Virus record (IMG/VR): IMGVR_UViG_3300029815_000015
Span: 1-58,350 of that record
Direction: 5' to 3' (one strand)
DNA from: a virus
DNA: 58,350 nucleotides
A program made the position numbers and the translations under genes. The notes under the pieces were generated by a model. The model had not been told where the DNA came from, did no database searches, and was given only the letters and a program-made list of their open reading frames with translations. Positions within the stretch are counted from its first letter, which is position 1; every line of letters begins with the position of its first letter. This document shows positions 1 through 58,350 of the stretch, piece after piece.

Positions 1-3000
1 GTGCTAACCAGTTTAAGAAAGCCGGTTATAATAGTGCGGAAGAATATGCAGGAAGTTTCCGTAAAAGATTTGGAAAACTTCAAAAGCAGTTGACAGGATA
101 TAAGGTTGATACTAACACTGGAGATGCAACAAATACTTTTTCGCACAACCTTGGTTTGGATTTGACAGAGGTAATGAACTACAACGCCGCTATTGCACAG
201 ATTACAAACTCTGCCGGTATGCTTGGTGAAACATCAATTGCAACTTCAAAAGCACTTACTATGTTATCAGCAGACTGGGCGTCTTTAGCAAACTTAGACA
301 CCGCTGACGTTATGCAAAATTTTCAATCTGGCTTAGTAGGTCAGTCTAGGGCGTTGTATAAGTATGGAATTGACATCACTTCCGCAGGGTTAGCACAAAC
401 GGCAATGAATCACGGTGTTACAGAAAGCATTAAGAACCTTTCGCAACAGTCCAAAATGCAGTTGCGTGTTTTGACTATGTTGGAACAGTCAAAGGTTGCA
501 TATTCGGACTTAGCACGGACAATTAACCAACCCGCAAACCAGTTGAGGATGTTGCAGGCTGGATTTAAGAAACTATCATTGACGATTGGCTCCTTGTTTA
601 TGCCGATTGTTCAGAAAGTGTACCCATACATAAATGCTATGGTTATGGTTTTGCAGGATTTCGCACAGTGGGTAGCGAAACTGGCAGGAATCAAACTTGG
701 TGATACGGATGGTTCACGGAAAACACCAGAGGCACCGGACTACTCCGATGCGGCAGACGATACGAATAAAGTTGCTAAGAACATGGATAAAACGGCTAAA
801 AAGACAAAAAAAGCCGCCGACAATTTGCAGGGATTTGATATTGTAAATAAATTGCAGGACAACAGTGATAGCGATAGTGGTGATACAGACCCTTCTGGTG
901 GAAATGCTAATATTGACCTTTCTAAGGATATTAGTGACGCATTAAAGAACTATGAAAAGATATGGGATAATGCTTTTAAGAGCAACCAGAACAAAGCAGT
1001 TGAGTTGTATAAGAAGATGAAGAAAGCAATCCTTGACGCATGGAAAGGTGGAGATTTCACTTCTCTTGGTTCGGCACTGGCTAACTGGATTAACAAGGGA
1101 ATAAAAAACATTCCATGGACAAAGATTAAAAAGACTACGAAGAAGATTGCTAAATCTCTTGCTACGTTCTTGAATGGATTTGTTAAAGACCTTGATTGGA
1201 CAAAACTTGGAGAAAACTTCTCCGAGGGATTGAATACATGGTTTGAAACATCATACACCTTTTTCAAGACGTTTGATTGGCTCAAATTCGGTCAAAGTAT
1301 TAAAGAGGGTATAACGGCTGCCATAAATAATTTTGACGGTGATTTAGCAGGAAAATCACTTGGAGCAAAGTTGCGTGGTATGATTCAGTTTGCTTTTGGA
1401 GTTATGGTCGACTTCCCATACAAAAACCTTGGAAAGAAAATTGGAGATTACATCAATGGATTTCTTGAAGAGATGGGAGAAGTCCGCAAGAATACTGGAT
1501 TAACTGGATGGCAGGAGTTAGGAAAGACAATCAGTGATGGAATTACTGGAATACTTGATACGATTGACACCGCACTTTCTACCGTAGATTGGTGGGAAGT
1601 AGGAAAAGCAATTGGAGATTTTCTTTCTGAAATAGAATGGGGAAAAACACTTTTGAAAGTAGGGAAAATAATAGTCAAGGGATTATTCAATGCTTTGAAA
1701 GTGGCTATTTCGGCATTTATTAGAGACCCATTAGGTATTGCATTTAAGTTATCAACCGTTCTTATTGGAGTGTTTGCCTATAAAAAATTAAAAATTCTTT
1801 GGGAATCACTAAAAACTGTTTTTAGTGATGGAATAAGCAATTCCTTAATTTCGGCAAAAATAAACTCAAAAGGTTTGACGGATAAATTTAGCGGTTTAGG
1901 GAGTAAAATGGGAAGAGCAATGGGAGTTGCTCTTGTTGCCGCCTATGGATGGTGGGAAAATAGTATTACTGCCGGTGGAGACGCAAAAGGCAATGTGGAA
2001 CGATATGCGAGCGGTACCGATGATAAGTCTATGTTGCTTAAAGAAGTTGTTCAGATGATGGATAAATTCGGTTATGGTTCTAATACTAATACAGTGGATA
2101 GACTTGTTGGACGTCTTAATAAAAAATTAGAAAGTGGAGAAATATCGGAGAAAACGATAAGAAAAGCACTTGATAAAGATTATAAGACAATGACTGATAA
2201 ACAATCCGTACAGTCGGCAGCAGACTTTTTGGATTTGCTTGGTGAAAGCAAAGGTAATGTTGCTACTAAGATAGATAAAGGCAAAAAAGAACTCAATGAT
2301 TATAAACCAATAATTACACAAACGACGAAATATTCAAAGGCTGTAGATACACTTAATAAGAAAATGAAAAAACTTGGAATTTCATCTTCCGAAAGTAAAT
2401 CCATACAGGACAAACTGAAAAAAGCACTCGAAGATGGTGAAATTACGTGGGAAGATTACAAAAAGATAACAGATAAGAACTACAAGTCAACAGATGCATT
2501 GAAGAAGAAAATTGATTCATTGAAGCCAAAAGCAGTAAAAATCAAGGCTGAAACATCTGGCGGTGATGATGTTGATAGTTTGCAGGGGAAAGTAGATAGC
2601 GTAAATAGCAAAACAGTAACAATTACGGCTGGAATTAAAGGGGTTGATATAAAGACGTTTGGCGATTTAAGTATTGCGATGAAAAACATGAAAAATCGTG
2701 ATATAAATGTGAATATTTCCGCTAATTTAAGGAAAGCGTGGTATAAATCTGTTCAGAAAGAATTGTATTCACGGACGTTTTCTATCAACGCAAATACAAA
2801 AGTGATAAAGGCTAGTGGTAAGGAAGTTGAAAAAGCAACTAAAAGCCAAACTGGAAAGAAATACAACGGAGAAAAGTTTAAGAAACTGATGAACGCTGTT
2901 GGAACCACACAAGACCAGTGGGGAAGAGTTGTTATACCTGGAGCAATAGATTACAATGGTAGTAGCAAAAAGGCTAAAGCGGCACAGCAGAGTAAAAAGT

Positions 3001-3359
3001 GGAAAGAACTCATTAAATATTTGAAGAAGTACGGAATAGCAACAAATAATCCAATATTGTTTGCTAACGGTGGATTTCCGGAAGATGGTTGGTTCCGCGC
3101 AAGCCACGGAGAAATGATGGGTAAATTCGACAATGGTAAGTCGGTTGTTGCAAATAACAAACAGATTACTACCGGTATTTCCGAAGCGGTTGCACCGGCT
3201 GTTTATGCGGCTACAAAGGCGGCAATCAAAGAGGAATTATCGAATGCAAATGTCGGTGGCGGTGATGTTTACCTTGACGGAACAAAAGTAACAACGGCAA
3301 TTATGAACAACGCAAAGAAAATCTCCAAGAATAAAGGAATTTCTTGGAACATGGCTTAA
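1..3359 (+). CDS. Tail tape measure protein, C-terminal part (continues the ORF starting at 57198 across the contig junction; about 1476 aa in total)
   Basis: Frame 3 is open from nt 3. Nt 1-81 equal 58270-58350 and are in phase with ATG 57198. Very long Ala/Gly/Lys/Ser-rich protein between tail chaperone genes and tail tip genes. Confidence 0.85.
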   Translation, partial: ANQFKKAGYNSAEEYAGSFRKRFGKLQKQLTGYKVDTNTGDATNTFSHNLGLDLTEVMNYNAAIAQITNSAGMLGETSIATSKALTMLSADWASLANLDTADVMQNFQSGLVGQSRALYKYGIDITSAGLAQTAMNHGVTESIKNLSQQSKMQLRVLTMLEQSKVAYSDLARTINQPANQLRMLQAGFKKLSLTIGSLFMPIVQKVYPYINAMVMVLQDFAQWVAKLAGIKLGDTDGSRKTPEAPDYSDAADDTNKVAKNMDKTAKKTKKAADNLQGFDIVNKLQDNSDSDSGDTDPSGGNANIDLSKDISDALKNYEKIWDNAFKSNQNKAVELYKKMKKAILDAWKGGDFTSLGSALANWINKGIKNIPWTKIKKTTKKIAKSLATFLNGFVKDLDWTKLGENFSEGLNTWFETSYTFFKTFDWLKFGQSIKEGITAAINNFDGDLAGKSLGAKLRGMIQFAFGVMVDFPYKNLGKKIGDYINGFLEEMGEVRKNTGLTGWQELGKTISDGITGILDTIDTALSTVDWWEVGKAIGDFLSEIEWGKTLLKVGKIIVKGLFNALKVAISAFIRDPLGIAFKLSTVLIGVFAYKKLKILWESLKTVFSDGISNSLISAKINSKGLTDKFSGLGSKMGRAMGVALVAAYGWWENSITAGGDAKGNVERYASGTDDKSMLLKEVVQMMDKFGYGSNTNTVDRLVGRLNKKLESGEISEKTIRKALDKDYKTMTDKQSVQSAADFLDLLGESKGNVATKIDKGKKELNDYKPIITQTTKYSKAVDTLNKKMKKLGISSSESKSIQDKLKKALEDGEITWEDYKKITDKNYKSTDALKKKIDSLKPKAVKIKAETSGGDDVDSLQGKVDSVNSKTVTITAGIKGVDIKTFGDLSIAMKNMKNRDINVNISANLRKAWYKSVQKELYSRTFSINANTKVIKASGKEVEKATKSQTGKKYNGEKFKKLMNAVGTTQDQWGRVVIPGAIDYNGSSKKAKAAQQSKKWKELIKYLKKYGIATNNPILFANGGFPEDGWFRASHGEMMGKFDNGKSVVANNKQITTGISEAVAPAVYAATKAAIKEELSNANVGGGDVYLDGTKVTTAIMNNAKKISKNKGISWNMA

Positions 3360-3363
3360 AGAA

Positions 3364-3392
3364 AGAGGCTCATGCGAATGAGTCTCTTTTTT
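3364..3392 (+). terminator. Intrinsic terminator after TMP
   Basis: 10-bp stem AGAGGCTCAT/ATGAGTCTCT (one G-U), GCGA loop, then T6. Confidence 0.7.
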
Positions 3393-3417
3393 ATGTGAAA
3401 AAGTTAGGAGGTGTCAT

Positions 3418-3813
3418 ATGGCATTTACGTTGAAGTTTGGTTGGACTAAGGACAGTTTAGAAGATATGCCAACACCAAAATATGAGGGATGGAAAATCTC
3501 ACGAGAAAAAGTGTGGAACGCAAAAGCAGGAAGAAGTTCAAAAGCACTTTACAACGGAAAGATAGTTGCAAAGAAAGTAACGCTTGACATGGCATTTCCA
3601 GCAAATTTGACGCCAAGCGAAATCAAGAAGTTGATGAAGTACGCAGACCCGGATGATTTATCAAACCGGTACGGCTACATACAGTTCACCAATGAAAAAG
3701 GAGAAAAAGAAACAAAGCAGTTTTATTTTGGAAACCCTAGTTTTGACGCAATGACTTTTTTTAATGGAAAGTTTATTTGGTCTAGCATACAGATACAGGC
3801 GGTGGAGCGATGA
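3418..3813 (+). CDS. Small tail protein in the distal-tail-protein position (131 aa)
   Basis: SD AGGAGGTG upstream of ATG. First gene after TMP. Much shorter than typical Dit, so function is by position only. Confidence 0.45.
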   Translation: MAFTLKFGWTKDSLEDMPTPKYEGWKISREKVWNAKAGRSSKALYNGKIVAKKVTLDMAFPANLTPSEIKKLMKYADPDDLSNRYGYIQFTNEKGEKETKQFYFGNPSFDAMTFFNGKFIWSSIQIQAVER

Positions 3814-6800
3814 GTTATACAGCAAAAGTTTTTTATGTTTTGGAAAGCGACCCTACATATACATTGAAATATGATTCACTTGTAAAAGATGTAAATATCG
3901 GAGATTCGTTTAGTTTGTCTTTTTTGGATTTTGACTATAACAAAACGCATTACCACGTAAAATACGCTATCAATAACGGAAGTGTGTATAAACGTGGCGT
4001 AAATACGATTGACTGTAAAAGCATGATGATTTCGGATGATTATAGGTATATGTCTTGGTACGTGTTCTGCACAGAAGATGAAACAGATATTACTGGAGAC
4101 TGTGCAGTTTCCTATACTGACATAGCAACAGAATTATATTTGAGTATAAGTACAGGAAATTCGGATAGTGTAAGCACAAGAGGAAAAGAAACGCTAATAT
4201 CTGTAAGTATATCGCAAGGTTGTGTTAGCGATTCATTTGCCAGTTATGGCTCTACTTATAGTCCTACTATGAGTTGTGAAATGTATGCAGAAAATAACGA
4301 TTTTACGGATGCCCTTATTGCAAAGACATATTACGATAATACATTAAAAGGAACTATTGTAAATGCATGGATTCTTATAGGAAATGAATTTGCATATCCA
4401 GTACCTATCGGAAGATTTGTTGTAAAAGAAAATCCAACATACAACGGTGATACTGTTTCATTTACTGGAAACGGTTTAATGAGCGAATACATGGATAGGG
4501 CCAAAATCGTCATTAGTTCGCTAAACGAATATCACAAAACGGAATTGGAAGAAAAATACGTACCTAGTCAATTGCAGTTTATCTACACACGTGACGACGT
4601 TTATTATTGGGAGTATTTACCGCAAGACTTTTTGCGTGTCACAGGATGTCCGCTATACATTGATAATTGGAAAGATGTTTTGTCTGCAATCAAACAATAT
4701 AAGTTGTACCATTTGATGATTCCTATGTTATCAAATTTTGCGGACAATGAAGAAGATGGTTACGATTGGGATTGGGAAAGCAGAATCACGTGGAGAGATT
4801 TGTTGTCTGGCATAGCAGTTTTGTTGCGTGCAAATGTGATTGAAAAGAACGGTGCCTTTTATATTAAGCAGTTGCCAGAGTTGCAAGCAGATAACAATTA
4901 CAGACCTATATTTGGTGGAGATACCTATGATTCTAATGCGATTTTCGGGAACAACCTTATGTGTCCAAACAACGTATCTGTAAAGGCTAATAATTGGTAC
5001 TTTTACGAGACAAACAGTGACTATGTTGGATTTGGATATTATGACGGTGAATCCACGGTCGTATTGAATGACAAGGCAAGCAGTGTATCGAATGTAGAGA
5101 ATTATCCAGTGACTATTGAAACGCCTTGGATATTATACGAAACGCTTGACAGGAATACGGTTCATACGCATTTAGGGCAAGTTACGCCAATGCAGTGGAA
5201 AACAGGGTTATCCTTTTTGAATAAGGCGTTTGTTTACCATAAAGCGAGTATCGAAACAATGTACTGGCATCCTCTTATGTCGGTTGGCGAAATGCTTACG
5301 TTCGAGGACTATGACGGAGTTAAGAAGTATGTGTTTGTCGGAGAAATGACGCTACACTACGATGGTGGATTTTATGCGGAGATTACATCGCCTTGTGAAG
5401 TGACAGAGAGTAACACATCTTCTGGTGGTAGTAGCGGAACTAATAGTTACAACAATGGAACAATGGCGCAGGCAAGCGGAACGGTTACTAGTACAATCTT
5501 TGGTGCTATTTTCAAGGATGGAGTTATTACAAATAGTAAAATTGCGGATTCCACGATTGAGAATAGTAAGATTAAAAATTCTACAATAACCAACGCAAAG
5601 ATTGCGGATGCTACGATTGAATGGGAAAAGGTGTCGAAATCTTTTATTACGGATTTGACGGCAGATAATGCGTATATTGAACATCTGAAAGCAACTATCG
5701 GTGAGTTTGGATATATTACTGCCGAAAATGCTGATTTGACATACGCAACTATTACATCACTGCAAGCAGTAGACGGGAAGATAGATTCATTGTCCTCAAA
5801 GGCTATTACTACAGAAAACCTTAGTGCAAAGGTAGCAGACCTAGGCTATTTGTCAGCGGAGAGTGCAGATTTAAAATATGCAAACATCAAATTATCCAAT
5901 ATTGAAGTTGCAGATATTGCTACATTATTTGCAGAAGTTGGTCTTATTGATAGAGCAACAATCGTAGAAGGACATATCACTGGTTTTTTAGACAGTGTTG
6001 AAGTCAACGCCGCAAACATTACGGCCGGCACTTTAGTGGCAGACAGAATATTGCTAAAAGGCGAAAATGGTTTGCTTTATTCGCTGAATAATTTAGGAGA
6101 ACTTCAAAGTAAAACAGTTGATACTTTGGATGGATATATACTTACTGACCGGACCGTAAATGCAGATAAAATCGTAGCAAAAAGCATAACAGCAAATGAA
6201 CTTGATGTTGAAAAGGTTTTTGCGGATTCTGCTGTTATTAAAAAAATATTTTCGCAAGACGTGACGGCAACCGGAACAATCACTGGTGCAACATTAAAAG
6301 GTGCAAATGCAGAGATAGATAACGGTTTGATTGGTGGATTTAATATAAAGGAAGATGGAATATCAAAAGCATACACGAAAAGTAGCAGTGAAGCTTCCGA
6401 AAAGCAAGATTCATATGAATTAGACATATCAAGCAATGGTATTCCTTCATTTAAAGGAACTGGCCAAATATGGAAAGATAACAGTACAAAAGTTATTTAT
6501 GAATCAATTTTTGATAACACATTAACAATAGACCAGTATATGTTTTTAAATAATTCAAATATAAAACAATCATGGTTTAGAACGAAGTTTGCTGATTCAT
6601 ATGCCGGAAATATAACCATATCCGAATTAACATCAGACGGAGTATTGCGACAAAGAACTAGTTATGGACTAGGGTATGTAGCTAATAGATTATATGAAAA
6701 TGGAGAACTATCGGAAGAACTCCCATTTATGGTCGATTCCCCCCTTAAAATACTCTCTAATCATAATGCATCACTGACGAATTACGACTTACAAATTTCG

Positions 6801-7295
6801 TCTAATACTGGAAACCACATGAATATTGGACAAAGAACGATTCAAGCGGTCGACAAGAACAATGCTGCGACAACTTTATATTTAAACAGTTATGGAGGAA
6901 GTATTTCAATTGGTAGAGTTAATGGAGCTGGAACCACTACATTAAATGCTAATGTTGTTTTTGGAAAGCATTGTTCGAGTGTGACAACAACGACACCTAG
7001 TTCAACCATTTTATATGGTATTACAATGAATGGTGGATTATTTAAAGCCGTAGTATTTCGCAACTATCCAATCGCTTCAGCATCCCCTTGGGCAAGCATT
7101 GTTCAAACAAAGTTAATGTCGGGTGATTCCGGTGCAGCAGATGTTACCCAGTATCACAACATGGTAACTGGTAGAGGTGAATGTGTTAGAGTGGCTTTTA
7201 ATGCTAATACTGGAAACCTAGAAGTTAATGCACAATATAACGACATAACCAATGATACCCTGAACGGAATAGCGATATTCCCGGTGTTACAATAA
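3810..7295 (+). CDS. Tail fibre / host-recognition protein (1161 aa)
   Basis: ATGA overlap with the previous gene. Ser/Thr/Asn-rich with repeated ..ADSTIENSKIKNSTITNAKIADATIE.. and coiled-coil stretches (ADLTYATITSLQAVDGKIDSL..). Position after TMP. Confidence 0.75.
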   Translation: MSYTAKVFYVLESDPTYTLKYDSLVKDVNIGDSFSLSFLDFDYNKTHYHVKYAINNGSVYKRGVNTIDCKSMMISDDYRYMSWYVFCTEDETDITGDCAVSYTDIATELYLSISTGNSDSVSTRGKETLISVSISQGCVSDSFASYGSTYSPTMSCEMYAENNDFTDALIAKTYYDNTLKGTIVNAWILIGNEFAYPVPIGRFVVKENPTYNGDTVSFTGNGLMSEYMDRAKIVISSLNEYHKTELEEKYVPSQLQFIYTRDDVYYWEYLPQDFLRVTGCPLYIDNWKDVLSAIKQYKLYHLMIPMLSNFADNEEDGYDWDWESRITWRDLLSGIAVLLRANVIEKNGAFYIKQLPELQADNNYRPIFGGDTYDSNAIFGNNLMCPNNVSVKANNWYFYETNSDYVGFGYYDGESTVVLNDKASSVSNVENYPVTIETPWILYETLDRNTVHTHLGQVTPMQWKTGLSFLNKAFVYHKASIETMYWHPLMSVGEMLTFEDYDGVKKYVFVGEMTLHYDGGFYAEITSPCEVTESNTSSGGSSGTNSYNNGTMAQASGTVTSTIFGAIFKDGVITNSKIADSTIENSKIKNSTITNAKIADATIEWEKVSKSFITDLTADNAYIEHLKATIGEFGYITAENADLTYATITSLQAVDGKIDSLSSKAITTENLSAKVADLGYLSAESADLKYANIKLSNIEVADIATLFAEVGLIDRATIVEGHITGFLDSVEVNAANITAGTLVADRILLKGENGLLYSLNNLGELQSKTVDTLDGYILTDRTVNADKIVAKSITANELDVEKVFADSAVIKKIFSQDVTATGTITGATLKGANAEIDNGLIGGFNIKEDGISKAYTKSSSEASEKQDSYELDISSNGIPSFKGTGQIWKDNSTKVIYESIFDNTLTIDQYMFLNNSNIKQSWFRTKFADSYAGNITISELTSDGVLRQRTSYGLGYVANRLYENGELSEELPFMVDSPLKILSNHNASLTNYDLQISSNTGNHMNIGQRTIQAVDKNNAATTLYLNSYGGSISIGRVNGAGTTTLNANVVFGKHCSSVTTTTPSSTILYGITMNGGLFKAVVFRNYPIASASPWASIVQTKLMSGDSGAADVTQYHNMVTGRGECVRVAFNANTGNLEVNAQYNDITNDTLNGIAIFPVLQ

Positions 7296-7323
7296 ATAAT
7301 TCAAATTTAGGAGGTAAAAAGAA

Positions 7324-7503
7324 ATGGATGAAAACAAAATCACAATCATTGACTACGTGGAGAAGAAATTGTCTGCTGAAATCGCAGAACTTAAGGTTCT
7401 GCTTGCAAAGACGGAGTTTAAGGCTTTTGCTTTGCAGGAAGAAAACGAGCAATTAAAAGCAAAGTTGGCAGAAAAAGAGGAAAAATCCGAAAAGGATGAA
7501 TAA
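7324..7503 (+). CDS. Small coiled-coil protein (59 aa)
   Basis: SD AGGAGGT 7 nt upstream of ATG. Heptad-like E/K/L-rich sequence. Below the ORF-track length cut-off. Confidence 0.45.
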   Translation: MDENKITIIDYVEKKLSAEIAELKVLLAKTEFKAFALQEENEQLKAKLAEKEEKSEKDE

Positions 7504-7619
7504 TATTTTTGAATCCTACATATAATATATTACATGGCAATCCCATGTAATCAAGTTTCGGTTTGGGAGAGGGGTTGCAAATTCCCCTTTCCCTACAATT
7601 ATATGCTAGGAGGAGATTT

Positions 7620-7757
7620 ATGGTAGGAGAACGCAGGAAATATAGAAGAAAGTTAAAGAAACTTATTTCCAAGATGAAAAACGTAGATTCGTTGAGATAT
7701 TACTACGGGTACATTGCAGAAAAAGAAAGATTGAAAGGTAATACTTATAAGGTATAA
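7620..7757 (+). CDS. Small basic protein (45 aa)
   Basis: SD AGGAGGAG then ATG 7620. Lys/Arg-rich. The ORF-track version starts further upstream at a non-ATG codon. Confidence 0.35.
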   Translation: MVGERRKYRRKLKKLISKMKNVDSLRYYYGYIAEKERLKGNTYKV

Positions 7758-7765
7758 TGAAATGG

Positions 7766-7795
7766 AGTAGGATAAAAAACCTACTTCGTTTTTTT
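7766..7795. terminator. Terminator between convergent genes
   Basis: Stem AGTAGG/CCTACT followed by a T-run, lying between the + strand tail genes and the minus-strand repressor gene. Confidence 0.5.
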
Positions 7796-7820
7796 ATTTA
7801 CACAATAATGAATGGTATCA

Positions 7821-8177
7821 TTATTTAGTATCAGTTTTGTTTGCTCTCCAAAGCAGGTCAATTCCCTCTAAAATATATTTTTTGGCTTTTTCATCGAGGG
7901 TATAATATTTCTTAATGGCTTCTTTTAGTTCTACATCTTCTGAAATATGAGCATCCAAAATGGCATCTTCTTCTGAATATGTTTTATCTTCTCCATTAAC
8001 CAAATAATCAATAGAGCAATCTAAACATTTTGCAATTTTTCTAATTTTTGAAATTTTAGGCTCACTTTTACCCTTTTTCCAATCGGAAAATGTACTTTTG
8101 GGAAAATCACAATATCCTGCTACTTGTGCGTCATTTAAACCTTTTAAATCTCTTAATTTACAGTATCTTTCGTACAT
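7821..8177 (-). CDS. cI-like HTH (XRE-family) repressor, 118 aa
   Basis: HTH segment LNDAQVAGYCDFPKSTFSDWKKGKSEPKISKIRKIAKCL. Start moved to the ATG at 8177, preceded by AAGGAG. Divergent from a cro-like gene. Confidence 0.8.
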   Translation of the reverse strand: MYERYCKLRDLKGLNDAQVAGYCDFPKSTFSDWKKGKSEPKISKIRKIAKCLDCSIDYLVNGEDKTYSEEDAILDAHISEDVELKEAIKKYYTLDEKAKKYILEGIDLLWRANKTDTK

Positions 8178-8224
8178 AGAAAATCTCCTTATCAAAAAAA
8201 GTTGCAATTTCTCAACTTTTAGGG

Positions 8225-8253
8225 TTGACAATCAAGACTTCCTAATGTATTAT
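8225..8253 (+). promoter_or_regulatory. Rightward promoter TTGACA-17-TATTAT
   Basis: -35 at 8225-8230, 17-nt spacer, -10 at 8248-8253. 7-bp inverted repeat TTCCTAA/TTAGGAA (8239-8245, 8263-8269) is centred on the -10. Confidence 0.65.
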
Positions 8254-8276
8254 AAAAACAAGTTAGGAAATCTCAA
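8249..8276 (-). promoter_or_regulatory. Leftward promoter for the repressor gene (TTGAGA-16-TATAAT)
   Basis: On the minus strand, -35 at 8276..8271 and -10 at 8254..8249. This -10 overlaps the -10 of the rightward promoter. Confidence 0.55.
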
Positions 8277-8394
8277 CCAATTCAAAATTGAGGAATTTAT
8301 ATTATGTTTTTTGCACAATTCATAGTATACACGATTTTCTAACTTTTATCAAGACATAGTTGTGAAAATCGAACAACTAAAAAGGATTTTCGGT

Positions 8395-8427
8395 AAAAAG
8401 ACTGTTAGTGTGCCGTCACTAACAGTC
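8395..8427 (-). terminator. Intrinsic terminator (minus strand)
   Basis: 11-bp perfect stem GACTGTTAGTG/CACTAACAGTC with a 6-nt loop. T5 follows only on the minus strand. Confidence 0.75.
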
Positions 8428-8774
8428 CTTTACCCCAATTTTTATACCGTATGCACTTTGCAGTCTTTCGACGCATTGTACGACACCAATGCTTCTTAAA
8501 GCACTCTGCCACTTATGCAGTTTGGGTTCAGCATAATTTATTGCCATTAGTTGGCAGATTGCAAGGAACAAGCGGTGTAGTGTGACAAATATCGGAATGT
8601 CAACCTCGAGTTTTTAACGAACTTCTCTGTTCGGCTACGCTACACTTGATGTTACATTTTACTCCATTTTAACGTGCTGTGGCTTCACGATTGCGACCTT
8701 GCAAATGCGGAACAGGCAAATTCAAAATTGCTTTCAAGGTATACACCTCCTAAGATGAATTTACCTAAAATGGC
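8396..8774 (-). ncRNA. Candidate ~380-nt non-coding (or 22-codon leader-peptide) RNA in the immunity region
   Basis: Bounded by a consensus promoter (8809..8781) and the terminator (8427..8395). No ORF above 22 codons. GC-richer than the flanks, with many local hairpins. Confidence 0.5.
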
Positions 8775-8780
8775 TTATTT

Positions 8781-8809
8781 ATTATAACGAAAATCCTAAC
8801 GCAAGTCAA
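8781..8809 (-). promoter_or_regulatory. Consensus promoter TTGACT-17-TATAAT (minus strand)
   Basis: Reverse complement of 8781-8809 reads TTGACT tgcgttaggattttcgt TATAAT. Confidence 0.7.
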
Positions 8810-8825
8810 GAAAGGAGATGAAATT

Positions 8826-9035
8826 TTGGACAAGGGAAATAGAAAGAAAAGTTTTAAAAAGTTAGAATTGCTTGTTAATTCGAGAAACATTACCTTTTAT
8901 AAATTGGCTGATGAACTCGGATTGGCGAGAAGCACTTTTTCGGATTGGAAATCTGGAAAATCAATGCCAAAGACGGATAAATTGATTAAGATTTCAAATT
9001 ACTTTGGTGTAGAAATTTCTTATTTTATTGAGTAG
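8826..9035 (+). CDS. Cro-like HTH (XRE-family) protein, 69 aa
   Basis: TTG start 8 nt after AAGGAG. HTH segment ITFYKLADELGLARSTFSDWKSGKSMPKTDKLIKISNYFG. Confidence 0.7.
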   Translation: MDKGNRKKSFKKLELLVNSRNITFYKLADELGLARSTFSDWKSGKSMPKTDKLIKISNYFGVEISYFIE

Positions 9036-9049
9036 AGAAAGGAGCAGGC

Positions 9050-9778
9050 ATGAACGATTTAAGAATTTTTGAAAATTCAGAGTTTGGAGAAATCAGAACT
9101 GCAGTAAAAGACAATGAACCATTATTTTGTCTTAGAGATGTATGTAAGGTATTGGAATTGACTGCAAAAGGCGTAAAACAGAGACTTTCGGATGAGGTAA
9201 TTTCAAATTACCCCATCGAAGATACAGTTGGAAGAATCCAAAATGCATTGTTTGTTAATGAAGATGGATTGTATGACGTTATCTTGGAAAGCAGAAAGCC
9301 AAATGCGAGGGCGTTTCGTAAATGGGTAACTGGCGAAGTGCTTCCATCTATCCGCAAGAATGGCGGTTACATTGCCAATCAGGAGAATCTTACTCCGGAA
9401 CAGATTGTAGCCAACGCATTAGTTGTGGCACAGAACATCATAACTCAAAAGGACAAGCAGATTGAGGAAATGAAACCAAAGGCAAATTACTTTGACGCTT
9501 TGGTAGATAAGAAATTAAATACCAACATCCGTGACACTGCAAAGGAACTGGGTATCGGAGAAAAAGCATTTGTTTCTTTCCTTATTGAAAAAGGATATGT
9601 GTTCCGGCAGGGAAAACATAGAGACTTGCGTCCATATGCCAAATACGCAGAGAGCGGAAACGGCTTGTTTGTCTTAAAGGACAAGCACAACGAGCGGAAC
9701 GGTTGGACAGGACAGCAGATGTATGTCACTCCAAAGGGAAAAGAAACATTCCGTCTGCTTTTGGAAGAAAGGGAGTGA
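9050..9778 (+). CDS. Antirepressor (Bro-N N-terminus, KilAC-like C-terminus)
   Basis: FENSEFGEIRT.., RKWVTGEVLPSIRKNGGY (Bro-N signature). C-terminal half resembles phage antirepressor KilAC domains. SD GAAAGGAG. Confidence 0.8.
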   Translation: MNDLRIFENSEFGEIRTAVKDNEPLFCLRDVCKVLELTAKGVKQRLSDEVISNYPIEDTVGRIQNALFVNEDGLYDVILESRKPNARAFRKWVTGEVLPSIRKNGGYIANQENLTPEQIVANALVVAQNIITQKDKQIEEMKPKANYFDALVDKKLNTNIRDTAKELGIGEKAFVSFLIEKGYVFRQGKHRDLRPYAKYAESGNGLFVLKDKHNERNGWTGQQMYVTPKGKETFRLLLEERE

Positions 9779-9794
9779 GCCTATTATTCAGAAG

Positions 9795-10316
9795 ATGATA
9801 TTGGCGGTTCTGACATTTCTTCTTATTATAACAGTGGCAACAAGCGTGTTTAAGGATGTATACGCTTACGAGCCGGAATATGCACAAGAAGATACGTTAT
9901 TTATAAAAACAGAAGAACCGCAGGTAAATGTGATTCCAAATGCAAATACGAACAGTTCTTTGGAATCCGCAAAATACATAAAGCAAAAGAAAAAGTCAAA
10001 GAAGAAACACAAGGAAAGGAAAGGCGTTCAATTCTTGATAACTGCATATTGTCCTTGTTGCGATTGTTCAGAGGGGTACGGAAAGATAACTTCTACTGGC
10101 AAGATACCAAAGCAGGGAAGAACAATAGCGGTTGACCCTAAAGTCATACCGTATGGAACAAAGGTGAAAATCAAAGGTCTTGGAACATTTATAGCCGAGG
10201 ACTGCGGCGGTGCGATAAAGGGAAATAGAATTGACATATACTTTGAATCTCATGCAGACACAGAGAGATTCGGAGTACAAAGAAGAACAGTATTCATATT
10301 AGGAAAGGATGAGTGA
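9795..10316 (+). CDS. Membrane-anchored 3D-domain protein (173 aa)
   Basis: N-terminal hydrophobic helix MILAVLTFLLIITVATSVF. C-terminus ITAYCPCCDC..GRTIAVDPKVIPYGTKV..AEDCGGAIKGNRIDIY resembles the 3D (MltA/RlpA-like barrel) domain. Confidence 0.7.
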   Translation: MILAVLTFLLIITVATSVFKDVYAYEPEYAQEDTLFIKTEEPQVNVIPNANTNSSLESAKYIKQKKKSKKKHKERKGVQFLITAYCPCCDCSEGYGKITSTGKIPKQGRTIAVDPKVIPYGTKVKIKGLGTFIAEDCGGAIKGNRIDIYFESHADTERFGVQRRTVFILGKDE

Positions 10317-10318
10317 CA

Positions 10319-10450
10319 ATGATTAAGACAGATGCTAAACCGGCAACACCAGAATTGATTGCAAATTTAATTGAACTTGGTGCAATTTATGTGAAAGACG
10401 GAGAGTTTTATGCAAATGAACCGGGAACATACAAAAAAGAAAAGGAATAG
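10319..10450 (+). CDS. Hypothetical small protein (43 aa)
   Basis: ATG follows within 3 nt of the preceding TGA stop (possible translational coupling). Below the ORF-track cut-off. Confidence 0.35.
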   Translation: MIKTDAKPATPELIANLIELGAIYVKDGEFYANEPGTYKKEKE

Positions 10451-10542
10451 CACCCTTGACCGCAAATCAAACTGCTATTCCAGTAGTAAATAACTATGTG
10501 TTATTTGCGCTCATTTTATCAAATAAGGAGTGAAAAGTCAAG

Positions 10543-11151
10543 ATGAATAAAATTTTATTAAGAGGTACCGTGGCGAGTAAGATTAAATTCTCTCATTCGT
10601 CGCATGGTGAGAACTTTTATGAATTTCGCTTAAAAAGCGAAAGAAAAAGCAATAAAGAAGATGTGATAGTCTGCTTGGTTCCGGAAATCGTTCTGGAAAA
10701 GTGTTCAATCAAAGAAAACGAGAAGATTGAAGTACAAGGAGAAATTCGGACTATCAATAGGAAAAATCATAAACACATTTATGTTTTTGTGCAGGATGCT
10801 ATGTGTGGTGACGAGTTAAGTATATTGACGGACGTAAACGAAGTAAAAATGGATGCGCATATTTGCATACAACCTAATTTACGGCGCACATCCGCTTCCA
10901 ATAGAAGAGTATGTGACGTCATTGTCGCAAGCAACCGCCAATACGGCTCCGACTATATCCCATGTATAGCATGGGGAAGATATGCCACATATGTTTCAAA
11001 ATGCGATGTAGGTACTCATCTGGAAATTATCGGAAGATTGCAGAGCCGTGAATATCACAAGCAGATGGACGATGGCACAGTAGCAGTAAAAACCGCTTTT
11101 GAAGTATCAGTTTCAAAAGTCAAAGAAATCGGAAAGGAGAATGAGGAATGA
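10543..11151 (+). CDS. OB-fold ssDNA-binding-like protein with tandem halves (202 aa)
   Basis: N-terminus MNKILLRGTV.. and a second half ..IPCIAWGRYATYV..LEIIGRLQSREY resemble SSB/PriB-type OB folds. First gene of the recombination block. Confidence 0.5.
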   Translation: MNKILLRGTVASKIKFSHSSHGENFYEFRLKSERKSNKEDVIVCLVPEIVLEKCSIKENEKIEVQGEIRTINRKNHKHIYVFVQDAMCGDELSILTDVNEVKMDAHICIQPNLRRTSASNRRVCDVIVASNRQYGSDYIPCIAWGRYATYVSKCDVGTHLEIIGRLQSREYHKQMDDGTVAVKTAFEVSVSKVKEIGKENEE

Positions 11152-13178
11152 TTTTGAAATCATTGCACTTGGAAAATTTCAAAGGGATTAAAAGCCTTGA
11201 TGTAAATTTTTCCAAGAAAACAAAAATCAAAGGTCAAAATGCAAGTGGTAAAACAACAGTGTTTGACGCTTTTACATGGCTTTTGTTCAACAAGAACAGT
11301 GCCGGAGAGGAGAAATTCAATGTTCGTCCATTAGATAAGGATGGAAAACGCATTGATGATGTGGAAATTAAGGTTGTTGCTGTCTTAGATGTGGATGGCA
11401 AGGAAGTTGAACTTTCAAAGGTTCAGAAGCAGAACTGGGTTAAGAAAAGAGGTACAGATACAGTTTCTTTGCAGGGAAATGTCAATTCATTTGAGATTGA
11501 CGGCTATCCGAAGAGCGAAGCGGATTTCAAAGAATATGTTGCAGGACTTGCAAAGAGCGAGGATATGTTTAAAATGCTTACAAATCCGCAGTATTTCAAC
11601 TCTATGAAATGGAAAGACCAGAGAAAAATCTTAATGAAACTTGTTGATGATTTTTCTGACGTAGAACTGGCAAAGACAGACGAAAGGTTTTTGCCGTTAA
11701 TTAGTGAATTGGAAAAAGCACCGTCAGTTGAAGATATTCGCTCAAAATTCCAAAAGATGCTTTCGGAGTGGAAGAAAAAGCAGGCTGAAATTCCGGTCCG
11801 GATTGACGAAGCTGAAAAATCCAAAGTTGATGTAGATGCCGCAGAACAGGAACTTAAAAAATCAGACTTGGAAAGACGCATTTCTGAAATTGACGAAAAA
11901 ATTTCAGATACTAATGGTGTATTAAAGAAATTGCGAGACGAGGACATGAGATTGCAAATGGATATGTCAGGTATTTTGCAGAGCATGAACGATTCCTTGT
12001 CTGAAAAGAAAAGAAAAATCGAATCGTCCAATGCGGAAGCTACTTATGAACTGGATAATACAAGAAATAAGATTCAGATTGCGGAAAATGCAATTAAATT
12101 AAATGACAGAAGCATTTCTGATGCTGACGCCGAACGAAAGAAATTAGGCGAACAGTACAATTCTGAAAAAGCAAAGGTATTTGATGAAGCACCTTATCAG
12201 TTTGATGAATCCAAGTGGGTATTTGACGATTCTACGACTGTTTGCTCTTTGTGCGGACAGAAACTGCCAGATGATAAAATCGAGCTGATTAAGGCAGATT
12301 TTGAAGCAAGAAGGGAAAAAGCAAAGGAAGATTTATTTAGAAAACTTGCTGATGCGAAAAGGAATTTTATTGAACAGACAAATTCAAATATGGAAAATAT
12401 CAAATCCAAAGGTTTTGAACAGAAACGCATCATCGAGGATTTGACCAAAAAGAATGCAGAGTTGCAGCAGTCTATTGAATCCTTGAAAAAACGTGAGCAG
12501 GAATTACTTTCAAAGAACGAAGATTTTTCCAAACAGTTAGATGAAATTCCTAATAAAGCGGACTATACGCAGAATGAGGAATATATGAAACTGTATAAAA
12601 AAAGGGAAAAGGTTCTTGCTGAAATCGAAAAAGAAAAATCTTCCAAATACGACGAGCGTATCGAAGAGTTGCAGGATGAGAAGAAAAAAATGGAATCTGA
12701 ACTGGATTCTGTAAAAGAAATACTTGCCAAGGCGTCTATGAATGTCGAGATTGACGAGCGTATCGAAGAGTTGCAGGACGAGAAGAAAGTAATCGGACAG
12801 AAAGTTGCCAACCAAGAGCAAATTATTTATCTTTTGGAAGAATTTATTCGGTTCAAACTTAAAAAGATTTCTGAATCCATCAATAGCCATTTTGACACTG
12901 TAAATTTCAAACTTTTTGAAATGCAGTTAAATGGTGGTATGAGAGATTGTTGTGAATGTACGGTTAATGGTGTTCCGTATTCAACTTTGAATAGCGGTCA
13001 CAGAATTGTAGCCGGACTTGATATTATCCGCTCGCTTAGCGAATTGTACGGTGTGAGCGTGCCGATTTTCGTAGATAACGCCGAATCGCTGAATGAGTTC
13101 AATGTGCCGGATATGGATGCGCAGTTAATTCTTTTGAGCGTTTCAGAGGACAAGCAGTTGAAAGTGGAGGGCGTATAG
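11148..13178 (+). CDS. Rad50/SbcC-like AAA ATPase with long coiled coil
   Basis: N-terminal Walker A GQNASGKTT. About 400-aa coiled coil with a central CxxC hook (CSLCGQ). C-terminal ..IFVDNAESL (Walker B/D-loop-like). Confidence 0.75.
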   Translation: MILKSLHLENFKGIKSLDVNFSKKTKIKGQNASGKTTVFDAFTWLLFNKNSAGEEKFNVRPLDKDGKRIDDVEIKVVAVLDVDGKEVELSKVQKQNWVKKRGTDTVSLQGNVNSFEIDGYPKSEADFKEYVAGLAKSEDMFKMLTNPQYFNSMKWKDQRKILMKLVDDFSDVELAKTDERFLPLISELEKAPSVEDIRSKFQKMLSEWKKKQAEIPVRIDEAEKSKVDVDAAEQELKKSDLERRISEIDEKISDTNGVLKKLRDEDMRLQMDMSGILQSMNDSLSEKKRKIESSNAEATYELDNTRNKIQIAENAIKLNDRSISDADAERKKLGEQYNSEKAKVFDEAPYQFDESKWVFDDSTTVCSLCGQKLPDDKIELIKADFEARREKAKEDLFRKLADAKRNFIEQTNSNMENIKSKGFEQKRIIEDLTKKNAELQQSIESLKKREQELLSKNEDFSKQLDEIPNKADYTQNEEYMKLYKKREKVLAEIEKEKSSKYDERIEELQDEKKKMESELDSVKEILAKASMNVEIDERIEELQDEKKVIGQKVANQEQIIYLLEEFIRFKLKKISESINSHFDTVNFKLFEMQLNGGMRDCCECTVNGVPYSTLNSGHRIVAGLDIIRSLSELYGVSVPIFVDNAESLNEFNVPDMDAQLILLSVSEDKQLKVEGV

Positions 13179-13179
13179 A

Positions 13180-13452
13180 ATGAAAGAAGTAGCCGGAAAA
13201 CAGTTTGATGTAAGCAAAAGTATTGAAGCTCAAAGAAAGCTTTGTGAAGAAAAGGGATATCCGCACTTTGCTCCGCGTAGCGGTAGATGCTTTCGGTGTA
13301 ATAAACAAATCTACGAACCTATTGAGCATGAACGCAAAAATTTGGTTACCGGAGAAGTGACAGGGCATTATATCACCGGAATTGATGTGGAAAAAGCAGG
13401 AAAAGAGTTAGTTACAGGTTGTCCGCATTGCAGCCGGAGTTATTGCGATTGA
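13180..13452 (+). CDS. Zn-ribbon protein (90 aa)
   Basis: CFRC..CPHC cysteine pairs. ATG directly after the upstream stop. Confidence 0.55.
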   Translation: MKEVAGKQFDVSKSIEAQRKLCEEKGYPHFAPRSGRCFRCNKQIYEPIEHERKNLVTGEVTGHYITGIDVEKAGKELVTGCPHCSRSYCD

Positions 13453-13462
13453 GGAGGTAGAC

Positions 13463-13690
13463 ATGCAGTACATAAAAGCAAAATTTCCAAACAGCACAAG
13501 AAGTTATACATACCGCACAGAGGATTCTGTAAAAGCCGGAGATACCGTTGTAAATGCAAAAGGAACAAAATTGACGGTCACTGATGAATCAGTTGATATG
13601 AAGTGGGTTGAATCCTATGGTGCTGAAAAAGTAGCAGTTGTCAAGAAGTATGAAGAGCAGGCAGATGCCGTAGAAAGAGAGGAAAAATAA
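13463..13690 (+). CDS. Hypothetical protein (75 aa)
   Basis: SD GAGGAGGT. No recognisable motif. Confidence 0.55.
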   Translation: MQYIKAKFPNSTRSYTYRTEDSVKAGDTVVNAKGTKLTVTDESVDMKWVESYGAEKVAVVKKYEEQADAVEREEK

Positions 13691-13692
13691 TT

Positions 13693-14493
13693 ATGGCAGA
13701 AACAAAGAAGCAGGAAGTAGCAGTATCAGAGGAAAAGAAAGAGGTCGCACACAACAACAAAGTAACAGATTATAGTCTTGGAATTTTCGGAACATCCGAC
13801 AATTTCATCATGGCAATGCAGATGGCAAAGGCACTGGCAAGTTCCACAATCGTTCCACAGACATTTCAGAAAAACGATGCAAACTGTCTGATTGCCATTG
13901 AACAGGCACAGCGGTTAAGAGTAAGCCCACTGATGGTTATGCAAAATTTGTATGTAATCCAGGGTAGACCGTCTTGGAGTTCAAAGTTTCTGATTGCGGC
14001 AATCAATAATTCCGGCAAATTTGATATAGAATTGCAGTTTGACGAAACAAAGGACAAGAACGGAAAGCCATTCTCTTGCACCGCTTGGACTATGAAAAAT
14101 GGTCGTAGGGTTGAGGGCATGGAAGTAAACATGGATATGGCAAAGGACGAGGGCTGGCTTGGCAAGAATGGTAGCAAATGGAAAACCATGCCGCAGTTAA
14201 TGCTTCGGTATCGTGCCGCTTCTTTCTTCTCCAGTCTGAATTGTCCAGAGCTGACAATGGGGCTGTACACGAAAGAGGAAATGCAGGACAACGATTTCAA
14301 GGAATATCAAATGGAAGATTTGCAGGAACAGGTTAAAAGAGATATTGCCGAAAATGCCAACTCAAAGCCATTTATTGTCGATGTTGACGCAACAACAGTC
14401 ATTGAAGATTGTGCCGCAAAAGAACAGGATAAAGAAGTAGTTGATGATGAAGATTCCAAAGATGATAGCAATGAAATTGACTTTTTGAATTAA
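13693..14493 (+). CDS. recT: RecT-family single-strand annealing protein
   Basis: ..CLIAIEQAQRLRVSPLMVMQNLYVIQGRPSWSSKF.. and ..WKTMPQLMLRYRAASFF.. match my recollection of RecT family proteins. Acidic C-terminal tail. Confidence 0.75.
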   Translation: MAETKKQEVAVSEEKKEVAHNNKVTDYSLGIFGTSDNFIMAMQMAKALASSTIVPQTFQKNDANCLIAIEQAQRLRVSPLMVMQNLYVIQGRPSWSSKFLIAAINNSGKFDIELQFDETKDKNGKPFSCTAWTMKNGRRVEGMEVNMDMAKDEGWLGKNGSKWKTMPQLMLRYRAASFFSSLNCPELTMGLYTKEEMQDNDFKEYQMEDLQEQVKRDIAENANSKPFIVDVDATTVIEDCAAKEQDKEVVDDEDSKDDSNEIDFLN

Positions 14494-14512
14494 AAGAAAG
14501 CAAGGAATGTTT

Positions 14513-14668
14513 ATGATTATTAGTAGTGATAAAAATGTGGAAATCAAAGGAAATGAAGATGAAGTAGCAGATGATTTTGTTTTAATTGTATTTGAACTTC
14601 AAAAAATCTTTGGAAGAGAAGACCTTATATTTTTTTGCTGGAGCGATTGCCGCATCGGATTTCGCTAA
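14513..14668 (+). CDS. Hypothetical small protein (51 aa)
   Basis: Read by eye; weak SD. Fills the gap between recT and the next ORF. Confidence 0.3.
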   Translation: MIISSDKNVEIKGNEDEVADDFVLIVFELQKIFGREDLIFFCWSDCRIGFR

Positions 14669-14683
14669 GCGGGAGGAAAAATA

Positions 14684-14932
14684 ATGAGAATTATAAGCCA
14701 AAACGGAACAATTGATATGCCATACGATATGTGTTGTGTTTGGAGACAGGAAGAGGTTATTTACTGCCGTGCTATTGGAAGTGATGATAATGTCGCGATG
14801 GCTACTTATTCTTCTATCGAAAAAGCTGAAACGGTAGAAATACTACTTAGGCGAAATACTGTGCGTTTTTTAGGATTTCAAGATGCTGAAAATTTTTATT
14901 TTCAGTTCCCAACAGAGGAAGAATTTGAGTAG
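14684..14932 (+). CDS. Hypothetical protein (82 aa)
   Basis: SD GGGAGG upstream of ATG. Confidence 0.55.
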   Translation: MRIISQNGTIDMPYDMCCVWRQEEVIYCRAIGSDDNVAMATYSSIEKAETVEILLRRNTVRFLGFQDAENFYFQFPTEEEFE

Positions 14933-14935
14933 CCT

Positions 14936-15331
14936 ATGGAAGTTTCATCTTATTTAGAGTTCGTGCAGAAAGGCATGGAAGATAATATTTACAATTTCTG
15001 CAAAGAAGGAAAATGTAGCCAATGCGGTAACTGCTGTTCCAACCTCTTACCTATGAGTAGAAAGGAAGTGGATGTCATTCACAGATATATTCGTAAGAAC
15101 CATATCAAAGAGTGTAAGCACCTGCTTCCTACTGCGAATAGACCATATGATATGACTTGTCCTTTTCTTGATACAGACAAGAGTTGTGAGAAGTGCCGTA
15201 TTTATCCAGTACGACCGGAAATCTGCAAACAGTTCATTTGTGACAATGAGCAGAGGGCAAAGCACAACCGGAAGTTGTTAGGGCAGACACGAGACATTGT
15301 TGATGTAAGAGAAGAATTTTTTGGAAAGTGA
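14936..15331 (+). CDS. YkgJ-like CxxCxxCC cysteine-cluster protein
   Basis: CSQCGNCCSNLLP plus a later C..C..C cluster. ATG 3 nt after the preceding TAG stop, with no SD of its own. Confidence 0.6.
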   Translation: MEVSSYLEFVQKGMEDNIYNFCKEGKCSQCGNCCSNLLPMSRKEVDVIHRYIRKNHIKECKHLLPTANRPYDMTCPFLDTDKSCEKCRIYPVRPEICKQFICDNEQRAKHNRKLLGQTRDIVDVREEFFGK

Positions 15332-15340
15332 GGTGGTCTA

Positions 15341-15916
15341 TTGATTGAAGAATGGAAATGGGTAAAGGGTTTTGAGGGCGTATATCAAGTATCAAACCTT
15401 GGAAGATTGAAGAGTTTCAAAAAATATTCTGACGGTTATATTCTTTCTGAAAATAACGAAAAGGGAGGATACCTGAGTGTTGTCCTTTATGATTCAATTC
15501 AGAAAAAGCGACGTTGTACTAGAATTCATGTGTTGGTGGCAGAGTCTTTTATTGGAGAAATTCCTAAAGGATACCATGTTCATCACATTGACGACAACAA
15601 GCAGAATAATGTTGTTACCAACCTTGAAATTATACATCCAAAGAAACACCGAATAGAAACGCATAGACAACATCCACAAATCAGTACAGGAATGATGAAT
15701 TACAATAAGTTTGAAAGACCTAAACATATTTTACAGTATGATTCAGATGGACATTTTATCGCTGAATATGCAAATGGACAAATTGCAAGCGAACTTACAG
15801 GAATTTGTCAAAGAAATATCTTGCAGGTGGCAAACGGAGAAGAATACAAGCCGGGGAAGATAAGAAAACAAGCCGGTGGGTATATTTGGAAACTAAAGGA
15901 AAGTGAGGTGGTTTAA
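15341..15916 (+). CDS. HNH homing endonuclease (NUMOD4 + HNH_3-like)
   Basis: EEWKWVKGFEGVYQVSNLGRLKS (NUMOD4-like). HVHHIDDNKQNNVVTNLEIIHPKKH (HNH). TTG start after GAGGTGG. Confidence 0.8.
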   Translation: MIEEWKWVKGFEGVYQVSNLGRLKSFKKYSDGYILSENNEKGGYLSVVLYDSIQKKRRCTRIHVLVAESFIGEIPKGYHVHHIDDNKQNNVVTNLEIIHPKKHRIETHRQHPQISTGMMNYNKFERPKHILQYDSDGHFIAEYANGQIASELTGICQRNILQVANGEEYKPGKIRKQAGGYIWKLKESEVV

Positions 15917-16659
15917 ATGCTTATGCGATGTTGCGGTTCATCATCGGCAGGCAACAGTTACGCTTTAATCAGCAGCAGTGGTGAGATTCTTGCCATTGAA
16001 GCAGGTGTGAAATTTATGGACTTTAAGAAAATGATTGATTGGCGTATTTCTGATGTGGCTGGATGTATCGTCTCACATGAGCATGGTTAGGAGACCATGC
16101 ACGATACATAAAAGACTTTATGCAATCTGGCATTCCGGTTTATACAGCGTTTGAAACGCAGACCGCACTTGAAGCCATTGCCGGAGAGCGAACGACAGCC
16201 ATCTCGCCTAACAAATCGTGTCAAATCGGCAGTTTTACAGTGGTACCGTTCAATGTGCCGCATGACACAGAAATTGAGTGCTATGGCTATTTAATCAAGC
16301 ATGAGGAAATGGGTAAGTTACTGTTTTTAACAGACTTGGAATATTGCAAGTATAACTTCTCTGGATTGCAGGTAGAACACGTCATGTGTGAATGTAACTA
16401 CTCGATGGAATTTGTTGACCGTGACGAACCGAACTATGAACACCGTCTACGAGGGCATATGAGCCTTGATACGGCGCTTAAATTCATATTTACTAACGAT
16501 AATCCGGCATTGCGAAATGTCGTGCTAATACACTTATCAGATAAAAGCGGAAATCCAACACTTTTCAAACAAAAGGTGGTAGAAACGCTTAAATATGACA
16601 CAGAAGTTTATGTTGCAGAGAATGGTTTAGAGGTTGATTTTAACCTTTGTCCGTTCTGA
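15917..16659 (+). pseudogene. MBL-fold metallo-hydrolase interrupted in the HxHxDH motif
   Basis: Frame A (15917-16090) ends ..SHEHG-TAG. Frame B continues GDHARYIKDF.. to 16659. 5 extra nt lie between GGT and GAC. Confidence 0.7.
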
Positions 16660-16670
16660 AAGGAGAAAAT

Positions 16671-16910
16671 ATGAAAGTATATGAGTTGATTCAGGAATTG
16701 TCACAGTTTAAGGCTGATACAGAAGTGGAGTTCCATGTAAAAGCGACATTCGATACCGATATTGAAGCGGAATTTGACCGAGACAATGAGGATGACACGC
16801 AGGAAGTAACTGTAACCGCAGAATTTGATGACGATGTCGTTTTGGAAGAAATTGAGGATAACGAGAACAGCATATATCATCCGAATGTCACTATCAATCT
16901 TGAATATTAA
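16671..16910 (+). CDS. Acidic hypothetical protein (79 aa)
   Basis: SD AAAGGAG 7 nt upstream of ATG 16671. Asp/Glu-rich. Confidence 0.55.
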   Translation: MKVYELIQELSQFKADTEVEFHVKATFDTDIEAEFDRDNEDDTQEVTVTAEFDDDVVLEEIEDNENSIYHPNVTINLEY

Positions 16911-16928
16911 GGAGGAGCAGAGCAATCA

Positions 16929-17345
16929 ATGAATAAAGTAATTTTAATTGGAAGATTAACAAGAGACCCAGAAATCAGATACACGCAGGGAGAAAATTCA
17001 ATGGCAGTAGCAAGATTTACTCTTGCGGTAGACCGCAGATTCAAAAGAGATAATCAACCTACGACTGATTTTATAAGTTGTATTTGCTTTAGAAAAACGG
17101 CTGAATTTGTTGAAAAATATTGTAAAAAAGGAACAAAGTTGGTGGTTGAGGGCAGTTGGCAGACTGGAAATTACACCAATAAGGATGGAGATAAGGTATA
17201 TACAAACGATTGCCTTGTTGATAATTGCGAATTTGCTGAAAGCAAGTCAACGGCAGAACAGAATCAGAAAAAGGATGATAACACTGGAAATGATGATTTT
17301 ATGAACATTCCGGATGGTATTGAGGATGGATTACCTTTTAATTAG
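16929..17345 (+). CDS. ssb: Single-stranded DNA-binding protein
   Basis: MNKVILIGRLTRDPEIRYT..ARFTLAV.. OB-fold core and an acidic C-terminal tip DGIEDGLPFN. Confidence 0.9.
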   Translation: MNKVILIGRLTRDPEIRYTQGENSMAVARFTLAVDRRFKRDNQPTTDFISCICFRKTAEFVEKYCKKGTKLVVEGSWQTGNYTNKDGDKVYTNDCLVDNCEFAESKSTAEQNQKKDDNTGNDDFMNIPDGIEDGLPFN

Positions 17346-17404
17346 AGCCTATGGCGGTTGCCAAGCGTGACCGCCAAATAATAAGCAGAAAGGAAGTGAT
17401 TTAG

Positions 17405-18010
17405 ATGGTTATTTTTGAAGATGAGGGGCAGCAGAGCGGAAAGCATTTGAAAAAACATCATTACTGGAGCGATTCCAACATTGAGGTTAAAAGAGTGCCG
17501 CTTCCGGTTGGTGATTACATAATTGCTAACGAGAAATCTATTGATGTTATTTCACGTAAGGAAGATAGAGGAATGAAAGTTAAAAAGATGGATTTCCTTG
17601 GAACTTATGATGTATCTGTAGATACTAAGAAAGATATGCAGGAGATTGTAGGAAACATCTGCGGACGTCAGCATGGAAGATTCCGTGATGAGTGTATTCT
17701 TGCTCAAAACAACGGAATCAAACTTTATGTATTGGTAGAAAACGAAGATGGAATCAAATCCATTGAAGATGTTTTTAAGTGGAACAATCCACGACTTCAC
17801 CGATATAACAAAATTGCTTATATGCACCGGATTGGCAAATGGCAAACAACAAAATTGCCAAAATCAAGACCTACCGCCGGTTCAACGTTGGCAAAGGCAA
17901 TGATTACTATGGAGAAGAAATACGGCGTTAAGTTTGTTTTTTGTTCGCCAAGAAATGCAGGAGAAAAAGTTGTTGAATTATTAAGCAAAGGAGTTGAAAC
18001 GAATGGCTGA
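17405..18010 (+). CDS. ERCC4/Mus81-type nuclease (possible junction resolvase)
   Basis: VGDYII ... VDTKK ... pattern resembling the ERCC4 GDY..ERK motifs. Position in the replication block. Confidence 0.5.
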   Translation: MVIFEDEGQQSGKHLKKHHYWSDSNIEVKRVPLPVGDYIIANEKSIDVISRKEDRGMKVKKMDFLGTYDVSVDTKKDMQEIVGNICGRQHGRFRDECILAQNNGIKLYVLVENEDGIKSIEDVFKWNNPRLHRYNKIAYMHRIGKWQTTKLPKSRPTAGSTLAKAMITMEKKYGVKFVFCSPRNAGEKVVELLSKGVETNG

Positions 18011-18824
18011 CAAACGGATGTTTTCAAGAAAATTGATTAGTTCGGATGTGTTTTTGGACATGCCATTAACTGCACAAGGATTGTTTTTTCATCTGTGCAT
18101 GAGAGCCGATGATGATGGATTTGTAGATGCTCCAAACCGAATTGTAAGAGAATGCCAGGCAACTCCAAAAGACCTTGAAATCCTTGAAAGGAAGAGATAC
18201 ATACTCACGTTTGAAAACTCTAACGTGGTACTTATCAAACATTGGTTTCTGCACAACTCGATTGCAAAGGACCGGTACACGCCAACACTGTATACAGATG
18301 AAAGGTCGAGAGTCACCTTAAAATGTGGCAAGATGTACCCGAATTGTAGCAAGAGTGACAACAAGAACTATACGGAAATAAAACGTACAGATAACGACTT
18401 GGAAACGAATTGTAACCAAACTGATAACAAAGTGGAACGTAGAGAAGATAAGGTAAGAGAAGAAAAGAAAAGTGATATTGTCGAGCAGAGCACGACGGAC
18501 ACTTCTTTGGTGAAAGAAATCATTGATTACTTGAATGAAAAGACTGGTGCAAGTTACAGATACAGTACCCAAAAGACACAAAGTCTTATCAATGCAAGGC
18601 TTAAAGAAAAATTCACTTTGGAAGATTTCAAACGTGTAATTGACAGTAAATGTAACGATTGGAAATCAGACGAGAAGATGAAAGAGTATTTGCGGCCCGA
18701 AACTTTGTTTGGAACGAAGTTTGAGAGTTATCTGCAAAATGCTCTAAAGATTTTGAAACCTAGAGCAGAGCCGGAAGAAGTTGTTCCGGAAGTTGAGGAA
18801 GAGGAAGTAGGTGCTGACTGGTAA
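18003..18824 (+). CDS. Replisome organiser (N-terminal organiser domain + DnaD-like phage C-terminus)
   Basis: MADKRMFSRKLISSDVFLDMPLTAQGLFFHLCMRADDDGFV.. and C-terminal IIDYLNEKTGASYRY..LINARLKE.FTLEDFKRVID. ATG 18003 lies 9 nt after AAGGAG. Confidence 0.75.
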   Translation: MADKRMFSRKLISSDVFLDMPLTAQGLFFHLCMRADDDGFVDAPNRIVRECQATPKDLEILERKRYILTFENSNVVLIKHWFLHNSIAKDRYTPTLYTDERSRVTLKCGKMYPNCSKSDNKNYTEIKRTDNDLETNCNQTDNKVERREDKVREEKKSDIVEQSTTDTSLVKEIIDYLNEKTGASYRYSTQKTQSLINARLKEKFTLEDFKRVIDSKCNDWKSDEKMKEYLRPETLFGTKFESYLQNALKILKPRAEPEEVVPEVEEEEVGADW

Positions 18825-20656
18825 TGCGATATAAAGTTTACGAGTTTAACCCGGATGATGCTTACAACTTTGCTCGTCATGTTGGAATTGAGGTTAAGGA
18901 ACACGGTGGCGAATTGTTTTTTAAGACTTGCCCTTATTGCAAGCCAAGAGCAACAAGGGGAAATGTTCGCACTTTTTCGATAAATCTTAAAACTGGACAG
19001 TTTAAGTGTTTAAGAGCCAGTTGCGGAATCTCCGGCAACATGGTAACGCTTTCAAAGGATTTTGATTTTTCTCTTGGCAACGAGGTTGACGAGTATTACC
19101 GTCCAAAGAAAAGATACAAGCGGTTGAAGCAACCAAAAGAAGCAATTAAACCAAAGCCGGAAGCGATTCAGTATTTGGAAAGCCGTGGTATATCCGAAGA
19201 AGTTGCCAAAAAGTACGAAATTACCGTACAGACTAGCCATCCAAACATTCTTGTATTTCCGTTCTATGACGAAAATGGTGTACTGCAATTTGTCAAGTAT
19301 AGAAAAACGGATTTTGACAAGGAAAATGATGCCAACAAGGAGTGGTGCGAAGCAAGCACAAAACCGATATTGTTTGGAATGAAACAATGCGATGATAGTT
19401 TTGATACGCTCGTACTCACAGAGGGTCAGATGGATTCATTAGCAGTTGCTACGGCAGAAATACCAAACGCAGTGTCTGTTCCAACCGGTGCCAAAGGCTT
19501 TACATGGATTCCCTATTGTTGGGATTGGCTTTGCAAATGGAAAAAAATCATCGTTTTTGGAGATTTTGAGAAAGGCTCAATATCTTTGTTGGATGAACTT
19601 GCAAAACGTCTAAAAGACCGTGTAGAACACGTCAGAGAGGACAATTACAAAGACTGCAAGGACGCAAACGAGATACTTCTCAAATACGGAGCAGAGCAGG
19701 TTAGAAAATGCGTTGAAGAATCGGTTAAGCTGCCAATCGACAATGTGATTGATTTGGCAGATGTAAAAGAACTTGACCCATACAGCATTGAAAAGATACC
19801 GACCGGTATTGCGGATGTAGACAACTTGCTTTGCGGAGGAATCCCATTCGGTGTTGTTACCATCGTTACTGGAAAATCAGGAAAAGGAAAATCAACTTTT
19901 GTAGGGCAGATTATAACAAGAGCATTAAACAAAGGTGACAATGTTTTTGTATATTCGGGGGAAATGCCAAATTATCTTTTTAAGAATGCGATTGATTTTC
20001 AAATTGCTGGACCGGCAAACGTAGTGGAAGAAGATAGGAGAGATTATGTAAAGCGTTACGTTCGCAAATCTGCGAAAGATAAGATTGTAGAGTGGTATCG
20101 TGGAAAGTGTATGCTTTACGACCGCACTATGGTTAAAGATGAAGATACTGACTTGCTGAATACAATTGAACGTATGATAGTAAGCCAAAATGCAAGGGTT
20201 ATTGTGATTGACAATTTAATGACAATGATAAACAAAACAAGAGTTAAGGGAAGCAAGTTAGAAGCACAGAGCGAAGTTTCAAACACACTAGAGGATATGG
20301 CTAGATTTTACAATATTTGTATTATCTTAGTTGCGCACAAAAGGAAAGATAGCGGGATTGATGATGAAGATATGGACGATTCGATTCGTGGCGATTCCGA
20401 TATTGTCAATTCGGCAGGAGTGATTATTCACTACAACGTAAATAAAGATGAAAATACGATGGAAAATTATCCGAGAATAATCTCGGTTACTAAAAATCGT
20501 GTATTTGGAAGAACTTCTTACAGAGGTTGGAAAGTACACTACGATGAAAAGTCTAAACGAATCTACGGAGACCACGATGATTTAAATATTTGTCTTGGTT
20601 GGGATAATGAAAGCGATGGATTTGTTGAGGACTACGATAATTCAATATTTAGTTAG
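18824..20656 (+). CDS. Bifunctional primase-helicase
   Basis: Zn finger CPYC..C..C, TOPRIM LTEGQMDSLAV, Walker A GKSGKGKST, Walker B VIVIDNL. Confidence 0.8.
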   Translation: MRYKVYEFNPDDAYNFARHVGIEVKEHGGELFFKTCPYCKPRATRGNVRTFSINLKTGQFKCLRASCGISGNMVTLSKDFDFSLGNEVDEYYRPKKRYKRLKQPKEAIKPKPEAIQYLESRGISEEVAKKYEITVQTSHPNILVFPFYDENGVLQFVKYRKTDFDKENDANKEWCEASTKPILFGMKQCDDSFDTLVLTEGQMDSLAVATAEIPNAVSVPTGAKGFTWIPYCWDWLCKWKKIIVFGDFEKGSISLLDELAKRLKDRVEHVREDNYKDCKDANEILLKYGAEQVRKCVEESVKLPIDNVIDLADVKELDPYSIEKIPTGIADVDNLLCGGIPFGVVTIVTGKSGKGKSTFVGQIITRALNKGDNVFVYSGEMPNYLFKNAIDFQIAGPANVVEEDRRDYVKRYVRKSAKDKIVEWYRGKCMLYDRTMVKDEDTDLLNTIERMIVSQNARVIVIDNLMTMINKTRVKGSKLEAQSEVSNTLEDMARFYNICIILVAHKRKDSGIDDEDMDDSIRGDSDIVNSAGVIIHYNVNKDENTMENYPRIISVTKNRVFGRTSYRGWKVHYDEKSKRIYGDHDDLNICLGWDNESDGFVEDYDNSIFS

Positions 20657-20667
20657 GTGGTGTTTAT

Positions 20668-20901
20668 ATGGGAAGCGTAAATGCATCGCAGATTCCAGAA
20701 GAACAGCATATGTGGACTGATATTTGGAATTGGCGTAAGAAATATTACTACCCGGAAGATGATGATTCTTGGTGGAAAGAGTTTACGGAAACTGGCATTG
20801 CAATCGGAGAAAAATACGCAACTAAATTATCGCATGAGATTATTTTTGCAATATTTAATGATGTGCAAAGTCGCAGTAAAAAATTAGAACAAACGGAGTA
20901 A
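20668..20901 (+). CDS. Hypothetical protein (77 aa)
   Basis: SD AGGTGGTG. Trp-rich, no recognisable motif. Confidence 0.55.
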   Translation: MGSVNASQIPEEQHMWTDIWNWRKKYYYPEDDDSWWKEFTETGIAIGEKYATKLSHEIIFAIFNDVQSRSKKLEQTE

Positions 20902-20905
20902 TGAT

Positions 20906-21931
20906 ATGAATGAACAATTAAATATTTTTTCTGTATTTAGAAGAGATTTTAGAATAAATAACAAAATTCGTTTAATTGAATTATTTGCCGGAGTAGGTTC
21001 GCAAGCTATGGCACTTAAAAGATTAGGAGCGGACTTTGAACATTACAAGGTTGTTGAATTTGATAAGTACGCAATCAAAAGTTACAACGCAATTCACGGA
21101 ACAGATTTTGAACCTACAGACATAACTCAAATAAGCGGTTCTGATTTGGAAATAGTTGACACTGAAACATTTACTTACTTACTTACTTACTCTTTTCCTT
21201 GCCAAGATTTATCGGTTGCCGGTAAGCAAAAGGGAATGGTTAAAGGTAGCGGCACAAGGTCCGGGTTGCTATGGGAAGTAGAACGATTGCTGAATGAGGT
21301 TGGCAATTTACCACAAGTGTTACTTATGGAGAATGTTCCACAGGTTCACGGAAAGAAGAACATGGAAGATTTCCAAAAATGGATAGCATTCCTTGAAAGC
21401 AAAGGTTATTCAAATTATTGGCAGGACTTAAACGCAAAGAATTATGGTGTTGCTCAAAACAGAAATCGTTGCTTTATGGTTAGCATTTTAGGAAATTATA
21501 AATTTACATTTCCAAATCCTATTGAACTGCAAAAAGTGATGAAAGATTATCTGGAAGATGAAGTTGACGAGAAGTATTACATCAATAACGAAAAAGCACA
21601 GAAATTGATACAGAAACTAATTGACAACGGAACACTTCAAAATACAATCACTAGAGCAGAGCAGAGCAGAGCAGAGCAGAGCAGACTTGCGTTGACGGAA
21701 CAATTAACGAGCCAAGAGAAAAGCGAGTCGGAAACTGCATTAAGGCAAGATATGACGCAGGAATCTCAAACTTGCGGTCAGATGGAAACTGTATTGTTGA
21801 AAGGAATGGTTGATAAACAATTAGAACCACAAGCACAAAAAATTGACGTATCATCAACGCTTATGTCAAGAGATTATAAAGGGTTAAATAACTATGGAAC
21901 AAATGGAGTGATTGAATGGAAAGAAAAATAG
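20906..21931 (+). CDS. DNA (cytosine-5) methyltransferase, N-terminal/alpha part (motifs I-VIII plus TRD module)
   Basis: ELFAGVGS (I), FPCQDLS (IV), ENVPQV (VI), QNRNRCFMVS (VIII), then IDVSSTLMSRDYKGLNNYGTNGVIE. Ends at TAG 21929-21931. Confidence 0.85.
   Translation: MNEQLNIFSVFRRDFRINNKIRLIELFAGVGSQAMALKRLGADFEHYKVVEFDKYAIKSYNAIHGTDFEPTDITQISGSDLEIVDTETFTYLLTYSFPCQDLSVAGKQKGMVKGSGTRSGLLWEVERLLNEVGNLPQVLLMENVPQVHGKKNMEDFQKWIAFLESKGYSNYWQDLNAKNYGVAQNRNRCFMVSILGNYKFTFPNPIELQKVMKDYLEDEVDEKYYINNEKAQKLIQKLIDNGTLQNTITRAEQSRAEQSRLALTEQLTSQEKSESETALRQDMTQESQTCGQMETVLLKGMVDKQLEPQAQKIDVSSTLMSRDYKGLNNYGTNGVIEWKEK
21653..21685 (+). repeat. Pentanucleotide tract (AGAGC)x6.6 inside the methyltransferase gene
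   Basis: Read directly: six perfect AGAGC units plus AGA. Encodes RAEQS repeats in the current frame. Confidence 0.95.
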
Positions 21932-22446
21932 GGAACATATTTGGCTTTTCTGGCGGTAATTACGCAGGTAATGTGTATGACAAATGCCATTTAAGTCCTA
22001 CTCTAAGCACTATGCAGTGGGGGTGTAAACAACCGATGATTGTAGAAGCAAATTCAATCCGTATGGTTAGAACGGAAGAAGGGAAGGCATTGAGAAAACA
22101 ATATGAAAAGCCTAACCAGTTAGGATTTATGGATAATGGGACCGGTCAGCATCAATCAAACACAGTATACGATGAAAAAGCACTATGCCCTAATATTACT
22201 ACTGTTAATGGTGGTGGAACACAACAAATAAAAGTTGCGACACAATATCGAATTAGAAAGTTGACACCAAAAGAATGTTGGAGATTGATGGACTTTTCGG
22301 ATGAAGATTTTGAAAAGGCAGAAAAAGTTAATTCAAATACGCAGTTATATAAACAAGCCGGAAATTCCATTGTTGTAAATGTTCTTGTTGCAATTTTAGG
22401 ACAGTTATTGCAAGGAAAAGAAGATTTATATAAGGAAATTATTTAA
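21916..22446 (+). CDS. DNA (cytosine-5) methyltransferase, C-terminal/beta part (two TRD modules plus motifs IX-X)
   Basis: VYDKCHLSPTLSTMQWG.., VYDEKALCPNITTVNGGG.., YRIRKLTPKECWRLMDF (IX), GNSIVVNVL (X). ATG 21916 lies 8 nt after GGAG and overlaps the alpha ORF by 16 nt. Confidence 0.8.
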   Translation: MERKIGNIFGFSGGNYAGNVYDKCHLSPTLSTMQWGCKQPMIVEANSIRMVRTEEGKALRKQYEKPNQLGFMDNGTGQHQSNTVYDEKALCPNITTVNGGGTQQIKVATQYRIRKLTPKECWRLMDFSDEDFEKAEKVNSNTQLYKQAGNSIVVNVLVAILGQLLQGKEDLYKEII

Positions 22447-22462
22447 GAAAGGAGCAAATGAA

Positions 22463-22933
22463 ATGTTAAAAAGACAATATCCAATAATGATGGGGTTGGG
22501 AACAAAGATTTTAACCGCATATCATCATCCAAATTTTAAGAATGGTTTGATGTTTGCAATCTTGGACAGTAAGAAAAAATTTCCAAGAGGTCACAATGTA
22601 AGCAACGATGAATTAAAACAGTCAATGTCTACGGTCAGAGCAGAAATATATTTTAGTGATATTGATACACTTGACGGATTTATCAAGCAACTAAAATATG
22701 AGCGAGATTTGTGGGCGAAAAAGATTGAGAAGAAAATAAAATATAGCGATGTGTTGAAAGAAGCACAATCTCTTGTTTCAGAAACCATAGTTGATTATAG
22801 ACCGGCTTATGGATTATATGTTGATGGAATGGATGATTGTGAGCAAATTCCTAACGCAATAGTATGTTGGACAAAAAACGGTTCAGAATTTATATACATC
22901 AAGAAAGGAGACTATGATGAAAAGATTAACTAA
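22463..22933 (+). CDS. Hypothetical protein (156 aa)
   Basis: SD AAGGAG. No recognisable motif. Confidence 0.6.
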   Translation: MLKRQYPIMMGLGTKILTAYHHPNFKNGLMFAILDSKKKFPRGHNVSNDELKQSMSTVRAEIYFSDIDTLDGFIKQLKYERDLWAKKIEKKIKYSDVLKEAQSLVSETIVDYRPAYGLYVDGMDDCEQIPNAIVCWTKNGSEFIYIKKGDYDEKIN

Positions 22934-23180
22934 TAGCGGGAAAGAAATACCTACGTTGATTGATAATGCTGAATATTGGCGGAAAGCGTACTTTAAATTA
23001 AAAGAGTATGAGGATTTAGAGGAAAAGAGCAGACTTCTTAAATTGCCACTTGCTGATGATAAAGTAGAACACAGAGAATGTGTTCATACTAAAGCAACTT
23101 GTCACCACGAAGAGTGTAAGTGTTCTGAATGTCCATTGACGGAGTTATTTTTGGTGTTACGAAGAGGCTTATGCAAGTAA
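22914..23180 (+). CDS. Hypothetical Cys/His-rich protein (about 87 aa)
   Basis: SD AAGGAG. Second ATG (22917) has the better spacing. CHHEECKCSEC cluster. Confidence 0.5.
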   Translation: MMKRLTNSGKEIPTLIDNAEYWRKAYFKLKEYEDLEEKSRLLKLPLADDKVEHRECVHTKATCHHEECKCSECPLTELFLVLRRGLCK

Positions 23181-23247
23181 TGTCTTGCTGGCATTGAATT
23201 AGGAGAATCCAAAGCAGAAACAAAACTGAAAGAATTGAGGTGTAACA

Positions 23248-23463
23248 ATGATTGATTGTAATATTTGCAAGCATAAAGAAGATTATTGTATAGGATGCAA
23301 ACATGGAGAGTTGTTCGAGAGGAAAAATGTGTCAGAATCTAAAAAAATATCAGTTAGTAATGGAAATGAATATTGCGGACATTGTGGTTATTTGTGTGAC
23401 TACGCAAGAGGATATAAAAAGTTTTATTGTATTAGGTGCGGCGGACTTAATTTAAGAAGTTGA
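23248..23463 (+). CDS. Zn-ribbon protein (71 aa)
   Basis: Four CxxC pairs (CNIC, CIGC, CGHC, CIRC). SD GAGGTG. Confidence 0.6.
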   Translation: MIDCNICKHKEDYCIGCKHGELFERKNVSESKKISVSNGNEYCGHCGYLCDYARGYKKFYCIRCGGLNLRS

Positions 23464-23482
23464 AAGAATTGAGAGGTGGAGA

Positions 23483-23710
23483 ATGAATCGTAAGAAACGC
23501 TATGGTGTCTGGAATACCAAAAAGAAAGAATTTCAATTTGGTATTTGCGAACCAAGCAAAACAAAAGCAAGAAAGAAATTATATGAAAAGATTGGGAAAG
23601 ATGCCTACAAATACAGATTTCAAATTAAAGAATTGAAACTAGGCAATCCAAAGGCTGAAAAGTTGCTGACTATAGAAATTGGAGGTGATAACAATGGCTC
23701 AATGGAATAG
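23483..23710 (+). CDS. Basic hypothetical protein (75 aa)
   Basis: SD GAGGTGGAG. Lys-rich. Confidence 0.55.
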   Translation: MNRKKRYGVWNTKKKEFQFGICEPSKTKARKKLYEKIGKDAYKYRFQIKELKLGNPKAEKLLTIEIGGDNNGSME

Positions 23711-24062
23711 AAACACAGTCCCAAAATGTAAGATTAAAAATTGCTCAGATGAAGTTTTGGCAACGGTAGAACACATAGGATATGGCGGAAAACTTTATAG
23801 GAGAGTGATTAAGGCGGTGTACTTCCCATATCATCACTGTACTATTGAGGATATGGCTTGGAATATGAACGATGGTATTCCTAGCAATTGGGAATATTCA
23901 GAAGATGATGATTCATATTGGATTCCGCAAGGTTGGTATGAAGTGTGCGATTACTTTGAGGATTATTCCTATTCACAAATTACAGATTGCGTAAAGGCTT
24001 GGATGAAGTTACCTAATCCATATGAACCAAGAGTTAAAGAGTTTGGAGGTGGAGAAAAATGA
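23694..24062 (+). CDS. Hypothetical protein (122 aa)
   Basis: ATG 23694 lies 7 nt after GGAGGTG. Trp/Tyr/acidic-rich. Confidence 0.55.
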   Translation: MAQWNRNTVPKCKIKNCSDEVLATVEHIGYGGKLYRRVIKAVYFPYHHCTIEDMAWNMNDGIPSNWEYSEDDDSYWIPQGWYEVCDYFEDYSYSQITDCVKAWMKLPNPYEPRVKEFGGGEK

Positions 24063-24691
24063 AAGTAGTAATTGACATACCTAAAGATTTCACAGGAGAT
24101 TATATTGCTGACAAATTCAAAGATTTCTTTTCAAGGGTTATTGCGGATATTGATTGTAAAGGTATGTGTGGTAGATACGAGAAAGAAATTGCTGAAATGT
24201 TTTTAAAAGCATTTGATGATAGTGAAGAAAAGATTTCTTGCAACTGCCAGAATAACAGCAATCCAAGAGATAATGAGCCTTGTTGCAGATGCGATAGTAA
24301 ATTTTCAGAAAATGATGATACAAAAAGCAAAGTTACGTCTCTGGAAACTATAGTAAGGATGGCAGACAACAAGCCATATTACGAAATCAAGTACAAAAAA
24401 GTCGGCGAAGATTATTACCATGTAGGTTACAGTTCATTCAATATTGATAATGTATTGAAATGGCGTGATGAGTGTTTTGAACTTGTTGATGTGAAATACA
24501 CCAATGCCGACAGGATAAGGAATATGTCGGATGAAGAGTTGGCAGAGTTTATACAGAAAATAAAAACTACTTGCTTTGTAGATTTTATAGGATATGCAAA
24601 TAAAGACTGTGAGCAAGATAAAATTTCTTGTAAAGATTGTCAAGCAAAAGCACCAACAATACTTGAATGGCTTCAATCAGAAGCAGAATAG
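24059..24691 (+). CDS. Hypothetical protein (210 aa)
   Basis: ATGA overlap with the upstream gene. SD GGAGGTGGAG. Scattered Cys clusters. Confidence 0.6.
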   Translation: MKVVIDIPKDFTGDYIADKFKDFFSRVIADIDCKGMCGRYEKEIAEMFLKAFDDSEEKISCNCQNNSNPRDNEPCCRCDSKFSENDDTKSKVTSLETIVRMADNKPYYEIKYKKVGEDYYHVGYSSFNIDNVLKWRDECFELVDVKYTNADRIRNMSDEELAEFIQKIKTTCFVDFIGYANKDCEQDKISCKDCQAKAPTILEWLQSEAE

Positions 24692-24700
24692 GAGGTAATT

Positions 24701-25066
24701 ATGGATGGTTTAATTATTAAAAAGAAATGGTTAGACCTTATTGTTAATGGCAAAAAGACCATTGAAATAAGAGGAAGTGATACAAAAAATGAAGGAGAGA
24801 AAATATACCTTCTTGAAAGCGGAACTCACAAAATTGTTGCAACTGCCGTAATTAGTGCTACATATCCTATATCATGTTCTGATTGGTCAGAAGAAAGAGA
24901 AGAACATTGTGTTGATATTTCTTACTCAGACCTAAAAAAAAGATACAAAACACCATATGCATGGGTATTATCTGATGTGACGCCTATTAAAGACATATGG
25001 TACTACAAGCATCCACAAGGTGCAGTGATTTGGGTAAAAAATGTAGAAGTTGTAAATAAAAATTAG
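24701..25066 (+). CDS. ASCH/PUA-like domain protein (121 aa)
   Basis: IIKKKWLDLIVNGKKTIEIRG.. resembles the ASCH-domain N-terminus. SD AGGAGGT. Confidence 0.5.
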   Translation: MDGLIIKKKWLDLIVNGKKTIEIRGSDTKNEGEKIYLLESGTHKIVATAVISATYPISCSDWSEEREEHCVDISYSDLKKRYKTPYAWVLSDVTPIKDIWYYKHPQGAVIWVKNVEVVNKN

Positions 25067-25099
25067 ATATGATTATTAGCAAAAAAGGAGAGAGATGAA

Positions 25100-25450
25100 A
25101 TGAAAAAAATTTTTGAAAAATGGTATGTTTTATTTATGTTATTGAGAATAGCACGACATAACAAAATCAGAATGAAATTTAAGAAAAAGTATGATAATCC
25201 TTTTGGTGGTTATGGAGAATCTCTTGAAGATATGACATTAGAAAAATGTTATGAAAGGGATAATAGGCTTTATAAAAAATCAAAAGAATTAAAAGAATAT
25301 GAAGTCGCATCAAAACCTCAAAGAGATGATTTTGGATTATATGCATATGTAGACCAGCATTGTGGATATTGTGAGGATGATTATTACGGAACAATATACA
25401 CAAAAACGCCACTTAAAAATAGATGGTTAGAAAGAGGTTATCAATGCTAG
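25100..25450 (+). CDS. Hypothetical protein (116 aa)
   Basis: SD AAGGAGAG. No motif. Confidence 0.55.
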   Translation: MKKIFEKWYVLFMLLRIARHNKIRMKFKKKYDNPFGGYGESLEDMTLEKCYERDNRLYKKSKELKEYEVASKPQRDDFGLYAYVDQHCGYCEDDYYGTIYTKTPLKNRWLERGYQC

Positions 25451-25481
25451 GTTGATAATCAAAAGTAGAATAGGAGGAAAT

Positions 25482-25742
25482 ATGAGCGATAGTTATTGGA
25501 ATTATGAAGATGACAAGAATATCATCTGTCCTTATTGTGACGAAGAATACGAGCCGTTTTACGAAGAAACATGCATAGGCGGTGAACGCGTTAATTGCTA
25601 TACCGAAGATACCAACATATACACTTGTGATAATTGTGGCAAGAAATTTACAATGTATGGTTATCGAACCGGGTGGAAATATCGCACCGAAACGATTGAC
25701 GGAGAAGCAACAGAGGAAGAAATTGAAAATTTGCGAGATTAA
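25482..25742 (+). CDS. Zn-ribbon protein (86 aa)
   Basis: ATG 25482 lies 7 nt after AGGAGG. CPYC ... CDNC. Confidence 0.55.
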   Translation: MSDSYWNYEDDKNIICPYCDEEYEPFYEETCIGGERVNCYTEDTNIYTCDNCGKKFTMYGYRTGWKYRTETIDGEATEEEIENLRD

Positions 25743-25912
25743 GGAGAGAGAATATGAAAGATAGATTTTTATTTAAAGCAAAGAGGATGAAAGTCATTGT
25801 TGTTATTGCAACGGATTAAATAAAGCAATCGAGATTGTAAAAGCAGGTGGCATGAATAATAATTCAAAAAAAAGTGACTAAGTAAGTAAAAATACTAGAA
25901 AGGACGGATAAC

Positions 25913-26242
25913 ATGGCAGTAAACAAAAGAGCAGCAATGCGGAGAGAAAAACGCGTGCAGGAGAAATTGACCGGCGGTAAGCCAACACAAACAAAACTTA
26001 TGGCAAGGGCATACATAACTGGTAAGAATGAGGGATTTGAACTTGCTACTGGAATTATGTTTCTTGCACTTTGCGAAGAATTTGGATTTGGAAACAAAAG
26101 AATCAATCGACTTATTGAACGTATATCCGATGAATCAGTAAAGATGGATGAAGACCCAACAAAGTTTAATGTTGATTGGTACATAGATAAAGTCAGAGAG
26201 AAATGCGGTGTCCGAATTCTTAAATCAGATGAGGATGAGTGA
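25913..26242 (+). CDS. Hypothetical protein (109 aa)
   Basis: Long ORF with a basic N-terminus. Weak SD AAAGGA. Confidence 0.55.
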   Translation: MAVNKRAAMRREKRVQEKLTGGKPTQTKLMARAYITGKNEGFELATGIMFLALCEEFGFGNKRINRLIERISDESVKMDEDPTKFNVDWYIDKVREKCGVRILKSDEDE

Positions 26243-26251
26243 GGTGTTTGT

Positions 26252-26869
26252 TTGAGCAATATCTATCAAAAACGATTGTACGATAGAAGAAAGCAGAACG
26301 GACTTTGCATTGATTGTGGAAAGCCACTAGATAGAGACGGCTTACGATGTATAAGTTGTCGTGGTAAAAAGTCGGAGAACGAAAGAAAAAATAAACAATG
26401 CTATAAAGAAGTTGGCATATGTCCTATTTGCAGAAAGGTTCCAATCGGCAGTAGTGAATCATCATGCCCGGAATGCCGTGCAAATGAATCAATACAATGC
26501 AATAATCGAAGAAACAAAAGTGAAGAAGCACGAAAGAGATATAACAAAGAACACAAGGAATGGGCGAAACTTACATATAAGAAGGATGTAGAAAAAGGTA
26601 TTTGTCCACGGTGCCGTAAGCGAAAAGCCGATTACGGGTACTTGACTTGTGGAATATGCAGGGAGAAAAGCAGAAATAGGCAAAGAGCAAAGGCTAGCAC
26701 CAAAAAGAAAACATGGATTGAAAACGGCTTGTGTTGCTTTTGCGGTGGAAAAGTAAAAGATGGATACAAGGTATGTGAAAAGCACTATCAGATGAATGTG
26801 GAAAAATCACGCTCACAAAAAGCGAAAGAAGCAAGAAGAGAGTTACAAGAGAGCGGAATATTATATTAA
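26252..26869 (+). CDS. Multi-Zn-ribbon basic protein (205 aa)
   Basis: At least four CxxC...CxxC units (CIDC/CISC, CPIC/CPEC, CPRC/CGIC, CCFC..C). TTG start after GAGGTG. Confidence 0.55.
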   Translation: MSNIYQKRLYDRRKQNGLCIDCGKPLDRDGLRCISCRGKKSENERKNKQCYKEVGICPICRKVPIGSSESSCPECRANESIQCNNRRNKSEEARKRYNKEHKEWAKLTYKKDVEKGICPRCRKRKADYGYLTCGICREKSRNRQRAKASTKKKTWIENGLCCFCGGKVKDGYKVCEKHYQMNVEKSRSQKAKEARRELQESGILY

Positions 26870-26885
26870 AAAGGAGAAATAGACC

Positions 26886-27017
26886 ATGGAAAGATTATCA
26901 GAAGAACAGTACAGAGAAGTAATTGCGGAAATCAAACATAGTGAACTTCCGAGAAAAACGCAGGAGTTTTTGATTGCGTTGGTTGATGAAGCCAATAAAC
27001 CAAACAAAAAATTATAG
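26886..27017 (+). CDS. Hypothetical small protein (43 aa)
   Basis: SD AAGGAG 8 nt upstream of ATG. Below the ORF-track cut-off. Confidence 0.4.
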   Translation: MERLSEEQYREVIAEIKHSELPRKTQEFLIALVDEANKPNKKL

Positions 27018-27035
27018 AATGAAAGGAAAAGGCTT

Positions 27036-27455
27036 ATGAGATTAGGAAAGTATTTATCCTCATTGACTAAGCCGGAACTTGATGAAATTGAAAAAATTTG
27101 CAATTTCACCGAAGATGAAGAACAAATATTCAAATGCATATCAAAAGGCTATACATTAAGACAAATAGAGATGAAATGCAATATGTCGGAATCAACCGTC
27201 ATAAGAAGAGTATCAAGAATTGATTGGAAAATAAATAAGGCAAAGGAGATGATAGAAGTGAAAAAAGAAATTCCAGTATGTGAAAAGTATAACCTTACTA
27301 TTGAAGAAGCGTCGGCTTATTTTAATATTGGAAAGGATAGAATGAGGGAAATTGTGAACGAAAACAGAAATGAACTTGTTCTTGTTATAGGAAGAAAAAA
27401 CCTTATAAAAAGGAAAAAGATGGAAGAGTATCTTGACAGGACAATGGTTTTGTAA
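27036..27455 (+). CDS. DNA-binding protein with sigma-region-4-like HTH and excisionase-type HTH (Xis-like by position)
   Basis: YTLRQIEMKCNMSESTVIRRVSRI and YNLTIEEASAYFNIGKDRMREIV. Directly upstream of the integrase. Confidence 0.5.
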   Translation: MRLGKYLSSLTKPELDEIEKICNFTEDEEQIFKCISKGYTLRQIEMKCNMSESTVIRRVSRIDWKINKAKEMIEVKKEIPVCEKYNLTIEEASAYFNIGKDRMREIVNENRNELVLVIGRKNLIKRKKMEEYLDRTMVL

Positions 27456-27459
27456 CTTC

Positions 27460-27473
27460 CTATAAATAACTAT
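27460..27473 (+). repeat. 14-bp direct repeat CTATAAATAACTAT, copy 1
   Basis: Identical to 28876-28889. The two copies bracket the integrase gene. Confidence 0.9.
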
Positions 27474-27476
27474 TAT

Positions 27477-27505
27477 TTGCTACAGAGCGTTGTTAGTGAT
27501 ATAAT
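27477..27505 (+). promoter_or_regulatory. Promoter TTGCTA-17-TATAAT upstream of int
   Basis: -35 at 27477-27482, -10 at 27500-27505. Flanked by inverted repeat CAGAGCGTTGTT / AACAATGCTCT. Confidence 0.55.
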
Positions 27506-27548
27506 TATCTTTTAACAATGCTCTTTTCTTTAAGAAAGGAGAATGTGT

Positions 27549-28697
27549 ATGCCAAGCAGAAAAGATAACAAAGGAAGAGTATTAGAGAAAGGAGAAAGCC
27601 AAAGAACTGACGGTACTTATATGTACCGATGGACTGATTTATCAAAGAAACGTCAAGCAATATATGCCAAAACATTAAATGAACTACGACAAAAAGAGTT
27701 ACAAGTAACAAAAACTGAAATAATATCTGGTGTTTCTTGGGAAAGCAATAAAATAACAGTCCGGGAACTGATAGACAGGTATTTATCATTAAAAAAAGTC
27801 CGCATAACAACAGAACAGAAGTATAGATACCTAATAAATATGCTTGACAAGATACAGATATTGGATATTCCAATCAAAGACATAAAAACATCGTTGGCAA
27901 AGCGATATATGATTACCTTAAGCAATATAGGGTATTCGTATGGAACGGTTCAAAATGCAAAAACACTTTTGAAACCGGCTTTTCAGATGGCAGTCGAGGA
28001 TGATTATATAGTCAAAAATCCATTTCTATTCACTTTATCGAACATAATCGAAAACGATTCAAAGCAAAGATTTTCGATGAGTGAAGAAGAGGAAAATCAT
28101 TATATTGAATTTATTTCCAATCATGGATGGTTTCGACATATCTATGATGATGTGGTGATTCTTTTGAATACTGGAATGAGGGTAAGTGAATTATATGGAC
28201 TTACATTTAAGGATGTAGACCTCAAAAACAGAAGAATAAATGTAAATAAGCAATTGCACAGGATTGGTGGCAAATACGTTATTCTTCCACCAAAATCAAA
28301 AGCCGGTAATCGTATGCTTGCCATGAATGACGAAACAAGAAAAGCATTTATGCATAAAAGAACAGAAGTTAGACCAAAAGTAGAATATGCAATTGACGGA
28401 TATACTGGATTTGTTTTCATAAACCACTTGGGTTTTCCAAAAACAAGAAGAAATTTGGAAGGGTCGATGAGAGAAGTACGAAAAAAGCATATTGAACTTG
28501 GTCTTGGAGAGTTGCCGCAAATAACACCTCATGTGTTAAGGCATACATTCTGTAGCCGTATGGTTGAAAAAGGTATGAATGTAAAAACATTGCAATTAGT
28601 AATGGGTCATTCAGATATTTCCACAACATTAGATGTGTATACCCATAAGAAACCGGATGATGTTGCGAAAGAAATGGAACAATATGTTGCTATGTAA
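27549..28697 (+). CDS. int: Tyrosine integrase (Tn916-Int-like)
   Basis: N-terminus MPSRKDNKGRVLEKGESQRTDGTYMYRW. Catalytic HVLRHTFCS ... GHSDISTTLDVYTH. ATG 27549 lies 7 nt after AGGAG. Confidence 0.9.
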   Translation: MPSRKDNKGRVLEKGESQRTDGTYMYRWTDLSKKRQAIYAKTLNELRQKELQVTKTEIISGVSWESNKITVRELIDRYLSLKKVRITTEQKYRYLINMLDKIQILDIPIKDIKTSLAKRYMITLSNIGYSYGTVQNAKTLLKPAFQMAVEDDYIVKNPFLFTLSNIIENDSKQRFSMSEEEENHYIEFISNHGWFRHIYDDVVILLNTGMRVSELYGLTFKDVDLKNRRINVNKQLHRIGGKYVILPPKSKAGNRMLAMNDETRKAFMHKRTEVRPKVEYAIDGYTGFVFINHLGFPKTRRNLEGSMREVRKKHIELGLGELPQITPHVLRHTFCSRMVEKGMNVKTLQLVMGHSDISTTLDVYTHKKPDDVAKEMEQYVAM

Positions 28698-28699
28698 AA

Positions 28700-29050
28700 C
28701 GGTGTAATTGGTGTAAATTTGGTGTAAGTTAAAAAACAAAACGCTTAAAAGTACCGAAAAATGGTTGGTTATAAAAACTCTTACCATCTCGCCGCCTTTG
28801 AAATTTGAAATGTTCAAAATGGCGAAAATGCGTTGTTTTCGGTACATAGAGGATTTTTAACTTTCGTATAAATATCTATAAATAACTATATTTTTTAGGA
28901 AAATGGTGTATAAATGGTGTAAATAATTTAATACATTATTTTACACTAAACAAAGTACGTGATTATAAGAAAAGAGCATTGTTTCCAATAATACATATGA
29001 ATAAATTTTGAATGATTTCTGACGGTTTATCCGTCTTTTTTTGGTGTAAG
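28700..29050. other. Candidate attP region with arm-type repeats
   Basis: GGTGTA(A/T) at 28702, 28711, 28722, 28905, 28916 and 29043. 10-bp inverted repeat GTACCGAAAA/TTTTCGGTAC (28752-28761, 28837-28846). No ORFs. Confidence 0.5.
28876..28889 (+). repeat. 14-bp direct repeat CTATAAATAACTAT, copy 2
   Basis: Identical to 27460-27473. Confidence 0.9.
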
Positions 29051-29074
29051 TTTTAATTGTAAGGAGTGATTGAT

Positions 29075-29239
29075 ATGTTCAAAGACGAGATTCTTGAAAT
29101 GATTTTTAGCGAAAATGAAATGCAGAGAATACCTATTGGAACGCAGGCTACAGCCGTTAGCGTGTTTGAAAATGTTATTGGCAAAATAAGAAAGGAGAAT
29201 CCGGATGCAAAATTATCAGAACTTTTATCCGATGAATAA
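29075..29239 (+). CDS. Hypothetical small protein (54 aa)
   Basis: SD AAGGAG 8 nt upstream of ATG. Overlaps the next ORF by 35 nt. Confidence 0.4.
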   Translation: MFKDEILEMIFSENEMQRIPIGTQATAVSVFENVIGKIRKENPDAKLSELLSDE

Positions 29240-29729
29240 TGGATATGTTCAAAATCCATACGCAGAAAGAATGAACTTTTTGCAAAATTGTCAGCAGAAC
29301 TTACAACCGCCTATGCAGAACTCTCAAATGCAGGCAACATCACAGCAAACAAGTTTTATTGGAAAAGTTGTTGATAGCATTGACGTTGTAAAAGCAACAG
29401 ACATTCCGATGGATGGAAATATATATTATTTCCCAAAAGCAGACGGGACAGAAATATTTGGAAAACAATGGCTTGCAAATGGAAGAACTCATATTTTGAC
29501 TTTTAAGCCAGTTTTAGATACAGAACCTAACAATCCGACACAGGACAACTCAAAAAGTCAAATAGGCATATCAGAAGAGGTCACAGAAGTAATTATGAAA
29601 AGATTCGATGAGTTAGAAAACAAAATTTCTAACTTGGAATCGTCTTTAACTAAAACTTCGACTAAATCTTCGAATAGAAGCACTAAATCTTCGACTACGA
29701 CTAAAAAGGAGAGTGATACAGATGCTTAA
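29205..29729 (+). CDS. Q/N/M/P-rich N-terminus, Ser/Thr/Lys-rich C-terminus protein (174 aa)
   Basis: SD AAGGAG. MQNYQNFYPMNNGYVQNPY..QQNLQPPMQNSQMQ.. then a globular segment and a ..KTSTKSSNRSTKSSTTTKK tail. Confidence 0.6.
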   Translation: MQNYQNFYPMNNGYVQNPYAERMNFLQNCQQNLQPPMQNSQMQATSQQTSFIGKVVDSIDVVKATDIPMDGNIYYFPKADGTEIFGKQWLANGRTHILTFKPVLDTEPNNPTQDNSKSQIGISEEVTEVIMKRFDELENKISNLESSLTKTSTKSSNRSTKSSTTTKKESDTDA

Positions 29730-29955
29730 TCCAATTAGTTTTATGAAAGCAATGAGAAATCCACAGAAATTTTTAGAAGAAATTACAAAAAACAATGAAG
29801 TTATGAGTAACCCTATGGCGAAAAATGCTATTGAGATGTATAGAAATGGAGATTCAAAAGGATTACAGGAATTTGCAGAAAACGTCTGCAAAGAAAAAGG
29901 AACTACACCGGATGAAATAAGAAAATCAATTATGCAAAGATGCAATTTACGTTAG
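29722..29955 (+). CDS. Hypothetical protein (77 aa)
   Basis: ATG 29722 lies 8 nt after AAGGAGAG. Confidence 0.55.
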   Translation: MLNPISFMKAMRNPQKFLEEITKNNEVMSNPMAKNAIEMYRNGDSKGLQEFAENVCKEKGTTPDEIRKSIMQRCNLR

Positions 29956-30021
29956 TACATTTTGGGTTGTGCGCTTAAAACTAGTTTCCCATTTGTAAAT
30001 AAAACAATGGAGGTAAACAAA

Positions 30022-30741
30022 ATGTTTAACGGAAATTCACCTAGTCTTGCCGATATTGCGGCAGTGACAGGAAACAACAAAGACGGCTGGGGCGATGGAA
30101 ACGGCTGGTGGGTCTTGATTATCTTATTTGCTATTTTTGGCGGATGGGGTAATGGCTTTGGCGGCGGTTACGGCAACGGCGGTGACAGAGCATCCGTTCC
30201 TTGTGCTACACAGGCAGATGTTAGAGCCGCAGTAGACCAGCAGACGCTTATTAGCAAACTCGACCAGCAGACATACGGACTGGCAGACAGTAACTATGCG
30301 CTGAACAACACAATCAACAGCAATTTCAGAACTCTTGATAACTCAATCTGTACGCTTGGTTTTCAGAACCAGCAGGGATTCAATGACGTATCTCATCAGA
30401 TTTCCGACTGCTGCTGTGCAACAAGAGAAGCTATTCAGGGCGTGAATTACAACATTTCAACGCAGACAAACGCACTCCAGAACTCTATGTGCAACAATAC
30501 AAGAGATATTATCGACAATCAGAACGCAAACACAAGAAGCATCCTTGACTTCCTTGTAAACGACAAATTGTCTACTTTGCAGACTGAAAATCAGAACCTT
30601 AAATTGGCGGCTTCACAGTCAGAGCAGAACCAATATCTTGTAAGCCAGTTGCGACCTACTGCCGTACCAGCTTACATCACTTGCTCACCTTACCAGTCCG
30701 CTTATGGAGTAGGTCTTAACAACGGTTGCGGTTGTTGCTAA
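30022..30741 (+). CDS. Gly/Trp-rich membrane-anchored, Asn/Gln/Cys-rich protein (239 aa)
   Basis: DGWGDGNGWWVLIILFAIFGGWGNGFGGGYGNGG. Long N/Q-rich region with CCC and a terminal GCGCC. SD GGAGGT. Confidence 0.6.
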   Translation: MFNGNSPSLADIAAVTGNNKDGWGDGNGWWVLIILFAIFGGWGNGFGGGYGNGGDRASVPCATQADVRAAVDQQTLISKLDQQTYGLADSNYALNNTINSNFRTLDNSICTLGFQNQQGFNDVSHQISDCCCATREAIQGVNYNISTQTNALQNSMCNNTRDIIDNQNANTRSILDFLVNDKLSTLQTENQNLKLAASQSEQNQYLVSQLRPTAVPAYITCSPYQSAYGVGLNNGCGCC

Positions 30742-30802
30742 TATGCAGAAGAATCAAAACAGAATATCAGAAAAACTCGCCGAAATAGGCTGATTATTAC
30801 TC

Positions 30803-30840
30803 TATGGGATAGGTCTATGGCTTATCCCATATTGATTTTT
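30803..30840 (+). terminator. Intrinsic terminator
   Basis: 9-bp stem TATGGGATA/TATCCCATA, then TTGATTTTT. Confidence 0.65.
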
Positions 30841-30852
30841 AGGAGGTAGATT

Positions 30853-31263
30853 ATGAGTAATTGCAAAAACGTATGCAAACTTTGCAAGAAATTGATTATA
30901 AGTCAGGCAGTTACATTTACTGCCGGTACTGGTCTTATTATCAGAATACCGGAAGGAAGTTATAACGATGATTCAAAATATTGCATTGTTGTGGCACAGA
31001 GCATTCCGGCAGAAACAACAATTTCTGCTCCGGTATATATCCAGATTGGAACTGGTACGGTACTTTACCCACTGACAAAATGTGATTGTACGCAGGCAAC
31101 GGCTTGTAGTATCAGAACAAGAACAAAATACAGTACAAGAGTTGAAACCACGTCAAATAGCGGGGTTTTCAAATTGCTTGGAAGAATTGCTTGTGCTCCA
31201 GACAACAGATTAAATGCAATAAACGGTGATGGAACTCTTGTTACAACCGGTGGAGGTGATTGA
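30853..31263 (+). CDS. Cys-rich hypothetical protein (136 aa)
   Basis: SD AGGAGGT. MSNCKNVCKLCKK.. N-terminus, beta-rich body. Confidence 0.6.
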   Translation: MSNCKNVCKLCKKLIISQAVTFTAGTGLIIRIPEGSYNDDSKYCIVVAQSIPAETTISAPVYIQIGTGTVLYPLTKCDCTQATACSIRTRTKYSTRVETTSNSGVFKLLGRIACAPDNRLNAINGDGTLVTTGGGD

Positions 31264-31264
31264 G

Positions 31265-31921
31265 ATGGATATTAAAAGAATGCATTGTATGATTGAAAAA
31301 CTTTCCGAATGTGCCAAAAGCGAAATGGAATCTGGAATCGAAAATGTTGATACTTGCGAAATGGGAAAAGTAGTAGACATGATGAAAGATTTGTCGGAAG
31401 CAATGTACTACAGAACCTTGACAAAGGCAATGGATGAATCAAACTTGGAAGAAACGCTTGAAATGTTTGAGCGTTACGGAGACGGAAGAAGATTTTATGA
31501 CAAATACCGATACGCTGACGGAAGATTTGCTCCAAAAGGACGTGGAACGTACCGTAGAGGATATGACGAACCATACTACCATATGACGCCGGAAATGTAC
31601 CGAGAACATGACCCGGAATGGTACAGAGATATGGATAAACACAGAGACGGTCTTATGTATTACACTGATACCGGAATGGATAAAAACATGAAGATGAGAG
31701 ATTCCAGAGAGGGCAGAAGCGGAATGAGCCGTATGTCGTACATGGAATCAAAGGAAATGCACAAAGCAGACACACCGGCGGATAAACAGTACAAAATGAA
31801 AGAGTTAGAAAAGTACATGGGTGAATTATCAAAAGACATTACGGAAATGATTGCGGATAGTTCGCAGGAAGAAAAAAATTTACTCAAAGCCAAAATGCAA
31901 ACATTGTTGCAGAAGTTTTAA
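31265..31921 (+). CDS. Arg/Tyr/Asp/Met-rich hypothetical protein (218 aa)
   Basis: ATG 31265 after GGAGGTG. ..RRFYDKYRYADGRFAPKGRGTYRRGYDEPYYHM.. low-complexity core. Confidence 0.6.
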   Translation: MDIKRMHCMIEKLSECAKSEMESGIENVDTCEMGKVVDMMKDLSEAMYYRTLTKAMDESNLEETLEMFERYGDGRRFYDKYRYADGRFAPKGRGTYRRGYDEPYYHMTPEMYREHDPEWYRDMDKHRDGLMYYTDTGMDKNMKMRDSREGRSGMSRMSYMESKEMHKADTPADKQYKMKELEKYMGELSKDITEMIADSSQEEKNLLKAKMQTLLQKF

Positions 31922-31934
31922 CAAAAACAAATTA

Positions 31935-31958
31935 AAGGGGCGTAATTGCCCCTTTTTG
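31935..31958 (+). terminator. Intrinsic terminator
   Basis: Stem AAGGGGC/GCCCCTT with a T-run. Confidence 0.75.
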
Positions 31959-31982
31959 ATTGGAGTGGTTAGATTGTATACT

Positions 31983-32291
31983 ATGAATGGTTTTGTTTGG
32001 AATATAGTAACAGTATCACCTTATAGCAATATGTTACAAAGAAGTGACGGAAGTTATACTTGCGGAATGTGCGATAGAAACAATCAAACAATTTATATAT
32101 CAAATATTTTGCGCGGCGGTTTTTTACGCAAAGTTTTGCTACATGAGATATGCCATAGCGCAATGTTTTCATACGGAATTGATATGACTTTGGAGCAGGA
32201 AGAAATGTTTTGCGACTTTTTGGCAACATACGCAGATGAAATAATTAGCATAACAAACAATGTATTCCAAACATTAAGAACTGCAATATAG
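31983..32291 (+). CDS. Small HExxH metallopeptidase-like protein (about 102 aa; ImmA/IrrE- or SprT-like)
   Basis: ..CGMCDRNNQTIYIS..LLHEICHSAMFSYGI... The start could also be an upstream TTG. Confidence 0.55.
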   Translation: MNGFVWNIVTVSPYSNMLQRSDGSYTCGMCDRNNQTIYISNILRGGFLRKVLLHEICHSAMFSYGIDMTLEQEEMFCDFLATYADEIISITNNVFQTLRTAI

Positions 32292-32348
32292 ACAAATATA
32301 GTCAAATATGATAATATATAATCAAAAATAAAAGAGGAGGTATTGCTC

Positions 32349-32657
32349 ATGGCTTTGATTAAATGCCCGGAGTGCGGAAAAGAAATAAGTGATAATGCAA
32401 ACAAATGTCCAAATTGTGGAAATCCCATGTATGTAAAAAAGAAACATTCTCCGCTTGGAATAGTCAGTGCAGTAATGTGCGGAATATCAATATTATTTCC
32501 AACACCGGGATATTCTACGATACTTGCCGTTCTTGCTATGTTACTGGCGATAATTGATTTAGTAAGGCAGGGGAAGAACAAATACATTATTGATGATTGG
32601 GTTGTTATTGTGATTGGTTTGCTTAATATTTTTGTTTTTAGGTTTTTGATAAAATAG
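32349..32657 (+). CDS. Zn-ribbon membrane protein (102 aa)
   Basis: MALIKCPECGKEISDNANKCPNCG followed by two hydrophobic helices. SD AGAGGAGGT. Confidence 0.65.
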   Translation: MALIKCPECGKEISDNANKCPNCGNPMYVKKKHSPLGIVSAVMCGISILFPTPGYSTILAVLAMLLAIIDLVRQGKNKYIIDDWVVIVIGLLNIFVFRFLIK

Positions 32658-32674
32658 AATAGGGGGATTCAGAA

Positions 32675-33040
32675 ATGTCATTGATAAGATGTCCGGAGTG
32701 TAAAGGTCAGGTAAGTGATACGGCAGAGAGTTGTCCACATTGTGGTTATATAATCTCTAAATCAAAGGAATTGAAGAATTCGTTCATTGCGAATATGTTA
32801 GCAGCAGTAACCAATGTTATTAGTTTAGTTGGAATATTGGTCGAAGAATATTATCTATTGGCACTTATTCCGCTCGCTTGGACGATTGGTTTTAAATGCT
32901 ATAGCTCATTTAGAGCAAACGAGGGATATGATGTTCAATATTATAAGAATCTTACGAAAGATAACTTAATTGCTTTTCTTATTATCCTTTGTTTTTCTGT
33001 GTTTTGGTATATAATGAAGAGCGGTATTTTATTTAGTTAG
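32675..33040 (+). CDS. Zn-ribbon membrane protein, paralogue of the preceding gene (121 aa)
   Basis: MSLIRCPECKGQVSDTAESCPHCG followed by hydrophobic helices. Confidence 0.65.
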   Translation: MSLIRCPECKGQVSDTAESCPHCGYIISKSKELKNSFIANMLAAVTNVISLVGILVEEYYLLALIPLAWTIGFKCYSSFRANEGYDVQYYKNLTKDNLIAFLIILCFSVFWYIMKSGILFS

Positions 33041-33063
33041 TATAGAGAAAGGTTGTAATTTAT

Positions 33064-33198
33064 ATGTGGAAAAGACTTTTGATAGTTATTTTGATTTGCG
33101 TTATATTCTTAGCAGTTTTTTATTTTGGCAGGTCATGCGTGATTGTGTATGATACTGGAGACAATATGCAGAGAGTAAATGAAATGCTTGATAACTAG
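33064..33198 (+). CDS. Small single-pass membrane protein (44 aa)
   Basis: MWKRLLIVILICVIFLAVFYF... Read by eye, below the ORF-track cut-off. Confidence 0.4.
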   Translation: MWKRLLIVILICVIFLAVFYFGRSCVIVYDTGDNMQRVNEMLDN

Positions 33199-33207
33199 AT
33201 TTATTGG

Positions 33208-33247
33208 ATAGAGACAGTATAATTTTATATTGTCTCTATTTTTTTTG
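33208..33247 (+). terminator. Intrinsic terminator
   Basis: 9-bp stem ATAGAGACA/TGTCTCTAT followed by T8. Confidence 0.8.
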
Positions 33248-33257
33248 CATTTAGGGG

Positions 33258-33286
33258 TTGACTTATGTGCGTGCATAATTTATAAT
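33258..33286 (+). promoter_or_regulatory. Consensus promoter TTGACT-17-TATAAT
   Basis: -35 at 33258-33263, 17-nt spacer, -10 at 33281-33286. Confidence 0.7.
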
Positions 33287-33324
33287 GATTTATGTAAGGA
33301 CATAAATAGAAAGGAGATGATAAT

Positions 33325-33504
33325 TTGTCACCAAGAACTGGTAGACCACCATTACAAGACGTTTCCAGAACAGAAAAACTCAATATCAGATTAACAAAGC
33401 AAGAGAAACAAGATATTGAGTATTGTTCAGAAAAATTAAATCTATCAAGGACTGATACGATAATAAAAGGAATTGGACTTGTAAAAAAGGAAATTGAAAA
33501 ATAA
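33325..33504 (+). CDS. Ribbon-helix-helix (CopG/MobC-like) small protein, 59 aa
   Basis: TTG start 8 nt after AAGGAG. SPRTGRPPL..KLNIRLTKQEKQDIEYCSEKLNLSRTDTII pattern. Preferred over the antisense track ORF 33225..33545. Confidence 0.55.
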   Translation: MSPRTGRPPLQDVSRTEKLNIRLTKQEKQDIEYCSEKLNLSRTDTIIKGIGLVKKEIEK

Positions 33505-33630
33505 AAGAGTAATCGTTTACCAACCAAAGCAACACGATTACTCAATCAAGCAACTCCATAAGGAATTGATAAATCTATTCTATCATTTTCTAGTGGAAAA
33601 TCAAGCATTATTTGAAAGTGAGGAAAAAAC

Positions 33631-33918
33631 ATGGAAGAATTATTAAAAATTGCTTATCGGAACTTTATGGACACAAAAGACATGAACAATTCCGAGGAAG
33701 TTTGTATTATCAACAAGAACTGGGAAACAGCGGAAGACGCCATTGCCCGTTTGAGAGACATATTAAACCCGAGCCTGTTTCAGAATATAGATGAATCAAT
33801 TCGCGATGGCATAGCAGATGTACAAGAAGCATCGTTTATTGCAGGATTTTCATACTGTGCTAAATTTCTGACAAACGGAAAGATTGATTTCTTCCCAGAG
33901 AAAGGTGGTGCTTGCTAA
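33631..33918 (+). CDS. Hypothetical protein (95 aa)
   Basis: ORF ends in a TAATG overlap with the next gene. Confidence 0.55.
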   Translation: MEELLKIAYRNFMDTKDMNNSEEVCIINKNWETAEDAIARLRDILNPSLFQNIDESIRDGIADVQEASFIAGFSYCAKFLTNGKIDFFPEKGGAC

Positions 33919-34595
33919 TGAACGAAGTAATTACCATTGAGAACACCGAAATGCAAATTAGAGAGTATGACGGTCAGAGAGTTGTGACTTTCAAGGATAT
34001 TGATACAGTTCATAAAAACAAAAACGGAACGGCACGACGTAGTTTTAATAGAAACAAAAAACATTTTATTGAGGGCGAGGATTATTTTTATTTAAAGAAA
34101 TCTAATGAGACAGATTCGTTCCAAGAAGAATTTTCTAATGAGACAGATTGTCCCATTAGAAATATAAAGATTCCAAACAAAGGAATAACGGTACTTACAG
34201 AGAGCGGTTATCTTATGGTTGTAAAGTCTCTTACAGACGATTTATCATGGGATGTGCAGCGACAACTTGTTAAAGCGTACTTCAAAGTAAAGCAGGAGAT
34301 TCCGGAACGCAAAACCTATCCGCTACTCGTAGAGGATAAATGGCTTGCAGAAATGGAACCAAACTTTGAGTATCTTTGCAAGCAATACAAACTTACGAGA
34401 AAAGGATTGTATCACAAGATTCTTTTGGACATTGGGAAATCATACAATGTAGATGATTACAAGATACTATATAAGTACGAAAAAGGTTACGAATCAAGGT
34501 TTGTTATGGAAGTTGTATCGTACTTTGCGGAACTAAGAGAAGAAGCAGAGAAAACCATACTGGAACACGTTGCAAGGAAGAAAAACAAGAAATAG
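33918..34595 (+). CDS. ORF6N/KilA-N-type antirepressor-like protein (225 aa)
   Basis: IREYDGQRVVTFKDIDTVH..ARRSFNRNKKHFIEGEDYF resembles the ORF6N domain. Confidence 0.6.
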   Translation: MNEVITIENTEMQIREYDGQRVVTFKDIDTVHKNKNGTARRSFNRNKKHFIEGEDYFYLKKSNETDSFQEEFSNETDCPIRNIKIPNKGITVLTESGYLMVVKSLTDDLSWDVQRQLVKAYFKVKQEIPERKTYPLLVEDKWLAEMEPNFEYLCKQYKLTRKGLYHKILLDIGKSYNVDDYKILYKYEKGYESRFVMEVVSYFAELREEAEKTILEHVARKKNKK

Positions 34596-34694
34596 AAAGA
34601 AAAGCACCGTGCGTGAGGAATATTGGGGTATGTACCCGATACGCACAAATGCTGTTTGCGTATCATAAAACTTTTGATAGGAGGAATACGAAGT

Positions 34695-35555
34695 ATGAAT
34701 GGTATAATTACCCCTACAAAAGATGAGATTAGTCCAACAATCGGCAGTGCGACGAATGTTGTTGAATTTACTAACGGAGAGTTTGGAAAAATACGCACAG
34801 TTACTATTGACGGAAGACCTTATTTTGTCGCAAATGATGTTGCAAAATCATTGGGTTATAAAGATGTAATTAACGCAATTAAACAACATTGCAGGTGGGT
34901 GGTAAAACACGACATACCACATCCACAAAGCAAAACTAAAACAATCGAAGTAAACGTTATTCCAGAAGGAGATATTTACAGATTGGTAGCAAGCAGTCAA
35001 CTCCCAAACGCAGAAAAGTTTGAAAATTGGCTATTTGATGAGGTACTTCCAACCATACGAAAGACTGGCGGCTATGTGAATAACGATGAATTGTTCATCA
35101 ATACATATTTGCCGTTCGCAGAGGAAAGCACAAAGGTATTATTCTTGCAGACTTTGCAGACTGTCAGAGAACAGAATGAGATTATCCAACGTCAGCAAAC
35201 GGAAATCAAGGAACAAAAGCAAGAAATCGTACACAAGGAAGATGTGATTATTGGACTTGTTGGAGATATTGACCTTGCGACCAAACGACAGAGGATTACC
35301 CAGATTGTCAGACACTGTAAAAACAAGCAGTACAAAGAAAGATACCGCTTGTTATATGGAGAGTTTGAAAGAAAATATCACTGCAATCTAAAGTTGCGTA
35401 TGGAGAGTGATATACTAAAGCCGAAAGCCAGAAATACTATGGACTATATAGACCGTGGTATGAACATGATTCCGGAACTCTATGAGATTGCTTGTAAGTT
35501 GTTTGAAAATGATGTTGAAGAACTGAAAGCTGAATGGGATTTTGTTGTGGCGTAA
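34695..35555 (+). CDS. Bro-N antirepressor, second copy (286 aa)
   Basis: FTNGEFGKIRTVTIDGRPYFVANDVAKSLGY.., FENWLFDEVLPTIRKTGGY. ATG 34695 after AGGAGGAA. Confidence 0.8.
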   Translation: MNGIITPTKDEISPTIGSATNVVEFTNGEFGKIRTVTIDGRPYFVANDVAKSLGYKDVINAIKQHCRWVVKHDIPHPQSKTKTIEVNVIPEGDIYRLVASSQLPNAEKFENWLFDEVLPTIRKTGGYVNNDELFINTYLPFAEESTKVLFLQTLQTVREQNEIIQRQQTEIKEQKQEIVHKEDVIIGLVGDIDLATKRQRITQIVRHCKNKQYKERYRLLYGEFERKYHCNLKLRMESDILKPKARNTMDYIDRGMNMIPELYEIACKLFENDVEELKAEWDFVVA

Positions 35556-35637
35556 ACTACGAGGATGAATAATTAAAATTGACAGCAGACAGTATAACAA
35601 TAGAGATAAATCTTGCGAAATGCGAGTTTATGATAAA

Positions 35638-35673
35638 CCCATCGACTAATACTTAGTTGGTGGGTTTTATTTT
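35638..35673 (+). terminator. Intrinsic terminator
   Basis: 11-bp stem CCCATCGACTA/TAGTTGGTGGG (two G-U pairs), then TTTTATTTT. Confidence 0.65.
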
Positions 35674-35744
35674 AGTCCAATATTAGTTCAAGATTAGTAC
35701 AACTCGTGATATAATAATAAGAAATAGGAGCCTAAATTATGGAA

Positions 35745-35790
35745 AAGGCTCCTACTTTTTTGTCAATTGGCAACCGGGGGGGAGAAATAA
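35745..35790. terminator. Bidirectional terminator hairpin
   Basis: Stem TAGGAGCC/GGCTCCTA. T7 on the + side and a T-rich run on the minus side. Downstream of the minus-strand recombinase gene. Confidence 0.6.
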
Positions 35791-35839
35791 ATGGTTGCCG
35801 TATTATATTGGCTTTAGACCTTTACAGTGTACCATACAA

Positions 35840-36415
35840 TCAGATGATACACAAATGATTTTTCAATGCGTTCTCAACACGTTTTTCACTGATACTGATA
35901 TATCTTTGCGTTGTCGAACTGGATGAGTGCTGTAGCAGGTGACGCACCAGTTCAATATCATAATCGTTATTTAGGTACATTTCCGTAGCGTATAACTTAC
36001 GAAAACTGTGTGTTGATATTCCGTCAATTCCAAAGAAATCTGCTACGATTTTCAATTGTTTCTGTACGGCTCTTTCGCTGATTGGAAAGATTCTTGCAGT
36101 TGGTGAAATGCCGTTATCCTCGGTGTACTGCTTTAAGAACTGAAATAATTCAGTTGGAACCGTGAAGTTTCTTCCCTTGCCGGTTTTTTGCTCTACAATA
36201 TCCAGATGATAGCGGCCGCTCTCGTATACTACGTCTGAAAGCGTAAGGTGCAGTATATCAGAGATTCTAACTCCTATGTTGGCTTGCACTACCAGTAATG
36301 TCGCAAGCCGTTTGTTTGGCTTGAATACGTGTTCTCCGTAATTGAAGCCTTTGCGGATTGCAGTTATGATTTCTTTGTAGGTTTCCTTGTCTAATGCTTT
36401 TGTCTTTTTGTTCAT
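35840..36415 (-). CDS. Small tyrosine recombinase, catalytic domain only (191 aa)
   Basis: ..ANIGVRISDILHL.., THSFRKLYATEMY, LLQHSSSSTTQRYI. ATG 36415 preceded by AAGGAG. Confidence 0.8.
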   Translation of the reverse strand: MNKKTKALDKETYKEIITAIRKGFNYGEHVFKPNKRLATLLVVQANIGVRISDILHLTLSDVVYESGRYHLDIVEQKTGKGRNFTVPTELFQFLKQYTEDNGISPTARIFPISERAVQKQLKIVADFFGIDGISTHSFRKLYATEMYLNNDYDIELVRHLLQHSSSSTTQRYISISEKRVENALKNHLCII

Positions 36416-36455
36416 GCTGAACGCTCCTTTCTTTTTACGCCCGGTAAGCAAAATA

Positions 36456-36469
36456 TTTTGATACCCCCC
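36456..36469. repeat. 14-bp direct repeat TTTTGATACCCCCC, copy 1
   Basis: Identical to 36540-36553. Lies in the recombinase leader. Confidence 0.9.
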
Positions 36470-36539
36470 TACCTTTCATATTTTCAAGGTTGGAGAGAGA
36501 TTTTTGCGATTTCGGAAGTTGCGCCCGATAATGCAAATT

Positions 36540-36553
36540 TTTTGATACCCCCC
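36540..36553. repeat. 14-bp direct repeat TTTTGATACCCCCC, copy 2
   Basis: Identical to 36456-36469, 84 bp apart. Runs into the palindrome CCCCGGGG. Confidence 0.9.
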
Positions 36554-36744
36554 GGGGTTGCTAATTTTTATAGTTGCAGGGTGAATTTTTTCAAATTGAT
36601 TTATATTAACAGTTTTTGCACTGTTTTTTACTTTACTGATTTTAGATACACTAAATAAAGGCTTGCCCTTGTGAGACGTTCCAAGGCTCACATTTTGCCT
36701 TTTTATCTCGTGAGCCTATAAACTTGCCATAGATATATAAAATC

Positions 36745-36773
36745 AGTATACGGCTAATATAAAGAGTTGTCAA
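36745..36773 (-). promoter_or_regulatory. Consensus promoter TTGACA-17-TATACT (minus strand)
   Basis: Reverse complement reads TTGACA actctttatattagccg TATACT. About 320 nt upstream of the recombinase ATG. Confidence 0.7.
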
Positions 36774-36931
36774 GGTGCTATGCGTTTTTGCATCCAAACC
36801 AAACCGGAACACATCCGGCAGGGGAAAAACAATCTTTTGTTTTTTGGTATCGCAAACACACCGCCGGAGATTTGCGAAAAGCAAAACGGCAGCAGGGCGC
36901 GCGCCCACCAAAAGCAGGCAGAGCGCACGAC

Positions 36932-36959
36932 AAAAAGCCGGAACGCATCCGGCTTTTTG
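36932..36959. terminator. Bidirectional intrinsic terminator
   Basis: Stem AGCCGGA/TCCGGCT flanked by A5 and T5. Immediately after the stop of the minus-strand ORF 36960..37220. Confidence 0.75.
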
Positions 36960-37220
36960 TTAAATATAACAGAAATCCCCCGGCATCCCGGTTGATATTA
37001 TCATTTTCCCGTCATTTCTACGATAAACGACACCGCAACCGCCATCAAAAATATTCCAAACTAACCAGCCCGGCGGCGTAACGGCTTCTTGTTTTCTGTA
37101 ATCATAAAACGAATAATGCGGCTTGATTCCTTGCCGCTCCTGTTCAAGTGCATTTTCAATGATTTCCCTGTCTGTCAATAATAACGGTGTACCGTCTTTT
37201 TTTCTTCCGCAAAATCTCAT
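36960..37220 (-). CDS. Hypothetical protein (86 aa)
   Basis: Start moved to the ATG at 37220. GC-richer than the phage average. No motif. Confidence 0.45.
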   Translation of the reverse strand: MRFCGRKKDGTPLLLTDREIIENALEQERQGIKPHYSFYDYRKQEAVTPPGWLVWNIFDGGCGVVYRRNDGKMIISTGMPGDFCYI

Positions 37221-37272
37221 AAATATATACCGCCCTTCTGTTTTTAATTTTTTATGCCCTAAAAAGGGGAAA

Positions 37273-37312
37273 AGCAAGCCGGGGAATCGAACCCCGGTAA
37301 ATCCGACTTGCT
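37273..37312 (-). ncRNA. tRNA acceptor/T-arm minihelix-like element (also positioned as a terminator)
   Basis: Minus strand: AGCAAG-tcggattta-CCGGGG-TTCGATT-CCCCGG-CTTGCT followed by TTTCCCCTTTTT. GGTTCGATTCC is the canonical T-loop. Confidence 0.5.
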
Positions 37313-37318
37313 AAAATA

Positions 37319-37732
37319 TTATTTGGCTTTTGCTGCGTGCTTTGTAAGCTCTCTATAAAGCAGATTGCACGCTGTTATTTCTGCCTTATCCTCTGTATAT
37401 CTTTCTTTTTCCTCTTCTGTCTCGTCTAAAATATCAGCGAGCCAATCAATGGCAGAACCGAGAAAAATATCATCAGAAACAGGAAAAGCAGTTGGCAAAC
37501 CGCTCATCCACTCGATAAATAAATTCTGTCTGCTGATTCTTCCTACAATATACCGGTTGTCGAATTTGCATTTTTCAATTTCAAAAGCTGACAAAATGTC
37601 TTTACAAATTTCGTTGTATTCGGTTTTTACCGTTTTCCCGTTATATGAAAAATATTCCTCGGCTGCTTCATAACTTTCAATTATTTTGTTTTCGATTGCT
37701 TTCATAACTTCTTTACTGTTTGTCTTTCTCAT
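37319..37732 (-). CDS. Hypothetical protein (137 aa)
   Basis: Clean minus-strand ORF. No recognisable motif. Confidence 0.6.
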   Translation of the reverse strand: MRKTNSKEVMKAIENKIIESYEAAEEYFSYNGKTVKTEYNEICKDILSAFEIEKCKFDNRYIVGRISRQNLFIEWMSGLPTAFPVSDDIFLGSAIDWLADILDETEEEKERYTEDKAEITACNLLYRELTKHAAKAK

Positions 37733-37792
37733 AATTCTTTACCTTTTCGGGAATCTATGATATAATTCCCTTACCTTTCTTTTTTGATTGGT

Positions 37793-37828
37793 GGCGGTTC
37801 GTTCTTGGTAGGGGCGACCGCCTTTTTT
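37793..37828 (+). terminator. Hairpin plus T6 on the + strand
   Basis: Stem GGCGGT/ACCGCC, 18-nt loop, T6. No obvious + strand gene upstream. Confidence 0.35.
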
Positions 37829-37903
37829 GTTTCTGTATATAATATAACCTATTTTTAGAATAATGTCAAGTGTTTTTGTAATCTTTTTTGTGAATATTTT
37901 TTC

Positions 37904-37932
37904 TTGATTTCTTTCTATATATATGATACAAT
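37904..37932 (+). promoter_or_regulatory. Promoter TTGATT-17-TACAAT
   Basis: -35 at 37904-37909, -10 at 37927-37932. Upstream of the HTH gene. Confidence 0.55.
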
Positions 37933-37956
37933 TAAAGCGCTAGGAGGTGATGAACT

Positions 37957-38184
37957 TTGATAAAATATAAAACAGATGTTCTGAAATTGCTAAAAAAACA
38001 CGGATACAATCAAACACGCATACAAAAGGAAAAACTGCTTTCAGGACAAACAAACGCAAATTTGCGAACTGGTAAAATGGTAAATTTAGATACCATAAAT
38101 AAAATTTGCGTTATGTGTCGCTGCCAACCGGGCGATATTCTGGAAGTAATCCCGACGGATGAAGAAAAAATAAAATATTTTTAG
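37957..38184 (+). CDS. Small HTH-type DNA-binding protein (75 aa)
   Basis: TTG start after AGGAGGTG. ..NLRTGKMVNLDTINKICVMCRCQPGDILE resembles short XRE-like HTH proteins. Confidence 0.5.
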   Translation: MIKYKTDVLKLLKKHGYNQTRIQKEKLLSGQTNANLRTGKMVNLDTINKICVMCRCQPGDILEVIPTDEEKIKYF

Positions 38185-38273
38185 AAAAAAGTAGTTGAAA
38201 ATATTCTAAAAGTAGGTTATAATTGACTTATCAAATAAAGAAAGGCACGGGAGACCGTGAAAAGGTGGAAATC

Positions 38274-38882
38274 ATGAACAAGGATAATGTGTATGAAGTC
38301 GAGTATATGCTCGGCAATGAAGAAAAAAGTGGCTACGTGATTGCCGATAATGAAAGTATGGCAAGTGATGTTGCGTATTTTCTTTTTGGTGAGGGAGAAG
38401 ATGAGCCATACAAAGAAATTGGAATCTACGATAATTCCATGTATGACTTTTTTGTTTTGGAAAGGGAGAATGACGGAAGTTATGAAAATGAAATCTTTGA
38501 AACGAAAGAAGAAGCGTTTTCTAAGATTGGAGTTGATGGGTGGACTATGGACGATTTAAAAGTCTACTCAGAAGGAGAATCCTATGATTTTAAAAAATGG
38601 AATTTTGAGGAAATGAAAAACAAAATATTAAAAAAATTTAATGGCTTGACTTTCCCAATTCGTACCGTTGTTTGTGACGGGAAAAAGTATGTTGGGCGCC
38701 TTGCGTCTGACGATGAATGTTGGGAGATGCTGAGTAATTGCAATTACCTATATGGCTTTATGATTAACGAAGAAAATAGCCAAATTACAAAGATGTTTTT
38801 TAATATTCCAGAAGGTATGGAACTGGATGACGATGACAACTATAAAGAAGCTGTTTCCTGCGAGGAAATCGAGGAATTATAA
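38274..38882 (+). CDS. Highly acidic hypothetical protein (202 aa)
   Basis: ATG 38274 after AAGGTGGA. Asp/Glu-rich throughout. Confidence 0.6.
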   Translation: MNKDNVYEVEYMLGNEEKSGYVIADNESMASDVAYFLFGEGEDEPYKEIGIYDNSMYDFFVLERENDGSYENEIFETKEEAFSKIGVDGWTMDDLKVYSEGESYDFKKWNFEEMKNKILKKFNGLTFPIRTVVCDGKKYVGRLASDDECWEMLSNCNYLYGFMINEENSQITKMFFNIPEGMELDDDDNYKEAVSCEEIEEL

Positions 38883-38894
38883 GGAGGAAAAGAC

Positions 38895-39298
38895 ATGAAA
38901 TACACATTTACAGACACAAGAACGAACTCCCGGAAGAATGGGACAAGTGGGAACAAATTGACGACTTGGACGACTTAAAAGAGTTCTTACGTGAATTTGA
39001 TAATGGCGTAGAATTTTTTAAATTTAAAGAGTTGCCGGAAGATATTGACATCCTCATGGCAGACGGATGTACAAAAGAGGAAGCCAAGAAAAACTTAAAA
39101 GACGGCGCCATAGTTTTCGAGGATTTAGAGGAAAATCTTGAAAACTACCTTGAAGAATGGGCGTATTTAGATAACGATGATGGCGAAGAGAAATTCACGG
39201 ACGAGGTAAAAAAAATGGTGGAAACTAAAACGCCTATTCCAGATTGGGGAGCGGTTGAAGTCTGCGGAAAATGGTACTTCATCGAATATTGTTTATAA
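38895..39298 (+). CDS. Acidic hypothetical protein with an apparent frame break near its 5' end
   Basis: AAGGAGG 7 nt upstream of ATG 38895 (frame 0, stops at 38978). The convincing coding frame (..ELPEEWDKWEQIDDLDDLKEF..) is frame -1 and runs to 39298. Confidence 0.45.
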
Positions 39299-39317
39299 TT
39301 TGATTCCAGAAGAAAAG

Positions 39318-39342
39318 GGCGGCTTTTAAGCCGTCTTTTTTT
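39318..39342 (+). terminator. Intrinsic terminator
   Basis: Stem GGCGGC/GCCGTC (one G-U) followed by T7. Confidence 0.65.
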
Positions 39343-39346
39343 GTGT

Positions 39347-39478
39347 TTTTGTTATCGGTTTGTTATCAATTTGTAATCATGTTGTATACAGTTCTGTTAT
39401 CGCTTTGTAATCAATCTGTTTCCAAAGTGTAGACCAGATAAGATAAGGTTAGATAAGGTTAGAGAAGATAAGTATATA
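39347..39478. repeat. Iteron arrays: five TTGT(T/A)ATC boxes, then four GATAAG boxes in the opposite sense
   Basis: TTGTTATC/TTGTAATC at about 39348, 39359, 39370, 39393 and 39404. GATAAG x4 with a tandem GATAAGGTTA x2 at 39437-39475. Confidence 0.7.
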
Positions 39479-39562
39479 TATAGTCGGGCAGATTCCCCGA
39501 CGCCGTACCAGGATTTATAAAAAACGGCTCGAACTCGACAAATAAATATTATAAATTTATTA

Positions 39563-39591
39563 TTGACAATAATTTGTGTATCGTGTATAGT
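39563..39591 (+). promoter_or_regulatory. Consensus promoter TTGACA-17-TATAGT
   Basis: -35 at 39563-39568, -10 at 39586-39591. About 130 nt upstream of the terS-like gene. Confidence 0.65.
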
Positions 39592-39722
39592 AAGGGCAGA
39601 TATTAAAATACTGCTCTGGAAACAGTAGCATACAGACGGCAGCAAACGCTGACGCAAGATGATAACTTTTTATTTTTCTTGTGTTGGCGTTTTTTATTTT
39701 TGTAATGTTTGGAGGTGATGTT

Positions 39723-40295
39723 GTGAAAGATAACACGATTAAAAGCGAAGTAGGTATTGAGGTATATCAGAACGATATATATAGACTGGTGGATGAATAT
39801 ATAGATACCGAACTAGATGGAGATACAGAAAGTGTATCAGATAACTTTGTATCTATGATTTTTTACATTGCTGATAATATTCAAAAACCTAGTAATGATG
39901 ATATAGACTTACTGGATGATATATTTAATATTTATGTCCGTATATGTGCTAAGTATAAAGTATTACCAACACTGGAAGTATTTAGTTTTTTAGTTGGTAT
40001 TGATAGAAATACATTTACAGATTGGTCTATGGGTAGGTATAGGGTTAGCACTGCACATGGTAGCACAGTCAAAAAATGGTTTAATATTTGCAAATCTTTC
40101 ACGCTTAACCGCTTGCATAACCAGACCGGAACAAATTCCAATCTGATATTTATTGCAAAGGCGGCTTACGGTATGGCTGAAACTGCTCCGGTGCAGGTCG
40201 GCAACCAAAACAGCCAATCATTAGCAGATAGCGAGCTTCCAAAATTGACAAATCCGGCACAGGAAGTCATTGAAATCGAACAAAAAGACGGATAA
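39723..40295 (+). CDS. Terminase small subunit candidate (190 aa)
   Basis: GTG start after GGAGGTG. Position at the head of the packaging block. ..TLEVFSFLVGIDRNTFTDW.. HTH-like. No strong motif. Confidence 0.4.
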   Translation: MKDNTIKSEVGIEVYQNDIYRLVDEYIDTELDGDTESVSDNFVSMIFYIADNIQKPSNDDIDLLDDIFNIYVRICAKYKVLPTLEVFSFLVGIDRNTFTDWSMGRYRVSTAHGSTVKKWFNICKSFTLNRLHNQTGTNSNLIFIAKAAYGMAETAPVQVGNQNSQSLADSELPKLTNPAQEVIEIEQKDG

Positions 40296-40451
40296 ACAAC
40301 GGAAAAACGTTAAAGTTCGTAAAATTGTAGTTATACGAACCGAGCAAAAGAGAGGATTAACAGCCTACCCCCTACCCCTCTATTGAGGGATTAAAAAATC
40401 GCCTGCTAAGTCCCCCATACTACCGAAAAAATAAAAAAGGGGTTTTTGAGA

Positions 40452-40781
40452 ATGGAAAATGAATTACTGAAAACGGAATACTCAAAAGTGTTTGACGATA
40501 AGCGGAAAGCGTTGATATGTCAGAGTTATTACAAGTACGGCAAGGCAAGTAGAAATTTCGCAACCGGAAATGTGGATGCGATTGGAAGTCTTAAAAAGTG
40601 TCTTGCGAAGTTTGAAGAAACTGGAAACACAGAATATCTTTGCGACGTAGCAAATTACGCAATGTTCCGTTTCATGTTTCCGCAGAACGGAGAGTATTTT
40701 AAGAATACGGATTCGGATGGTTCGGCAGGAATTGTTGGAATGAGTGTAAAAGAAATGGAGGACTTCAAGGATGGACGATAA
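40452..40781 (+). CDS. Hypothetical protein (109 aa)
   Basis: Clean ORF. No confident motif. Confidence 0.55.
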   Translation: MENELLKTEYSKVFDDKRKALICQSYYKYGKASRNFATGNVDAIGSLKKCLAKFEETGNTEYLCDVANYAMFRFMFPQNGEYFKNTDSDGSAGIVGMSVKEMEDFKDGR

Positions 40782-40926
40782 CGAAAAACAGTGTTGTGGA
40801 AATTGTAAATATGCTGCATATAGCCGTGAGAATTGTTATGTGTGTGAGAATATGGACAGTTACTATTTAGCTGATTATGTCGAACACGACCACGGATGCG
40901 AAGAGTGGAGGAACCGTGATGATTAG
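40771..40926 (+). CDS. Cys-rich small protein (51 aa)
   Basis: CCGNC..C..C pattern. Overlaps the neighbouring ORFs. Read by eye. Confidence 0.35.
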   Translation: MDDNEKQCCGNCKYAAYSRENCYVCENMDSYYLADYVEHDHGCEEWRNRDD

Positions 40927-41080
40927 TTTTTTGATTCGATACATTGCTGTGGTTTATTTTGGATTCATGGTGGTAGTTTCGTTTTTGAACATAGTGTTAG
41001 GCGAAAAACCTCGTGAGAGAATAATGTCAATAATCAATTTTTGTGCGTCCATTGTGGCGATATATTTTATAACTCATTAA
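40919..41080 (+). CDS. Small membrane protein (53 aa)
   Basis: ATG 40919 after GGAGGA. Two hydrophobic helices. Confidence 0.5.
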   Translation: MISFLIRYIAVVYFGFMVVVSFLNIVLGEKPRERIMSIINFCASIVAIYFITH

Positions 41081-41398
41081 GAGTTTTACCATATCCCTTG
41101 AACTCTTAAACGTGATAAGGAGTGTGAATCACAAAGAGGGGCAATGTATATCCGTTCTAGCCGAGAGCGAATCGGAATACAACACCGGCAATTCGGTGTA
41201 TATGGTTTGTTCATGTTTTTTGCTTTTGCATGAACCTTTCTTGACCCACTAGCGGAAAGCTGATTAAAGGACCGTCACAAGGTCCGGTGGGGTTTATGGT
41301 TTCGTTGCGATAGTTTCCAGTGTCCAAAGTAGCCGGACGCAAAAGAATCGCAACAGTGCGGATTAAAACACAGATGCATGTATGTCAATCCGTACTTA

Positions 41399-41478
41399 CG
41401 GCGATAGCATAATGGATAATGCGTTGTGTAGAATCCCACTATACACAAAGAATCGTGGTTCAAATCCACGATTGCCGA
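41399..41478 (+). ncRNA. Non-canonical tRNA-like element 1 (80 nt)
   Basis: 7-bp acceptor CGGCGAT/ATTGCCG. D-arm GCAT-AATGGATA-ATGC. T-arm CGTGG-TTCAAAT-CCACG. The anticodon arm is 7 bp with an 11-nt loop (or 7 bp with a 7-nt AAUCCCA loop in a shifted register). Confidence 0.5.
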
Positions 41479-41560
41479 TTTCCCCGATAGAGGGGATGAT
41501 GCAATGCAAAGGTACCTAGAATTTTCTTGTTTTGCGATATAATCATTAGTCATTTGAATG

Positions 41561-41670
41561 TGATGTGTGGTGGAAAGGGTAGACGCAGGAAACCACAAGT
41601 ACGATGCCAAAGTGAGCCGAAAGGATATGGACAAAGGCATCATGTGAGGTTCGATTCCTCACCACATCAA
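41561..41670 (+). ncRNA. Non-canonical tRNA-like element 2 (about 110 nt)
   Basis: 7-bp acceptor TGATGTG/CACATCA stacked directly on a 6-bp T-arm GTGAGG-TTCGATT-CCTCAC. The internal arms (GTGG..CCAC; GATGCC..GGCATC with a 27-nt loop) are irregular. Confidence 0.45.
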
Positions 41671-41832
41671 TGTTCCGGTTCGCTACCGGATAAGCAAGCG
41701 TTTCGGTATTCCTTGCTGAAATAATTAAAATGCTTGTGTTGGTTGTCTGACAGTAGAGTATGGACAGAATAGTAATAAGTGACCGGATAATACTTTCCAA
41801 CACAAGAAACCGAATATAACTGGAGGTGTAAA

Positions 41833-42303
41833 ATGGCAAGTATTATTAAAACTTACAATTTCAAAAACGGAAGAACGATTGATACAGATGAAATTCATTA
41901 CGCAAACGGAGAATTTGTTTCTCTTGAAGATTACAAAATTGAAAGAGAAAAAAATTTTTGTCTTGAAAGTAAATTAGATAAATACGTTAGATTGCATTCA
42001 AGATTTACTGATTCTGCACTAAGAGATTTCGATAGCGGAGATTATGCGTCGTTGTGTGTTTTAACAATAAGTGAATTATCCGGTTATAAAGACAGAATAG
42101 AAGAATTAGAAAATGAGATACATACCATGGATTGTTTCTCAAACCCTTTGGACGTTGTCAAAATGCTTACTAGCGCAACGTGCGAAGTGAAAAATCCATC
42201 TATTGGAGAACCACCAGAAACAAAAAAATATACCATTGATGAGTTAAAACAGATTGCAGAGTATTTGCTTGTCTACTGCAAGCATAACAAAGAAGATGAA
42301 TAA
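41833..42303 (+). CDS. Hypothetical protein (156 aa)
   Basis: SD GGAGGTG upstream of ATG. Confidence 0.6.
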   Translation: MASIIKTYNFKNGRTIDTDEIHYANGEFVSLEDYKIEREKNFCLESKLDKYVRLHSRFTDSALRDFDSGDYASLCVLTISELSGYKDRIEELENEIHTMDCFSNPLDVVKMLTSATCEVKNPSIGEPPETKKYTIDELKQIAEYLLVYCKHNKEDE

Positions 42304-42359
42304 ATAATATGTTAGAGGTGTGGAAATCCGTTTTATCAACGCACCTTATGGGTTAAAAG

Positions 42360-42635
42360 ATGGAGAGTAATAGAATGGAAATTTTACTTGCTGTTTATGC
42401 TTTATGGTTGTTTTTAGGTAATTTCATATATTTTAACTTGGTAGAAACCAAAGATATATGTGCATTATGCTATTACGGTTTTGTATCAAAGTATCTGTAC
42501 GAAGAAACAGAAATGAATATGTTCGGATGTGTAATGATTGCACTATTATGTTATGTTTTTTTCCCAATTTTATTCATACCACGAAGCATAGGAATGATTG
42601 TGTTTTGGATATTTCACGTTGGGAGAAAGAAATGA
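42360..42635 (+). CDS. Membrane protein (91 aa)
   Basis: Three hydrophobic segments. Confidence 0.55.
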   Translation: MESNRMEILLAVYALWLFLGNFIYFNLVETKDICALCYYGFVSKYLYEETEMNMFGCVMIALLCYVFFPILFIPRSIGMIVFWIFHVGRKK

Positions 42636-42657
42636 TTGGTGGATTGATAAAGGGGAT

Positions 42658-42840
42658 ATGGAAATGTGTGAATTTTGCAAAAACATTTATACCAAAGATT
42701 ACACAAGCACAAAATACAAAGATTACATATACAAAGATGAACACGGTGTTTATATACATTTCGCAACGGGAGATAGTTTTATGGATTTTGATTATGAAAT
42801 CAATAATTGCCCTATGTGTGGTAGGAAGTTGGTGGATTGA
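42658..42840 (+). CDS. Zn-ribbon protein (60 aa)
   Basis: CEFC ... CPMC. ATG 42658 after AAGGGGA. Confidence 0.5.
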   Translation: MEMCEFCKNIYTKDYTSTKYKDYIYKDEHGVYIHFATGDSFMDFDYEINNCPMCGRKLVD

Positions 42841-43034
42841 TGATTACACAGCAAGATGTTCACAACCATATAGTTTTAAATGCAAATGATTGGCAGAAAA
42901 GATACTTGTCTATGCAATGTGGAAATGATGTTGAAAAATTAAAAGAAGTTGAAAAAAGTATGGCTAATATGGTAAATGGTGTTGTAAAGGCATTGAGAAA
43001 TAGCGGTGTTGATTATTTAAACAAGATTGTTTGA
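42837..43034 (+). CDS. Hypothetical protein (65 aa)
   Basis: ATGA-type overlap with the upstream gene. Confidence 0.5.
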   Translation: MMITQQDVHNHIVLNANDWQKRYLSMQCGNDVEKLKEVEKSMANMVNGVVKALRNSGVDYLNKIV

Positions 43035-43042
43035 GGTGGATT

Positions 43043-43207
43043 ATGAAACATGAAAAGGAATGGTATACTTGCGACAGGTGTGGGAAAGAGATAAAAGTAG
43101 GGCTGTTGTGTATGAAATCAATCACACAAAATGGCATATTAAATATTACCTACGATTTATGTAATAAGTGTATGGAAGATTTTGAGGTGTTTATGGAAAA
43201 TGAGTGA
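43043..43207 (+). CDS. Zn-ribbon small protein (54 aa)
   Basis: SD GAGGTGGA. CDRC ... CNKC. Read by eye. Confidence 0.45.
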   Translation: MKHEKEWYTCDRCGKEIKVGLLCMKSITQNGILNITYDLCNKCMEDFEVFMENE

Positions 43208-43502
43208 TGTAAGATTGGTTGGTAAGATTGATTCACGGAAATTGGTTCCTTGTTTCAACGAAAATAATAGAATACCTGCAAATATGATTTCGGAAAGTAA
43301 TGCGATTTTGAGTTTGGGTGTAAAAGCATTAAGAGAATTGCGTGATTGTGATATAGAACATTTTGTTTTGCCTAGTGAAGAAATCACAAAAAGGGTATGG
43401 AAAAATAAAAACGTGAAAGAATACGGAGAAAAGACAGATAAAATTGAAACTTGTGGATTTCCAGAAAGGGTTTGTCATTATGAAAATAACAGAAATGAAT
43501 AA
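43200..43502 (+). CDS. Hypothetical protein (100 aa)
   Basis: ATG 43200 overlaps the end of the previous ORF. Confidence 0.5.
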   Translation: MSDVRLVGKIDSRKLVPCFNENNRIPANMISESNAILSLGVKALRELRDCDIEHFVLPSEEITKRVWKNKNVKEYGEKTDKIETCGFPERVCHYENNRNE

Positions 43503-43674
43503 TTGCATTGAGAAAATGAGAGAGTGTTACAGTTTTGATGATGACAAAAAGGAAGTATGGCTTGGAGGAGATATGCGTAGTTCATGTAATAGATATATTT
43601 CTGTTTGTACAAAAGATGAAAATGGAACACAAATTGAAATGACAAGGCGTGCAGATGAATTAGTTGAAAAGTAA
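43480..43674 (+). CDS. Hypothetical protein (64 aa)
   Basis: ATG 43480. Overlaps the previous ORF. Confidence 0.45.
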   Translation: MKITEMNNCIEKMRECYSFDDDKKEVWLGGDMRSSCNRYISVCTKDENGTQIEMTRRADELVEK

Positions 43675-43709
43675 TTTTCGATTGTTTGTGAAAGGATAGT
43701 GAAGTAAAA

Positions 43710-44345
43710 ATGAAAAAGATACCTACGTTGTTTGAAAGAAAATATATAAGCAATTGCGTTGTAGAAACACTTCCAATTGTAACAAAAGGTATGGAATGGG
43801 TTTTAAATGGAGACGGAGTCGCAACGGTAAAATTTGATGGTTCATGTTGCGCGATTATCAACGGAGAATTTTACAAGAGATATGACGCAAAGAACGGTAA
43901 ACCAGTTCCAAAAGGAGCTATTAAATGTCAGGAAAAGGCAGACCCAATTACAGGGCATTTTCCATGTTGGGTAAAAGTTGATGATAAGAAACCGGAGGAT
44001 AAGTGGTTCAGAAAAGCATATGATACTGCAATGCAGTGTTGTTTAAGTCCTTTAACTGATGGAACGTATGAAGCGGTTGGAAAGCATTTTAATGGAAACC
44101 CGTACAATAAAGATTATGATGACCTTGTTCCGCATGGAAGAATCATTGTTGAAGTAGAACGAACCTTTGATGGAATTAAAAAATATCTATCCGAACATTA
44201 CGTAGAGGGTTTGGTGTTTTGGAAAGACGATATTCCTCAATGCAAAATTAAAAGGTCGGATTTTGGATTTGAATGGAACAGTAAACAATTAAATTGCCGA
44301 TTATCGGCTGAAAGGAAATGCTATGAATGGAATAATGATAGATGA
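43710..44345 (+). CDS. Minimal ATP-dependent nucleic-acid ligase-like protein (211 aa)
   Basis: Nucleotidyltransferase motifs: I VKFDGS, IV EGLVFWK, V CKIKRSDF. There is no room for an OB domain. Confidence 0.6.
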   Translation: MKKIPTLFERKYISNCVVETLPIVTKGMEWVLNGDGVATVKFDGSCCAIINGEFYKRYDAKNGKPVPKGAIKCQEKADPITGHFPCWVKVDDKKPEDKWFRKAYDTAMQCCLSPLTDGTYEAVGKHFNGNPYNKDYDDLVPHGRIIVEVERTFDGIKKYLSEHYVEGLVFWKDDIPQCKIKRSDFGFEWNSKQLNCRLSAERKCYEWNNDR

Positions 44346-44496
44346 TTTGTTAGAACCGTTAAATGATGCGATTAGCAAAAATACATTAAGTAAGATTCCA
44401 AAACAGAATAAAGGAACAGTCAAACAGTGGACTTCTTCGTGGAGACGTAGCAAAGATGGAAAACTCACTTGTTTGGAGTTTAAGAGAGTAAAATAA
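44323..44496 (+). CDS. Hypothetical small protein (57 aa)
   Basis: Read by eye. Weak SD AAGGA. Overlaps the ligase 3' end. Confidence 0.35.
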   Translation: MNGIMIDDLLEPLNDAISKNTLSKIPKQNKGTVKQWTSSWRRSKDGKLTCLEFKRVK

Positions 44497-44595
44497 AAAA
44501 ATCCCGGCTAACAAACGGAGTTAGTCGCTAACCTAGAAAAATTATAGGCAGGATGCCTATTATAGCATCTCTGCTTGTGTGGAGGTGCTTTTTTA

Positions 44596-47352
44596 ATGCA
44601 TACAATTGAAGATGAGAAAAATATAAAAGAATACGAAAAATACATATTACGAAATGGTATAGACCGTAGTGTAATAGATGCATATTGCGAAGCAAGTAAA
44701 ATTATACTTTGCGGAAGAAAAGACCGTGAATATGGATTGAAAGTTTCTACAAGAGCAAAAGAACTGATTTTTGAGTATATAAAATCAATTACAAATGGTG
44801 CTGATTTTAATTGGCTTGAAACGCAATCTCAAAAAAACAAGCAGTCGTATGATATTTTAGATAAATATTACGATTTGCTGCTTTATGAAGCACCTTACAT
44901 TCTTGATAGTTACATTCTTTACATAGAAAAAAACAGACCTAAGAAAGAAAGATTTTACGAGCCTAGAAGAAAAACACTCAAACAAGTTTCCGATAAGTTG
45001 CAGGAACTTGAAGATGGAAAACTTGACGAATTGTTTATTCACATGCCGCCAAGGGTTGGAAAACTTATTTCGGATGATACACCAGTATTTACGAGTAAAG
45101 GTTGGAAAAAACACGGAGATTTAAAGGTTGGAGATTTGGTTGTTGGTTTGGATGGTAGATATGTAAAGGTAATTTGCGTTCATCCAAAACACCACACAAC
45201 GCATACTGTTTTTCTTTCAAATGGAGAAAGTATAGATTGTCACGAAGACCACGAATGGACGGTTTTTGACAGAAGAAGCGGAAAATATAGAACAGTAGAG
45301 ACAAAACAACTAATCGGACACTTAAAAAACGGAAATAGAAATAATTTCATGTTACCACACAAACCAATGATGGATGGAGAGTATAAGGAAAATCTTAAAG
45401 TACCTCCTTATGTTCTTGGTGCTTGGCTTGGAGATGGTACAAATAGAAAACCATTTATTACGGGTGATAAAAACGACCACGCAATAATAGATAAAATTGT
45501 TAGGCTTGGTTACAAAGTAGAAAGAAAGTACATACATAAAACAACGGGGGTTGTTACGTATGGGTTTGGAAGAAAACTTGTAGATGGATTAAGATTTTAT
45601 AATATGTGTTTTTATACACATACTATGCCTAAACATATACCGGTTGATTATTTAACTGCGTCAATAGACCAAAGATTAGAATTACTTGCGGGTCTTATTG
45701 ATACAGACGGTTGTTTTATAAAAAAAGAAAACAGATACCAATTTACGACCGCTGATGAGTTATTGAAAAATAATTTTGAAACTCTTGTAAATTCATTTGG
45801 ATGGAGATGCTGCACTCAAGAGATTGAGCCAAGAACATCATCAAGCGGAATAGTTGGCAGAAAAAAATATTGGAATATATCTTTTAATCCAACAGAACAT
45901 ATCCCTTGTGCTCTTTATAGAAAGAAAATTTACGAATTTTCTGAAAAAAGAAGAGTTGCTATTTGTGATATTAAAGAGAGCGAACATAAAACTGGTAACT
46001 GCATAACAGTTGACAGCGAAGATGGATTATATATGATTGGAAAAACTATGATTCCAACTCATAATTCGCAGATAATAACACTTGCTATGTCATGGCATTG
46101 TGCAAAAGACGCAGAAAAAAGCAATTTGTATGTGACATACAAAGAGGGATTAGGCGGAGCATTTTTAACTGGTGTCATGGAAATCTGGACAGACCCAACA
46201 TATTGTTTTTCCGATGTATTTCCAAAAGTAAAAGTTGCTGATACGGATTCAAAAAATCATAAAGTAGACCTTGCGAGAAAAAAGAAGTATAAAACACTTT
46301 CTGGAAAAGGATTAGAAAGCGGACTTAACGGAGAATATGACGCTTACGGATGGATGGTATTGGATGATATTCTTGAAGGTATTCAAGATGTGCTTAACAC
46401 GGACACACTCAAACGAAAGCAGATTATCTTTGACAATAATGTAATGTCACGTAAAAAGGAACAGTGCAAACTAATCCATAATGGTACAATTTGGAGTTTG
46501 CACGACCTTTATAGTGATAGATTGGATTTCTTGCAGAATAACCCAGAAGCAAAAAATATCAGATATGACATTTTAAAGATACCGGCTTTGGACGAAAACG
46601 ATGAAAGCAACTTTGATTATGATTACGGTGTTGGATATACAACGCAATACTACCGAACGTTAAGAGCAAAGTTTGAAGAAAATGATGATATGGCATCTTG
46701 GTACGCACAGTATCAGCAGGAACCAATTGAAAGAGACGGTGCAGTTTTTAATCCAGAACATATGAGATTTTACAATGGTGTATTGCCGGAAGAAGAACCT
46801 TACAGAATATGTGCGGCTTGTGACGTTGCTTTAGGCGGAGAAGATTTTCTTGCATTTGCGGTAGCTTATATGTACGAGGATGGTTCAATTTACATTGACG
46901 ATGTTGTTTTCGACAACAGTGAAAAGAAAATAACAAAACCTAAAGTAGCAAACATGATTATTGATAATGACGTTGGAAGTGCGTTTTTTGAAGCAAACCA
47001 AGGTGGAGAGGGATATAAGGATGAAATCGAAGAATTACTAAAGAAAAAAGGACGAAAAATAAATCTACGTTCTGAATATGCACCTACAAACATGAGAAAA
47101 GCGCAAAGAATATGGGATAAGGCTGGAAGTATTAGAGAGTTTTATTTCCGTGATGTTGGATGTCGAAGTCAGGAATACAGAAAATTTATGACAAATTTAT
47201 ACAGTTTTACGGTTACTGGGAAAAACAAACATGAGGATGCGGCGGATTGCCTTGCGTCTTTAGCATACTTCATTGAGGGAAATTGGAGTATGGCAAAAAT
47301 AGAAGTTCCAAAAAACCCATTTAGAGGAGGTTATAGAAATTATGGATACTAA
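44596..47352 (+). CDS. terL: Terminase large subunit containing an intein (584-aa extein + 334-aa intein)
   Basis: ATG after GGAGGTG. Walker A PPRVGK|S is split by the insertion. C-terminal nuclease-like half. Followed by the portal gene. Confidence 0.85.
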   Translation: MHTIEDEKNIKEYEKYILRNGIDRSVIDAYCEASKIILCGRKDREYGLKVSTRAKELIFEYIKSITNGADFNWLETQSQKNKQSYDILDKYYDLLLYEAPYILDSYILYIEKNRPKKERFYEPRRKTLKQVSDKLQELEDGKLDELFIHMPPRVGKLISDDTPVFTSKGWKKHGDLKVGDLVVGLDGRYVKVICVHPKHHTTHTVFLSNGESIDCHEDHEWTVFDRRSGKYRTVETKQLIGHLKNGNRNNFMLPHKPMMDGEYKENLKVPPYVLGAWLGDGTNRKPFITGDKNDHAIIDKIVRLGYKVERKYIHKTTGVVTYGFGRKLVDGLRFYNMCFYTHTMPKHIPVDYLTASIDQRLELLAGLIDTDGCFIKKENRYQFTTADELLKNNFETLVNSFGWRCCTQEIEPRTSSSGIVGRKKYWNISFNPTEHIPCALYRKKIYEFSEKRRVAICDIKESEHKTGNCITVDSEDGLYMIGKTMIPTHNSQIITLAMSWHCAKDAEKSNLYVTYKEGLGGAFLTGVMEIWTDPTYCFSDVFPKVKVADTDSKNHKVDLARKKKYKTLSGKGLESGLNGEYDAYGWMVLDDILEGIQDVLNTDTLKRKQIIFDNNVMSRKKEQCKLIHNGTIWSLHDLYSDRLDFLQNNPEAKNIRYDILKIPALDENDESNFDYDYGVGYTTQYYRTLRAKFEENDDMASWYAQYQQEPIERDGAVFNPEHMRFYNGVLPEEEPYRICAACDVALGGEDFLAFAVAYMYEDGSIYIDDVVFDNSEKKITKPKVANMIIDNDVGSAFFEANQGGEGYKDEIEELLKKKGRKINLRSEYAPTNMRKAQRIWDKAGSIREFYFRDVGCRSQEYRKFMTNLYSFTVTGKNKHEDAADCLASLAYFIEGNWSMAKIEVPKNPFRGGYRNYGY
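45064..46065 (+). mobile_element. Intein with LAGLIDADG homing-endonuclease domain (class-3-like)
   Basis: Starts LISDDTPV.. right after GK. Block B ..HEDHEW... LAGLIDADG motifs LGAWLGDGT and LAGLIDTDG. Block F GNCITV. Ends ..IPTHN|S. Confidence 0.8.
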
Positions 47353-47767
47353 AACATATTTACAGCAAATTAGTAGACTTGACCGAATGATAAACAATAA
47401 GTTATCTGAAATACAGCAATTTAGAGAACTGGCAAGAAGTGTTTCTGCTGTAAAAAATGAAGAAAGAGTAAAAACAAGTCCTAACTTTGACAAAATTGGT
47501 TCGACCTATTGCAAAATTGAAAAGATGGAAGAGGAATTAGATGATTTAATCGACACCTACGTAGACAAAAAGAATTTTATTGTTTCGCAAATTGATGGAA
47601 TTGATAACGAAATTTATTATCATATTTTGTTTGCTCGGTATGTTGAGAAAAAGACATTTGAAAAAATCGCAGATGAAATGACGTATTCATGGAGACAAAC
47701 AATTAGAATACACGGAAGAGCATTACAGGAATTTGAAAAGTTATATGGAAAAACATACAAAGATTAA
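47342..47767 (+). CDS. Sigma-70 region-4-like / ArpU-type regulator (141 aa)
   Basis: C-terminal ..YHILFARYVEKKTFEKIADEMTYSWRQTIRIHGRALQEF HTH. Overlaps the terL stop. Confidence 0.5.
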   Translation: MDTKTYLQQISRLDRMINNKLSEIQQFRELARSVSAVKNEERVKTSPNFDKIGSTYCKIEKMEEELDDLIDTYVDKKNFIVSQIDGIDNEIYYHILFARYVEKKTFEKIADEMTYSWRQTIRIHGRALQEFEKLYGKTYKD

Positions 47768-47831
47768 TAATATGTCATAGTATGTCATATCGCAATTATT
47801 ATATAATATAAAATGAAGAAATCAAAATAAA

Positions 47832-47860
47832 ACACTGCCAAAAAAAGGCGGTGTTTTTTT
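47832..47860 (+). terminator. Intrinsic terminator
   Basis: Stem ACACTGCC/GGCGGTGT (one G-U), A7 loop, T7. Confidence 0.7.
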
Positions 47861-47881
47861 ATTGCAAGAAACGAGGTTTTT

Positions 47882-48076
47882 ATGACGGAACCAAAAACGA
47901 TATATTGTCCAAGATGTGGAAGAAAAGTAGCCACATGGGATGGACGTTCCAGTATGAATATTTCTGTGAATTGCAAAAAATGCAGGAAAAGAGTTGTTTA
48001 CCATGTAGATACTGGAACTACAGAGTTAAAAAAAATAGTACAAAGGACAACATCAAGTGGAATGATGTTTTGTTAG
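47882..48076 (+). CDS. Zn-ribbon protein (64 aa)
   Basis: CPRC ... CKKC. Confidence 0.5.
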   Translation: MTEPKTIYCPRCGRKVATWDGRSSMNISVNCKKCRKRVVYHVDTGTTELKKIVQRTTSSGMMFC

Positions 48077-48088
48077 TGAGGTGCTTTA

Positions 48089-49528
48089 ATGTTTAAGTAT
48101 TATGGAAAAAACATAAGACCGTTTACGGCAGTAAATCAATGCAATTTTGGAAGAAAAGTAATTTCTACAAATAAATCCAAAATTACAAAATTAAATATTG
48201 TCGAAGAATTAAACAAGGCACTTTCGATTCACAAGCAGAATACAAAAGAAATCAATTACCTTGATAGATATTACAGAGGAGACCAGCCTATTTTATACCG
48301 TAAAAAGGTAAATAGACCGGAGGTAAACAACAAACTTGTTTTAAATCTTGCTTATGAACTTGTTGAACGTAAGACTGCTGAAATATGTGCAGAGCCTATT
48401 CAGTATGTGTTACGTGGAACAGACGATAAGAAATCAGAAGAGATTACGGAACTGAATGTCACGATGGATTCTGAAAGCAAGCAAGAAGTAGATATTGATA
48501 TTTGCCGTTGGCGAAGTATTTGCGGTACGGCTTATAGATTTGTTGGAAATGACAACGGAAACGGAGATTTGCTTGACGAAAGCGACTTTGCTTTGTTTTC
48601 GGAAGACCCACGCTATACGTTTGTTGTTTATTACTCAAATAGAAAACCCGCATTTTCTTGTCAAATTAGAGAAGATGAAAGCGATAATTCAATATACTTT
48701 TGCTATACGGAAAGAGAGTATTTTGAAATTGTTGACGGAAAAATTAAAAGTAGTGGGTTGAACGGAAATAACGCTATTCCGGTTGTGGAATATCCAAATA
48801 ATGCAAGAAGGTTATCGGATATTGAGATTACAATTTCTATTACGGATTCAATCAATACATTATCTTCTGACCGGGTAAACGGAATTGAGCAGTTTGTTTC
48901 CGCATGGATTAAATTTGTGAATTGTGAGATTGACAAAGAAACATTTTCACAGATGAGATTAGAGGGTGCTTTAGTTGTTAAATCAAACAATGGCGAAAAT
49001 AAAGCCGACGTTGATGTAATGACAAATGAGTTGAACCAAACAGAAAGTCAAGTTGTTTTTGATGATTTGTTTGAAAGGTTTTTGAGCATTCAAGGATTGG
49101 CTAATCGTTCCAACAACAATGCCGGAGGTGATACTGGAAATGCAGTAAACCTACGAAACGGACATTATGATGCAGGACTAAGAACGGCAATCAACGAACC
49201 GATACTAAAAAAATCGGAAAGAATGGCTCTTAGAATTATACTAAATCGTTTGCGCATAAAGCGAAATTTTACGCTTATGCCAAGCGACATTGAAATACAT
49301 ATCAACCATAATAAAATAGATAATCTGCTTACAAAATCAGGAGCACTTAAAATGTTACTTGAAGCAGGGGTTGATTACAAAAGGGCAATTAAAACTGTTG
49401 ATTTGTTTAGTGACAGTGAGGCGGTTGCACTTGAATCAAAAGACAGAATGGAATATCTGTACCCGACAAGTAAGGATGTTGTAACAGAACCAAATAACAA
49501 TCCAGTAAATAAAGAGGTAGTCGAATAG
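48089..49528 (+). CDS. Portal protein (SPP1 gp6-like)
   Basis: 479 aa downstream of terL. ..LDRYYRGDQPILYRKK..NNKLVLNLAYELVERKTA.. resembles SPP1-type portals. Confidence 0.8.
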   Translation: MFKYYGKNIRPFTAVNQCNFGRKVISTNKSKITKLNIVEELNKALSIHKQNTKEINYLDRYYRGDQPILYRKKVNRPEVNNKLVLNLAYELVERKTAEICAEPIQYVLRGTDDKKSEEITELNVTMDSESKQEVDIDICRWRSICGTAYRFVGNDNGNGDLLDESDFALFSEDPRYTFVVYYSNRKPAFSCQIREDESDNSIYFCYTEREYFEIVDGKIKSSGLNGNNAIPVVEYPNNARRLSDIEITISITDSINTLSSDRVNGIEQFVSAWIKFVNCEIDKETFSQMRLEGALVVKSNNGENKADVDVMTNELNQTESQVVFDDLFERFLSIQGLANRSNNNAGGDTGNAVNLRNGHYDAGLRTAINEPILKKSERMALRIILNRLRIKRNFTLMPSDIEIHINHNKIDNLLTKSGALKMLLEAGVDYKRAIKTVDLFSDSEAVALESKDRMEYLYPTSKDVVTEPNNNPVNKEVVE

Positions 49529-49631
49529 ACTATCTCTTTTATTTTATAAAAATTTGCAGTTGTGCGTAAAACAACAGAACAATTCAAGCGGAGCAAACCG
49601 TGTTAAAAAACGTGAATTGACGGAGGTAATT

Positions 49632-50204
49632 ATGACTAGAGAACAGGCAAAACAGAAACTTATTTCTTTTGGAGTGGCAGAGCCAACGGATGAGCAGATT
49701 TCAGATTTGCTTAATTCAATTAACGCTGAAACAAAGAAAGAAAAAGACAGGGCAGATGGATACAAGGAAAAAGCTAATAAGGCTGATGAATTGCAGACAC
49801 AGCTTGACGAGCTTAACAGCCAGAACATGACAGAGCTTGAAAAAGCAACAACGGCACTTGAAGCGGCAAACAAACAAATTGCGCAGCTTGAAAAGAAAGA
49901 CACAGTTCGCACACAGAGAGCAAATGCAATGGAAAAGTTTGGTATTACAGCAGAGCAGGCAAGCAAAGTTGTTACAGATGATGGTTCTACAGATTATGAG
50001 GTTCTCGGTCAGATTTTTGCCGACAGTAAAAAAACGGCTATTGCTGAATATGAGAAACAGAAACTTGACGATACGCCTAATCCGGGTGGTTCTACAGGTG
50101 GAAGTGGAGAAGAAAAAACAAACGCTGAAAAACTTGTAGAGAAGTATTACAGCGGTCAGAAACAGAATAATGACGTTTTATCACATTATGTAGGAGGTAA
50201 TTAA
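49632..50204 (+). CDS. Scaffolding protein (190 aa)
   Basis: ATG after GGAGGT. Charged coiled coil. Between the portal and capsid genes. Confidence 0.65.
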   Translation: MTREQAKQKLISFGVAEPTDEQISDLLNSINAETKKEKDRADGYKEKANKADELQTQLDELNSQNMTELEKATTALEAANKQIAQLEKKDTVRTQRANAMEKFGITAEQASKVVTDDGSTDYEVLGQIFADSKKTAIAEYEKQKLDDTPNPGGSTGGSGEEKTNAEKLVEKYYSGQKQNNDVLSHYVGGN

Positions 50205-50205
50205 A

Positions 50206-50544
50206 ATGATGCAGTTTGAACAGACAGCATACGAGGGTGATGTAAATATCCTCAAAAGAAAACCGTTTGAAGGTATTCCTATGACACTTGATTTTACAAG
50301 TGTAACAGACAAATTGGCAAATGGGAAAAAGGTTGTTAAGGCTGGAACACCTATCGGAAAGACAAGAGTTGCAGACAACACAGCAACAGTAGTTGGTATT
50401 TTGCTTCATGATGTAACCGAAGATAGACCACAGGGTACATTGCTTAAGAAGGCTTATATTGACGAAACAACAGCCAAAAATCATTCGGGTGTAACCATTG
50501 ATGCAGCAGTTAAGACAGCACTGCCAATGATTGTATTTGAGTAA
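50206..50544 (+). CDS. Head decoration / minor capsid protein candidate (112 aa)
   Basis: Call is by position, immediately upstream of the major capsid gene. Confidence 0.35.
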   Translation: MMQFEQTAYEGDVNILKRKPFEGIPMTLDFTSVTDKLANGKKVVKAGTPIGKTRVADNTATVVGILLHDVTEDRPQGTLLKKAYIDETTAKNHSGVTIDAAVKTALPMIVFE

Positions 50545-50563
50545 TTAACAGGAGGTAAAAAGA

Positions 50564-51637
50564 ATGTTAGTAAATGATGTAGTAGATACAAAAGCCATTG
50601 CGCTTGCAGCTACAAACGATGCAAGTAATGATATTCCTTATCTTGGATTACAGTGGTTCCCGGAAAGAAAGAAATCGGGACTTGATTTAAAGTGGATTAA
50701 AACACACAAAGGACTTCCGGTATCGTTAAAGCCATCAAACTTTGATGCATTACCTACCATTCGTGCAAGAGAAGGATTAAAAACAGAAAAGACACAGATG
50801 GCATTTTTCCGTGAACAGATGGTTGTTACAGAGGAAGATGCACAGGAAATTGACAGAATTAAGGATGAAAACGACCCATATTTACAGGGAGCATTACAAA
50901 GTATCTATGATGATACCACAACACTTGTAAGAGGTGCAGAGGTTGTTCCGGAAAGAATGAGAATGGCTCTTCTTGCCACAGCAAAAGGACACCCAACAAT
51001 CGGAATTGAATCTGATGGCGTTAAGTATGAGTATGATTACGACCCTAACGGAGAATATACCGCTAAGCATTACTTAAAGTTGCAGGACACAGCAATGTGG
51101 AGCGACACAGTAAATTCAAAGCCGCTTACCGACCTTAATAATGCAAGAAAAGCACTTGCAAAACTTGGTAAGGTTGCAACATATGTTCTTATGAACTCTA
51201 ACACATTTAATTATCTGTTAGAGAACAAGCAGGTTAAAAATGCAATTCTTGCACAAAACCTTACAGCAAATATTGAACTTACAGACGATAATGTAATTTC
51301 AATCGTTAAGTCAAGAACAAAACTTACCATTGTTCTTTATGATAAAATGTACATCGGTGATGATGGCAAGGAAGCATATTTTTATCCAGATGATAAGGTT
51401 ACATTACTTCCGGCCGGTGCTCTTGGCGGCACATGGTTTGGTACTACACCAGAAGAGAGAACAGCTTCACAAGTGGCTGATGTAGACGTATCTATGTACG
51501 GAGTAGGAATTGCAGTAGCAAAGAAAGTTGAGTATGGTCCACCAGCTATTACATCTGTAACCGCTTCTGAGATTGTGCTTCCATCTTATGAAAATATGGA
51601 TTCAACATTTGTAATTGAGGTTCATTCACAAGAGTAG
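50564..51637 (+). CDS. Major capsid protein (protein-E-like family)
   Basis: 357 aa with SD AGGAGGT. ..LGLQWFPERKKSGLDLKWIKTHKGLPVSLKPSNFD.. resembles major capsid protein E family. Position supports the call. Confidence 0.8.
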   Translation: MLVNDVVDTKAIALAATNDASNDIPYLGLQWFPERKKSGLDLKWIKTHKGLPVSLKPSNFDALPTIRAREGLKTEKTQMAFFREQMVVTEEDAQEIDRIKDENDPYLQGALQSIYDDTTTLVRGAEVVPERMRMALLATAKGHPTIGIESDGVKYEYDYDPNGEYTAKHYLKLQDTAMWSDTVNSKPLTDLNNARKALAKLGKVATYVLMNSNTFNYLLENKQVKNAILAQNLTANIELTDDNVISIVKSRTKLTIVLYDKMYIGDDGKEAYFYPDDKVTLLPAGALGGTWFGTTPEERTASQVADVDVSMYGVGIAVAKKVEYGPPAITSVTASEIVLPSYENMDSTFVIEVHSQE

Positions 51638-51649
51638 GAGGTATTAAAC

Positions 51650-51922
51650 ATGATATATCCCTATATCGTAAATAAGAATGGTATTTGGTATGAAGCAGGA
51701 GAAGATGTTCCAGAAAATAATTCAAAAGAGGTGGAGAAATCCACCTCTAGTTTTTCTGAAAATACAAATCTGTCTGATGAGAAATCTTATACCAAAACAG
51801 AAATCAATCGTATGTCTACCGCTGATTTACAAAAACTTGCTAACGAGCAGGGATTTGATAAAGCGGAGGAGATTAGCGGCGCAGATTTAAAGAAAATGTT
51901 GATTGAAAAATTCGGATTATAG
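51650..51922 (+). CDS. Hypothetical head-module protein with Rho-N/SAP-like C-terminus (90 aa)
   Basis: ..MSTADLQKLANEQGFDKAEEISGADLKKMLIEKFGL. Confidence 0.5.
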   Translation: MIYPYIVNKNGIWYEAGEDVPENNSKEVEKSTSSFSENTNLSDEKSYTKTEINRMSTADLQKLANEQGFDKAEEISGADLKKMLIEKFGL

Positions 51923-51933
51923 GAGTTTAAATT

Positions 51934-52284
51934 ATGGATGAAGCAATGGAAGTAGGACTGCAAGAAGAAATTATTGCAGATTTGACAATTGAATATGGAA
52001 ATGAGCCTACGTTTAATGCTGACATAATTTCAGTAAAGGTCAAAGATGCTATACGAGAAGTTAAGAACAGAAGAAACTATCAGGCAACATCTTATACAGA
52101 TGAAGAAGTTGAGAAAGACCTTTACGATAACTACTATTCCGTAATTAAGAATTTGGCAGTATATGATTTTGCACAGATGGGCGCACCATTTGAAAGTAGC
52201 CATAGCGAAAATTCAATTTCAAGGACTTGGGTTAGTCGTGATGATATTTTGAAATGCGTTTACCCATTTGTACAGGTCTTATAG
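51934..52284 (+). CDS. Head-tail connector candidate (116 aa)
   Basis: Size and position after the capsid gene. Confidence 0.4.
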   Translation: MDEAMEVGLQEEIIADLTIEYGNEPTFNADIISVKVKDAIREVKNRRNYQATSYTDEEVEKDLYDNYYSVIKNLAVYDFAQMGAPFESSHSENSISRTWVSRDDILKCVYPFVQVL

Positions 52285-52389
52285 AAGATTGTGCGTGAGT
52301 TGTTTAGAGTATCTAAATTTCTCGCAGGGCGTTTCGTGTAAGCGGTGGAGGGCAACGAAACACTATAATTTGCGGAAAGGCGGTAAGGT

Positions 52390-52707
52390 ATGAATATTGA
52401 GATTGCTTTACTTATTAGCGTTATTTCCGTTTGTTTTTCTGTTTACTTTGGACTAAAGAATAATAAGCGGACAGACACAAAAGATATAGAAGAACGCGTT
52501 AAAGATAACACAAGAATCAATGTAAAACTTGATGATATAGGTCAAGATACTAAAGAGATTAAATCAGAAATATCATCCATGAGGGAAGATATTAAAATGC
52601 ACAATGACAGAATTATTAAAGTTGAAGAAAGTTGCAAGCAGGCTCATCACAGGCTTAACGGACTTGAAGAACGTCTCAACGGAAAGGAAGTAAGAAAAGA
52701 TGGATAG
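52390..52707 (+). CDS. N-terminally membrane-anchored coiled-coil protein (105 aa), possible lysis accessory
   Basis: MNIEIALLISVISVCFSVYFGL, then a charged coiled coil. Directly upstream of the holin gene and overlapping it. Confidence 0.5.
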   Translation: MNIEIALLISVISVCFSVYFGLKNNKRTDTKDIEERVKDNTRINVKLDDIGQDTKEIKSEISSMREDIKMHNDRIIKVEESCKQAHHRLNGLEERLNGKEVRKDG

Positions 52708-52993
52708 TATTATGAGTTATGTAAAACCGGAACTGATTGTAGTAGCAGTTGTTCTGTATATAATCGGTGTCGGAATTAAAAAAATGGATATTATCAAAGA
52801 TAAGTACATTCCTTGTATTTTAGGTGTACTTGGTATTTTGCTTTGTGCGATTTGGGTAATTGCAAATACATCTATCGGAACAGTACCAGAAATGCTTATG
52901 GCAGTGTTTACATCAATTGTTCAGGGTGTCCTTGTTGCCGGATTGAGCGTATACGGAAATCAGCTTATCAAACAAATTAAATCAAGTGAGTAG
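52700..52993 (+). CDS. Holin (Hol44-like)
   Basis: ..PELIVVAVVLYIIGVGIKKMDIIKDKYIPCILGVLGILLCAIW.. Three TM segments, 97 aa. Resembles the Hol44 holin family as I recall it. Confidence 0.7.
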   Translation: MDSIMSYVKPELIVVAVVLYIIGVGIKKMDIIKDKYIPCILGVLGILLCAIWVIANTSIGTVPEMLMAVFTSIVQGVLVAGLSVYGNQLIKQIKSSE

Positions 52994-53005
52994 GTGGTTG
53001 CCTTG

Positions 53006-53443
53006 ATGACGTTGGCATCTAACAAACAAAAAATGTATTATTCGTTGCAAGATGGGCAAATACCGATATATGAAAGTTATACAGATGAAGAAGGAAATGT
53101 AATTTACATTACGGATGATGATGGAAACAAGATTGAAACCGGAGAAACAACAATTGGTTATACAAAACCAGTTGAGGTTAAGGCAAACATCACAAATAAG
53201 TTAAATGAAGTTGTCTGGCAAGACTATGGTATTGATGATAGTACAAACTATGCACAAATCATTGTCAGTAAAGGTTATTTGCCTTTAAAATCCGGTAGCG
53301 TGATTTGGAAGAAGTCAGAAATCGTATACAAGGATGATGATAACACAATTCCAGATGAAAGCAGTGCTGATTACACAGTAAAAGGTGTTGCAGATGAAGG
53401 ATTAAATGAGGACTTGTTCTTGTTAAAAAGAAATATTAAGTAG
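53006..53443 (+). CDS. Head-tail joining protein candidate (145 aa)
   Basis: ATG 53006, 8 nt after AGGTGG. Call is by position only. Confidence 0.35.
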   Translation: MTLASNKQKMYYSLQDGQIPIYESYTDEEGNVIYITDDDGNKIETGETTIGYTKPVEVKANITNKLNEVVWQDYGIDDSTNYAQIIVSKGYLPLKSGSVIWKKSEIVYKDDDNTIPDESSADYTVKGVADEGLNEDLFLLKRNIK

Positions 53444-53458
53444 AAAAGAGGTATTATT

Positions 53459-53710
53459 ATGGAATTAAAAGAGACAGTAGAAATGATGAACAGTGCTGAT
53501 TACAAGGAAAGGTTTAAAGCTGAATATCAGCAGGTTGTTATCAGATACAGAAAACTTAAAGCAATGCTTGATAAGTGGGATAATGGAGAACTTAATTTTA
53601 ATCCTACTTGTCCAAGAAGCACATACAATATGCAGATTAAGGCTATGACAGATTACATTGCAGTTCTTGAAGCAAGGGCAGTAATGGAAAATGTCGATTT
53701 GGGTGAATAA
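53459..53710 (+). CDS. Hypothetical protein (83 aa)
   Basis: Clean ORF, no motif. Confidence 0.5.
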   Translation: MELKETVEMMNSADYKERFKAEYQQVVIRYRKLKAMLDKWDNGELNFNPTCPRSTYNMQIKAMTDYIAVLEARAVMENVDLGE

Positions 53711-54036
53711 TGGAAAAACAGAAAGCAAATATTCTTGGAACAGAATATGTGGTTAAAGAAAAGGAATTAAAAGATGATGATTGCGATGGTTATTGTGATT
53801 ACACAAATCATACAATCGTTATTCGTTCTGACAACTTTAACAATGTTGGAAATTTTAGGAATTTACAAAACAAACAATTAAGGCATGAGATAATTCATGC
53901 TTTTTTAAGTGAGAGTGGCTTGCAATCCAATTTTGAACATTCACGGAAATTTGGTCATGAAGAAACAATAGTTGATTGGTTTGCGATTCAATTTCCAAAG
54001 ATTTTTAAAGTGTTTCAAGAACTTGATATTATGTAG
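53710..54036 (+). CDS. Small HExxH metallopeptidase-like protein, paralogue of 31983..32291
   Basis: ..CDGYCDYTNHTIVIRSD..LRHEIIHAFLSESGL. Same C-x-x-CD..N.TI.I...HEIxH layout as the other copy. Confidence 0.55.
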   Translation: MEKQKANILGTEYVVKEKELKDDDCDGYCDYTNHTIVIRSDNFNNVGNFRNLQNKQLRHEIIHAFLSESGLQSNFEHSRKFGHEETIVDWFAIQFPKIFKVFQELDIM

Positions 54037-54044
54037 GTGGTTTT

Positions 54045-54581
54045 ATGGCAATAAAGACATTTAAAGCTGACTTGTCTGTAAGTGGATTAAATGAACTTAA
54101 AAAGCAACTTTTGCAGTATAGGGATGATTTACCTATTAAATGTAAACAACTTGTTTCTATGCTATTACAAAGTGGTGTAGAGGTTGCCGAAACAAATATA
54201 TCAAAGAGTCCATTAGGAAAGTATGTTACGGTTTCGACAAACATATCTGCTGACAAGATGGGGTGTAACGGTATATTGCTTGCCAAGGGGCAAGTAAAAG
54301 AACAAGATGGCTACGCACCGTTTAGTATTTTGCTTGCTATTGAATTTGGTGCAGGTGTTCATTTTAACCCAACAAAAAATCCATTAGTCGGGAGTAAATT
54401 CCCTTATGGAGTTGGTACATTTCCGGGGCAGACACACGCTTATGACGATATGTGGTGGTACTGGAATGAAAAGGAACAAAAATGGATGCCTACGCATGGT
54501 GTAAAAGCCACTATGCCTATGTATAAATCCGGAAAAGATATAAGAAGCAAAATTATAAAGACGGCAAAAGAAATATTTTGA
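54045..54581 (+). CDS. Tail-module protein (178 aa)
   Basis: Call is by position between connector genes and the major tail protein. Confidence 0.35.
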   Translation: MAIKTFKADLSVSGLNELKKQLLQYRDDLPIKCKQLVSMLLQSGVEVAETNISKSPLGKYVTVSTNISADKMGCNGILLAKGQVKEQDGYAPFSILLAIEFGAGVHFNPTKNPLVGSKFPYGVGTFPGQTHAYDDMWWYWNEKEQKWMPTHGVKATMPMYKSGKDIRSKIIKTAKEIF

Positions 54582-54596
54582 AAGTAGGTGGTACAT

Positions 54597-55010
54597 ATGT
54601 CGGTGGAATGGGATGAATTAGTGCCATCTACTGTATTCACAAGGATAAAAACAAACTTTTCCGATAGTTTGAAAAAAAAATACAAAATGACAGATAAAAA
54701 CTTTTCTTCCGTTGGCAGTAGTAATACACCAGCGGTTTTTCCTTTTGTAAAATTGCAATTGTTACCCGGTTCAGAAATCGGAGAAGATTTAGAGGGTGAT
54801 AAAATCAATGCGGAAAAGTTTTCTTTTCAAATTGATGTGACTGATAATAAATCACAAGCAAGAGCAAAAGAAGTTATAAGAGAAGTTAAGAGAATTATGA
54901 AAACAATGCGTTTTCGTGGTTCTTCAATGCCTACGCAAGATGATACAAAAGATACTTACCGACAAACTGCTAGATTTAGCAGAACAATCGGAAAGAATGA
55001 TATATATTGA
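54597..55010 (+). CDS. Tail-module protein (137 aa)
   Basis: ATG 54597 after AGGTGG. Call is by position. Confidence 0.35.
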   Translation: MSVEWDELVPSTVFTRIKTNFSDSLKKKYKMTDKNFSSVGSSNTPAVFPFVKLQLLPGSEIGEDLEGDKINAEKFSFQIDVTDNKSQARAKEVIREVKRIMKTMRFRGSSMPTQDDTKDTYRQTARFSRTIGKNDIY

Positions 55011-55065
55011 CGTAAATACAAGCCGAAAGGCTTTATTTTTTTATCAAATTTAAGGAGGTAACAAG

Positions 55066-55545
55066 ATGGCTTCAACAAGTTATTTGGCAAGAATTATCTA
55101 CAAAGAACACAGCGAAGATGGATTTGCAGGAACATACAAATTGATGTTACGTGCAAAGTCAATCCCATCGCCAACATCTGCACCGAACACTGTAGAAAGT
55201 ACCACGATGGAGGATGATGCACAGACTTTTGAAATGGGTATTAAACAGTCTGACGCAAAAGAGTTTGTAGGAAACCTTGAAAAAGATGATTTTAGTGCTC
55301 TTTTGAATGTTGAGGGTAAAAAATGCGACATTATTCAGTTGTATGGAACGGATGGCGTTGGTGGTGTTGCCAAAGCAGCATATGTAGGGCAGATTACACC
55401 TACTGTAAATGATGTAGGCGGCGTAGATGAAATTCTTGAAATGACCGCTACCGTTGTTCAGAATACCGTGCCTAAATGGGTTACTGACCAACTTACAGTC
55501 GTTGATAACAAGGATGGTACTTTCACTGTTACAAAAGTGGGGTAA
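55066..55545 (+). CDS. Major tail protein candidate (159 aa)
   Basis: SD AAGGAGGT. Immediately upstream of the G/GT chaperone pair and followed by a hairpin. Confidence 0.55.
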   Translation: MASTSYLARIIYKEHSEDGFAGTYKLMLRAKSIPSPTSAPNTVESTTMEDDAQTFEMGIKQSDAKEFVGNLEKDDFSALLNVEGKKCDIIQLYGTDGVGGVAKAAYVGQITPTVNDVGGVDEILEMTATVVQNTVPKWVTDQLTVVDNKDGTFTVTKVG

Positions 55546-55643
55546 CAAGCTATTCAACGAGAAACACTAAAAAGGCTGTGTTGAGTAGCGAGGATGAAGA
55601 GACAGCCGAACCGGAACTCGAATAATATATGCAGTAAAAAAGA

Positions 55644-55670
55644 GAGCCACCTTTCGGGGTGGCTCCTTTC
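55644..55670 (+). terminator. Hairpin / attenuating terminator after the major tail gene
   Basis: 8-bp stem GAGCCACC/GGTGGCTC, then CTTTCC (weak T-run). Confidence 0.45.
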
Positions 55671-55699
55671 CACTAAAAGTGGGGAAAGGATAAATCATT

Positions 55700-56128
55700 A
55701 TGGAATTAAAAGTTAAAGGTAAGGAATACAAGGTTAGATTTGGATATAACAGTTTCTGCGACACAGATTTGATGGACAGAACAAAGGATTTGCTTGGAAT
55801 TTTTGACAGTGAAGAAGTTGAAAATGACAGTGATGTGGGCGGCATTGGCAAGGTTAAAGAATTGTTTTGCTGTGTTCGTGATTTGCTTTACGTTGGATTT
55901 CAGAAAGAAAATCCAGTTGAGAGCGTTCAGGAAGTAGGAGATATTCTTGACGATTATCACGATGAATCTCCAGATAAAGGAATCCTTGATTTGTTTACGC
56001 AGTTGACTGAGGAATTGATGAGTAAGGGTTTTTTGGGAGACCTGTTAAACCAGATTGGGGAGACAGAGGAAGCATCGGAGAAAGTAGCGAAACTTCCGCA
56101 AGACCACAAGAAGCCACAGAAAAAATAA
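55700..56128 (+). CDS. Tail assembly chaperone G
   Basis: MELKVKGKEYKVRFGYNSF... 142 aa upstream of TMP, ending ..CAG AAA AAA TAA. Confidence 0.7.
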   Translation: MELKVKGKEYKVRFGYNSFCDTDLMDRTKDLLGIFDSEEVENDSDVGGIGKVKELFCCVRDLLYVGFQKENPVESVQEVGDILDDYHDESPDKGILDLFTQLTEELMSKGFLGDLLNQIGETEEASEKVAKLPQDHKKPQKK

Positions 56129-56520
56129 ATAAGTCATACTCGGATTTTATATATGAAGATGCAATACCTCATTATCTTTCCTATGGAGTTTCTTACGATA
56201 GGATTATGGAAAGTTGTCCAAAAGACTTATATCCATATGACAAAGCGCATGAACTCCAGTTAAAAGAACAAGATGAATTGCAGCATATGTGGTGGGGCAA
56301 TTATGGCATATCTGCTTTGATTGTAGCCATAGACAGTTGCTTGAATGGTAAATCAGCAAAATCGGAATATATTAAAAGCCCAATTATGTCAAAAATGTTT
56401 GAAGAAGAATATATAGCAGAAAAAGAAACAGAAGAACAAGATATAAAGAAAGCAATTGAAATTGAAAAACAGTGGATGGCAAGGTCTATAAACAAGGGAT
56501 TGCCAGAAACAATCATATAA
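55700..56520 (+). CDS. Tail assembly chaperone G-T fusion via -1 frameshift at A6 (56120-56125)
   Basis: The -1 frame is open from before the G stop through 56520. An A6 slippery run abuts the TAA stop. This is the conserved G/GT arrangement of long-tailed phages. Confidence 0.6.
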
Positions 56521-56533
56521 GGAGCGTTGAAAA

Positions 56534-57169
56534 ATGAAAAAAAAACATTCAATTAGAATTGACAGAAAAAAGTTACATCCATGGTTAAACTACAAACTTG
56601 GACTTTTGCTAAAAGAGTGTGCAAAAAATGGAATCTATCTGATTATCACAGAGGGATTTCGTACAAAAGCATATCAGGATTCGCTTTATGCAAAGGGAAG
56701 AACAAAGCCGGGCAAGATAGTAACAAATGCTCCGGGAAGTTTTTATTCTTCGCAACACCAGTTGGGAATTGCTTTTGATATTGCAATCAATGATTCTAAA
56801 CTGCTTTATAACGATAAACTGATTAAAAAAGTTGCTAAGATTGCAAAATCAAAGAAAGTTGGTTTGAAATGGGGCGGCGATTGGAAGTCTATTGTTGATA
56901 CCCCACACTTCTACCTTGGCAAGTGGGGAAGTACAACCAAAAAGTTAATGTCCACATATGGCTCTTTTGATAAATTCAAGAAAACATGGACAGGTAAATT
57001 ACGTTGCAACACATATTTGAGAAAAGGACGTTTGTTTACGTCTAAAAAACTTATGACAATTCAAAAAGGTGAAACCGTACGGATTCTGTGGAAATCAAAA
57101 GTAAGCAGAGTTGCCAAAATTGAGTATGCAGGAAAGTACGGTTTTATTAGATTGAAAAATCTTGCGTAA
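56534..57169 (+). CDS. Endolysin: M15 (VanY / L-Ala-D-Glu peptidase-like) with SH3-like C-terminus
   Basis: ..ITEGFRTKAYQDSLYAKGRT..SQHQLGIAFDI..WGGDW..DTPHF (M15 H-D-H layout). C-terminal beta-rich segment. Confidence 0.75.
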   Translation: MKKKHSIRIDRKKLHPWLNYKLGLLLKECAKNGIYLIITEGFRTKAYQDSLYAKGRTKPGKIVTNAPGSFYSSQHQLGIAFDIAINDSKLLYNDKLIKKVAKIAKSKKVGLKWGGDWKSIVDTPHFYLGKWGSTTKKLMSTYGSFDKFKKTWTGKLRCNTYLRKGRLFTSKKLMTIQKGETVRILWKSKVSRVAKIEYAGKYGFIRLKNLA

Positions 57170-57197
57170 TGCAAATGATAGATAGTGAGGTGTTAGT

Positions 57198-58350
57198 ATG
57201 TCAGAAACAGTTAAATCGTTGGATATTAAAATAAATGCAACGGCAAAAAGTGCCAAAGATGAAATTACAAATCTTGTTGGTAAAATTGATGTATTAACAT
57301 CTTCACTGTCTAAGATTAACGGTAGCAATTTAAGTGGACTTGCAAATGGAGTATCAAAACTTGGAAATGCTACCAAAACATTAAGCGGAGTAAAGGCAAC
57401 CGACTACAATAGAATTGCAAAAGGATTTGAGCGTTTTGCGAAAATTGATGTTGGTGGATTATCTCGTACTGCTAGTGGTTTGAATACACTGGCAAATGGT
57501 CTTAACAATCTTGGAAACATTCAGAATCTTGGTGGCATTACATCTGCCGTAAATGCAGTTAAAAACCTTTCAAAAGTGAATATGGCTGGGTTTGATACAT
57601 CCAAAATGACAGAGATTGCAAATTCTGTTTCAGATTTAGCAACCAAACTTAGCGGTGTATCTGCAATTGAAAGCACTGTGACACGTGTTGTGGGTTCGTT
57701 AGCAAGGCTTTCTAATAGCGGTCAGTATATTGGTAATGTAACAACAGAATTTCCGATTTTAGGCGAACAAGTAGTAAAACTGGTAGGCAAATTATCTTCT
57801 GCAAATGCAATTGATATTAGCATTACAAAAGTTGTAGAGGGTATTGCTAAACTTGCAAATGCCGGAAAGCGTGTTGGTGAAACAGTTGCGAAACTTGATA
57901 AACTTGGTAACGGTGTAATGAATTTGTTGAAAAAACTGCAAAATGCACCTCAAATTAACTCAAACGTAGCCAACACAATTCAAGGCCTTGGAAACCTTGC
58001 GTCAAGCGGTAGTAGAATTTCCACTATTTCTGATAGAGCATCAACAAGCACTAAAAAACTTGGAAATGCACTTAGTTCATTGAAAGACAAATTAAAAAGC
58101 GCACATAAATCATCAAAAGGTTTTGTAAGTAGCATCGGTATGTTTTATGCTAAGTTCTTTTTGGTAATTCGTGCTGTAAAGAAATTCGGTCAAGCAATTG
58201 GTTCGGCGCAGGACTACATTGAGGAATTTAACTATTTTTCGGTTGCGCTTGATAAGGTTGGAAAAGACAGTGCTAACCAGTTTAAGAAAGCCGGTTATAA
58301 TAGTGCGGAAGAATATGCAGGAAGTTTCCGTAAAAGATTTGGAAAACTTC
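57198..58350 (+). CDS. Tail tape measure protein, N-terminal part (runs off the window end and continues at nt 82)
   Basis: ATG after GAGGTG with no stop to the end of the window. Repetitive ..LGN..K..L.. segments. In phase with 1..3359. Confidence 0.85.
   Translation, partial: MSETVKSLDIKINATAKSAKDEITNLVGKIDVLTSSLSKINGSNLSGLANGVSKLGNATKTLSGVKATDYNRIAKGFERFAKIDVGGLSRTASGLNTLANGLNNLGNIQNLGGITSAVNAVKNLSKVNMAGFDTSKMTEIANSVSDLATKLSGVSAIESTVTRVVGSLARLSNSGQYIGNVTTEFPILGEQVVKLVGKLSSANAIDISITKVVEGIAKLANAGKRVGETVAKLDKLGNGVMNLLKKLQNAPQINSNVANTIQGLGNLASSGSRISTISDRASTSTKKLGNALSSLKDKLKSAHKSSKGFVSSIGMFYAKFFLVIRAVKKFGQAIGSAQDYIEEFNYFSVALDKVGKDSANQFKKAGYNSAEEYAGSFRKRFGKL
58270..58350 (+). repeat. 81-nt terminal overlap identical to nt 1-81
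   Basis: Compared base by base. The copies are identical. Confidence 0.97.

Follow-up and report, generated by a model that had tools for sequence, protein, structure and literature searches.

In lambda, the PRE promoter lies beyond cro and fires back toward cI, giving a transcript antisense to the RNA of the lytic operon, and the OOP RNA overlaps cII. The sar RNA of P22 and the c4 RNAs of P1/P7 are ~70-80 nt long and pair at the ribosome-binding region of ant. At 5' ends of the STAB-SD type, a bound ribosome is expected to protect the transcript from 5' exonuclease, and no start codon is needed. According to Weinberg et al. (2017, PMC5737381), FuFi-1 is a phage-associated sRNA gene family of Firmicutes and Fusobacteria without an assigned function, and belongs to the few orphan RNAs of bacteria that their discoverers picked out for features of a "sophisticated biochemical function". 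The same paper reports that self-cleavage tests of FuFi-1 were negative and that the motifs of the survey rarely lie in 5' UTRs. FuFi-1 was mentioned only in that paper in our literature search, and nothing later was found.

We focused on a 58,350-nt stretch of viral DNA (hereafter, the window; IMG/VR record IMGVR_UViG_3300029815_000015), in which the original prediction had placed a structured antisense RNA inside a cI/cro switch, describing it as of no recognizable class. The 3' 163 nt of this unit are a full-length member of the Rfam family FuFi-1, so the latter description does not hold. The match (RF02986; window 8558..8396 (-)) scored 135.2 bits with an E value of 1.8e-29, the gathering score being 59.6 bits, and model positions 1-175 of 175 were aligned without truncation. 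The stem architecture also matches that of FuFi-1, with P1 and its internal hairpin, P2 around two hairpins, and a Rho-independent terminator at the 3' end (a 12-pair stem and then U5, 8428..8395). The Rfam threshold was also passed by 15/15 diverse relatives. The Rfam scan suggested with the original prediction thus found a family for the 3' part. At gathering thresholds, Rfam matched nothing in the window but FuFi-1, which was also the sole credible match within 8300-8900 at E values up to 10; no Rfam model of ROOL, GOLLD or other large orphan RNAs was matched. A tmRNA or tRNA-like identity was rejected, as ARAGORN gave only a tRNA-Ser elsewhere in the window. Of the conserved unit, the RF02986 model takes in no more than the 3' 43%, and the whole (~380 nt) is a new FuFi-1 member with a new extended architecture. 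The unit and the published family share the same stems, the 3' intrinsic terminator and the association with phages in Firmicutes, whereas the 5' domain, the Shine-Dalgarno (SD) sequence with a mini-ORF, helices H2 and H3, and the consistent cI/cro placement lie outside the model and are absent from the portions of the PMC5737381 text available to us. The features are listed in Table 1.

Table 1 Positions of the RNA features and neighboring genes in the window.
Feature	Position	Strand	Description
RNA promoter	8781..8809	-	TTGACT (8809..8804), 17-nt spacer, TATAAT (8786..8781); 11/12 match (predicted)
5' domain	8559..8774	-	~215 nt between promoter and FuFi-1 model
5' hairpin GCC/GGU	8774-8772 with 8765-8763	-	5' domain
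Helix AGGUAAAUUCA/UGAAUUUGCCU	8766-8756 with 8724-8714	-	encloses SD and start codon
Shine-Dalgarno AGGAGG	8746..8751	-	8 nt upstream of TTG start (8737)
Mini-ORF	8669..8737	-	22 codons and stop, MKAILNLPVPHLQGRNREATAR
H2 CCG/CGG	8708..8710 with 8449..8447	-	long-range, 5' domain to FuFi-1 3' region
H3 UGCAAGG/CCUUGCA	8703-8697 with 8566-8560	-	covaries
H4 CGUG/CACG	8689-8686 with 8676-8673	-	5' domain
H5 pseudoknot (H-type)	8683-8680 with 8666-8663	-	5' domain
H6 GUGUAGCG/CACUACAC	8645-8638 with 8582-8575	-	encloses variable hairpins; covaries
FuFi-1 domain	8396..8558	-	RF02986 match; helices covary
P1	8558-8552 with 8511-8505	-	FuFi-1 domain
P1a hairpin	8533-8529 with 8520-8516	-	FuFi-1 domain
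P2	8504-8499 with 8458-8453	-	FuFi-1 domain
P2a	8492-8489 with 8477-8473	-	FuFi-1 domain
P2a loop GUGUCGU	8480..8486	-	7-bp kissing interaction with terminator loop ACGGCAC (8416..8410)
P2b	8472-8470 with 8465-8463	-	FuFi-1 domain
Intrinsic terminator	8395..8428	-	stem 8428-8417 with 8409-8399; U5 tract ends 8395 (predicted)
cI-like repressor gene	7821..8177	-	Pfam HTH_3, Phage_CI_repr; downstream of RNA, co-oriented
PR-like promoter	8225..8253	+	TTGACA-17-TATTAT, 11/12
cro-like HTH gene	8826..9035	+	Pfam HTH_19, HTH_3, HTH_26 (Cro/C1-type); divergent from RNA

The unit is predicted to be an independently transcribed RNA gene of ~380 nt, running roughly from 8774 to 8395 (-). Its promoter was recovered as originally described (near-consensus TTGACT-17-TATAAT at 8809..8781) and ties for the best in 6500-10500, with a predicted RNA start at ~8774-8775. 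A sigma-70-type promoter (at least 8/12) occupies the equivalent position in 29/29 cluster representatives, and in 15 of these 29 the -10 is extended by TG. The spacer of the RNA promoter holds a GTTAGGA motif in common with the promoter region at 8225-8276. A MITE-like mobile cassette was considered on account of a 16-nt inverted repeat (8383-8398 / 8782-8797) that flanks the unit, and was rejected; the -35 lies outside the repeat, and the repeat arms resemble operator-type GTTAGGA sites.

The hairpin reported at the other end was likewise found: GACTGTTAGTG / CACTAACAGTC form 11 bp around the loop ACGGCA, followed by T5 (8427..8395). Across the relatives its stem has 12 pairs, 98.2% paired and 10 with compensatory changes, and a U-run follows the hairpin in every representative. 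The program's terminator scan of the window missed this hairpin and listed the equivalent in a relative (L030), perhaps because a G-T pair extends the stem and the tail window then contains no more than 4 T. The region between promoter and terminator is richer in GC than its flanks (0.43 vs 0.28-0.31), in line with what had been seen by eye. In a strand test on paired positions, 89 G:U cells were counted vs 16 A:C cells; this excess supports an RNA that functions on the minus strand, and bears out the discrete structured RNA first proposed. The promoter, the start site, the efficiency of termination and the translation of the mini-ORF are all predictions.

No Rfam family was matched by the 5' domain, even at E values up to 10. 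To place it, 144 related loci were retrieved with FuFi-1-only patterns, and the 5' domain adjoins FuFi-1 in 139 of them; in the reciprocal scan with a 5'-domain pattern alone, FuFi-1 was always alongside. Because of this adjacency, the reciprocal scan and the covariation between the domains, we regard them as parts of a single RNA, whose 5' half is a conserved, previously undescribed extension of FuFi-1.

The fold was assessed in an alignment of 24 representatives (471 columns) by means of nhmmer profiles, RNAalifold and pair counting. The minimum free energy of the window RNA is -110.9 kcal/mol (z = -3.9), and 0/100 shuffles folded equally well. Among the 73 pairs tested, 95.7% of cells were paired vs 35-44% in slid controls, and compensatory changes were found in 54/73. 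For four of five measures the observed values were reached by 0/500 shuffles; the fifth, the count of further pair types, was reached by 4/500. Mean column identity across clusters was 64%, with many invariant loop and junction nucleotides. The FuFi-1 stems were each 85-99% paired across the 24 relatives, with compensatory changes, and the 5' domain and FuFi-1 fold into one architecture, joined by H2 and H3. H2 (columns 88-90 with 413-415) was 98.6% paired, with compensatory changes in 2/3 pairs. The kissing loop between P2a and the terminator (columns 376-382 with 446-452) had 99.4% of cells paired and 6/7 pairs compensatory, with up to 5 pair types at pair 379/449, and the P1a loop further pairs with the 3' tail in a pseudoknot (columns 334-338 / 424-428; 96.7% paired, UA:17, CG:7). 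In a scan of all column pairs, with the limited power of 24 sequences, no covarying competitor of the terminator arms was detected; the alternatives were trivial purine/U-tract runs. As for the hairpins originally picked out by eye, the long-range pair GTGTAG/CTACAC was confirmed as the covarying H6, and folding beats chance, but TGCCA-actaa-TGGCA and AGTGCTT-taag-AAGCATT fall outside the covariation-supported fold, in which their bases are part of the internal loop of P1 and of P2/P2a.

The AGGAGG-8 nt-TTG (8737) reading frame to 8669, the only coding potential noted earlier, was recovered; its GTG-started version is 25 aa. In 24/24 aligned representatives there is an SD with an ATG or TTG 5-10 nt downstream, and an ORF of 10-25 codons, with ATG and TTG interchanging. 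The peptide and the reading frame showed no conservation among these 24, the relatives using two different frames over the conserved UUGCCCUGUUCC. A near relative (L003) has a 1-nt deletion that frameshifts the mini-ORF after codon 7. Translation of the mini-ORF, rather than its peptide, appears to be conserved. The conserved RNA motifs UUUGCCU and UUCC lie inside the mini-ORF, whose stops fall mostly in or just past the 5' arm of H3. In the window MFE fold, the SD and the start codon pair locally (GAGGU/ACCUU). CUCCUU was considered as an anti-SD partner and rejected, as it pairs with AAGG of AAGGUCGCAA in the covarying H3. The claim that no ORF exceeds 22 codons was incorrect: with ATG/GTG/TTG starts there are minus-strand ORFs of 50 aa (8419..8571 -) and 35 aa and plus-strand ORFs of 45, 44 and 37 aa. 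None of these is conserved in the relatives, being broken by single-base indels, and protein coding was rejected on either strand, as such indels in the alignment break the ORFs. Antisense ORFs of 68-79 aa occur in L030, L045 and L052 and are absent from the window. The covariation check proposed at the outset thus gave compensatory pairs and no conserved protein-coding pattern in relatives.

To reveal the genomic setting of the RNA, its neighbors were compared in the window and in ~29 sequence clusters of Lachnospiraceae-type phages. The order in the window is cI-like gene, PR-like and PRM-like promoters, RNA, cro-like gene and ant. From the -35 of the RNA promoter it is 17 nt to the start of the cro-like gene, and from the terminator ~165-220 nt to that of the cI-like gene, depending on which start codon is used. 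Separate candidate promoters for the cI-like gene lie at 8352..8324 and 8276..8249, the 8352-type being kept in L030. A rightward transcript from 8225 would cross the whole RNA gene antisense before the cro-like gene and ant, and no plus-strand promoter of at least 9/12 was found between 8253 and 8826. The antisense placement inside the switch, as first proposed, recurs in L030 with the same gene order and a convergent PR-like promoter.

In all clusters the unit adjoins cro-like and cI-like genes and is oriented toward the repressor gene, antisense to the early lytic operon. In ~18/29 clusters a convergent Cro/C1-type (HTH_26) or DUF739 gene lies 3' of the RNA and stops -27 to +8 nt from its 3' end, and beyond it lies a divergent HTH repressor, some with Peptidase_S24 and some then followed by an ImmA-like ORF (by eye). 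The repressor starts within 0.2-0.7 kb of the RNA in most relatives and at ~1.7 kb in L044. Relative to cro, two local layouts of the module occur, and no protein family except the HTH switch genes was consistently adjacent across the clusters. Genome matches were to Lachnospiraceae, Roseburia, Eisenbergiella, Acetatifactor and other Clostridia, with all relatives examined being gut Clostridia, and near-identical IMG/VR viral contigs were found. One locus (L157), on scaffold KE159810.1 of the isolate Lachnospiraceae bacterium 10-1, has a short variant of the 5' domain. Among GenBank phages (INPHARED), distant-mode blastn recovered no relatives when the window region or either of two divergent full-length elements was the query. 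The gene neighborhoods suggest that the RNA is a standing switch component of Lachnospiraceae-type temperate phages.

The earlier analogy to sar and c4 proved weak. All are phage-encoded immunity-region RNAs, with sar and c4 opposing the expression of antirepressor or early genes, and the transcript antisense to the window RNA would carry ant, but the window RNA is ~380 nt, five times longer, and its conservation follows structure, not complementarity. The RNA is predicted to start (~8774) downstream of the cro-like SD and start (~8812-8826) with no overlap, and in the window it overlaps neither the cro nor the ant (9050) ribosome-binding site. Homologs of the window Ant were found in only ~5/29 clusters, and a specific antirepressor link was therefore rejected. 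No homology to sar or c4 in sequence or structure was detected by Rfam, in the window or in 8300-8900. The topology is like that of PRE in that the RNA promoter points back toward cI and the predicted transcript lies antisense to the lytic operon, and the 3' end of the RNA overlaps that of a convergent early gene in ~18/29 clusters, as in OOP. However, the downstream cI-like gene in the window is co-oriented, with no 3' overlap, and the unit lies between PR and cro, not beyond cro. The RNA promoter looks constitutive, with no CII-type activator, and a conserved 380-nt fold and a strong predicted terminator stand between it and cro/cI; neither lambda element is related to the RNA by sequence or through Rfam.

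The 5' end resembles the 5' stabilizers of Firmicutes RNAs, namely STAB-SD (cryIIIA) and ermC-type leaders with their ribosome stalling, in its 5' hairpin, strong SD and very short ORF with an unconserved peptide. It differs from STAB-SD in that the start codon is always kept in the FuFi-1 5' domain, and in that the mini-ORF overlaps nucleotides of long-range helices, so translation and folding would compete. ROOL and GOLLD are, like this RNA, large, intricate and function-orphan RNAs frequent in Firmicutes prophages, but they measure 580-800 nt and usually sit by tRNAs rather than within the switch region, whereas the window RNA has its own terminator and mini-ORF.

A regulatory role in lysis-lysogeny is plausible from this topology. 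We tentatively favor, at somewhat less than even chances, a ~380-nt two-domain FuFi-1 RNA gene that is a component of the switch and acts as a riboregulator on the lysogeny side. Expression of cro and downstream genes could be damped by convergent transcription and by pairing between the RNA and the lytic transcript; the pairable region is the 570-nt cro leader in the window, and the cro 3' end and following spacer in most relatives. Read-through of the terminator would give antisense RNA through cro and/or sense RNA into the repressor gene, much as with lambda PRE; regulated read-through is unsupported, because the scan of all column pairs, within its limited power, gave no alternative antiterminator pairing. 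The elaborate fold, 5' hairpin, SD and mini-ORF may confer stability on the RNA, and could tie its activity to ribosome occupancy, since to finish the mini-ORF a ribosome has to melt H2 and H3. Counting against this reading are the lack of overlap with either ribosome-binding site in the window and the separate candidate promoters of cI. A bolder version, which we consider rather unlikely, is that the catalogued FuFi-1 is the 3' half of a ~380-nt RNA decision element, in which a PRE-like constitutive promoter would drive a sensor remodeled by ribosome, ligand or protein, tuning opposition to cro and early genes or the supply of repressor.

We argue that a pure cis-antisense role leaves the invariant loops, the two pseudoknots and the kissing loop unexplained. 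These features argue for a specific molecular partner, and so for a quite possible alternative, a trans-acting structured RNA with a conserved partner (protein, ribosome, RNA polymerase or ligand) or a catalysis of its own, for which the antisense overlap would be incidental and the immunity-region site would only ensure an expression state, for example high in lysogens and off under head-on lytic transcription. It is consistent with loop and junction nucleotides that stay invariant across clusters with a mean column identity of 64%, with the H-type pseudoknot, the P1a-3' tail pseudoknot, the terminator kissing loop and the 5'-3' staple, with the two arrangements relative to cro, which suggest a portable unit, and with the judgment of sophisticated function in PMC5737381. 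Yet only HTH switch genes are consistently adjacent, and a trans role does not require the strict orientation relative to the lytic operon at every locus. The negative self-cleavage tests reported in PMC5737381 also speak against it; the tested construct, if built on the published motif, would have been without the 5' domain.

Two further readings were weighed. One, quite unlikely, makes the RNA a cis-acting leader or attenuator for the repressor, its fold and mini-ORF choosing between termination and read-through into cI; 8809 would then be an establishment promoter and the released 380-nt RNA only a by-product. The co-oriented repressor gene downstream, the classic attenuation layout of a leader ORF and then a terminator, and a mini-ORF stop where the ribosome would disrupt H2 and H3 all agree with it, but the gene directly downstream is convergent in ~18/29 clusters, which leaves no conventional 5' UTR, and PMC5737381 finds such motifs rarely in 5' UTRs. 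A conserved antiterminator alternative was not detected in the column-pair scan of 24 sequences, cI has candidate promoters of its own, and the terminator loop is locked in the tertiary fold, which suggests that the terminated RNA is the product. Very improbable is a small-protein gene, with the 22-aa mini-ORF product as effector and the downstream RNA as a long structured 3' UTR: in its favor, every representative keeps the SD and start codon and an N-terminal M-x-K-[KL]-L-x-[LC]-P recurs, but different clusters read the most conserved nucleotides in different frames, the ORF varies from 10 to 25 codons, L003 is frameshifted, and the repeated residues are explained by conserved RNA motifs with pairing partners elsewhere.

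The natural RNA is ~2x the catalogued FuFi-1, and in-vitro tests of the motif alone, if so designed, were done without a domain that pairs with the core. Its conserved, translatable mini-ORF is one whose ribosome would unzip the inter-domain helices. The fixed place and orientation in the switch point to an assayable phenotype, lysogenization and induction in the abundant Lachnospiraceae phages of the human gut; together, the extension, the mini-ORF and the switch position make FuFi-1 experimentally approachable. If the RNA were proven to be a decision element, it would do as RNA an integrating job like that of CII, and would be a new component type for the cI/cro paradigm.

The Rfam 15 families were scanned against the whole window at gathering thresholds, and the single match was FuFi-1 (RF02986) at 8558..8396 on the minus strand (135.2 bits against a threshold of 59.6, E 1.8e-29, model positions 1-175 of 175). 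The original prediction of a structured RNA within the cI/cro lysis-lysogeny region holds, and its assignment to no recognizable class fails, as the 3′ 163 nt are FuFi-1. All 15 diverse relatives tested also exceeded the Rfam threshold (123-152 bits), and the 11-bp terminator that had been noticed is the family's own. By every testable criterion the unit belongs to this known orphan family, as a new member and not as a class of its own. FuFi-1 was reported in 2017 by Weinberg et al. (PMC5737381), in whose main text it and its sister motifs are seldom located in 5′ UTRs and self-cleavage in vitro was not detected for it; our literature search on FuFi-1 found nothing after that study. The related locus L044 also has DUF3800-VII (RF02967), another orphan RNA of the same survey (PMC5737381), at 812-892 on the plus strand (57.5 bits, threshold 36.2); ~2.8 kb separate it from the FuFi-1 unit of this viral contig.

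Features of the RNA unit and its neighbors in the window (H2 to H6, helices of the 5′ domain and between the domains)
Feature	Position	Strand	Remarks
RNA promoter, TTGACT-17-TATAAT	8809..8781	-	11/12 positions matched; joint best promoter-like site within 6500-10500
Mini-ORF, TTG start	8737..8669	-	22 codons; AGGAGG 8 nt ahead
Terminator hairpin, GACTGTTAGTG-ACGGCA-CACTAACAGTC, then T5	8427..8395	-	~380 nt downstream of the promoter
H2	8710-8708 with 8449-8447		98.6% paired; 2/3 pairs compensatory
H3	8703-8697 with 8566-8560		Directly beside FuFi-1 helix P1; covariation-supported
H4	8689-8686 with 8676-8673		Covariation-supported
H5, pseudoknot	8683-8680 with 8666-8663		Covariation-supported
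H6	8645-8638 with 8582-8575		GTGTAG/CTACAC pair; covariation-supported
cI-like gene	7821..8177	-	HTH_3/Phage_CI_repr
PR-like promoter	8225..8253	+	Faces the RNA unit
Cro-like gene	8826..9035	+	Cro/C1-type HTH
Antirepressor gene (ant)	9050..9778	+	Bro-N + ANT

The promoter, terminator hairpin and mini-ORF had all been recognized correctly from the sequence, and the domains of the neighboring genes agree with the guessed cI-like, cro-like and antirepressor functions. The interval is GC-richer than its flanks, as was judged by eye (0.43 vs 0.28-0.31), and the 380-nt RNA has a minimum free energy of -110.9 kcal/mol (z = -3.9 vs dinucleotide shuffles). The statement that no ORF exceeds 22 codons was incorrect, with ORFs of 35-50 aa (TTG, GTG or ATG starts) on both strands, none of them conserved. 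No further plus-strand promoter (≥9/12) was found between the PR-like promoter and the cro-like gene.

A 16-nt inverted repeat (AGGATTTTCGGTAAAA / TTATAACGAAAATCCT, 88% complementary, 8383-8398 and 8782-8797) brackets the RNA gene, with one arm immediately beyond the terminator and the other within the promoter spacer. Its GTTAGGA / GAAAATC core is shared with sites near the PR/PRM-like promoters (8235-8273, 8333-8345 and 8176-8186), and three of the nine matches to a degenerate motif in the whole window fall within this 700-bp region. These sites are candidate operators through which cI or Cro may regulate the RNA promoter. A strong hairpin at 7759-7792 (13 pairs, T-runs on either side) separates the end of the rightward tail/late genes from the cI-like 3′ end, and is likely a bidirectional terminator insulating the two modules. 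The phage also carries a tRNA-Ser gene (41399-41478, plus strand, anticodon aga; ARAGORN).

Upstream of FuFi-1, 8559..8780 matched no Rfam family even at E up to 10. Relatives were retrieved by patterns from the FuFi-1 core only: 128 loci came from IMG/VR and 47 from GTDB species-representative genomes, and roughly half of the GTDB loci were chance matches in unrelated phyla. Based on nhmmer profiles of each half, the FuFi-1 domain occurred in 144 sequences (the window and 143 loci), and 139 of these had the 5′ domain on the same strand, either in full beside FuFi-1, 1-21 nt away (90 sequences), or as a shorter variant keeping the first 100-110 profile positions (49 sequences). Among the five exceptions, three were clipped by the locus end, L082 has an internal deletion and L123 is without the 5′ domain. 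A reciprocal scan with a 5′-domain-only pattern returned 11 new loci, of which eight had both domains adjacent, one was cut and two were chance matches. Judged by this sequence co-occurrence, the 5′ half and FuFi-1 are parts of one RNA. The genome matches were hosted by Lachnospiraceae, Roseburia, Eisenbergiella, Acetatifactor and other Clostridia, and the element was found in none of the INPHARED sequenced phages.

The short variant (clusters L029, L043, L122, L129, L145 and L157) retains the 5′ hairpin, Shine-Dalgarno (SD) sequence, mini-ORF, UUGCCC/UUCC and H3, with the H4-H6 core swapped for other sequence. L082, a copy of the L029 type, has lost most of the 5′ domain and the 5′ strand of P1.

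The relatives formed 29 clusters at 95% identity, and 24 full-length representatives went into alignment A1, whose mean column identity is 64%. Of the 62 pairs that RNAalifold predicted, 44 have compensatory changes. The structure tested has 73 pairs, including three tertiary or pseudoknotted helices; 95.7% of its cells are paired, vs 35-44% when the 3′ partners were slid by 1-3 columns, both sides change in 54 pairs, and the covariation score is 0.50 vs ~0.1. The observed values were matched by 0/500 shuffles for four of five measures and by 4/500 for the count of further pair types. Covariation thus bears out the predicted RNA and its long-range pair H6, and the by-eye hairpins TGCCA/TGGCA and AGTGCTT/AAGCATT fall outside the supported fold. 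H2 joins the 5′ domain to a conserved 'GGU' tract in the FuFi-1 3′ region. Within FuFi-1, the P2a loop (8486-8480) and the terminator loop (8416-8410) form a 7-bp kissing interaction (99.4% paired, 6/7 pairs compensatory), and the P1a loop pairs with the 3′ tail (A1 columns 334-338 with 424-428, 96.7% paired; UA:17 and CG:7 at one position). Paired columns hold 89 G:U cells vs 16 A:C cells, so it is the minus-strand RNA that is under selection rather than its complement.

An SD (AGGAG, GGAGG or GGTG), an ATG or TTG at 5-10 nt and an ORF of 10-25 codons were present in all 24 aligned representatives. The start codon can be ATG or TTG and can occupy either of two alignment positions, and two different frames cross UUGCCCUGUUCC, the nucleotides of highest conservation (…LPVP/CPVP… vs …LPCS/LPRS…). 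In the closest divergent relative of the window (L003), a 1-nt deletion shifts the frame after codon 7. Within the conserved stretch, UUGCCC pairs with an upstream GGGCAA (92% paired, mostly invariant) and UCC pairs in H2; the stops are mostly within the H3 5′ arm or shortly downstream. What the alignment shows to be conserved is that a ribosome can be loaded and can translate a few codons; the peptide is not. A ribosome completing the mini-ORF would have to open H2 and H3, and therefore translation and the two-domain fold would be mutually exclusive. In Firmicutes, 5′ stabilizers that combine a 5′ hairpin with a bound ribosome are known, and by analogy the mini-ORF could be of this type; a translation-sensing switch would also fit.

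With all loci oriented relative to the RNA, two layouts were observed. In five of the 29 clusters (the window, L030, L003, L112 and L136), the RNA lies between a divergent upstream gene, cro-like where inspected, and a co-oriented cI-like/LexA-like gene, though the L003 downstream flank is too short to reveal the repressor. L030 reproduces the promoter set of the window, including the convergent PR-like promoter. In ~18/29 clusters, a small convergent gene has its stop codon -27 to +8 nt from the last base of the RNA (HTH_26, Cro/C1-type, in 12/22 ORFs and DUF739 in 5/22), and a divergent repressor lies beyond it (HTH_3 in 13/21 candidates, three also with Peptidase_S24), in several cases followed by an ImmA-like ORF (by eye). 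In both layouts the RNA is directed toward the repressor gene and runs antisense to the early lytic operon; the next genes of this operon begin 36-230 nt past the RNA promoter. The unit holds a fixed position and orientation within the switch. Antirepressor homologues occur in only ~5/29 clusters, so the proposed link to ant is a trait of this phage and not of the family.

In eight loci (L052, L037, L132, L158, L174, L130, L147 and L139), the cro-like protein encoded by the convergent gene at the RNA 3′ end terminates in …TKNC* or …TKN*, and the last codons and stop come from the strand opposite the FuFi-1 terminator arm and U-tract (ACAAAAAACTGTTAG). The two genes thus show a conserved overlap, and they are probably inherited as one module. 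In L145, a Lachnospiraceae MAG, a convergent 545-aa ORF (IS66-family transposase-like by eye) lies 55 nt downstream of a short-variant unit; the locus lacks the usual switch genes and therefore probably represents a disrupted prophage. ORFs of 68-79 aa (e.g., MLNF[FL]T…) on the lytic-strand complement of the RNA gene in L030, L045 and L052 were rejected as genes: their similarity mirrors the conserved RNA, they are absent from the window, and single-base indels break them elsewhere. Gene callers will probably label them hypothetical proteins.

Taken at the sequence level, the unit is a conserved, heavily paired two-domain RNA that has promoter and terminator signals of its own, as well as a predicted ribosome-loading site. 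We tentatively regard it as a lysogeny-side riboregulator, with confidence approaching but short of even. Its near-consensus promoter would fire head-on against PR-type transcription, and the RNA would be fully complementary to the lytic transcript, over a stretch inside the 570-nt cro leader in the window and over the cro 3′ end plus the spacer after it in most relatives. Any transcripts reading through the terminator would be antisense to cro and/or extend into the repressor gene in the sense direction, a topology like that of lambda PRE/OOP. The fold, 5′ hairpin and mini-ORF may provide stability and perhaps a physiological input.

Alternatively, the RNA could act in trans, its conserved loops and tertiary contacts binding a specific partner and its location in the switch setting only the time of production; we regard this as the main rival, somewhat less likely than the riboregulator. 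It is unlikely to be a pure attenuator of cI, as the gene directly downstream is convergent in most clusters, a scan of all alignment column pairs found no antiterminator, and cI has candidate promoters of its own. A small-protein gene is highly improbable because the reading frame is not conserved: as anticipated, relatives show no conserved coding pattern, the longer ORFs being unconserved and the mini-ORF frame variable.

The resemblance of the element to lambda PRE/OOP is one of topology only. The proposed analogy to P22 sar and P1 c4 is weak, as size, target geometry and what is conserved all differ. Relative to Rfam and the main text of the 2017 paper, the 5′ domain with the inter-domain helices, the universal mini-ORF and the switch-region rule are new, suggesting that in-vitro work limited to the published 175-nt motif would have used an incomplete molecule. 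The analysis thereby makes the orphan RNA FuFi-1 a part of the gut-phage genetic switch that can be put to the test.

Follow-up and report, generated by a model that had tools for sequence, protein, structure and literature searches.

A T-free pentanucleotide tract as a likely three-state selector of recognition modules in a split phage C5-cytosine DNA methyltransferase

In this study, we identified a split, multi-module C5-cytosine DNA methyltransferase gene in a phage replication module, within a window of 58,350 nt that comprises the whole stretch of DNA analysed (IMG/VR record IMGVR_UViG_3300029815_000015). We consider it likely, at a probability of roughly 70%, that this gene is a phage contingency locus in which a pentanucleotide tract acts as a three-state frame selector of the recognition module. 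The locus combines known kinds of system, namely phase-variable methyltransferases, multispecific phage methyltransferases and split enzymes of the M.AquI type. Its features, all on the plus strand, are the following.

20906 to 21652, plus strand: constant part of alpha, the C5-methyltransferase catalytic core, frame mod 3 = 2 (PF00145 match and ORF list)
21653 to 21685, plus strand: (AGAGC)x6.6 tract, hypermutable and the putative frame selector (TRF and copy-number variation in relatives)
21686 to 21813, plus strand: dual-coding stretch, module A (mod 3 = 1) over a hydrophilic linker (mod 3 = 2) (translation and comparative openness)
21693 to 21695, plus strand: third-frame stop TGA (mod 3 = 0), which ends a truncated alpha after ...SRADLR (translation and natural truncated alleles)
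21839 to 21931, plus strand: recognition module B (KIDVSSTLMSRDYKGLNNYGTNGVIEWKEK), mod 3 = 2, with its stop TAG at 21929-21931 (translation and conservation)
21905 to 21918, plus strand: beta translation start, with GGAG at 21905-21908, a 7-nt spacer and ATG at 21916-21918 (conserved aaTGGAGTgatTGAATGg)
21916 to 22446, plus strand: beta subunit, 176 aa, frame mod 3 = 1 (PF00145 positions 220-322, E = 5e-13, motifs IX-X)

The ORF at 20906-21931 encodes the 341-aa alpha and matches the Pfam profile PF00145 at positions 2-257 of 324, corresponding to motifs I-VIII (E = 5e-51). We read in it the large-domain motifs I (LFAGVGS), IV (FPCQDLS, with PCQ), VI (MENV, with ENV) and VIII (QNRNRCF). The constant part of alpha also covers the start of the variable region, and over 100 homologues share 70-100% identity with it. 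Motifs IX and X were found on the separate ORF 21916-22446, whose product is beta. Its sequence includes motif IX (RKLTPKECWRLMDF), motif X (QAGNSIVVNV) and two additional modules of TRD type (SPTLSTMQWGCKQPMIVE and CPNITTVNGGGTQQIKV). Homologues of beta encoded on their own are frequent, with lengths of 114-308 aa, and the module number is higher or lower among relatives.

Overlapping reading frames are used in M.EcoHK31I. Split C5-methyltransferases are established, as is complementation between fragments across the variable region (PMC3404938), and the present pair is divided like M.AquI (PMC3404938): alpha holds motifs I-VIII and the proximal part of the variable region, and beta holds the distal part with motifs IX-X and has its own start. 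By analogy, alpha and beta presumably assemble as the M.AquI subunits do. M.AquI and M.EcoHK31I resemble the present locus in layout, but they are not known to have a hypermutable tract or alternative alpha C-termini. The Streptococcus prophages Javan179 and Javan129 carry the split alpha/beta layout without a repeat, which is evidence that the split is viable.

The (AGAGC)x6.6 tract reported in the original prediction was confirmed by TRF at 21653-21685 as a perfect repeat (100% matches, score 66), and about 1e-11 perfect tracts of this type are expected by chance in the window. The repeat is intragenic, its 5-nt unit is not divisible by three, and its lack of T leaves all three frames open. 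It had been described as sitting exactly between motifs I-VIII and the recognition region. The general position is correct but not the word "exactly", as the tract lies about 58 codons beyond motif VIII, where the variable region begins.

Translation bore out the two stop-free frames predicted after the tract, each ending in a TRD-like module. The frame mod 3 = 1 translates as ...QTCVDGTINEPREKRVGNCIKARYDAGISNLRSDGNCIVERNG and ends at TGA 21811-21813; module A (CVDGTINEPREKRVGNCIKARYDAGISNLRSDGNCIVERNG) lies in this frame, and its stop is followed by TAA. The frame mod 3 = 2, which is continuous with the catalytic core, translates as LALTEQLTSQEKSESETALRQDMTQESQTCGQMETVLLKGMVDKQLEPQAQKIDVSSTLMSRDYKGLNNYGTNGVIEWKEK and terminates at TAG 21929-21931. 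In the 6.6-unit allele of the window, module B is the frame presently joined to the core, and it is reached through a hydrophilic linker (LALTEQLTSQEKSESETALRQDMTQESQTCGQMETVLLKGM) that is the mod 3 = 2 reading of the DNA of module A. We found no independent amino-acid constraint on this linker, stop avoidance being the only signal, and its approximately 50 unstructured residues might impair the function of alpha-B. The predicted frame arithmetic was also right and agrees with natural alleles, one unit fewer giving frame A and one unit more giving the early stop. Specifically, the 5.6-unit allele (L068/P0020) gives a 300-aa A form, and the 7.6-unit (L008) and 4.6-unit (P0021/L144) alleles give truncated alphas of about 259-264 aa, with further natural truncated alleles in P0023, P0025 and P0075. 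These predicted proteins occur in nature (P0020 on 10 contigs, P0021, P0023 and others). We rejected a restart of translation into module B at the internal ATG at 21807, which overlaps the stop of A (ATGGTTGA), as other lineages do not conserve this codon.

Slippage on the T-free AGAGC tract changes its length in 5-nt steps, rotating the frame past the catalytic core through three states. In state A (2, 5, 8... units), the encoded alpha consists of the core and module A, about 300 aa. In state B (3, 6, 9... units), the state of the window, the core is followed by a linker of about 50 aa, an alternative-frame reading of module A, and by module B, giving the 341-aa alpha. In state 0 (4, 7, 10... 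units), alpha ends a few codons after the tract without a module. Beta, with its two modules and motifs IX and X, has a ribosome-binding site and a start codon of its own, both located where module B ends. We infer that both alpha forms are made and pair with beta, conferring different methylation specificities. The set of methylated sites would be that of the beta modules, either alone or extended by that of A or of B, and the truncated state is perhaps not fully OFF, because beta has recognition modules of its own.

Tract length differs between otherwise near-identical genomes. L144 (4.6 units) and L002 (6.6 units) aligned over 6790 nt with 0 mismatches and 1 gap, and L008 (7.6 units) differs from L002 by 2 mismatches. 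Phages from different samples thus have 0-2 substitutions over 5.7-6.8 kb, yet carry 4.6, 6.6 or 7.6 units. Among relatives with a (GA)n tract, the sole difference between L045 and L047 in 5687 aligned nt is 4 nt of that tract. Among near-identical relatives, the AGAGC tract spans 2.6 to 16+ units. Repeats at the equivalent site in relatives, down to about 46% identity, comprise at least 10 types with units of 1, 2, 4, 5 or 8 nt, including ACAGACGG, GACA, GAAC, AACG, (GA)n and poly-G, and none contains T. Several contigs break within the tract (L012, L013, L073, L122, L126, L129, L131), an indirect hint of frequent, reversible switching in clonal populations.

Scripted calls on non-redundant loci, sampled regardless of state, gave 22 loci in state A, 17 in state B and 10 truncated; 4 of the 22 A calls (L054, L082, L092, L043) rest on A7/G7 homopolymers that are doubtful as true repeats. 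These counts are near the neutral-slippage expectation. Frame choice might instead be made mainly at the level of RNA or the ribosome, through transcriptional slippage or ribosomal frameshifting on the tract, each genome making a mix of alpha-A, alpha-B and truncated alpha that DNA length only biases. Frameshift suppression at a mod-gene SSR has been reported (bioRxiv 10.64898/2026.04.01.715767), and long tracts of more than 16 units and of (GA)18 are present among the relatives. However, whole-unit variation in DNA length is documented between isogenic genomes and suffices to explain the layout, and we regard this alternative as distinctly unlikely. From the junction sequences we also considered programmed ribosomal frameshifting, +1 or -1, as a join of A to B or of B to beta; it was set aside because beta has its own conserved Shine-Dalgarno sequence and ATG and variable N-termini.

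We found that the two-frame layout is conserved. Module B lies one frame ahead of A in 52/52 analysed loci, two loci with a different A/B offset having been left out of this analysis, and the +1 frame is open across A in all 52 loci carrying both modules. In 15/15 divergent lineages the +1 frame is stop-free over A, against a null probability of 0.004-0.16 each by synonymous resampling (product 2e-21). Furthermore, the frame is open in 18/18 clusters with an SSR and in 0/11 clusters without one (Fisher p = 2.9e-8). In this respect the segment behaves as an overprinted one, its second frame being open beyond chance and this openness conserved. Modules A and B show an excess of third-codon-position variation, each in its own frame; third positions are the most variable in the frame of A, and variation by codon position in the frame of B is 0.40/0.37/0.62. 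As judged from the sequences, both modules are under purifying selection.

A plain ON/OFF switch is another possible account, in which only state A, the ancestral frame, gives a useful enzyme and module B with its open frame is a relic, such as a pseudo-TRD that recombination left behind. In single-ORF relatives (P0047, L046, L054), the first module is A, in frame and continuous with motifs IX/X, and these motifs share its frame in most loci. In P0047/L133 module B is lost, the +1 frame leads to no module, and the repeat can switch the gene ON or OFF only. Mid-gene ON/OFF repeats, poly(G) or poly(GA), are also known in the CpG C5-methyltransferases of Mycoplasma (PMC9465063). A relic frame, however, would gather stops, whereas this one is open in all repeat-bearing lineages and in no repeat-less lineage, and module B is under purifying selection in its own frame. 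In addition, L021, L089 and L077 carry other TRD types as the +1 module with the layout retained. We therefore consider a plain switch unlikely and favour selection between two modules.

The same relatives bear on the question of decay. The repeat and the two stops, one behind A and one behind B, could be three independent lesions in a decaying pseudogene, as the gene is interrupted compared with the single-ORF P0047. The original prediction had noted that decay would be supported if relatives were intact and this genome alone damaged; on the contrary, at least 18 lineages share the three-frame layout, their repeat units differing. The identical 341-aa protein was found on 22 contigs from independent samples, A and B are under purifying selection, and beta has a conserved start and is widely kept as a separate gene. 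From these comparative data, decay is excluded as a working explanation, and we give it hardly any credence. The frame-1 peptide, predicted to be a TRD, proved to be a conserved TRD-type module, joined to motifs IX/X in P0047 and other single-ORF relatives. The slippage-locus interpretation is thus favoured in every part open to comparison. A lack of length heterogeneity in deep reads and a frame-1 peptide not conserved as a TRD were among the grounds it had named for its own rejection; between genomes the tract length does vary, and the peptide is conserved.

The start of beta is embedded in the end of module B, with its Shine-Dalgarno sequence and ATG lying within the NGVIEW codons. The aaTGGAGTgatTGAATGg sequence is kept across lineages although their beta N-termini differ. 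The beta ORF and module A share a frame, with several stops between them (21811-21915). In most lineages, the start of beta and the stop of alpha-B share 7-25 nt, with the stop of alpha-A about 100 nt upstream. This arrangement would fit a role of the B frame mainly in bringing ribosomes to the beta start by translational coupling, the repeat then tuning the level of beta or of the holoenzyme and not specificity. Beta nevertheless has a conserved GGAG of its own at 7-nt spacing, and module B is of TRD type and conserved at the protein level. Its sequence type, T-L-x-[AS]-R-D-Y-K-G...N-G-V-I-E, resembles the module that comes first in relatives without A (L060, L076, L079). A TRD role and coupling are compatible, and coupling as the main function appears improbable, to about the same degree as a plain switch.

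Modules A and B and the two modules in beta have the common pattern x-[TC]-[LI]-x-[AS]...G..[VI][VI]E. The final module of beta can be aligned to the M.MpeI TRD region (PDB 4dkj), which is insufficient to assign specificity. Multispecific phage C5-methyltransferases with tandem TRDs are established, according to the references in PMC8936443. The Bacillus-phage enzymes M.SPRI, M.Phi3TI, M.H2I and M.phiBssHII are, like the present one, orphan C5-methyltransferases with short tandem TRDs between motifs VIII and IX, and the presumed role in both cases is self-protection from host restriction. In those enzymes the TRDs are co-expressed in one frame of a single polypeptide, with no repeat tract, frame offset or split described, whereas here A and B are framed differently and beta is a separate ORF. 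The locus would thus work like the SPR/phi3T-type multispecific family, yet is a non-standard member of it. By comparison with the Bacillus-phage enzymes, each module would set its own target. The phage population can probably vary the DNA sites that it methylates, and we speculate that a phage or prophage population hedges in this way, protection against the Type II restriction enzymes of the host being balanced against exposure to methylation-dependent restriction.

SSR-switched methyltransferases (Type III mod, Type I hsdM/hsdS, Type IIG cj0031 and also M. hominis DCM8/DAM3 with (TA)n) likewise have a non-triplet intragenic repeat whose slippage shifts the frame, and copy number varies between otherwise identical genomes in both cases. 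The present gene is an orphan phage C5-methyltransferase and does not belong to a cellular R-M system. The known examples are ON/OFF, with the exception of hsdS, whose specificity is altered by recombination or truncation; at this locus, modules are encoded in two of three frames and are overprinted. In H. influenzae, the tetranucleotide repeats of lic1A/lic2A give three states with more than one productive frame, which differ in start codon only and so affect product level, unlike the productive frames here, which differ in the attached protein module. In hsdS of the NgoAV type, the alternatives are a full-length and a truncated S subunit in a single frame. A repeat beside the recognition domains decides there which of them enter the protein, and thereby specificity and not only expression, as is proposed for the present locus. 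Unlike them, the present monomer-type C5 enzyme reads the other module from another frame of partly the same DNA. Type I genes of this arrangement, in which the repeat separates the two TRDs of hsdS, as in NgoAV, are cited in PMC10305163. We found no published description of a frame-encoded choice of TRDs in a literature search, with most subscription-journal papers outside its reach.

With somewhat less assurance than for the locus itself, we lean towards a wider view, in which such loci form a widespread, previously undescribed phage class. In this class, a T-free three-position selector would attach either overprinted module, or none, to the catalytic core, and the 5mC specificity of gut Firmicutes phages and prophages, together with that of their lysogens, would vary stochastically as a result, the design having been re-created or maintained with at least 10 repeat units. 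If true, this would be a third route to methylation phase variation besides the two described, ON/OFF frameshifts and hsdS recombination or truncation, with the recognition module chosen by reading frame through overprinted coding sequence. It would also mean that phages, and not cellular pathogens alone, keep contingency loci in their anti-restriction equipment. Such variation would matter for the host range of phages, for epigenetic heterogeneity caused by prophages in gut Lachnospiraceae/Clostridia and for the way in which metagenomic 5mC signals are interpreted. The locus is a clean natural case of selection holding an alternative frame open. Since the n=5, 6 and 7 alleles are natural and the enzyme is small, the proposal is directly testable. 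Gene callers report such genes as fragments or pseudogenes, so these systems are likely under-annotated.

A megablast search of the gene against 50,697 GenBank phage records gave no match, and the closest record by tblastn was an uncultured virus at 58% identity; therefore, there is no cultured reference phage. An AlphaFold2 model of alpha-B from a 63-sequence alignment had a mean pLDDT of 38.7, low even in the catalytic core. We also found a second repeat in the alpha gene, (TTAC)x5.2 at 21171-21191, and rejected it as a switch. It has the same length in every relative and is interrupted by a synonymous change in some, and is therefore a by-product of the peptide FTYLLTY.

The methyltransferase region of the window holds a catalytic ORF (alpha), a shorter ORF (beta), two TRD-type recognition peptides in different frames (modules A and B) and a pentanucleotide tract, arranged as follows.

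20906-21931: alpha ORF, 341 aa, matching PF00145 (C5-cytosine methylase) profile positions 2-257, motifs I-VIII
21653-21685: perfect tract (AGAGC)x6.6, found by TRF, within the alpha ORF
TGA 21693: stop of the third frame
TGA 21811: stop of module A (...CVDGTINEPREKRVGNCIKARYDAGISNLRSDGNCIVERNG), frame mod 3 = 1
TAG 21929: stop of module B (KIDVSSTLMSRDYKGLNNYGTNGVIEWKEK), which follows a hydrophilic stretch, frame mod 3 = 2, continuous with the catalytic core
21905-21908: GGAG, 7 nt upstream of the beta ATG at 21916
21916-22446: beta ORF, 176 aa, matching PF00145 profile positions 220-322, motifs IX-X

The chance count of such tracts in the window is expected to be about 1e-11. TRF, the Pfam matches and three-frame translation agree, confirming what the original prediction had seen at the tract, and the translation bears out the peptides and stops it gave for the frames. 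The beta ORF shares the frame of module A, with several stops (21811-21915) lying between them. The window is a human-gut phage contig, to which L001 (from ERZ920356) is identical. Its methyltransferase gene follows a DnaB-type helicase in the replication module, and an adjacent restriction gene is absent. A second perfect repeat, (TTAC)x5.2, was found at 21171-21191 in the same gene, just 5' of motif IV. It was rejected as a switch, as its length is constant in all relatives and a synonymous change breaks it in some; apparently it is a side effect of encoding the peptide FTYLLTY.

A search with the 341-aa ORF retrieved near-identical proteins (95-100% identity) that differ in the count of repeat-encoded residues and fall into three classes.

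B-type ends: P0001 (6 units), P0004-7 (3 units), P0008 (~12 units)
A-type ends, 294-300 aa: P0020 and P0022 (5 units), P0028-33 (2 units)
Truncated ends, ...SRADLR*: P0021 (4 units), P0023 (7), P0025 (10), P0075 (16)

In the DNA, copy number within the AGAGC clade ranges from 2.6 to more than 16 units. Isogenic genomes give the strongest comparisons: the 6790-nt alignment of L144 (4.6 units) to L002 (6.6 units) has no mismatch and a single gap, and 2 substitutions in 5747 nt distinguish L008 (7.6 units) from L002. Within another, related clade, 4 nt of a (GA)n tract is all that separates L045 from L047 over 5687 nt. These isogenic comparisons indicate that tract length shifts much faster than point substitutions build up. 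Thus, we showed that the tract is hypermutable, that it changes in whole units, and that all three encoded alpha forms are present in natural genomes. A scripted count over non-redundant loci, fetched by a query unable to favour any state, gave 22 A, 17 B and 10 truncated states, where 4 of the 22 A calls rest on A7/G7 homopolymers that are doubtful as true repeats. Seven public contigs (L012, L013, L073, L122, L126, L129, L131) begin or end within the AGAGC tract, and in four of these the terminal repeat stretch is exactly 53 nt long, a length consistent with a 55-mer limit in assembly. Assemblies therefore break at tracts of at least 11 units or of mixed lengths, and probably under-represent the intact locus.

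We drew 110 related loci from collections of viral and bacterial genomes, and the named hosts among them comprise Lachnospiraceae, Eubacterium, Roseburia and other Clostridia MAGs. In these loci, the position that separates the conserved beginning of the variable region from the first recognition module holds AGAGC/CAGAG, ACAGACGG (3.5-7.5 units), GACA/ACAG/CAGA (7.8-12.8 units), GAAC x12, AACG x10.8, AACGG, AACAG, (GA)16-18 or G8-G9. Every unit has a length that is not a multiple of three and contains no T, so a stop codon is impossible in any frame of the tract. A T-free, stop-proof tract is what a three-frame selector needs.

We analysed 52 loci in which both modules are detectable and B lies one frame ahead of A, setting aside two loci with another offset. 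The B frame is open across the whole of module A in all 52, and motifs IX/X lie in the frame of A in most. When synonymous codons of module A were resampled, keeping the peptide and the gene's codon usage, the chance of a stop-free +1 frame was 0.004-0.16 per lineage. The observed +1 frame was stop-free in 15/15 lineages, mostly at 55-70% nucleotide identity in the module A segment (product of null probabilities, 2e-21). As a negative control, relatives with an in-frame module A and no repeat had 1-5 stops in that frame. With module A sequences grouped at 85% nucleotide identity, the +1 frame was open in 18/18 repeat-bearing vs 0/11 repeat-less clusters (Fisher's exact p = 2.9e-8). Pairwise differences by codon position were 0.335/0.25/0.487 for module A and 0.398/0.373/0.619 for module B, indicating that purifying selection acts on the protein sequence that each module encodes in its own frame. 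The linker frame used in state B shows stop avoidance as its sole sign of constraint. In L021, L089 and L077, the +1 frame leads into a different TRD-type module, with the layout unchanged.

Comparative sequence data thus show that selection maintains the two modules as well as the open frame of the linker. The conserved layout, the tie between open frame and repeat, and the codon-position data exclude the decaying pseudogene that had been named as the alternative. That module B is a relic is unlikely, given its own purifying selection, the open +1 frame of repeat-bearing clusters and the persistence of the layout in varied lineages.

Module B ends in N-G-V-I-E-W, and the DNA that encodes these residues, aaTGGAGTgatTGAATGg, contains GGAG, a 7-nt spacer and, in frame A, the beta ATG. 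This arrangement is kept across lineages with unlike beta N-termini (MERKIGNIFG, MSKVKYAIG, MEEILGSIY, MRKTYLGTLY, MDVKKLGNIS, MGKEIEIIGK, MEVIGSIYTEV), and the alpha stop in state B overlaps beta by 7-25 nt. Beta was thus shown to start at a conserved site of its own. Its homologues are called as separate genes of 114-308 aa in nearly every case, a size range that implies variable module numbers. The only lead to the recognised sequences is an alignment of the last beta module with the TRD region of M.MpeI. The single-ORF relative P0047 (448 aa, 2.6 units) carries the core, a module A', two more modules and motifs IX-X, all in a single frame; the +1 frame of this relative has no stop over A' and reaches no module. 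This suggests that the ancestral enzyme used one frame and gained, by insertion, a frame-offset module B bearing the beta start.

Repeat-driven ON/OFF switching is well known in Type III mod genes and also occurs in some Type I, Type IIG and a few Type II genes. Among the examples are Mycoplasma CpG C5-methyltransferases with mid-gene poly(G)/poly(GA) tracts (PMC9465063) and M. hominis DCM8/DAM3 with (TA)n in the TRD region (PMC10305163). Known changes of specificity arise when hsdS recombines or is truncated at a repeat. A 2026 review (PMC13076061) names no modes beyond these two, ON/OFF switching and specificity change based on hsdS. In the natural split enzyme M.AquI, alpha holds motifs I-VIII and the proximal variable region, and beta the distal variable region and motifs IX-X; fragments of monomeric enzymes complement if the break falls in the proximal variable region (PMC3404938). 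Multispecific Bacillus phage enzymes with independent TRDs include SPR, phi3T, H2 and phiBssHII (references in PMC8936443). One defining feature of the SPR type is that all TRDs lie in one frame and one chain, unlike in the window locus, which works at once like a phase-variable, a multispecific phage and a split M.AquI-type methyltransferase. A full-text literature search, with most subscription-journal papers outside it, returned no report of frame-chosen alternative TRDs, nor of such a frame switch in phage C5-methyltransferases, an absence that is no proof.

In the mechanism we propose, a change of tract length in whole units would yield one of three alpha forms. Alpha and beta would assemble, by analogy with M.AquI and C5-methyltransferase fragment complementation, and each module would act as an independent TRD, as in the Bacillus phage enzymes. 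The methylated sites would be set by the beta modules together with A, with B or with no alpha module. Since the beta modules would remain part of the set, the truncated state may have reduced specificity instead of being OFF. Slippage on the tract at the RNA or ribosome level could make these states less distinct (compare bioRxiv 10.64898/2026.04.01.715767). An AlphaFold2 model of the B form of alpha was unusable (pLDDT 38.7). As far as sequence comparison reaches, the original interpretation of frame-selected recognition modules is supported; we give the full functional model a probability of roughly 70%, and a hypermutable selector over a conserved, selected two-frame layout is very likely. 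The benefit, speculatively, would be bet-hedging across varied hosts, in which being shielded from Type II restriction is balanced against escaping methylation-dependent restriction.

In L067 (~3244-3510), L119 and protein P0009, an indel within module A joins its first half to the B-frame linker (…NCIKANMTHEFQTCGRMETVLLKGMVDK…IDVSSTL…); this allele, with module A destroyed and the frame relation altered, is a naturally rewired switch. Streptococcus equi and S. dysgalactiae prophages (Javan179, L136; Javan129, L137) encode a C5-methyltransferase with the same split alpha/beta layout at 46-49% identity; its alpha ends in an A-type module, and no repeat is present. In the close relative L140, a reverse-transcriptase gene (PF00078 RVT_1; 1956-2996) replaces the helicase directly 5' of the methyltransferase, and may belong to a retron, a group II intron or a diversity-generating element. 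At the corresponding position, a prophage methyltransferase of Diplocloster hominis CSJ-3 (L110, ~3400-3440; 73% identity) has a G9 homopolymer, and in its present state the enzyme is truncated. As CSJ-3 is a cultured isolate, it could serve for work on a related switch.

Elsewhere in the window, the intergenic region 39299-39480 contains a terminator-like hairpin followed by about 6 copies of an 11-nt unit (TTTGTTATCNN, 39348-39413) and by AGATAAGGTT x2.7 (39441-39467). It looks like an array of iterons or regulator-binding sites, possibly an origin, packaging or regulatory site. A lone phage-borne tRNA-Ser gene (anticodon aga) lies at 41399-41478.

What the first reader, a model, noticed from the sequence alone, without database searches (positions are those of the whole stretch)
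35700..37950. Opposite-strand, GC-richer island: small tyrosine recombinase with a ~320-nt structured leader
This is the only multi-gene minus-strand block apart from the repressor. By eye it is clearly GC-richer at about 36780-37320.

It holds three transcription units, each with its own terminator: 37732..37319, 37220..36960 and 36415..35840.

The 191-aa recombinase has only the catalytic domain. It is driven from a consensus TTGACA-17-TATACT promoter (36773..36745) through a ~320-nt leader with no credible ORF.

The leader contains mutually exclusive pairings: AGGCTCAC/GTGAGCCT versus GTGAG/CTCAC and CCTTG/CAAGG, around 36671-36717. This is the look of an attenuator or riboswitch-like element.

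Inference: the block is a horizontally acquired module (multimer-resolution, inversion or secondary integration system) with RNA-level control of recombinase expression.
Basis: partly seen in the sequence, partly recalled or inferred. Interest (0 to 1): 0.65.

Follow-up and report, generated by a model that had tools for sequence, protein, structure and literature searches.

The report
Small phage recombinase, long untranslated leader
A gut-bacterial virus carries a conserved, apparently active mini-recombinase inside a block of swappable accessory genes; its long leader is not a riboswitch but holds two degenerate copies of a promoter-like DNA motif, so this is a modestly interesting, mostly ordinary phage feature whose target is still unknown.

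Summary
The sequence features are real. There is a minus-strand block with three ORFs, two near-consensus sigma-70 promoters and three terminator-like hairpins. It includes a 191-aa tyrosine recombinase that is catalytic domain only, behind a ~330-nt leader with no conserved ORF.

The interpretation mostly fails.

- The recombinase module (36966..35716) is present and syntenic in all 37 close relatives and in 61-86 % relatives whose main integrases differ. Only the two upstream ORFs are swappable cargo.
- The GC excess is confined to 180 non-coding bases.
- The proposed alternative RNA helices exist in full only in this sequence (1 of 31). Rfam finds nothing, and the leader holds no terminator.

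The conserved part of the leader is two copies of a ~35-nt "G-box" (GGGGGG-TATC-A/T tract-TTGC). In related phages the G-box sits exactly 17 nt before a TATATT hexamer and ahead of various cargo genes, even where there is no recombinase. Here the -10 hexamer is lost, yet the boxes are among the least variable stretches of the module.

The recombinase is under strong purifying selection and keeps all six catalytic residues. In a sister clade its gene is preceded by an inverted pair plus a tandem pair of TACGAAC motifs. That layout matches the Tn4430 TnpI resolution site and points to a resolvase-like, self-regulated role. No such site was found in this phage.

The parts
37841..37869 (-). Promoter P1 of the accessory block (TTGACA-17-TATATT). 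It is divergent from the HTH_26 gene at 37957..38184(+).
   Evidence: 11/12 consensus match. The region 37725-37870 is conserved in relatives whose downstream cargo differs.
37319..37732 (-). Cargo ORF 1 (137 aa, no family assignment). It belongs to a set of first-position cargo proteins that start MR(K/R)TNSKE.
   Evidence: No Pfam, PHROG or NCBIfam hit. Homologues at 90-91 % occur in only some close relatives, at 75 % in recombinase-less L205 and at 54 % in L191. The gene is replaced in other relatives.
37261..37312 (-). tRNA-like minihelix plus U-tract. An acceptor-like stem AGCAAG/CTTGCT encloses a T-arm CCGGGG-TTCGATT-CCCCGG. It probably acts as a terminator or RNA-processing signal between cargo genes.
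   Evidence: Partial tmRNA T-arm match, E 0.0019. Terminator-like in the scan. Fold -21.7 kcal/mol, z -2.1. 31 distinct variants occur in related phages, with the T-arm and 3' strand nearly invariant and compensatory changes in both stems.
36960..37220 (-). Cargo ORF 2 (86 aa, unknown function). It has no promoter of its own.
   Evidence: ORF listed with no family hit. Homologues are scattered at 69-98 % in some relatives, with or without the recombinase.
36930..36960 (-). Strong intrinsic terminator and start of the conserved recombinase module.
   Evidence: Perfect 13-bp inverted repeat (I17). Fold -20.5 kcal/mol, z -5.5. Homology with all relatives begins here.
36780..36929 (-). GC-rich non-coding spacer of unknown role. 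It is bounded by two similar hairpins, GCCGGATG(C/T)GTTCCGG.
   Evidence: 51.9 % GC, z 3.4. Indels of 1-2 nt in relatives rule out coding. Repeat D12. A similar 'terminator-TTTTTGTCGTG-GC-rich-promoter' layout occurs in L118 and L322.
36745..36773 (-). Promoter P2 (TTGACA-17-TATACT) of the recombinase transcript.
   Evidence: 11/12 match. The -10 hexamer is invariant and the -35 unchanged in 30 of 31 distinct relatives.
36635..36747 (-). 5' domain of the leader.
   Evidence: Stem D is 95 % paired, and within the stem proper (36738-36746 / 36636-36644) the only changes are wobble-compatible; the outermost pair is unpaired in 14 of 31. The interior helices are not conserved. This is the most variable part of the leader.
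36519..36557 (-). G-box copy R1 (AACCCCGGGGGGTATCAAAAAATTTGCATTATCGGGCG). It is promoter-like but lacks a -10 hexamer.
   Evidence: Direct repeat D1. The pattern occurs only here and at R2 in the window, against 0.02 expected. nhmmer E 2e-5. Among the least variable stretches of the module. The hexamer 17 nt after the G-run is TATCGG here but TATATT in other lineages.
36435..36472 (-). G-box copy R2 (GGTAGGGGGGTATCAAAATATTTTGCTTACCGGGCG). It ends 10 nt before the ribosome-binding site.
   Evidence: The hexamer at +17 is TACCGG.
35840..36415 (-). 191-aa tyrosine recombinase, catalytic domain only, predicted to be active.
   Evidence: PF00589 only and phrog_216. R50, K77, H136, R139, H163 and Y172 are invariant in 49 homologues and align to XerD R148, K172, H244, R247, H270 and Y279. 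AlphaFold pLDDT 87.8, best fold matches XerH and XerA catalytic domains. 728 synonymous against 95 non-synonymous codon differences.
35719..35760 (.). Terminator hairpin at the end of the module, shared with the converging plus-strand genes.
   Evidence: Inverted repeat I19. Fold z -4.5. Homology with relatives ends at 35716.

Best explanation
The region is the accessory ('moron'-type) block of a roughly 58-kb temperate tailed phage of gut Clostridia. It is transcribed against the rest of the genome.

Its upstream half is exchangeable cargo: two small ORFs separated by a tRNA-like hairpin. Exchange appears to happen by homologous recombination at conserved intergenic linkers.

Its downstream half (36966..35716) is a conserved module of this phage lineage. 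It runs terminator, GC-rich spacer, sigma-70 promoter, ~330-nt untranslated leader, then a 191-aa tyrosine recombinase that is catalytic domain only and catalytically intact.

The leader is not an RNA sensor. Its constrained part is two copies of a lineage-wide promoter/operator module, the 'G-box', which in related phages drives the recombinase or other cargo genes. In this clade the G-box -10 hexamers are lost and transcription comes from the upstream consensus promoter.

Inferred, not shown: the retained G-boxes act as protein-binding control sites within the leader, for example as a roadblock or operator for an unidentified G-box-binding factor.

Also inferred, from the site layout of the sister clade: the recombinase is an autonomous, self-regulated site-specific recombinase of the resolution type, working like TnpI, XerH or Cre, and is not the phage's integrase. 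Its own target in this phage has not been identified.
For: PHAGE CONTEXT
- The window encodes tape measure, primase/helicase, a full-length 384-aa integrase at 27543-28697, terminase, portal and capsid, and a repressor at 7821-8231.

CONSERVED MODULE VERSUS VARIABLE CARGO
- Module boundaries and cargo variation are seen.
- Synteny holds in relatives at 86 to 70 % protein identity that carry different main integrases.
- Cargo ORFs are shared patchily with recombinase-less phages.

RECOMBINASE IS FUNCTIONAL
- The catalytic hexad is conserved.
- The predicted fold is a tyrosine-recombinase catalytic domain.
- 728 synonymous against 95 non-synonymous codon differences.

LEADER
- The proximal leader 36431-36640 is among the least variable stretches of the module, on average less variable than the CDS.
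- The G-box occurs only there in the window.
- G-boxes are always in the gene's orientation, both upstream and downstream of recombinase genes in relatives.
- G-boxes are also present at the same genomic position in about 45 related contigs with no recombinase nearby.
- G-boxes precede a DUF4352 membrane-protein gene in L322.
- A TATATT, TATAAT or TAAAAT hexamer lies exactly 17 nt after the G-run in most copies outside the window clade. Both window copies have TATCGG or TACCGG there.

SISTER CLADE
- ATACGAAC and its reverse complement (GTTCGTAT) occur 131 times within 250 nt upstream of the gene and only at background level elsewhere.
- 66 of 81 loci have GTTCGTA-N12-TACGAAC, and 58 of 81 also have a tandem pair 20-25 nt apart that often overlaps the gene's own promoter.
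- This is the layout of the Tn4430 resolution site: IR1-IR2 core plus DR1-DR2 accessory motifs (PMC2847244).
- The site is intact in contigs assigned to bacterial genomes, so it is not a split attP.
Against: - No recombination site (an inverted pair of recombinase-binding motifs) was found near the gene in this phage or its clade. A k-mer search recovers only the G-box.
- The G-box is not specific to the recombinase, so the recombinase may not bind it.
- No protein is known to bind the G-box.
- G-box promoter activity is inferred from spacing alone.
- A phage with a chromosomal integrase has no obvious need for multimer resolution.
- No recombination product was seen among the relatives.
- The resolvase analogy rests on relatives only 45-62 % identical to this protein.
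Confidence: 0.5

Rival explanations
1. The block is a recently acquired GC-rich island, and recombinase expression is set by a riboswitch-like or attenuator RNA in the leader that switches between mutually exclusive helices.
For: The helices can be drawn in this sequence. The leader is long and lacks a conserved ORF. There is a local GC-rich patch. The two upstream ORFs do vary among relatives.
Against: - Helix A loses its three loop-proximal pairs in most relatives with no compensation, and helix B is 48 % paired.
- This stretch is the most variable part of the leader.
- No Rfam family matches the leader at E<=1 or reaches its gathering score there.
- No terminator-like site lies in the leader.
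- Fold z-scores are only -2.0, -1.6 and -0.2.
- The recombinase module is conserved and syntenic in every relative.
- Gene composition is not unusual.
Confidence: 0.04
2. The recombinase gene is a minimal site-specific mobile cassette whose attachment site is the G-box. Recombinase-less phages with a single G-box would be empty sites. Loci with G-box, recombinase, G-box in direct orientation would be occupied sites.
For: - Direct G-box copies flank the gene in L038, L121-125, L190 and L191. The downstream copy starts 4-7 nt after the stop codon in L121, L124, L190 and L193.
- Single G-boxes sit at the same genomic position in related phages without the gene.
- In L121 and L124 the downstream copy is not followed by a gene.
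Against: - The gene occupies the same syntenic slot in all lineages examined.
- No isogenic occupied/empty pair was found.
- G-boxes are explained more simply as promoters, given the 17-nt spacing to a -10 hexamer and the following ribosome-binding site and ATG.
- The window clade has two upstream copies and none downstream. L193 has only downstream copies and L192 none.
- The sister clade has its sites only upstream of the gene.
Confidence: 0.08
3. The protein is a FimB/FimE- or RecV-like DNA invertase. It would flip a promoter-bearing segment in the phage, or phase-variable switches in the host chromosome, as a form of lysogenic conversion.
For: Its size and catalytic-domain-only architecture resemble FimB/FimE (~200 aa; own knowledge). 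It lies in a block with its own sigma-70 promoters, as is typical of prophage-expressed genes.
Against: - No inverted repeats flank either promoter beyond weak, chance-level pairs.
- No inverted segment appears among the relatives.
- The NCBIfam invertase models PRK09870 and PRK09871 do not match this protein, though they weakly match the large integrase.
- The best sequence and fold matches are Xer-type recombinases.
Confidence: 0.1
4. It is a second integrase, giving the phage an alternative attachment site, possibly the tRNA-like element at 37261-37312.
For: The PHROG families it matches are annotated 'integrase'. A tRNA/tmRNA-like T-arm lies 900 nt upstream.
Against: - The protein has no arm-binding or core-binding domain.
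- In the sister clade the adjacent sites are intact in contigs assigned to bacterial genomes.
- The tRNA-like element shows compensatory changes in both stems, so it looks like an RNA structure, and it occurs in recombinase-less phages.
- The phage already has a full-length integrase.
Confidence: 0.05
5. The protein no longer recombines DNA and acts only as a DNA-binding transcription regulator of the accessory block.
For: In the sister clade the tandem motifs overlap the gene's own promoter, for example TTGCAA-[AATACGAAC...]-TATAAT. That pattern indicates autoregulation.
Against: All six catalytic residues, including the tyrosine nucleophile, are invariant in 49 homologues spanning 60-86 % identity. 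This is hard to explain without catalysis. The inverted core pair in the sister clade is typical of a strand-exchange site.
Confidence: 0.1

Closest known systems
TnpI recombinase and internal resolution site (IRS) of Tn4430/Tn5401
   Same: Both are tyrosine recombinases. In the sister clade (45-62 % identical to this protein) the gene is directly preceded, within about 125 bp, by four copies of one motif: an inverted core pair plus two tandem copies. The 116-bp IRS has the same layout, IR1-IR2 core plus DR1-DR2 accessory motifs (PMC2847244).
   Different: TnpI is 284 aa (own knowledge), so it is larger than a bare catalytic domain, and it belongs to a Tn3-family transposon. This protein is 191 aa and lies in a phage. 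The window clade itself shows no inverted-plus-tandem motif set. The proteins are not close in sequence.
Single-recombinase Xer systems (XerH/difH, XerA, XerS/difSL)
   Same: These are the best sequence and structure matches (NCBIfam XerA model E 1.6e-23 but far below its cut-off). In the XerH and XerS systems the recombinase gene lies next to its site (own knowledge).
   Different: Xer proteins have an N-terminal core-binding domain, act on the chromosome terminus and depend on FtsK. Identity here is only 20-22 %. No dif-like site was found.
Cre/loxP of phage P1
   Same: It is a phage-encoded tyrosine recombinase with its site just upstream of the gene (own knowledge). The sister-clade arm AGTTCGTATAA resembles the loxP arm ACTTCGTATA by eye.
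   Different: Cre is 343 aa with two domains, and P1 is a plasmid prophage. The motif resemblance is short and may be chance. It does not apply to the window clade.
FimB/FimE-type invertases
   Same: They are about 200 aa and essentially catalytic domain only (own knowledge).
   Different: There is no invertible segment or flanking inverted repeats, and no match to the NCBIfam invertase models.
Morons of temperate phages (Hendrix's concept: promoter, gene and terminator units inserted between core genes)
   Same: The block has its own promoters and terminators, is oriented against the core genome, and varies in gene content among near-identical phages.
   Different: One member of the block, the recombinase, is not variable. 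It is a fixed feature of the lineage.

Membership tests
Tyrosine recombinase superfamily | Catalytic residues R-K-H-R-H/W-Y in the conserved order | tested here: met
   R50, K77, H136, R139, H163 and Y172 align to XerD R148, K172, H244, R247, H270 and Y279. They are invariant in 49 homologues.
Tyrosine recombinase superfamily | Catalytic-domain fold | tested here: met
   AlphaFold pLDDT 87.8, pTM 0.83. Foldseek probability 1.0 to XerH, XerA, IntI4, Cre and the HP1 and P2 integrase catalytic domains. PF00589, 69 bits.
Xer / phage-integrase type (two-domain) recombinases | N-terminal core-binding (SAM-like) domain | tested here: not met
   The Pfam match covers residues 7-177 of 191 and no second domain is found. 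Structure matches cover only the C-terminal halves of the full-length targets, TM-score normalised to target 0.38-0.50.
Xer single-recombinase systems | Adjacent dif-like site: two ~11-bp inverted arms around a 6-8-bp spacer | tested here: not met
   No conserved inverted pair lies near the gene in the window clade.
TnpI/IRS-type resolution system | Inverted core pair plus tandem accessory copies of one motif directly upstream of the recombinase gene | tested here: not met
   The window has only two direct G-boxes 84 nt apart, and these are not recombinase-specific. The feature is met in the sister clade, in 58 of 81 loci.
TnpI/IRS-type resolution system | Resolution of directly repeated sites (deletion products) | not testable with these tools
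   This needs an in vivo or in vitro recombination assay.
FimB/FimE-type invertases | Inverted repeats bounding an invertible promoter segment; both orientations seen in populations | tested here: not met
   No such repeats are found. All 37 relatives are collinear. The NCBIfam invertase models do not match.
Riboswitch / transcription attenuator | Conserved alternative helices supported by covariation, with a terminator or RBS-sequestering helix | tested here: not met
   See the pair counts. No terminator lies in 36416-36745. No Rfam family matches the leader. Fold z-scores are -2.0 and -0.23.
Horizontally acquired island | Atypical composition and absence from close relatives | tested here: not met
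   The block is 38.9 % GC, z 1.2. The recombinase module is present in all relatives. The feature is met only for the two cargo ORFs.
Phage moron block | Own promoter and terminator, opposite orientation, variable presence among related phages | tested here: met
   Expression from the prophage was not tested.

The most novel reading that the evidence does not exclude
The 191-aa recombinase together with one G-box is a minimal self-inserting gene cassette. It would target a conserved promoter motif in the accessory blocks of gut Clostridia phages. Single G-boxes in recombinase-less phages would then be empty sites, and G-box-flanked recombinase genes occupied sites. This would be an integron-like or 'recombinase-only' mobile element that lives inside phage genomes.
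Probability: 0.08. Interest if true: 0.75.

Novelty: new variant of a known kind. Interest (0 to 1): 0.38.

Why it matters
Small tyrosine recombinases with only a catalytic domain are very common. This family alone gave 5508 database hits. More distant versions occur as a small recombinase gene, apart from the usual integrase position, in many Streptococcus, Bacillus and Clostridioides phages. No study of their role turned up in the literature searches run here.

The comparison gives a testable lead. A large sister clade carries a four-motif site set next to the gene, laid out like a transposon resolution site. This predicts both the binding motif and the reaction (deletion between direct repeats, with autoregulation).

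The work also defines a promoter-like "G-box" and a tRNA-like minihelix as recurring punctuation of accessory-gene blocks in gut phages. Both could help in annotating and engineering these phages.

For this particular window the practical message is negative. There is no riboswitch and no acquired island here.

Tried and rejected
- DNA similarity search of the block against deposited phage genomes: no match.
- Rfam at a permissive E-value on 35000-38500 and at gathering threshold on the window plus seven loci: nothing in the leader.
- nhmmer with the leader against distant loci: no sequence homology at or below 74 % protein identity.
- Upstream gap lengths in distant loci: too noisy to use because of spurious ORFs.
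- TACGAAC or CGAAC motifs in the window clade: absent, apart from a dispensable triple CGAAC in L121 and L038 that is missing in L122, which encodes the same protein.
- G-box as a sigma-54 or sigma-B type promoter, a CRISPR-like repeat, a G-quadruplex, or an antisense promoter (TTGCGA-17-GATAAT on the plus strand; near-consensus in L205 only). All were considered by eye, and none fits the copies consistently.
- 33-aa upstream ORF with a G-run ribosome-binding site: broken by indels in relatives.
- Degenerate inverted G-run downstream of the gene (35774-35792, I8): not conserved in L118.
- Close relatives lacking the recombinase, sought with the ORF6N neighbour as probe: none found. All hits at or above 72 % carry the gene.
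- Occupied/empty locus pairs by blastn: only mosaic cargo sharing was seen.
- The Bro-gene indel next to the module: flanked by AAGAAATAG microhomology, not by recombinase-type sites.
- The 253-aa ORF in L205 that looked Cas5-like by eye: no family match.
- Literature searches for small phage recombinases and for the G-box sequence: nothing found.


Full report
CONTEXT

The window is a temperate tailed-phage genome.
- It encodes a tape measure, SbcC-like nuclease, primase/helicase, methyltransferase, large terminase, portal and major head protein.
- It has a full-length 384-aa tyrosine integrase at 27543-28697 and a CI-type repressor at 7821-8231 on the minus strand.
- GC skew is positive everywhere except 8001-8500 and about 36500-38000. 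These are therefore the only two regions transcribed leftward.
- Homologues of the small recombinase occur in contigs assigned to Oscillospiraceae, Lachnospiraceae, Christensenellales and other Clostridia. Close relatives are ~55-60-kb IMG/VR contigs.

CHECK OF THE OBSERVATION

The three minus-strand ORFs exist.
- The 191-aa product is a tyrosine recombinase made only of the catalytic domain. PF00589 covers residues 7-177, profile positions 2-170 of 172.
- The AlphaFold model (pLDDT 87.8) matches the C-terminal domains of XerH, XerA, IntI4 and Cre, and the isolated catalytic domains of the HP1 and P2 integrases.
- The six catalytic residues align with those of XerD and are invariant in 49 homologues.

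Two near-consensus promoters are present, at 37869..37841 and 36773..36745. Three terminator-like hairpins follow the three ORFs. No promoter precedes the 86-aa ORF, so there are two promoters rather than three units.

The GC excess is real but local.
- 36780-36960 is non-coding and 51.9 % GC (z 3.4).
- The block as a whole has z 1.2 and the recombinase gene z 1.1, so neither stands out.

IS IT AN ISLAND?

No. Thirty-seven IMG/VR loci encode a 97-99 % identical recombinase.
- In all those that span the region, the stretch 36966..35716 aligns at 93-96 %. It comprises terminator, GC-rich spacer, promoter, leader, gene and terminator.
- The stretch 37725..36966, holding the 137- and 86-aa ORFs, is replaced by other sequence in many of them.
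- The two cargo ORFs recur patchily, including in phages that have no recombinase.

More distant relatives keep the same arrangement: a block on the opposite strand with several small variable genes and the 191-aa gene.
- These relatives are at 86, 76, 73, 71, 70, 67 and 64 % protein identity.
- Their main integrases are of different kinds.

The recombinase shows 728 synonymous against 95 non-synonymous codon differences among the close relatives. It is a fixed, selected gene of the lineage. Only the cargo in front of it is mobile.

Cargo boundaries coincide with conserved intergenic linkers. These are the P1 leader up to the second codon, the tRNA-like hairpin, and the terminator at 36960. 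That pattern is expected for exchange by homologous recombination. The neighbouring Bro-type anti-repressor gene (34602-35715) is an indel flanked by a 9-nt microhomology.

IS THE LEADER AN RNA SWITCH?

No evidence supports this.
- Rfam finds nothing in it.
- There is no terminator-like site between promoter and start codon.
- Folding energy is unremarkable: z -2.0 for the whole leader, -1.6 for the distal part and -0.23 for the proximal part.

They are paired in 13, 6 and 5 of 31, through one-sided changes only. The competing helix is 48 % paired. The window is the only sequence in which both helices are complete. That stretch is the most variable part of the leader.

One RNA feature does look conserved. 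A 10-bp stem joins the transcript's 5' end to 36635-36644. It is 95 % paired. Apart from its outermost pair, unpaired in 14 of 31 sequences, its only changes are wobble-compatible. It may simply stabilise the mRNA.

WHAT IS CONSERVED IN THE LEADER?

The proximal 200 nt are among the least variable parts of the module, on average less variable than the coding sequence. They contain two 71-nt direct repeats.

The core of each repeat is a ~35-nt motif, GGGGGG-TATC-(A/T tract)-TTGC, here called the G-box. It occurs nowhere else in the window.

The same motif, always in the gene's orientation, is found next to the recombinase gene in relatives down to 64 % identity.
- It lies upstream, immediately after the stop codon, or both.
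- It is weaker in a 45 % clade.

The G-box is not tied to the recombinase.
- A scan of IMG/VR found it in 72 stretches of DNA. About 45 of these come from syntenic but more distant phages that have no recombinase nearby.
- In those phages it lies at the end of the same opposite-strand block (L205) or in front of a DUF4352 membrane-protein gene (L322).

Outside the window clade most distinct copies have TATATT, TATAAT or TAAAAT exactly 17 nt after the G-run. A ribosome-binding site and ATG usually follow 15-45 nt further on. The G-box therefore looks like a promoter whose -35 position is occupied by the G-run. That position would presumably be read by an activator, a repressor or a special sigma factor.

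In the window clade both copies have TATCGG or TACCGG at the -10 position. Transcription evidently comes from the consensus promoter 330 nt upstream. Why the two disabled boxes are so well conserved is not shown. Protein binding within the transcribed leader is the simplest inference.

WHAT DOES THE RECOMBINASE DO?

The best clue comes from relatives 45-62 % identical.
- Within 250 nt upstream of the gene, ATACGAAC and its reverse complement occur 131 times. Elsewhere within +/-6 kb the motif is at background level.
- 66 of 81 loci have the inverted pair AGTTCGTAtAA-N-aaaTACGAAC.
- 58 of 81 also have two tandem copies 20-25 nt apart next to the ribosome-binding site.
- These tandem copies often lie inside or just after the gene's own promoter.

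Four copies of one motif, arranged as an inverted core plus two tandem accessory copies directly upstream of the recombinase gene, is the design of the 116-bp internal resolution site of Tn4430, where TnpI acts (PMC2847244).

The sites are intact in contigs assigned to bacterial genomes, so they are not a split attP.

This supports a self-contained, autoregulated recombinase that acts on a site beside its gene, most simply in resolution of multimers. In the window clade no such site set was found. A k-mer search recovers only the G-box, and CGAAC motifs are absent. The assignment for this phage is therefore an extrapolation.

RIVALS

- A mobile "recombinase plus G-box" cassette is not excluded. 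It is disfavoured by the fixed synteny, by the lack of any occupied/empty pair, and by the simpler promoter reading of the G-box.
- An invertase is disfavoured by the absence of flanking inverted repeats and of any inverted variant, and by the NCBIfam results.
- A second integrase is disfavoured by the missing DNA-binding domains and by the intact sites in contigs assigned to bacterial genomes.
- A purely regulatory protein is disfavoured by the invariant catalytic residues.

VERDICT

Its two distinctive claims, an acquired island and RNA-level control, are not supported.

The locus is a new variant of a known kind. It is an uncharacterised family of phage tyrosine recombinases that are catalytic domain only, embedded in an accessory-gene block with its own promoter-like repeats. 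Interest is moderate.

Noticed in passing
window 37261-37312 (-); also L177, L179, L205, L322 and about 30 other variants: A tRNA-like minihelix follows the first cargo gene in many related phages, with or without the recombinase. An acceptor-like stem AGCAAG/CTTGCT encloses a canonical T-arm CCGGGG-TTCGATT-CCCCGG, followed by a U-tract. The T-arm and 3' strand are almost invariant. Compensatory changes occur in both stems: GGCAAG/CTTGCC in L177 and L321, and CCCGGG/CCCGGG in L179. It could be a terminator, an RNase P/Z processing signal or a relic of a tRNA att site.
   Followed up: partly
window 8396-8558 (-): A strong match to the Rfam FuFi-1 RNA (135 bits, gathering score 59.6) lies next to the CI-type repressor gene at 7821-8231.
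   Followed up: no
L121 3877-3944 (+); 84-95 % identical copies in loci from several window-clade contigs (e.g. L163, L207, L212, L214): A type II hammerhead ribozyme (66 bits) sits in the variable cargo region of the same accessory block in relatives, though not in the window. A pistol ribozyme occurs in L165 (1449-1519). Self-cleaving RNAs and the tRNA-like element may punctuate the cargo transcripts.
   Followed up: partly
L039-L117, L161-L172: the 130 nt upstream of the recombinase gene: The sister clade carries a four-motif site set, AGTTCGTAtAA-N-aaaTACGAAC plus two tandem TACGAAC copies. It resembles the Tn4430 TnpI resolution site, and its arm resembles a loxP arm. The tandem pair is in the reverse orientation in 14 of 58 loci.
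   Followed up: yes
window 34602-35715 (+): The Bro-N anti-repressor gene next to the block is missing in many 94-95 % identical relatives. The indel is flanked by the 9-nt repeat AAGAAATAG.
   Followed up: yes
window 36780-36960 (-); L118, L322 3600-3760: A GC-rich non-coding spacer begins 'TTTTTGTCGTG' right after a terminator and ends at a sigma-70 promoter. The layout recurs in divergent relatives. In the window it is bounded by two similar hairpins, GCCGGATG(C/T)GTTCCGG. Its role is unknown.
   Followed up: partly
window 37957-38184 (+): A 75-aa Cro/C1-type HTH_26 gene lies divergent from the block's first promoter. It is conserved at this position in related phages, including recombinase-less ones (30-53 % identity). 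It may control the block.
   Followed up: no
L205 5340-5650; L194-L259: In recombinase-less relatives the single G-box lies in an ~300-nt AT-rich non-coding stretch full of AAAATTG-type repeats, ending in a hairpin terminator. In some loci (L196, L218) a second G-box-like sequence forms the loop of that hairpin. This may be a small RNA gene or a regulatory region.
   Followed up: partly
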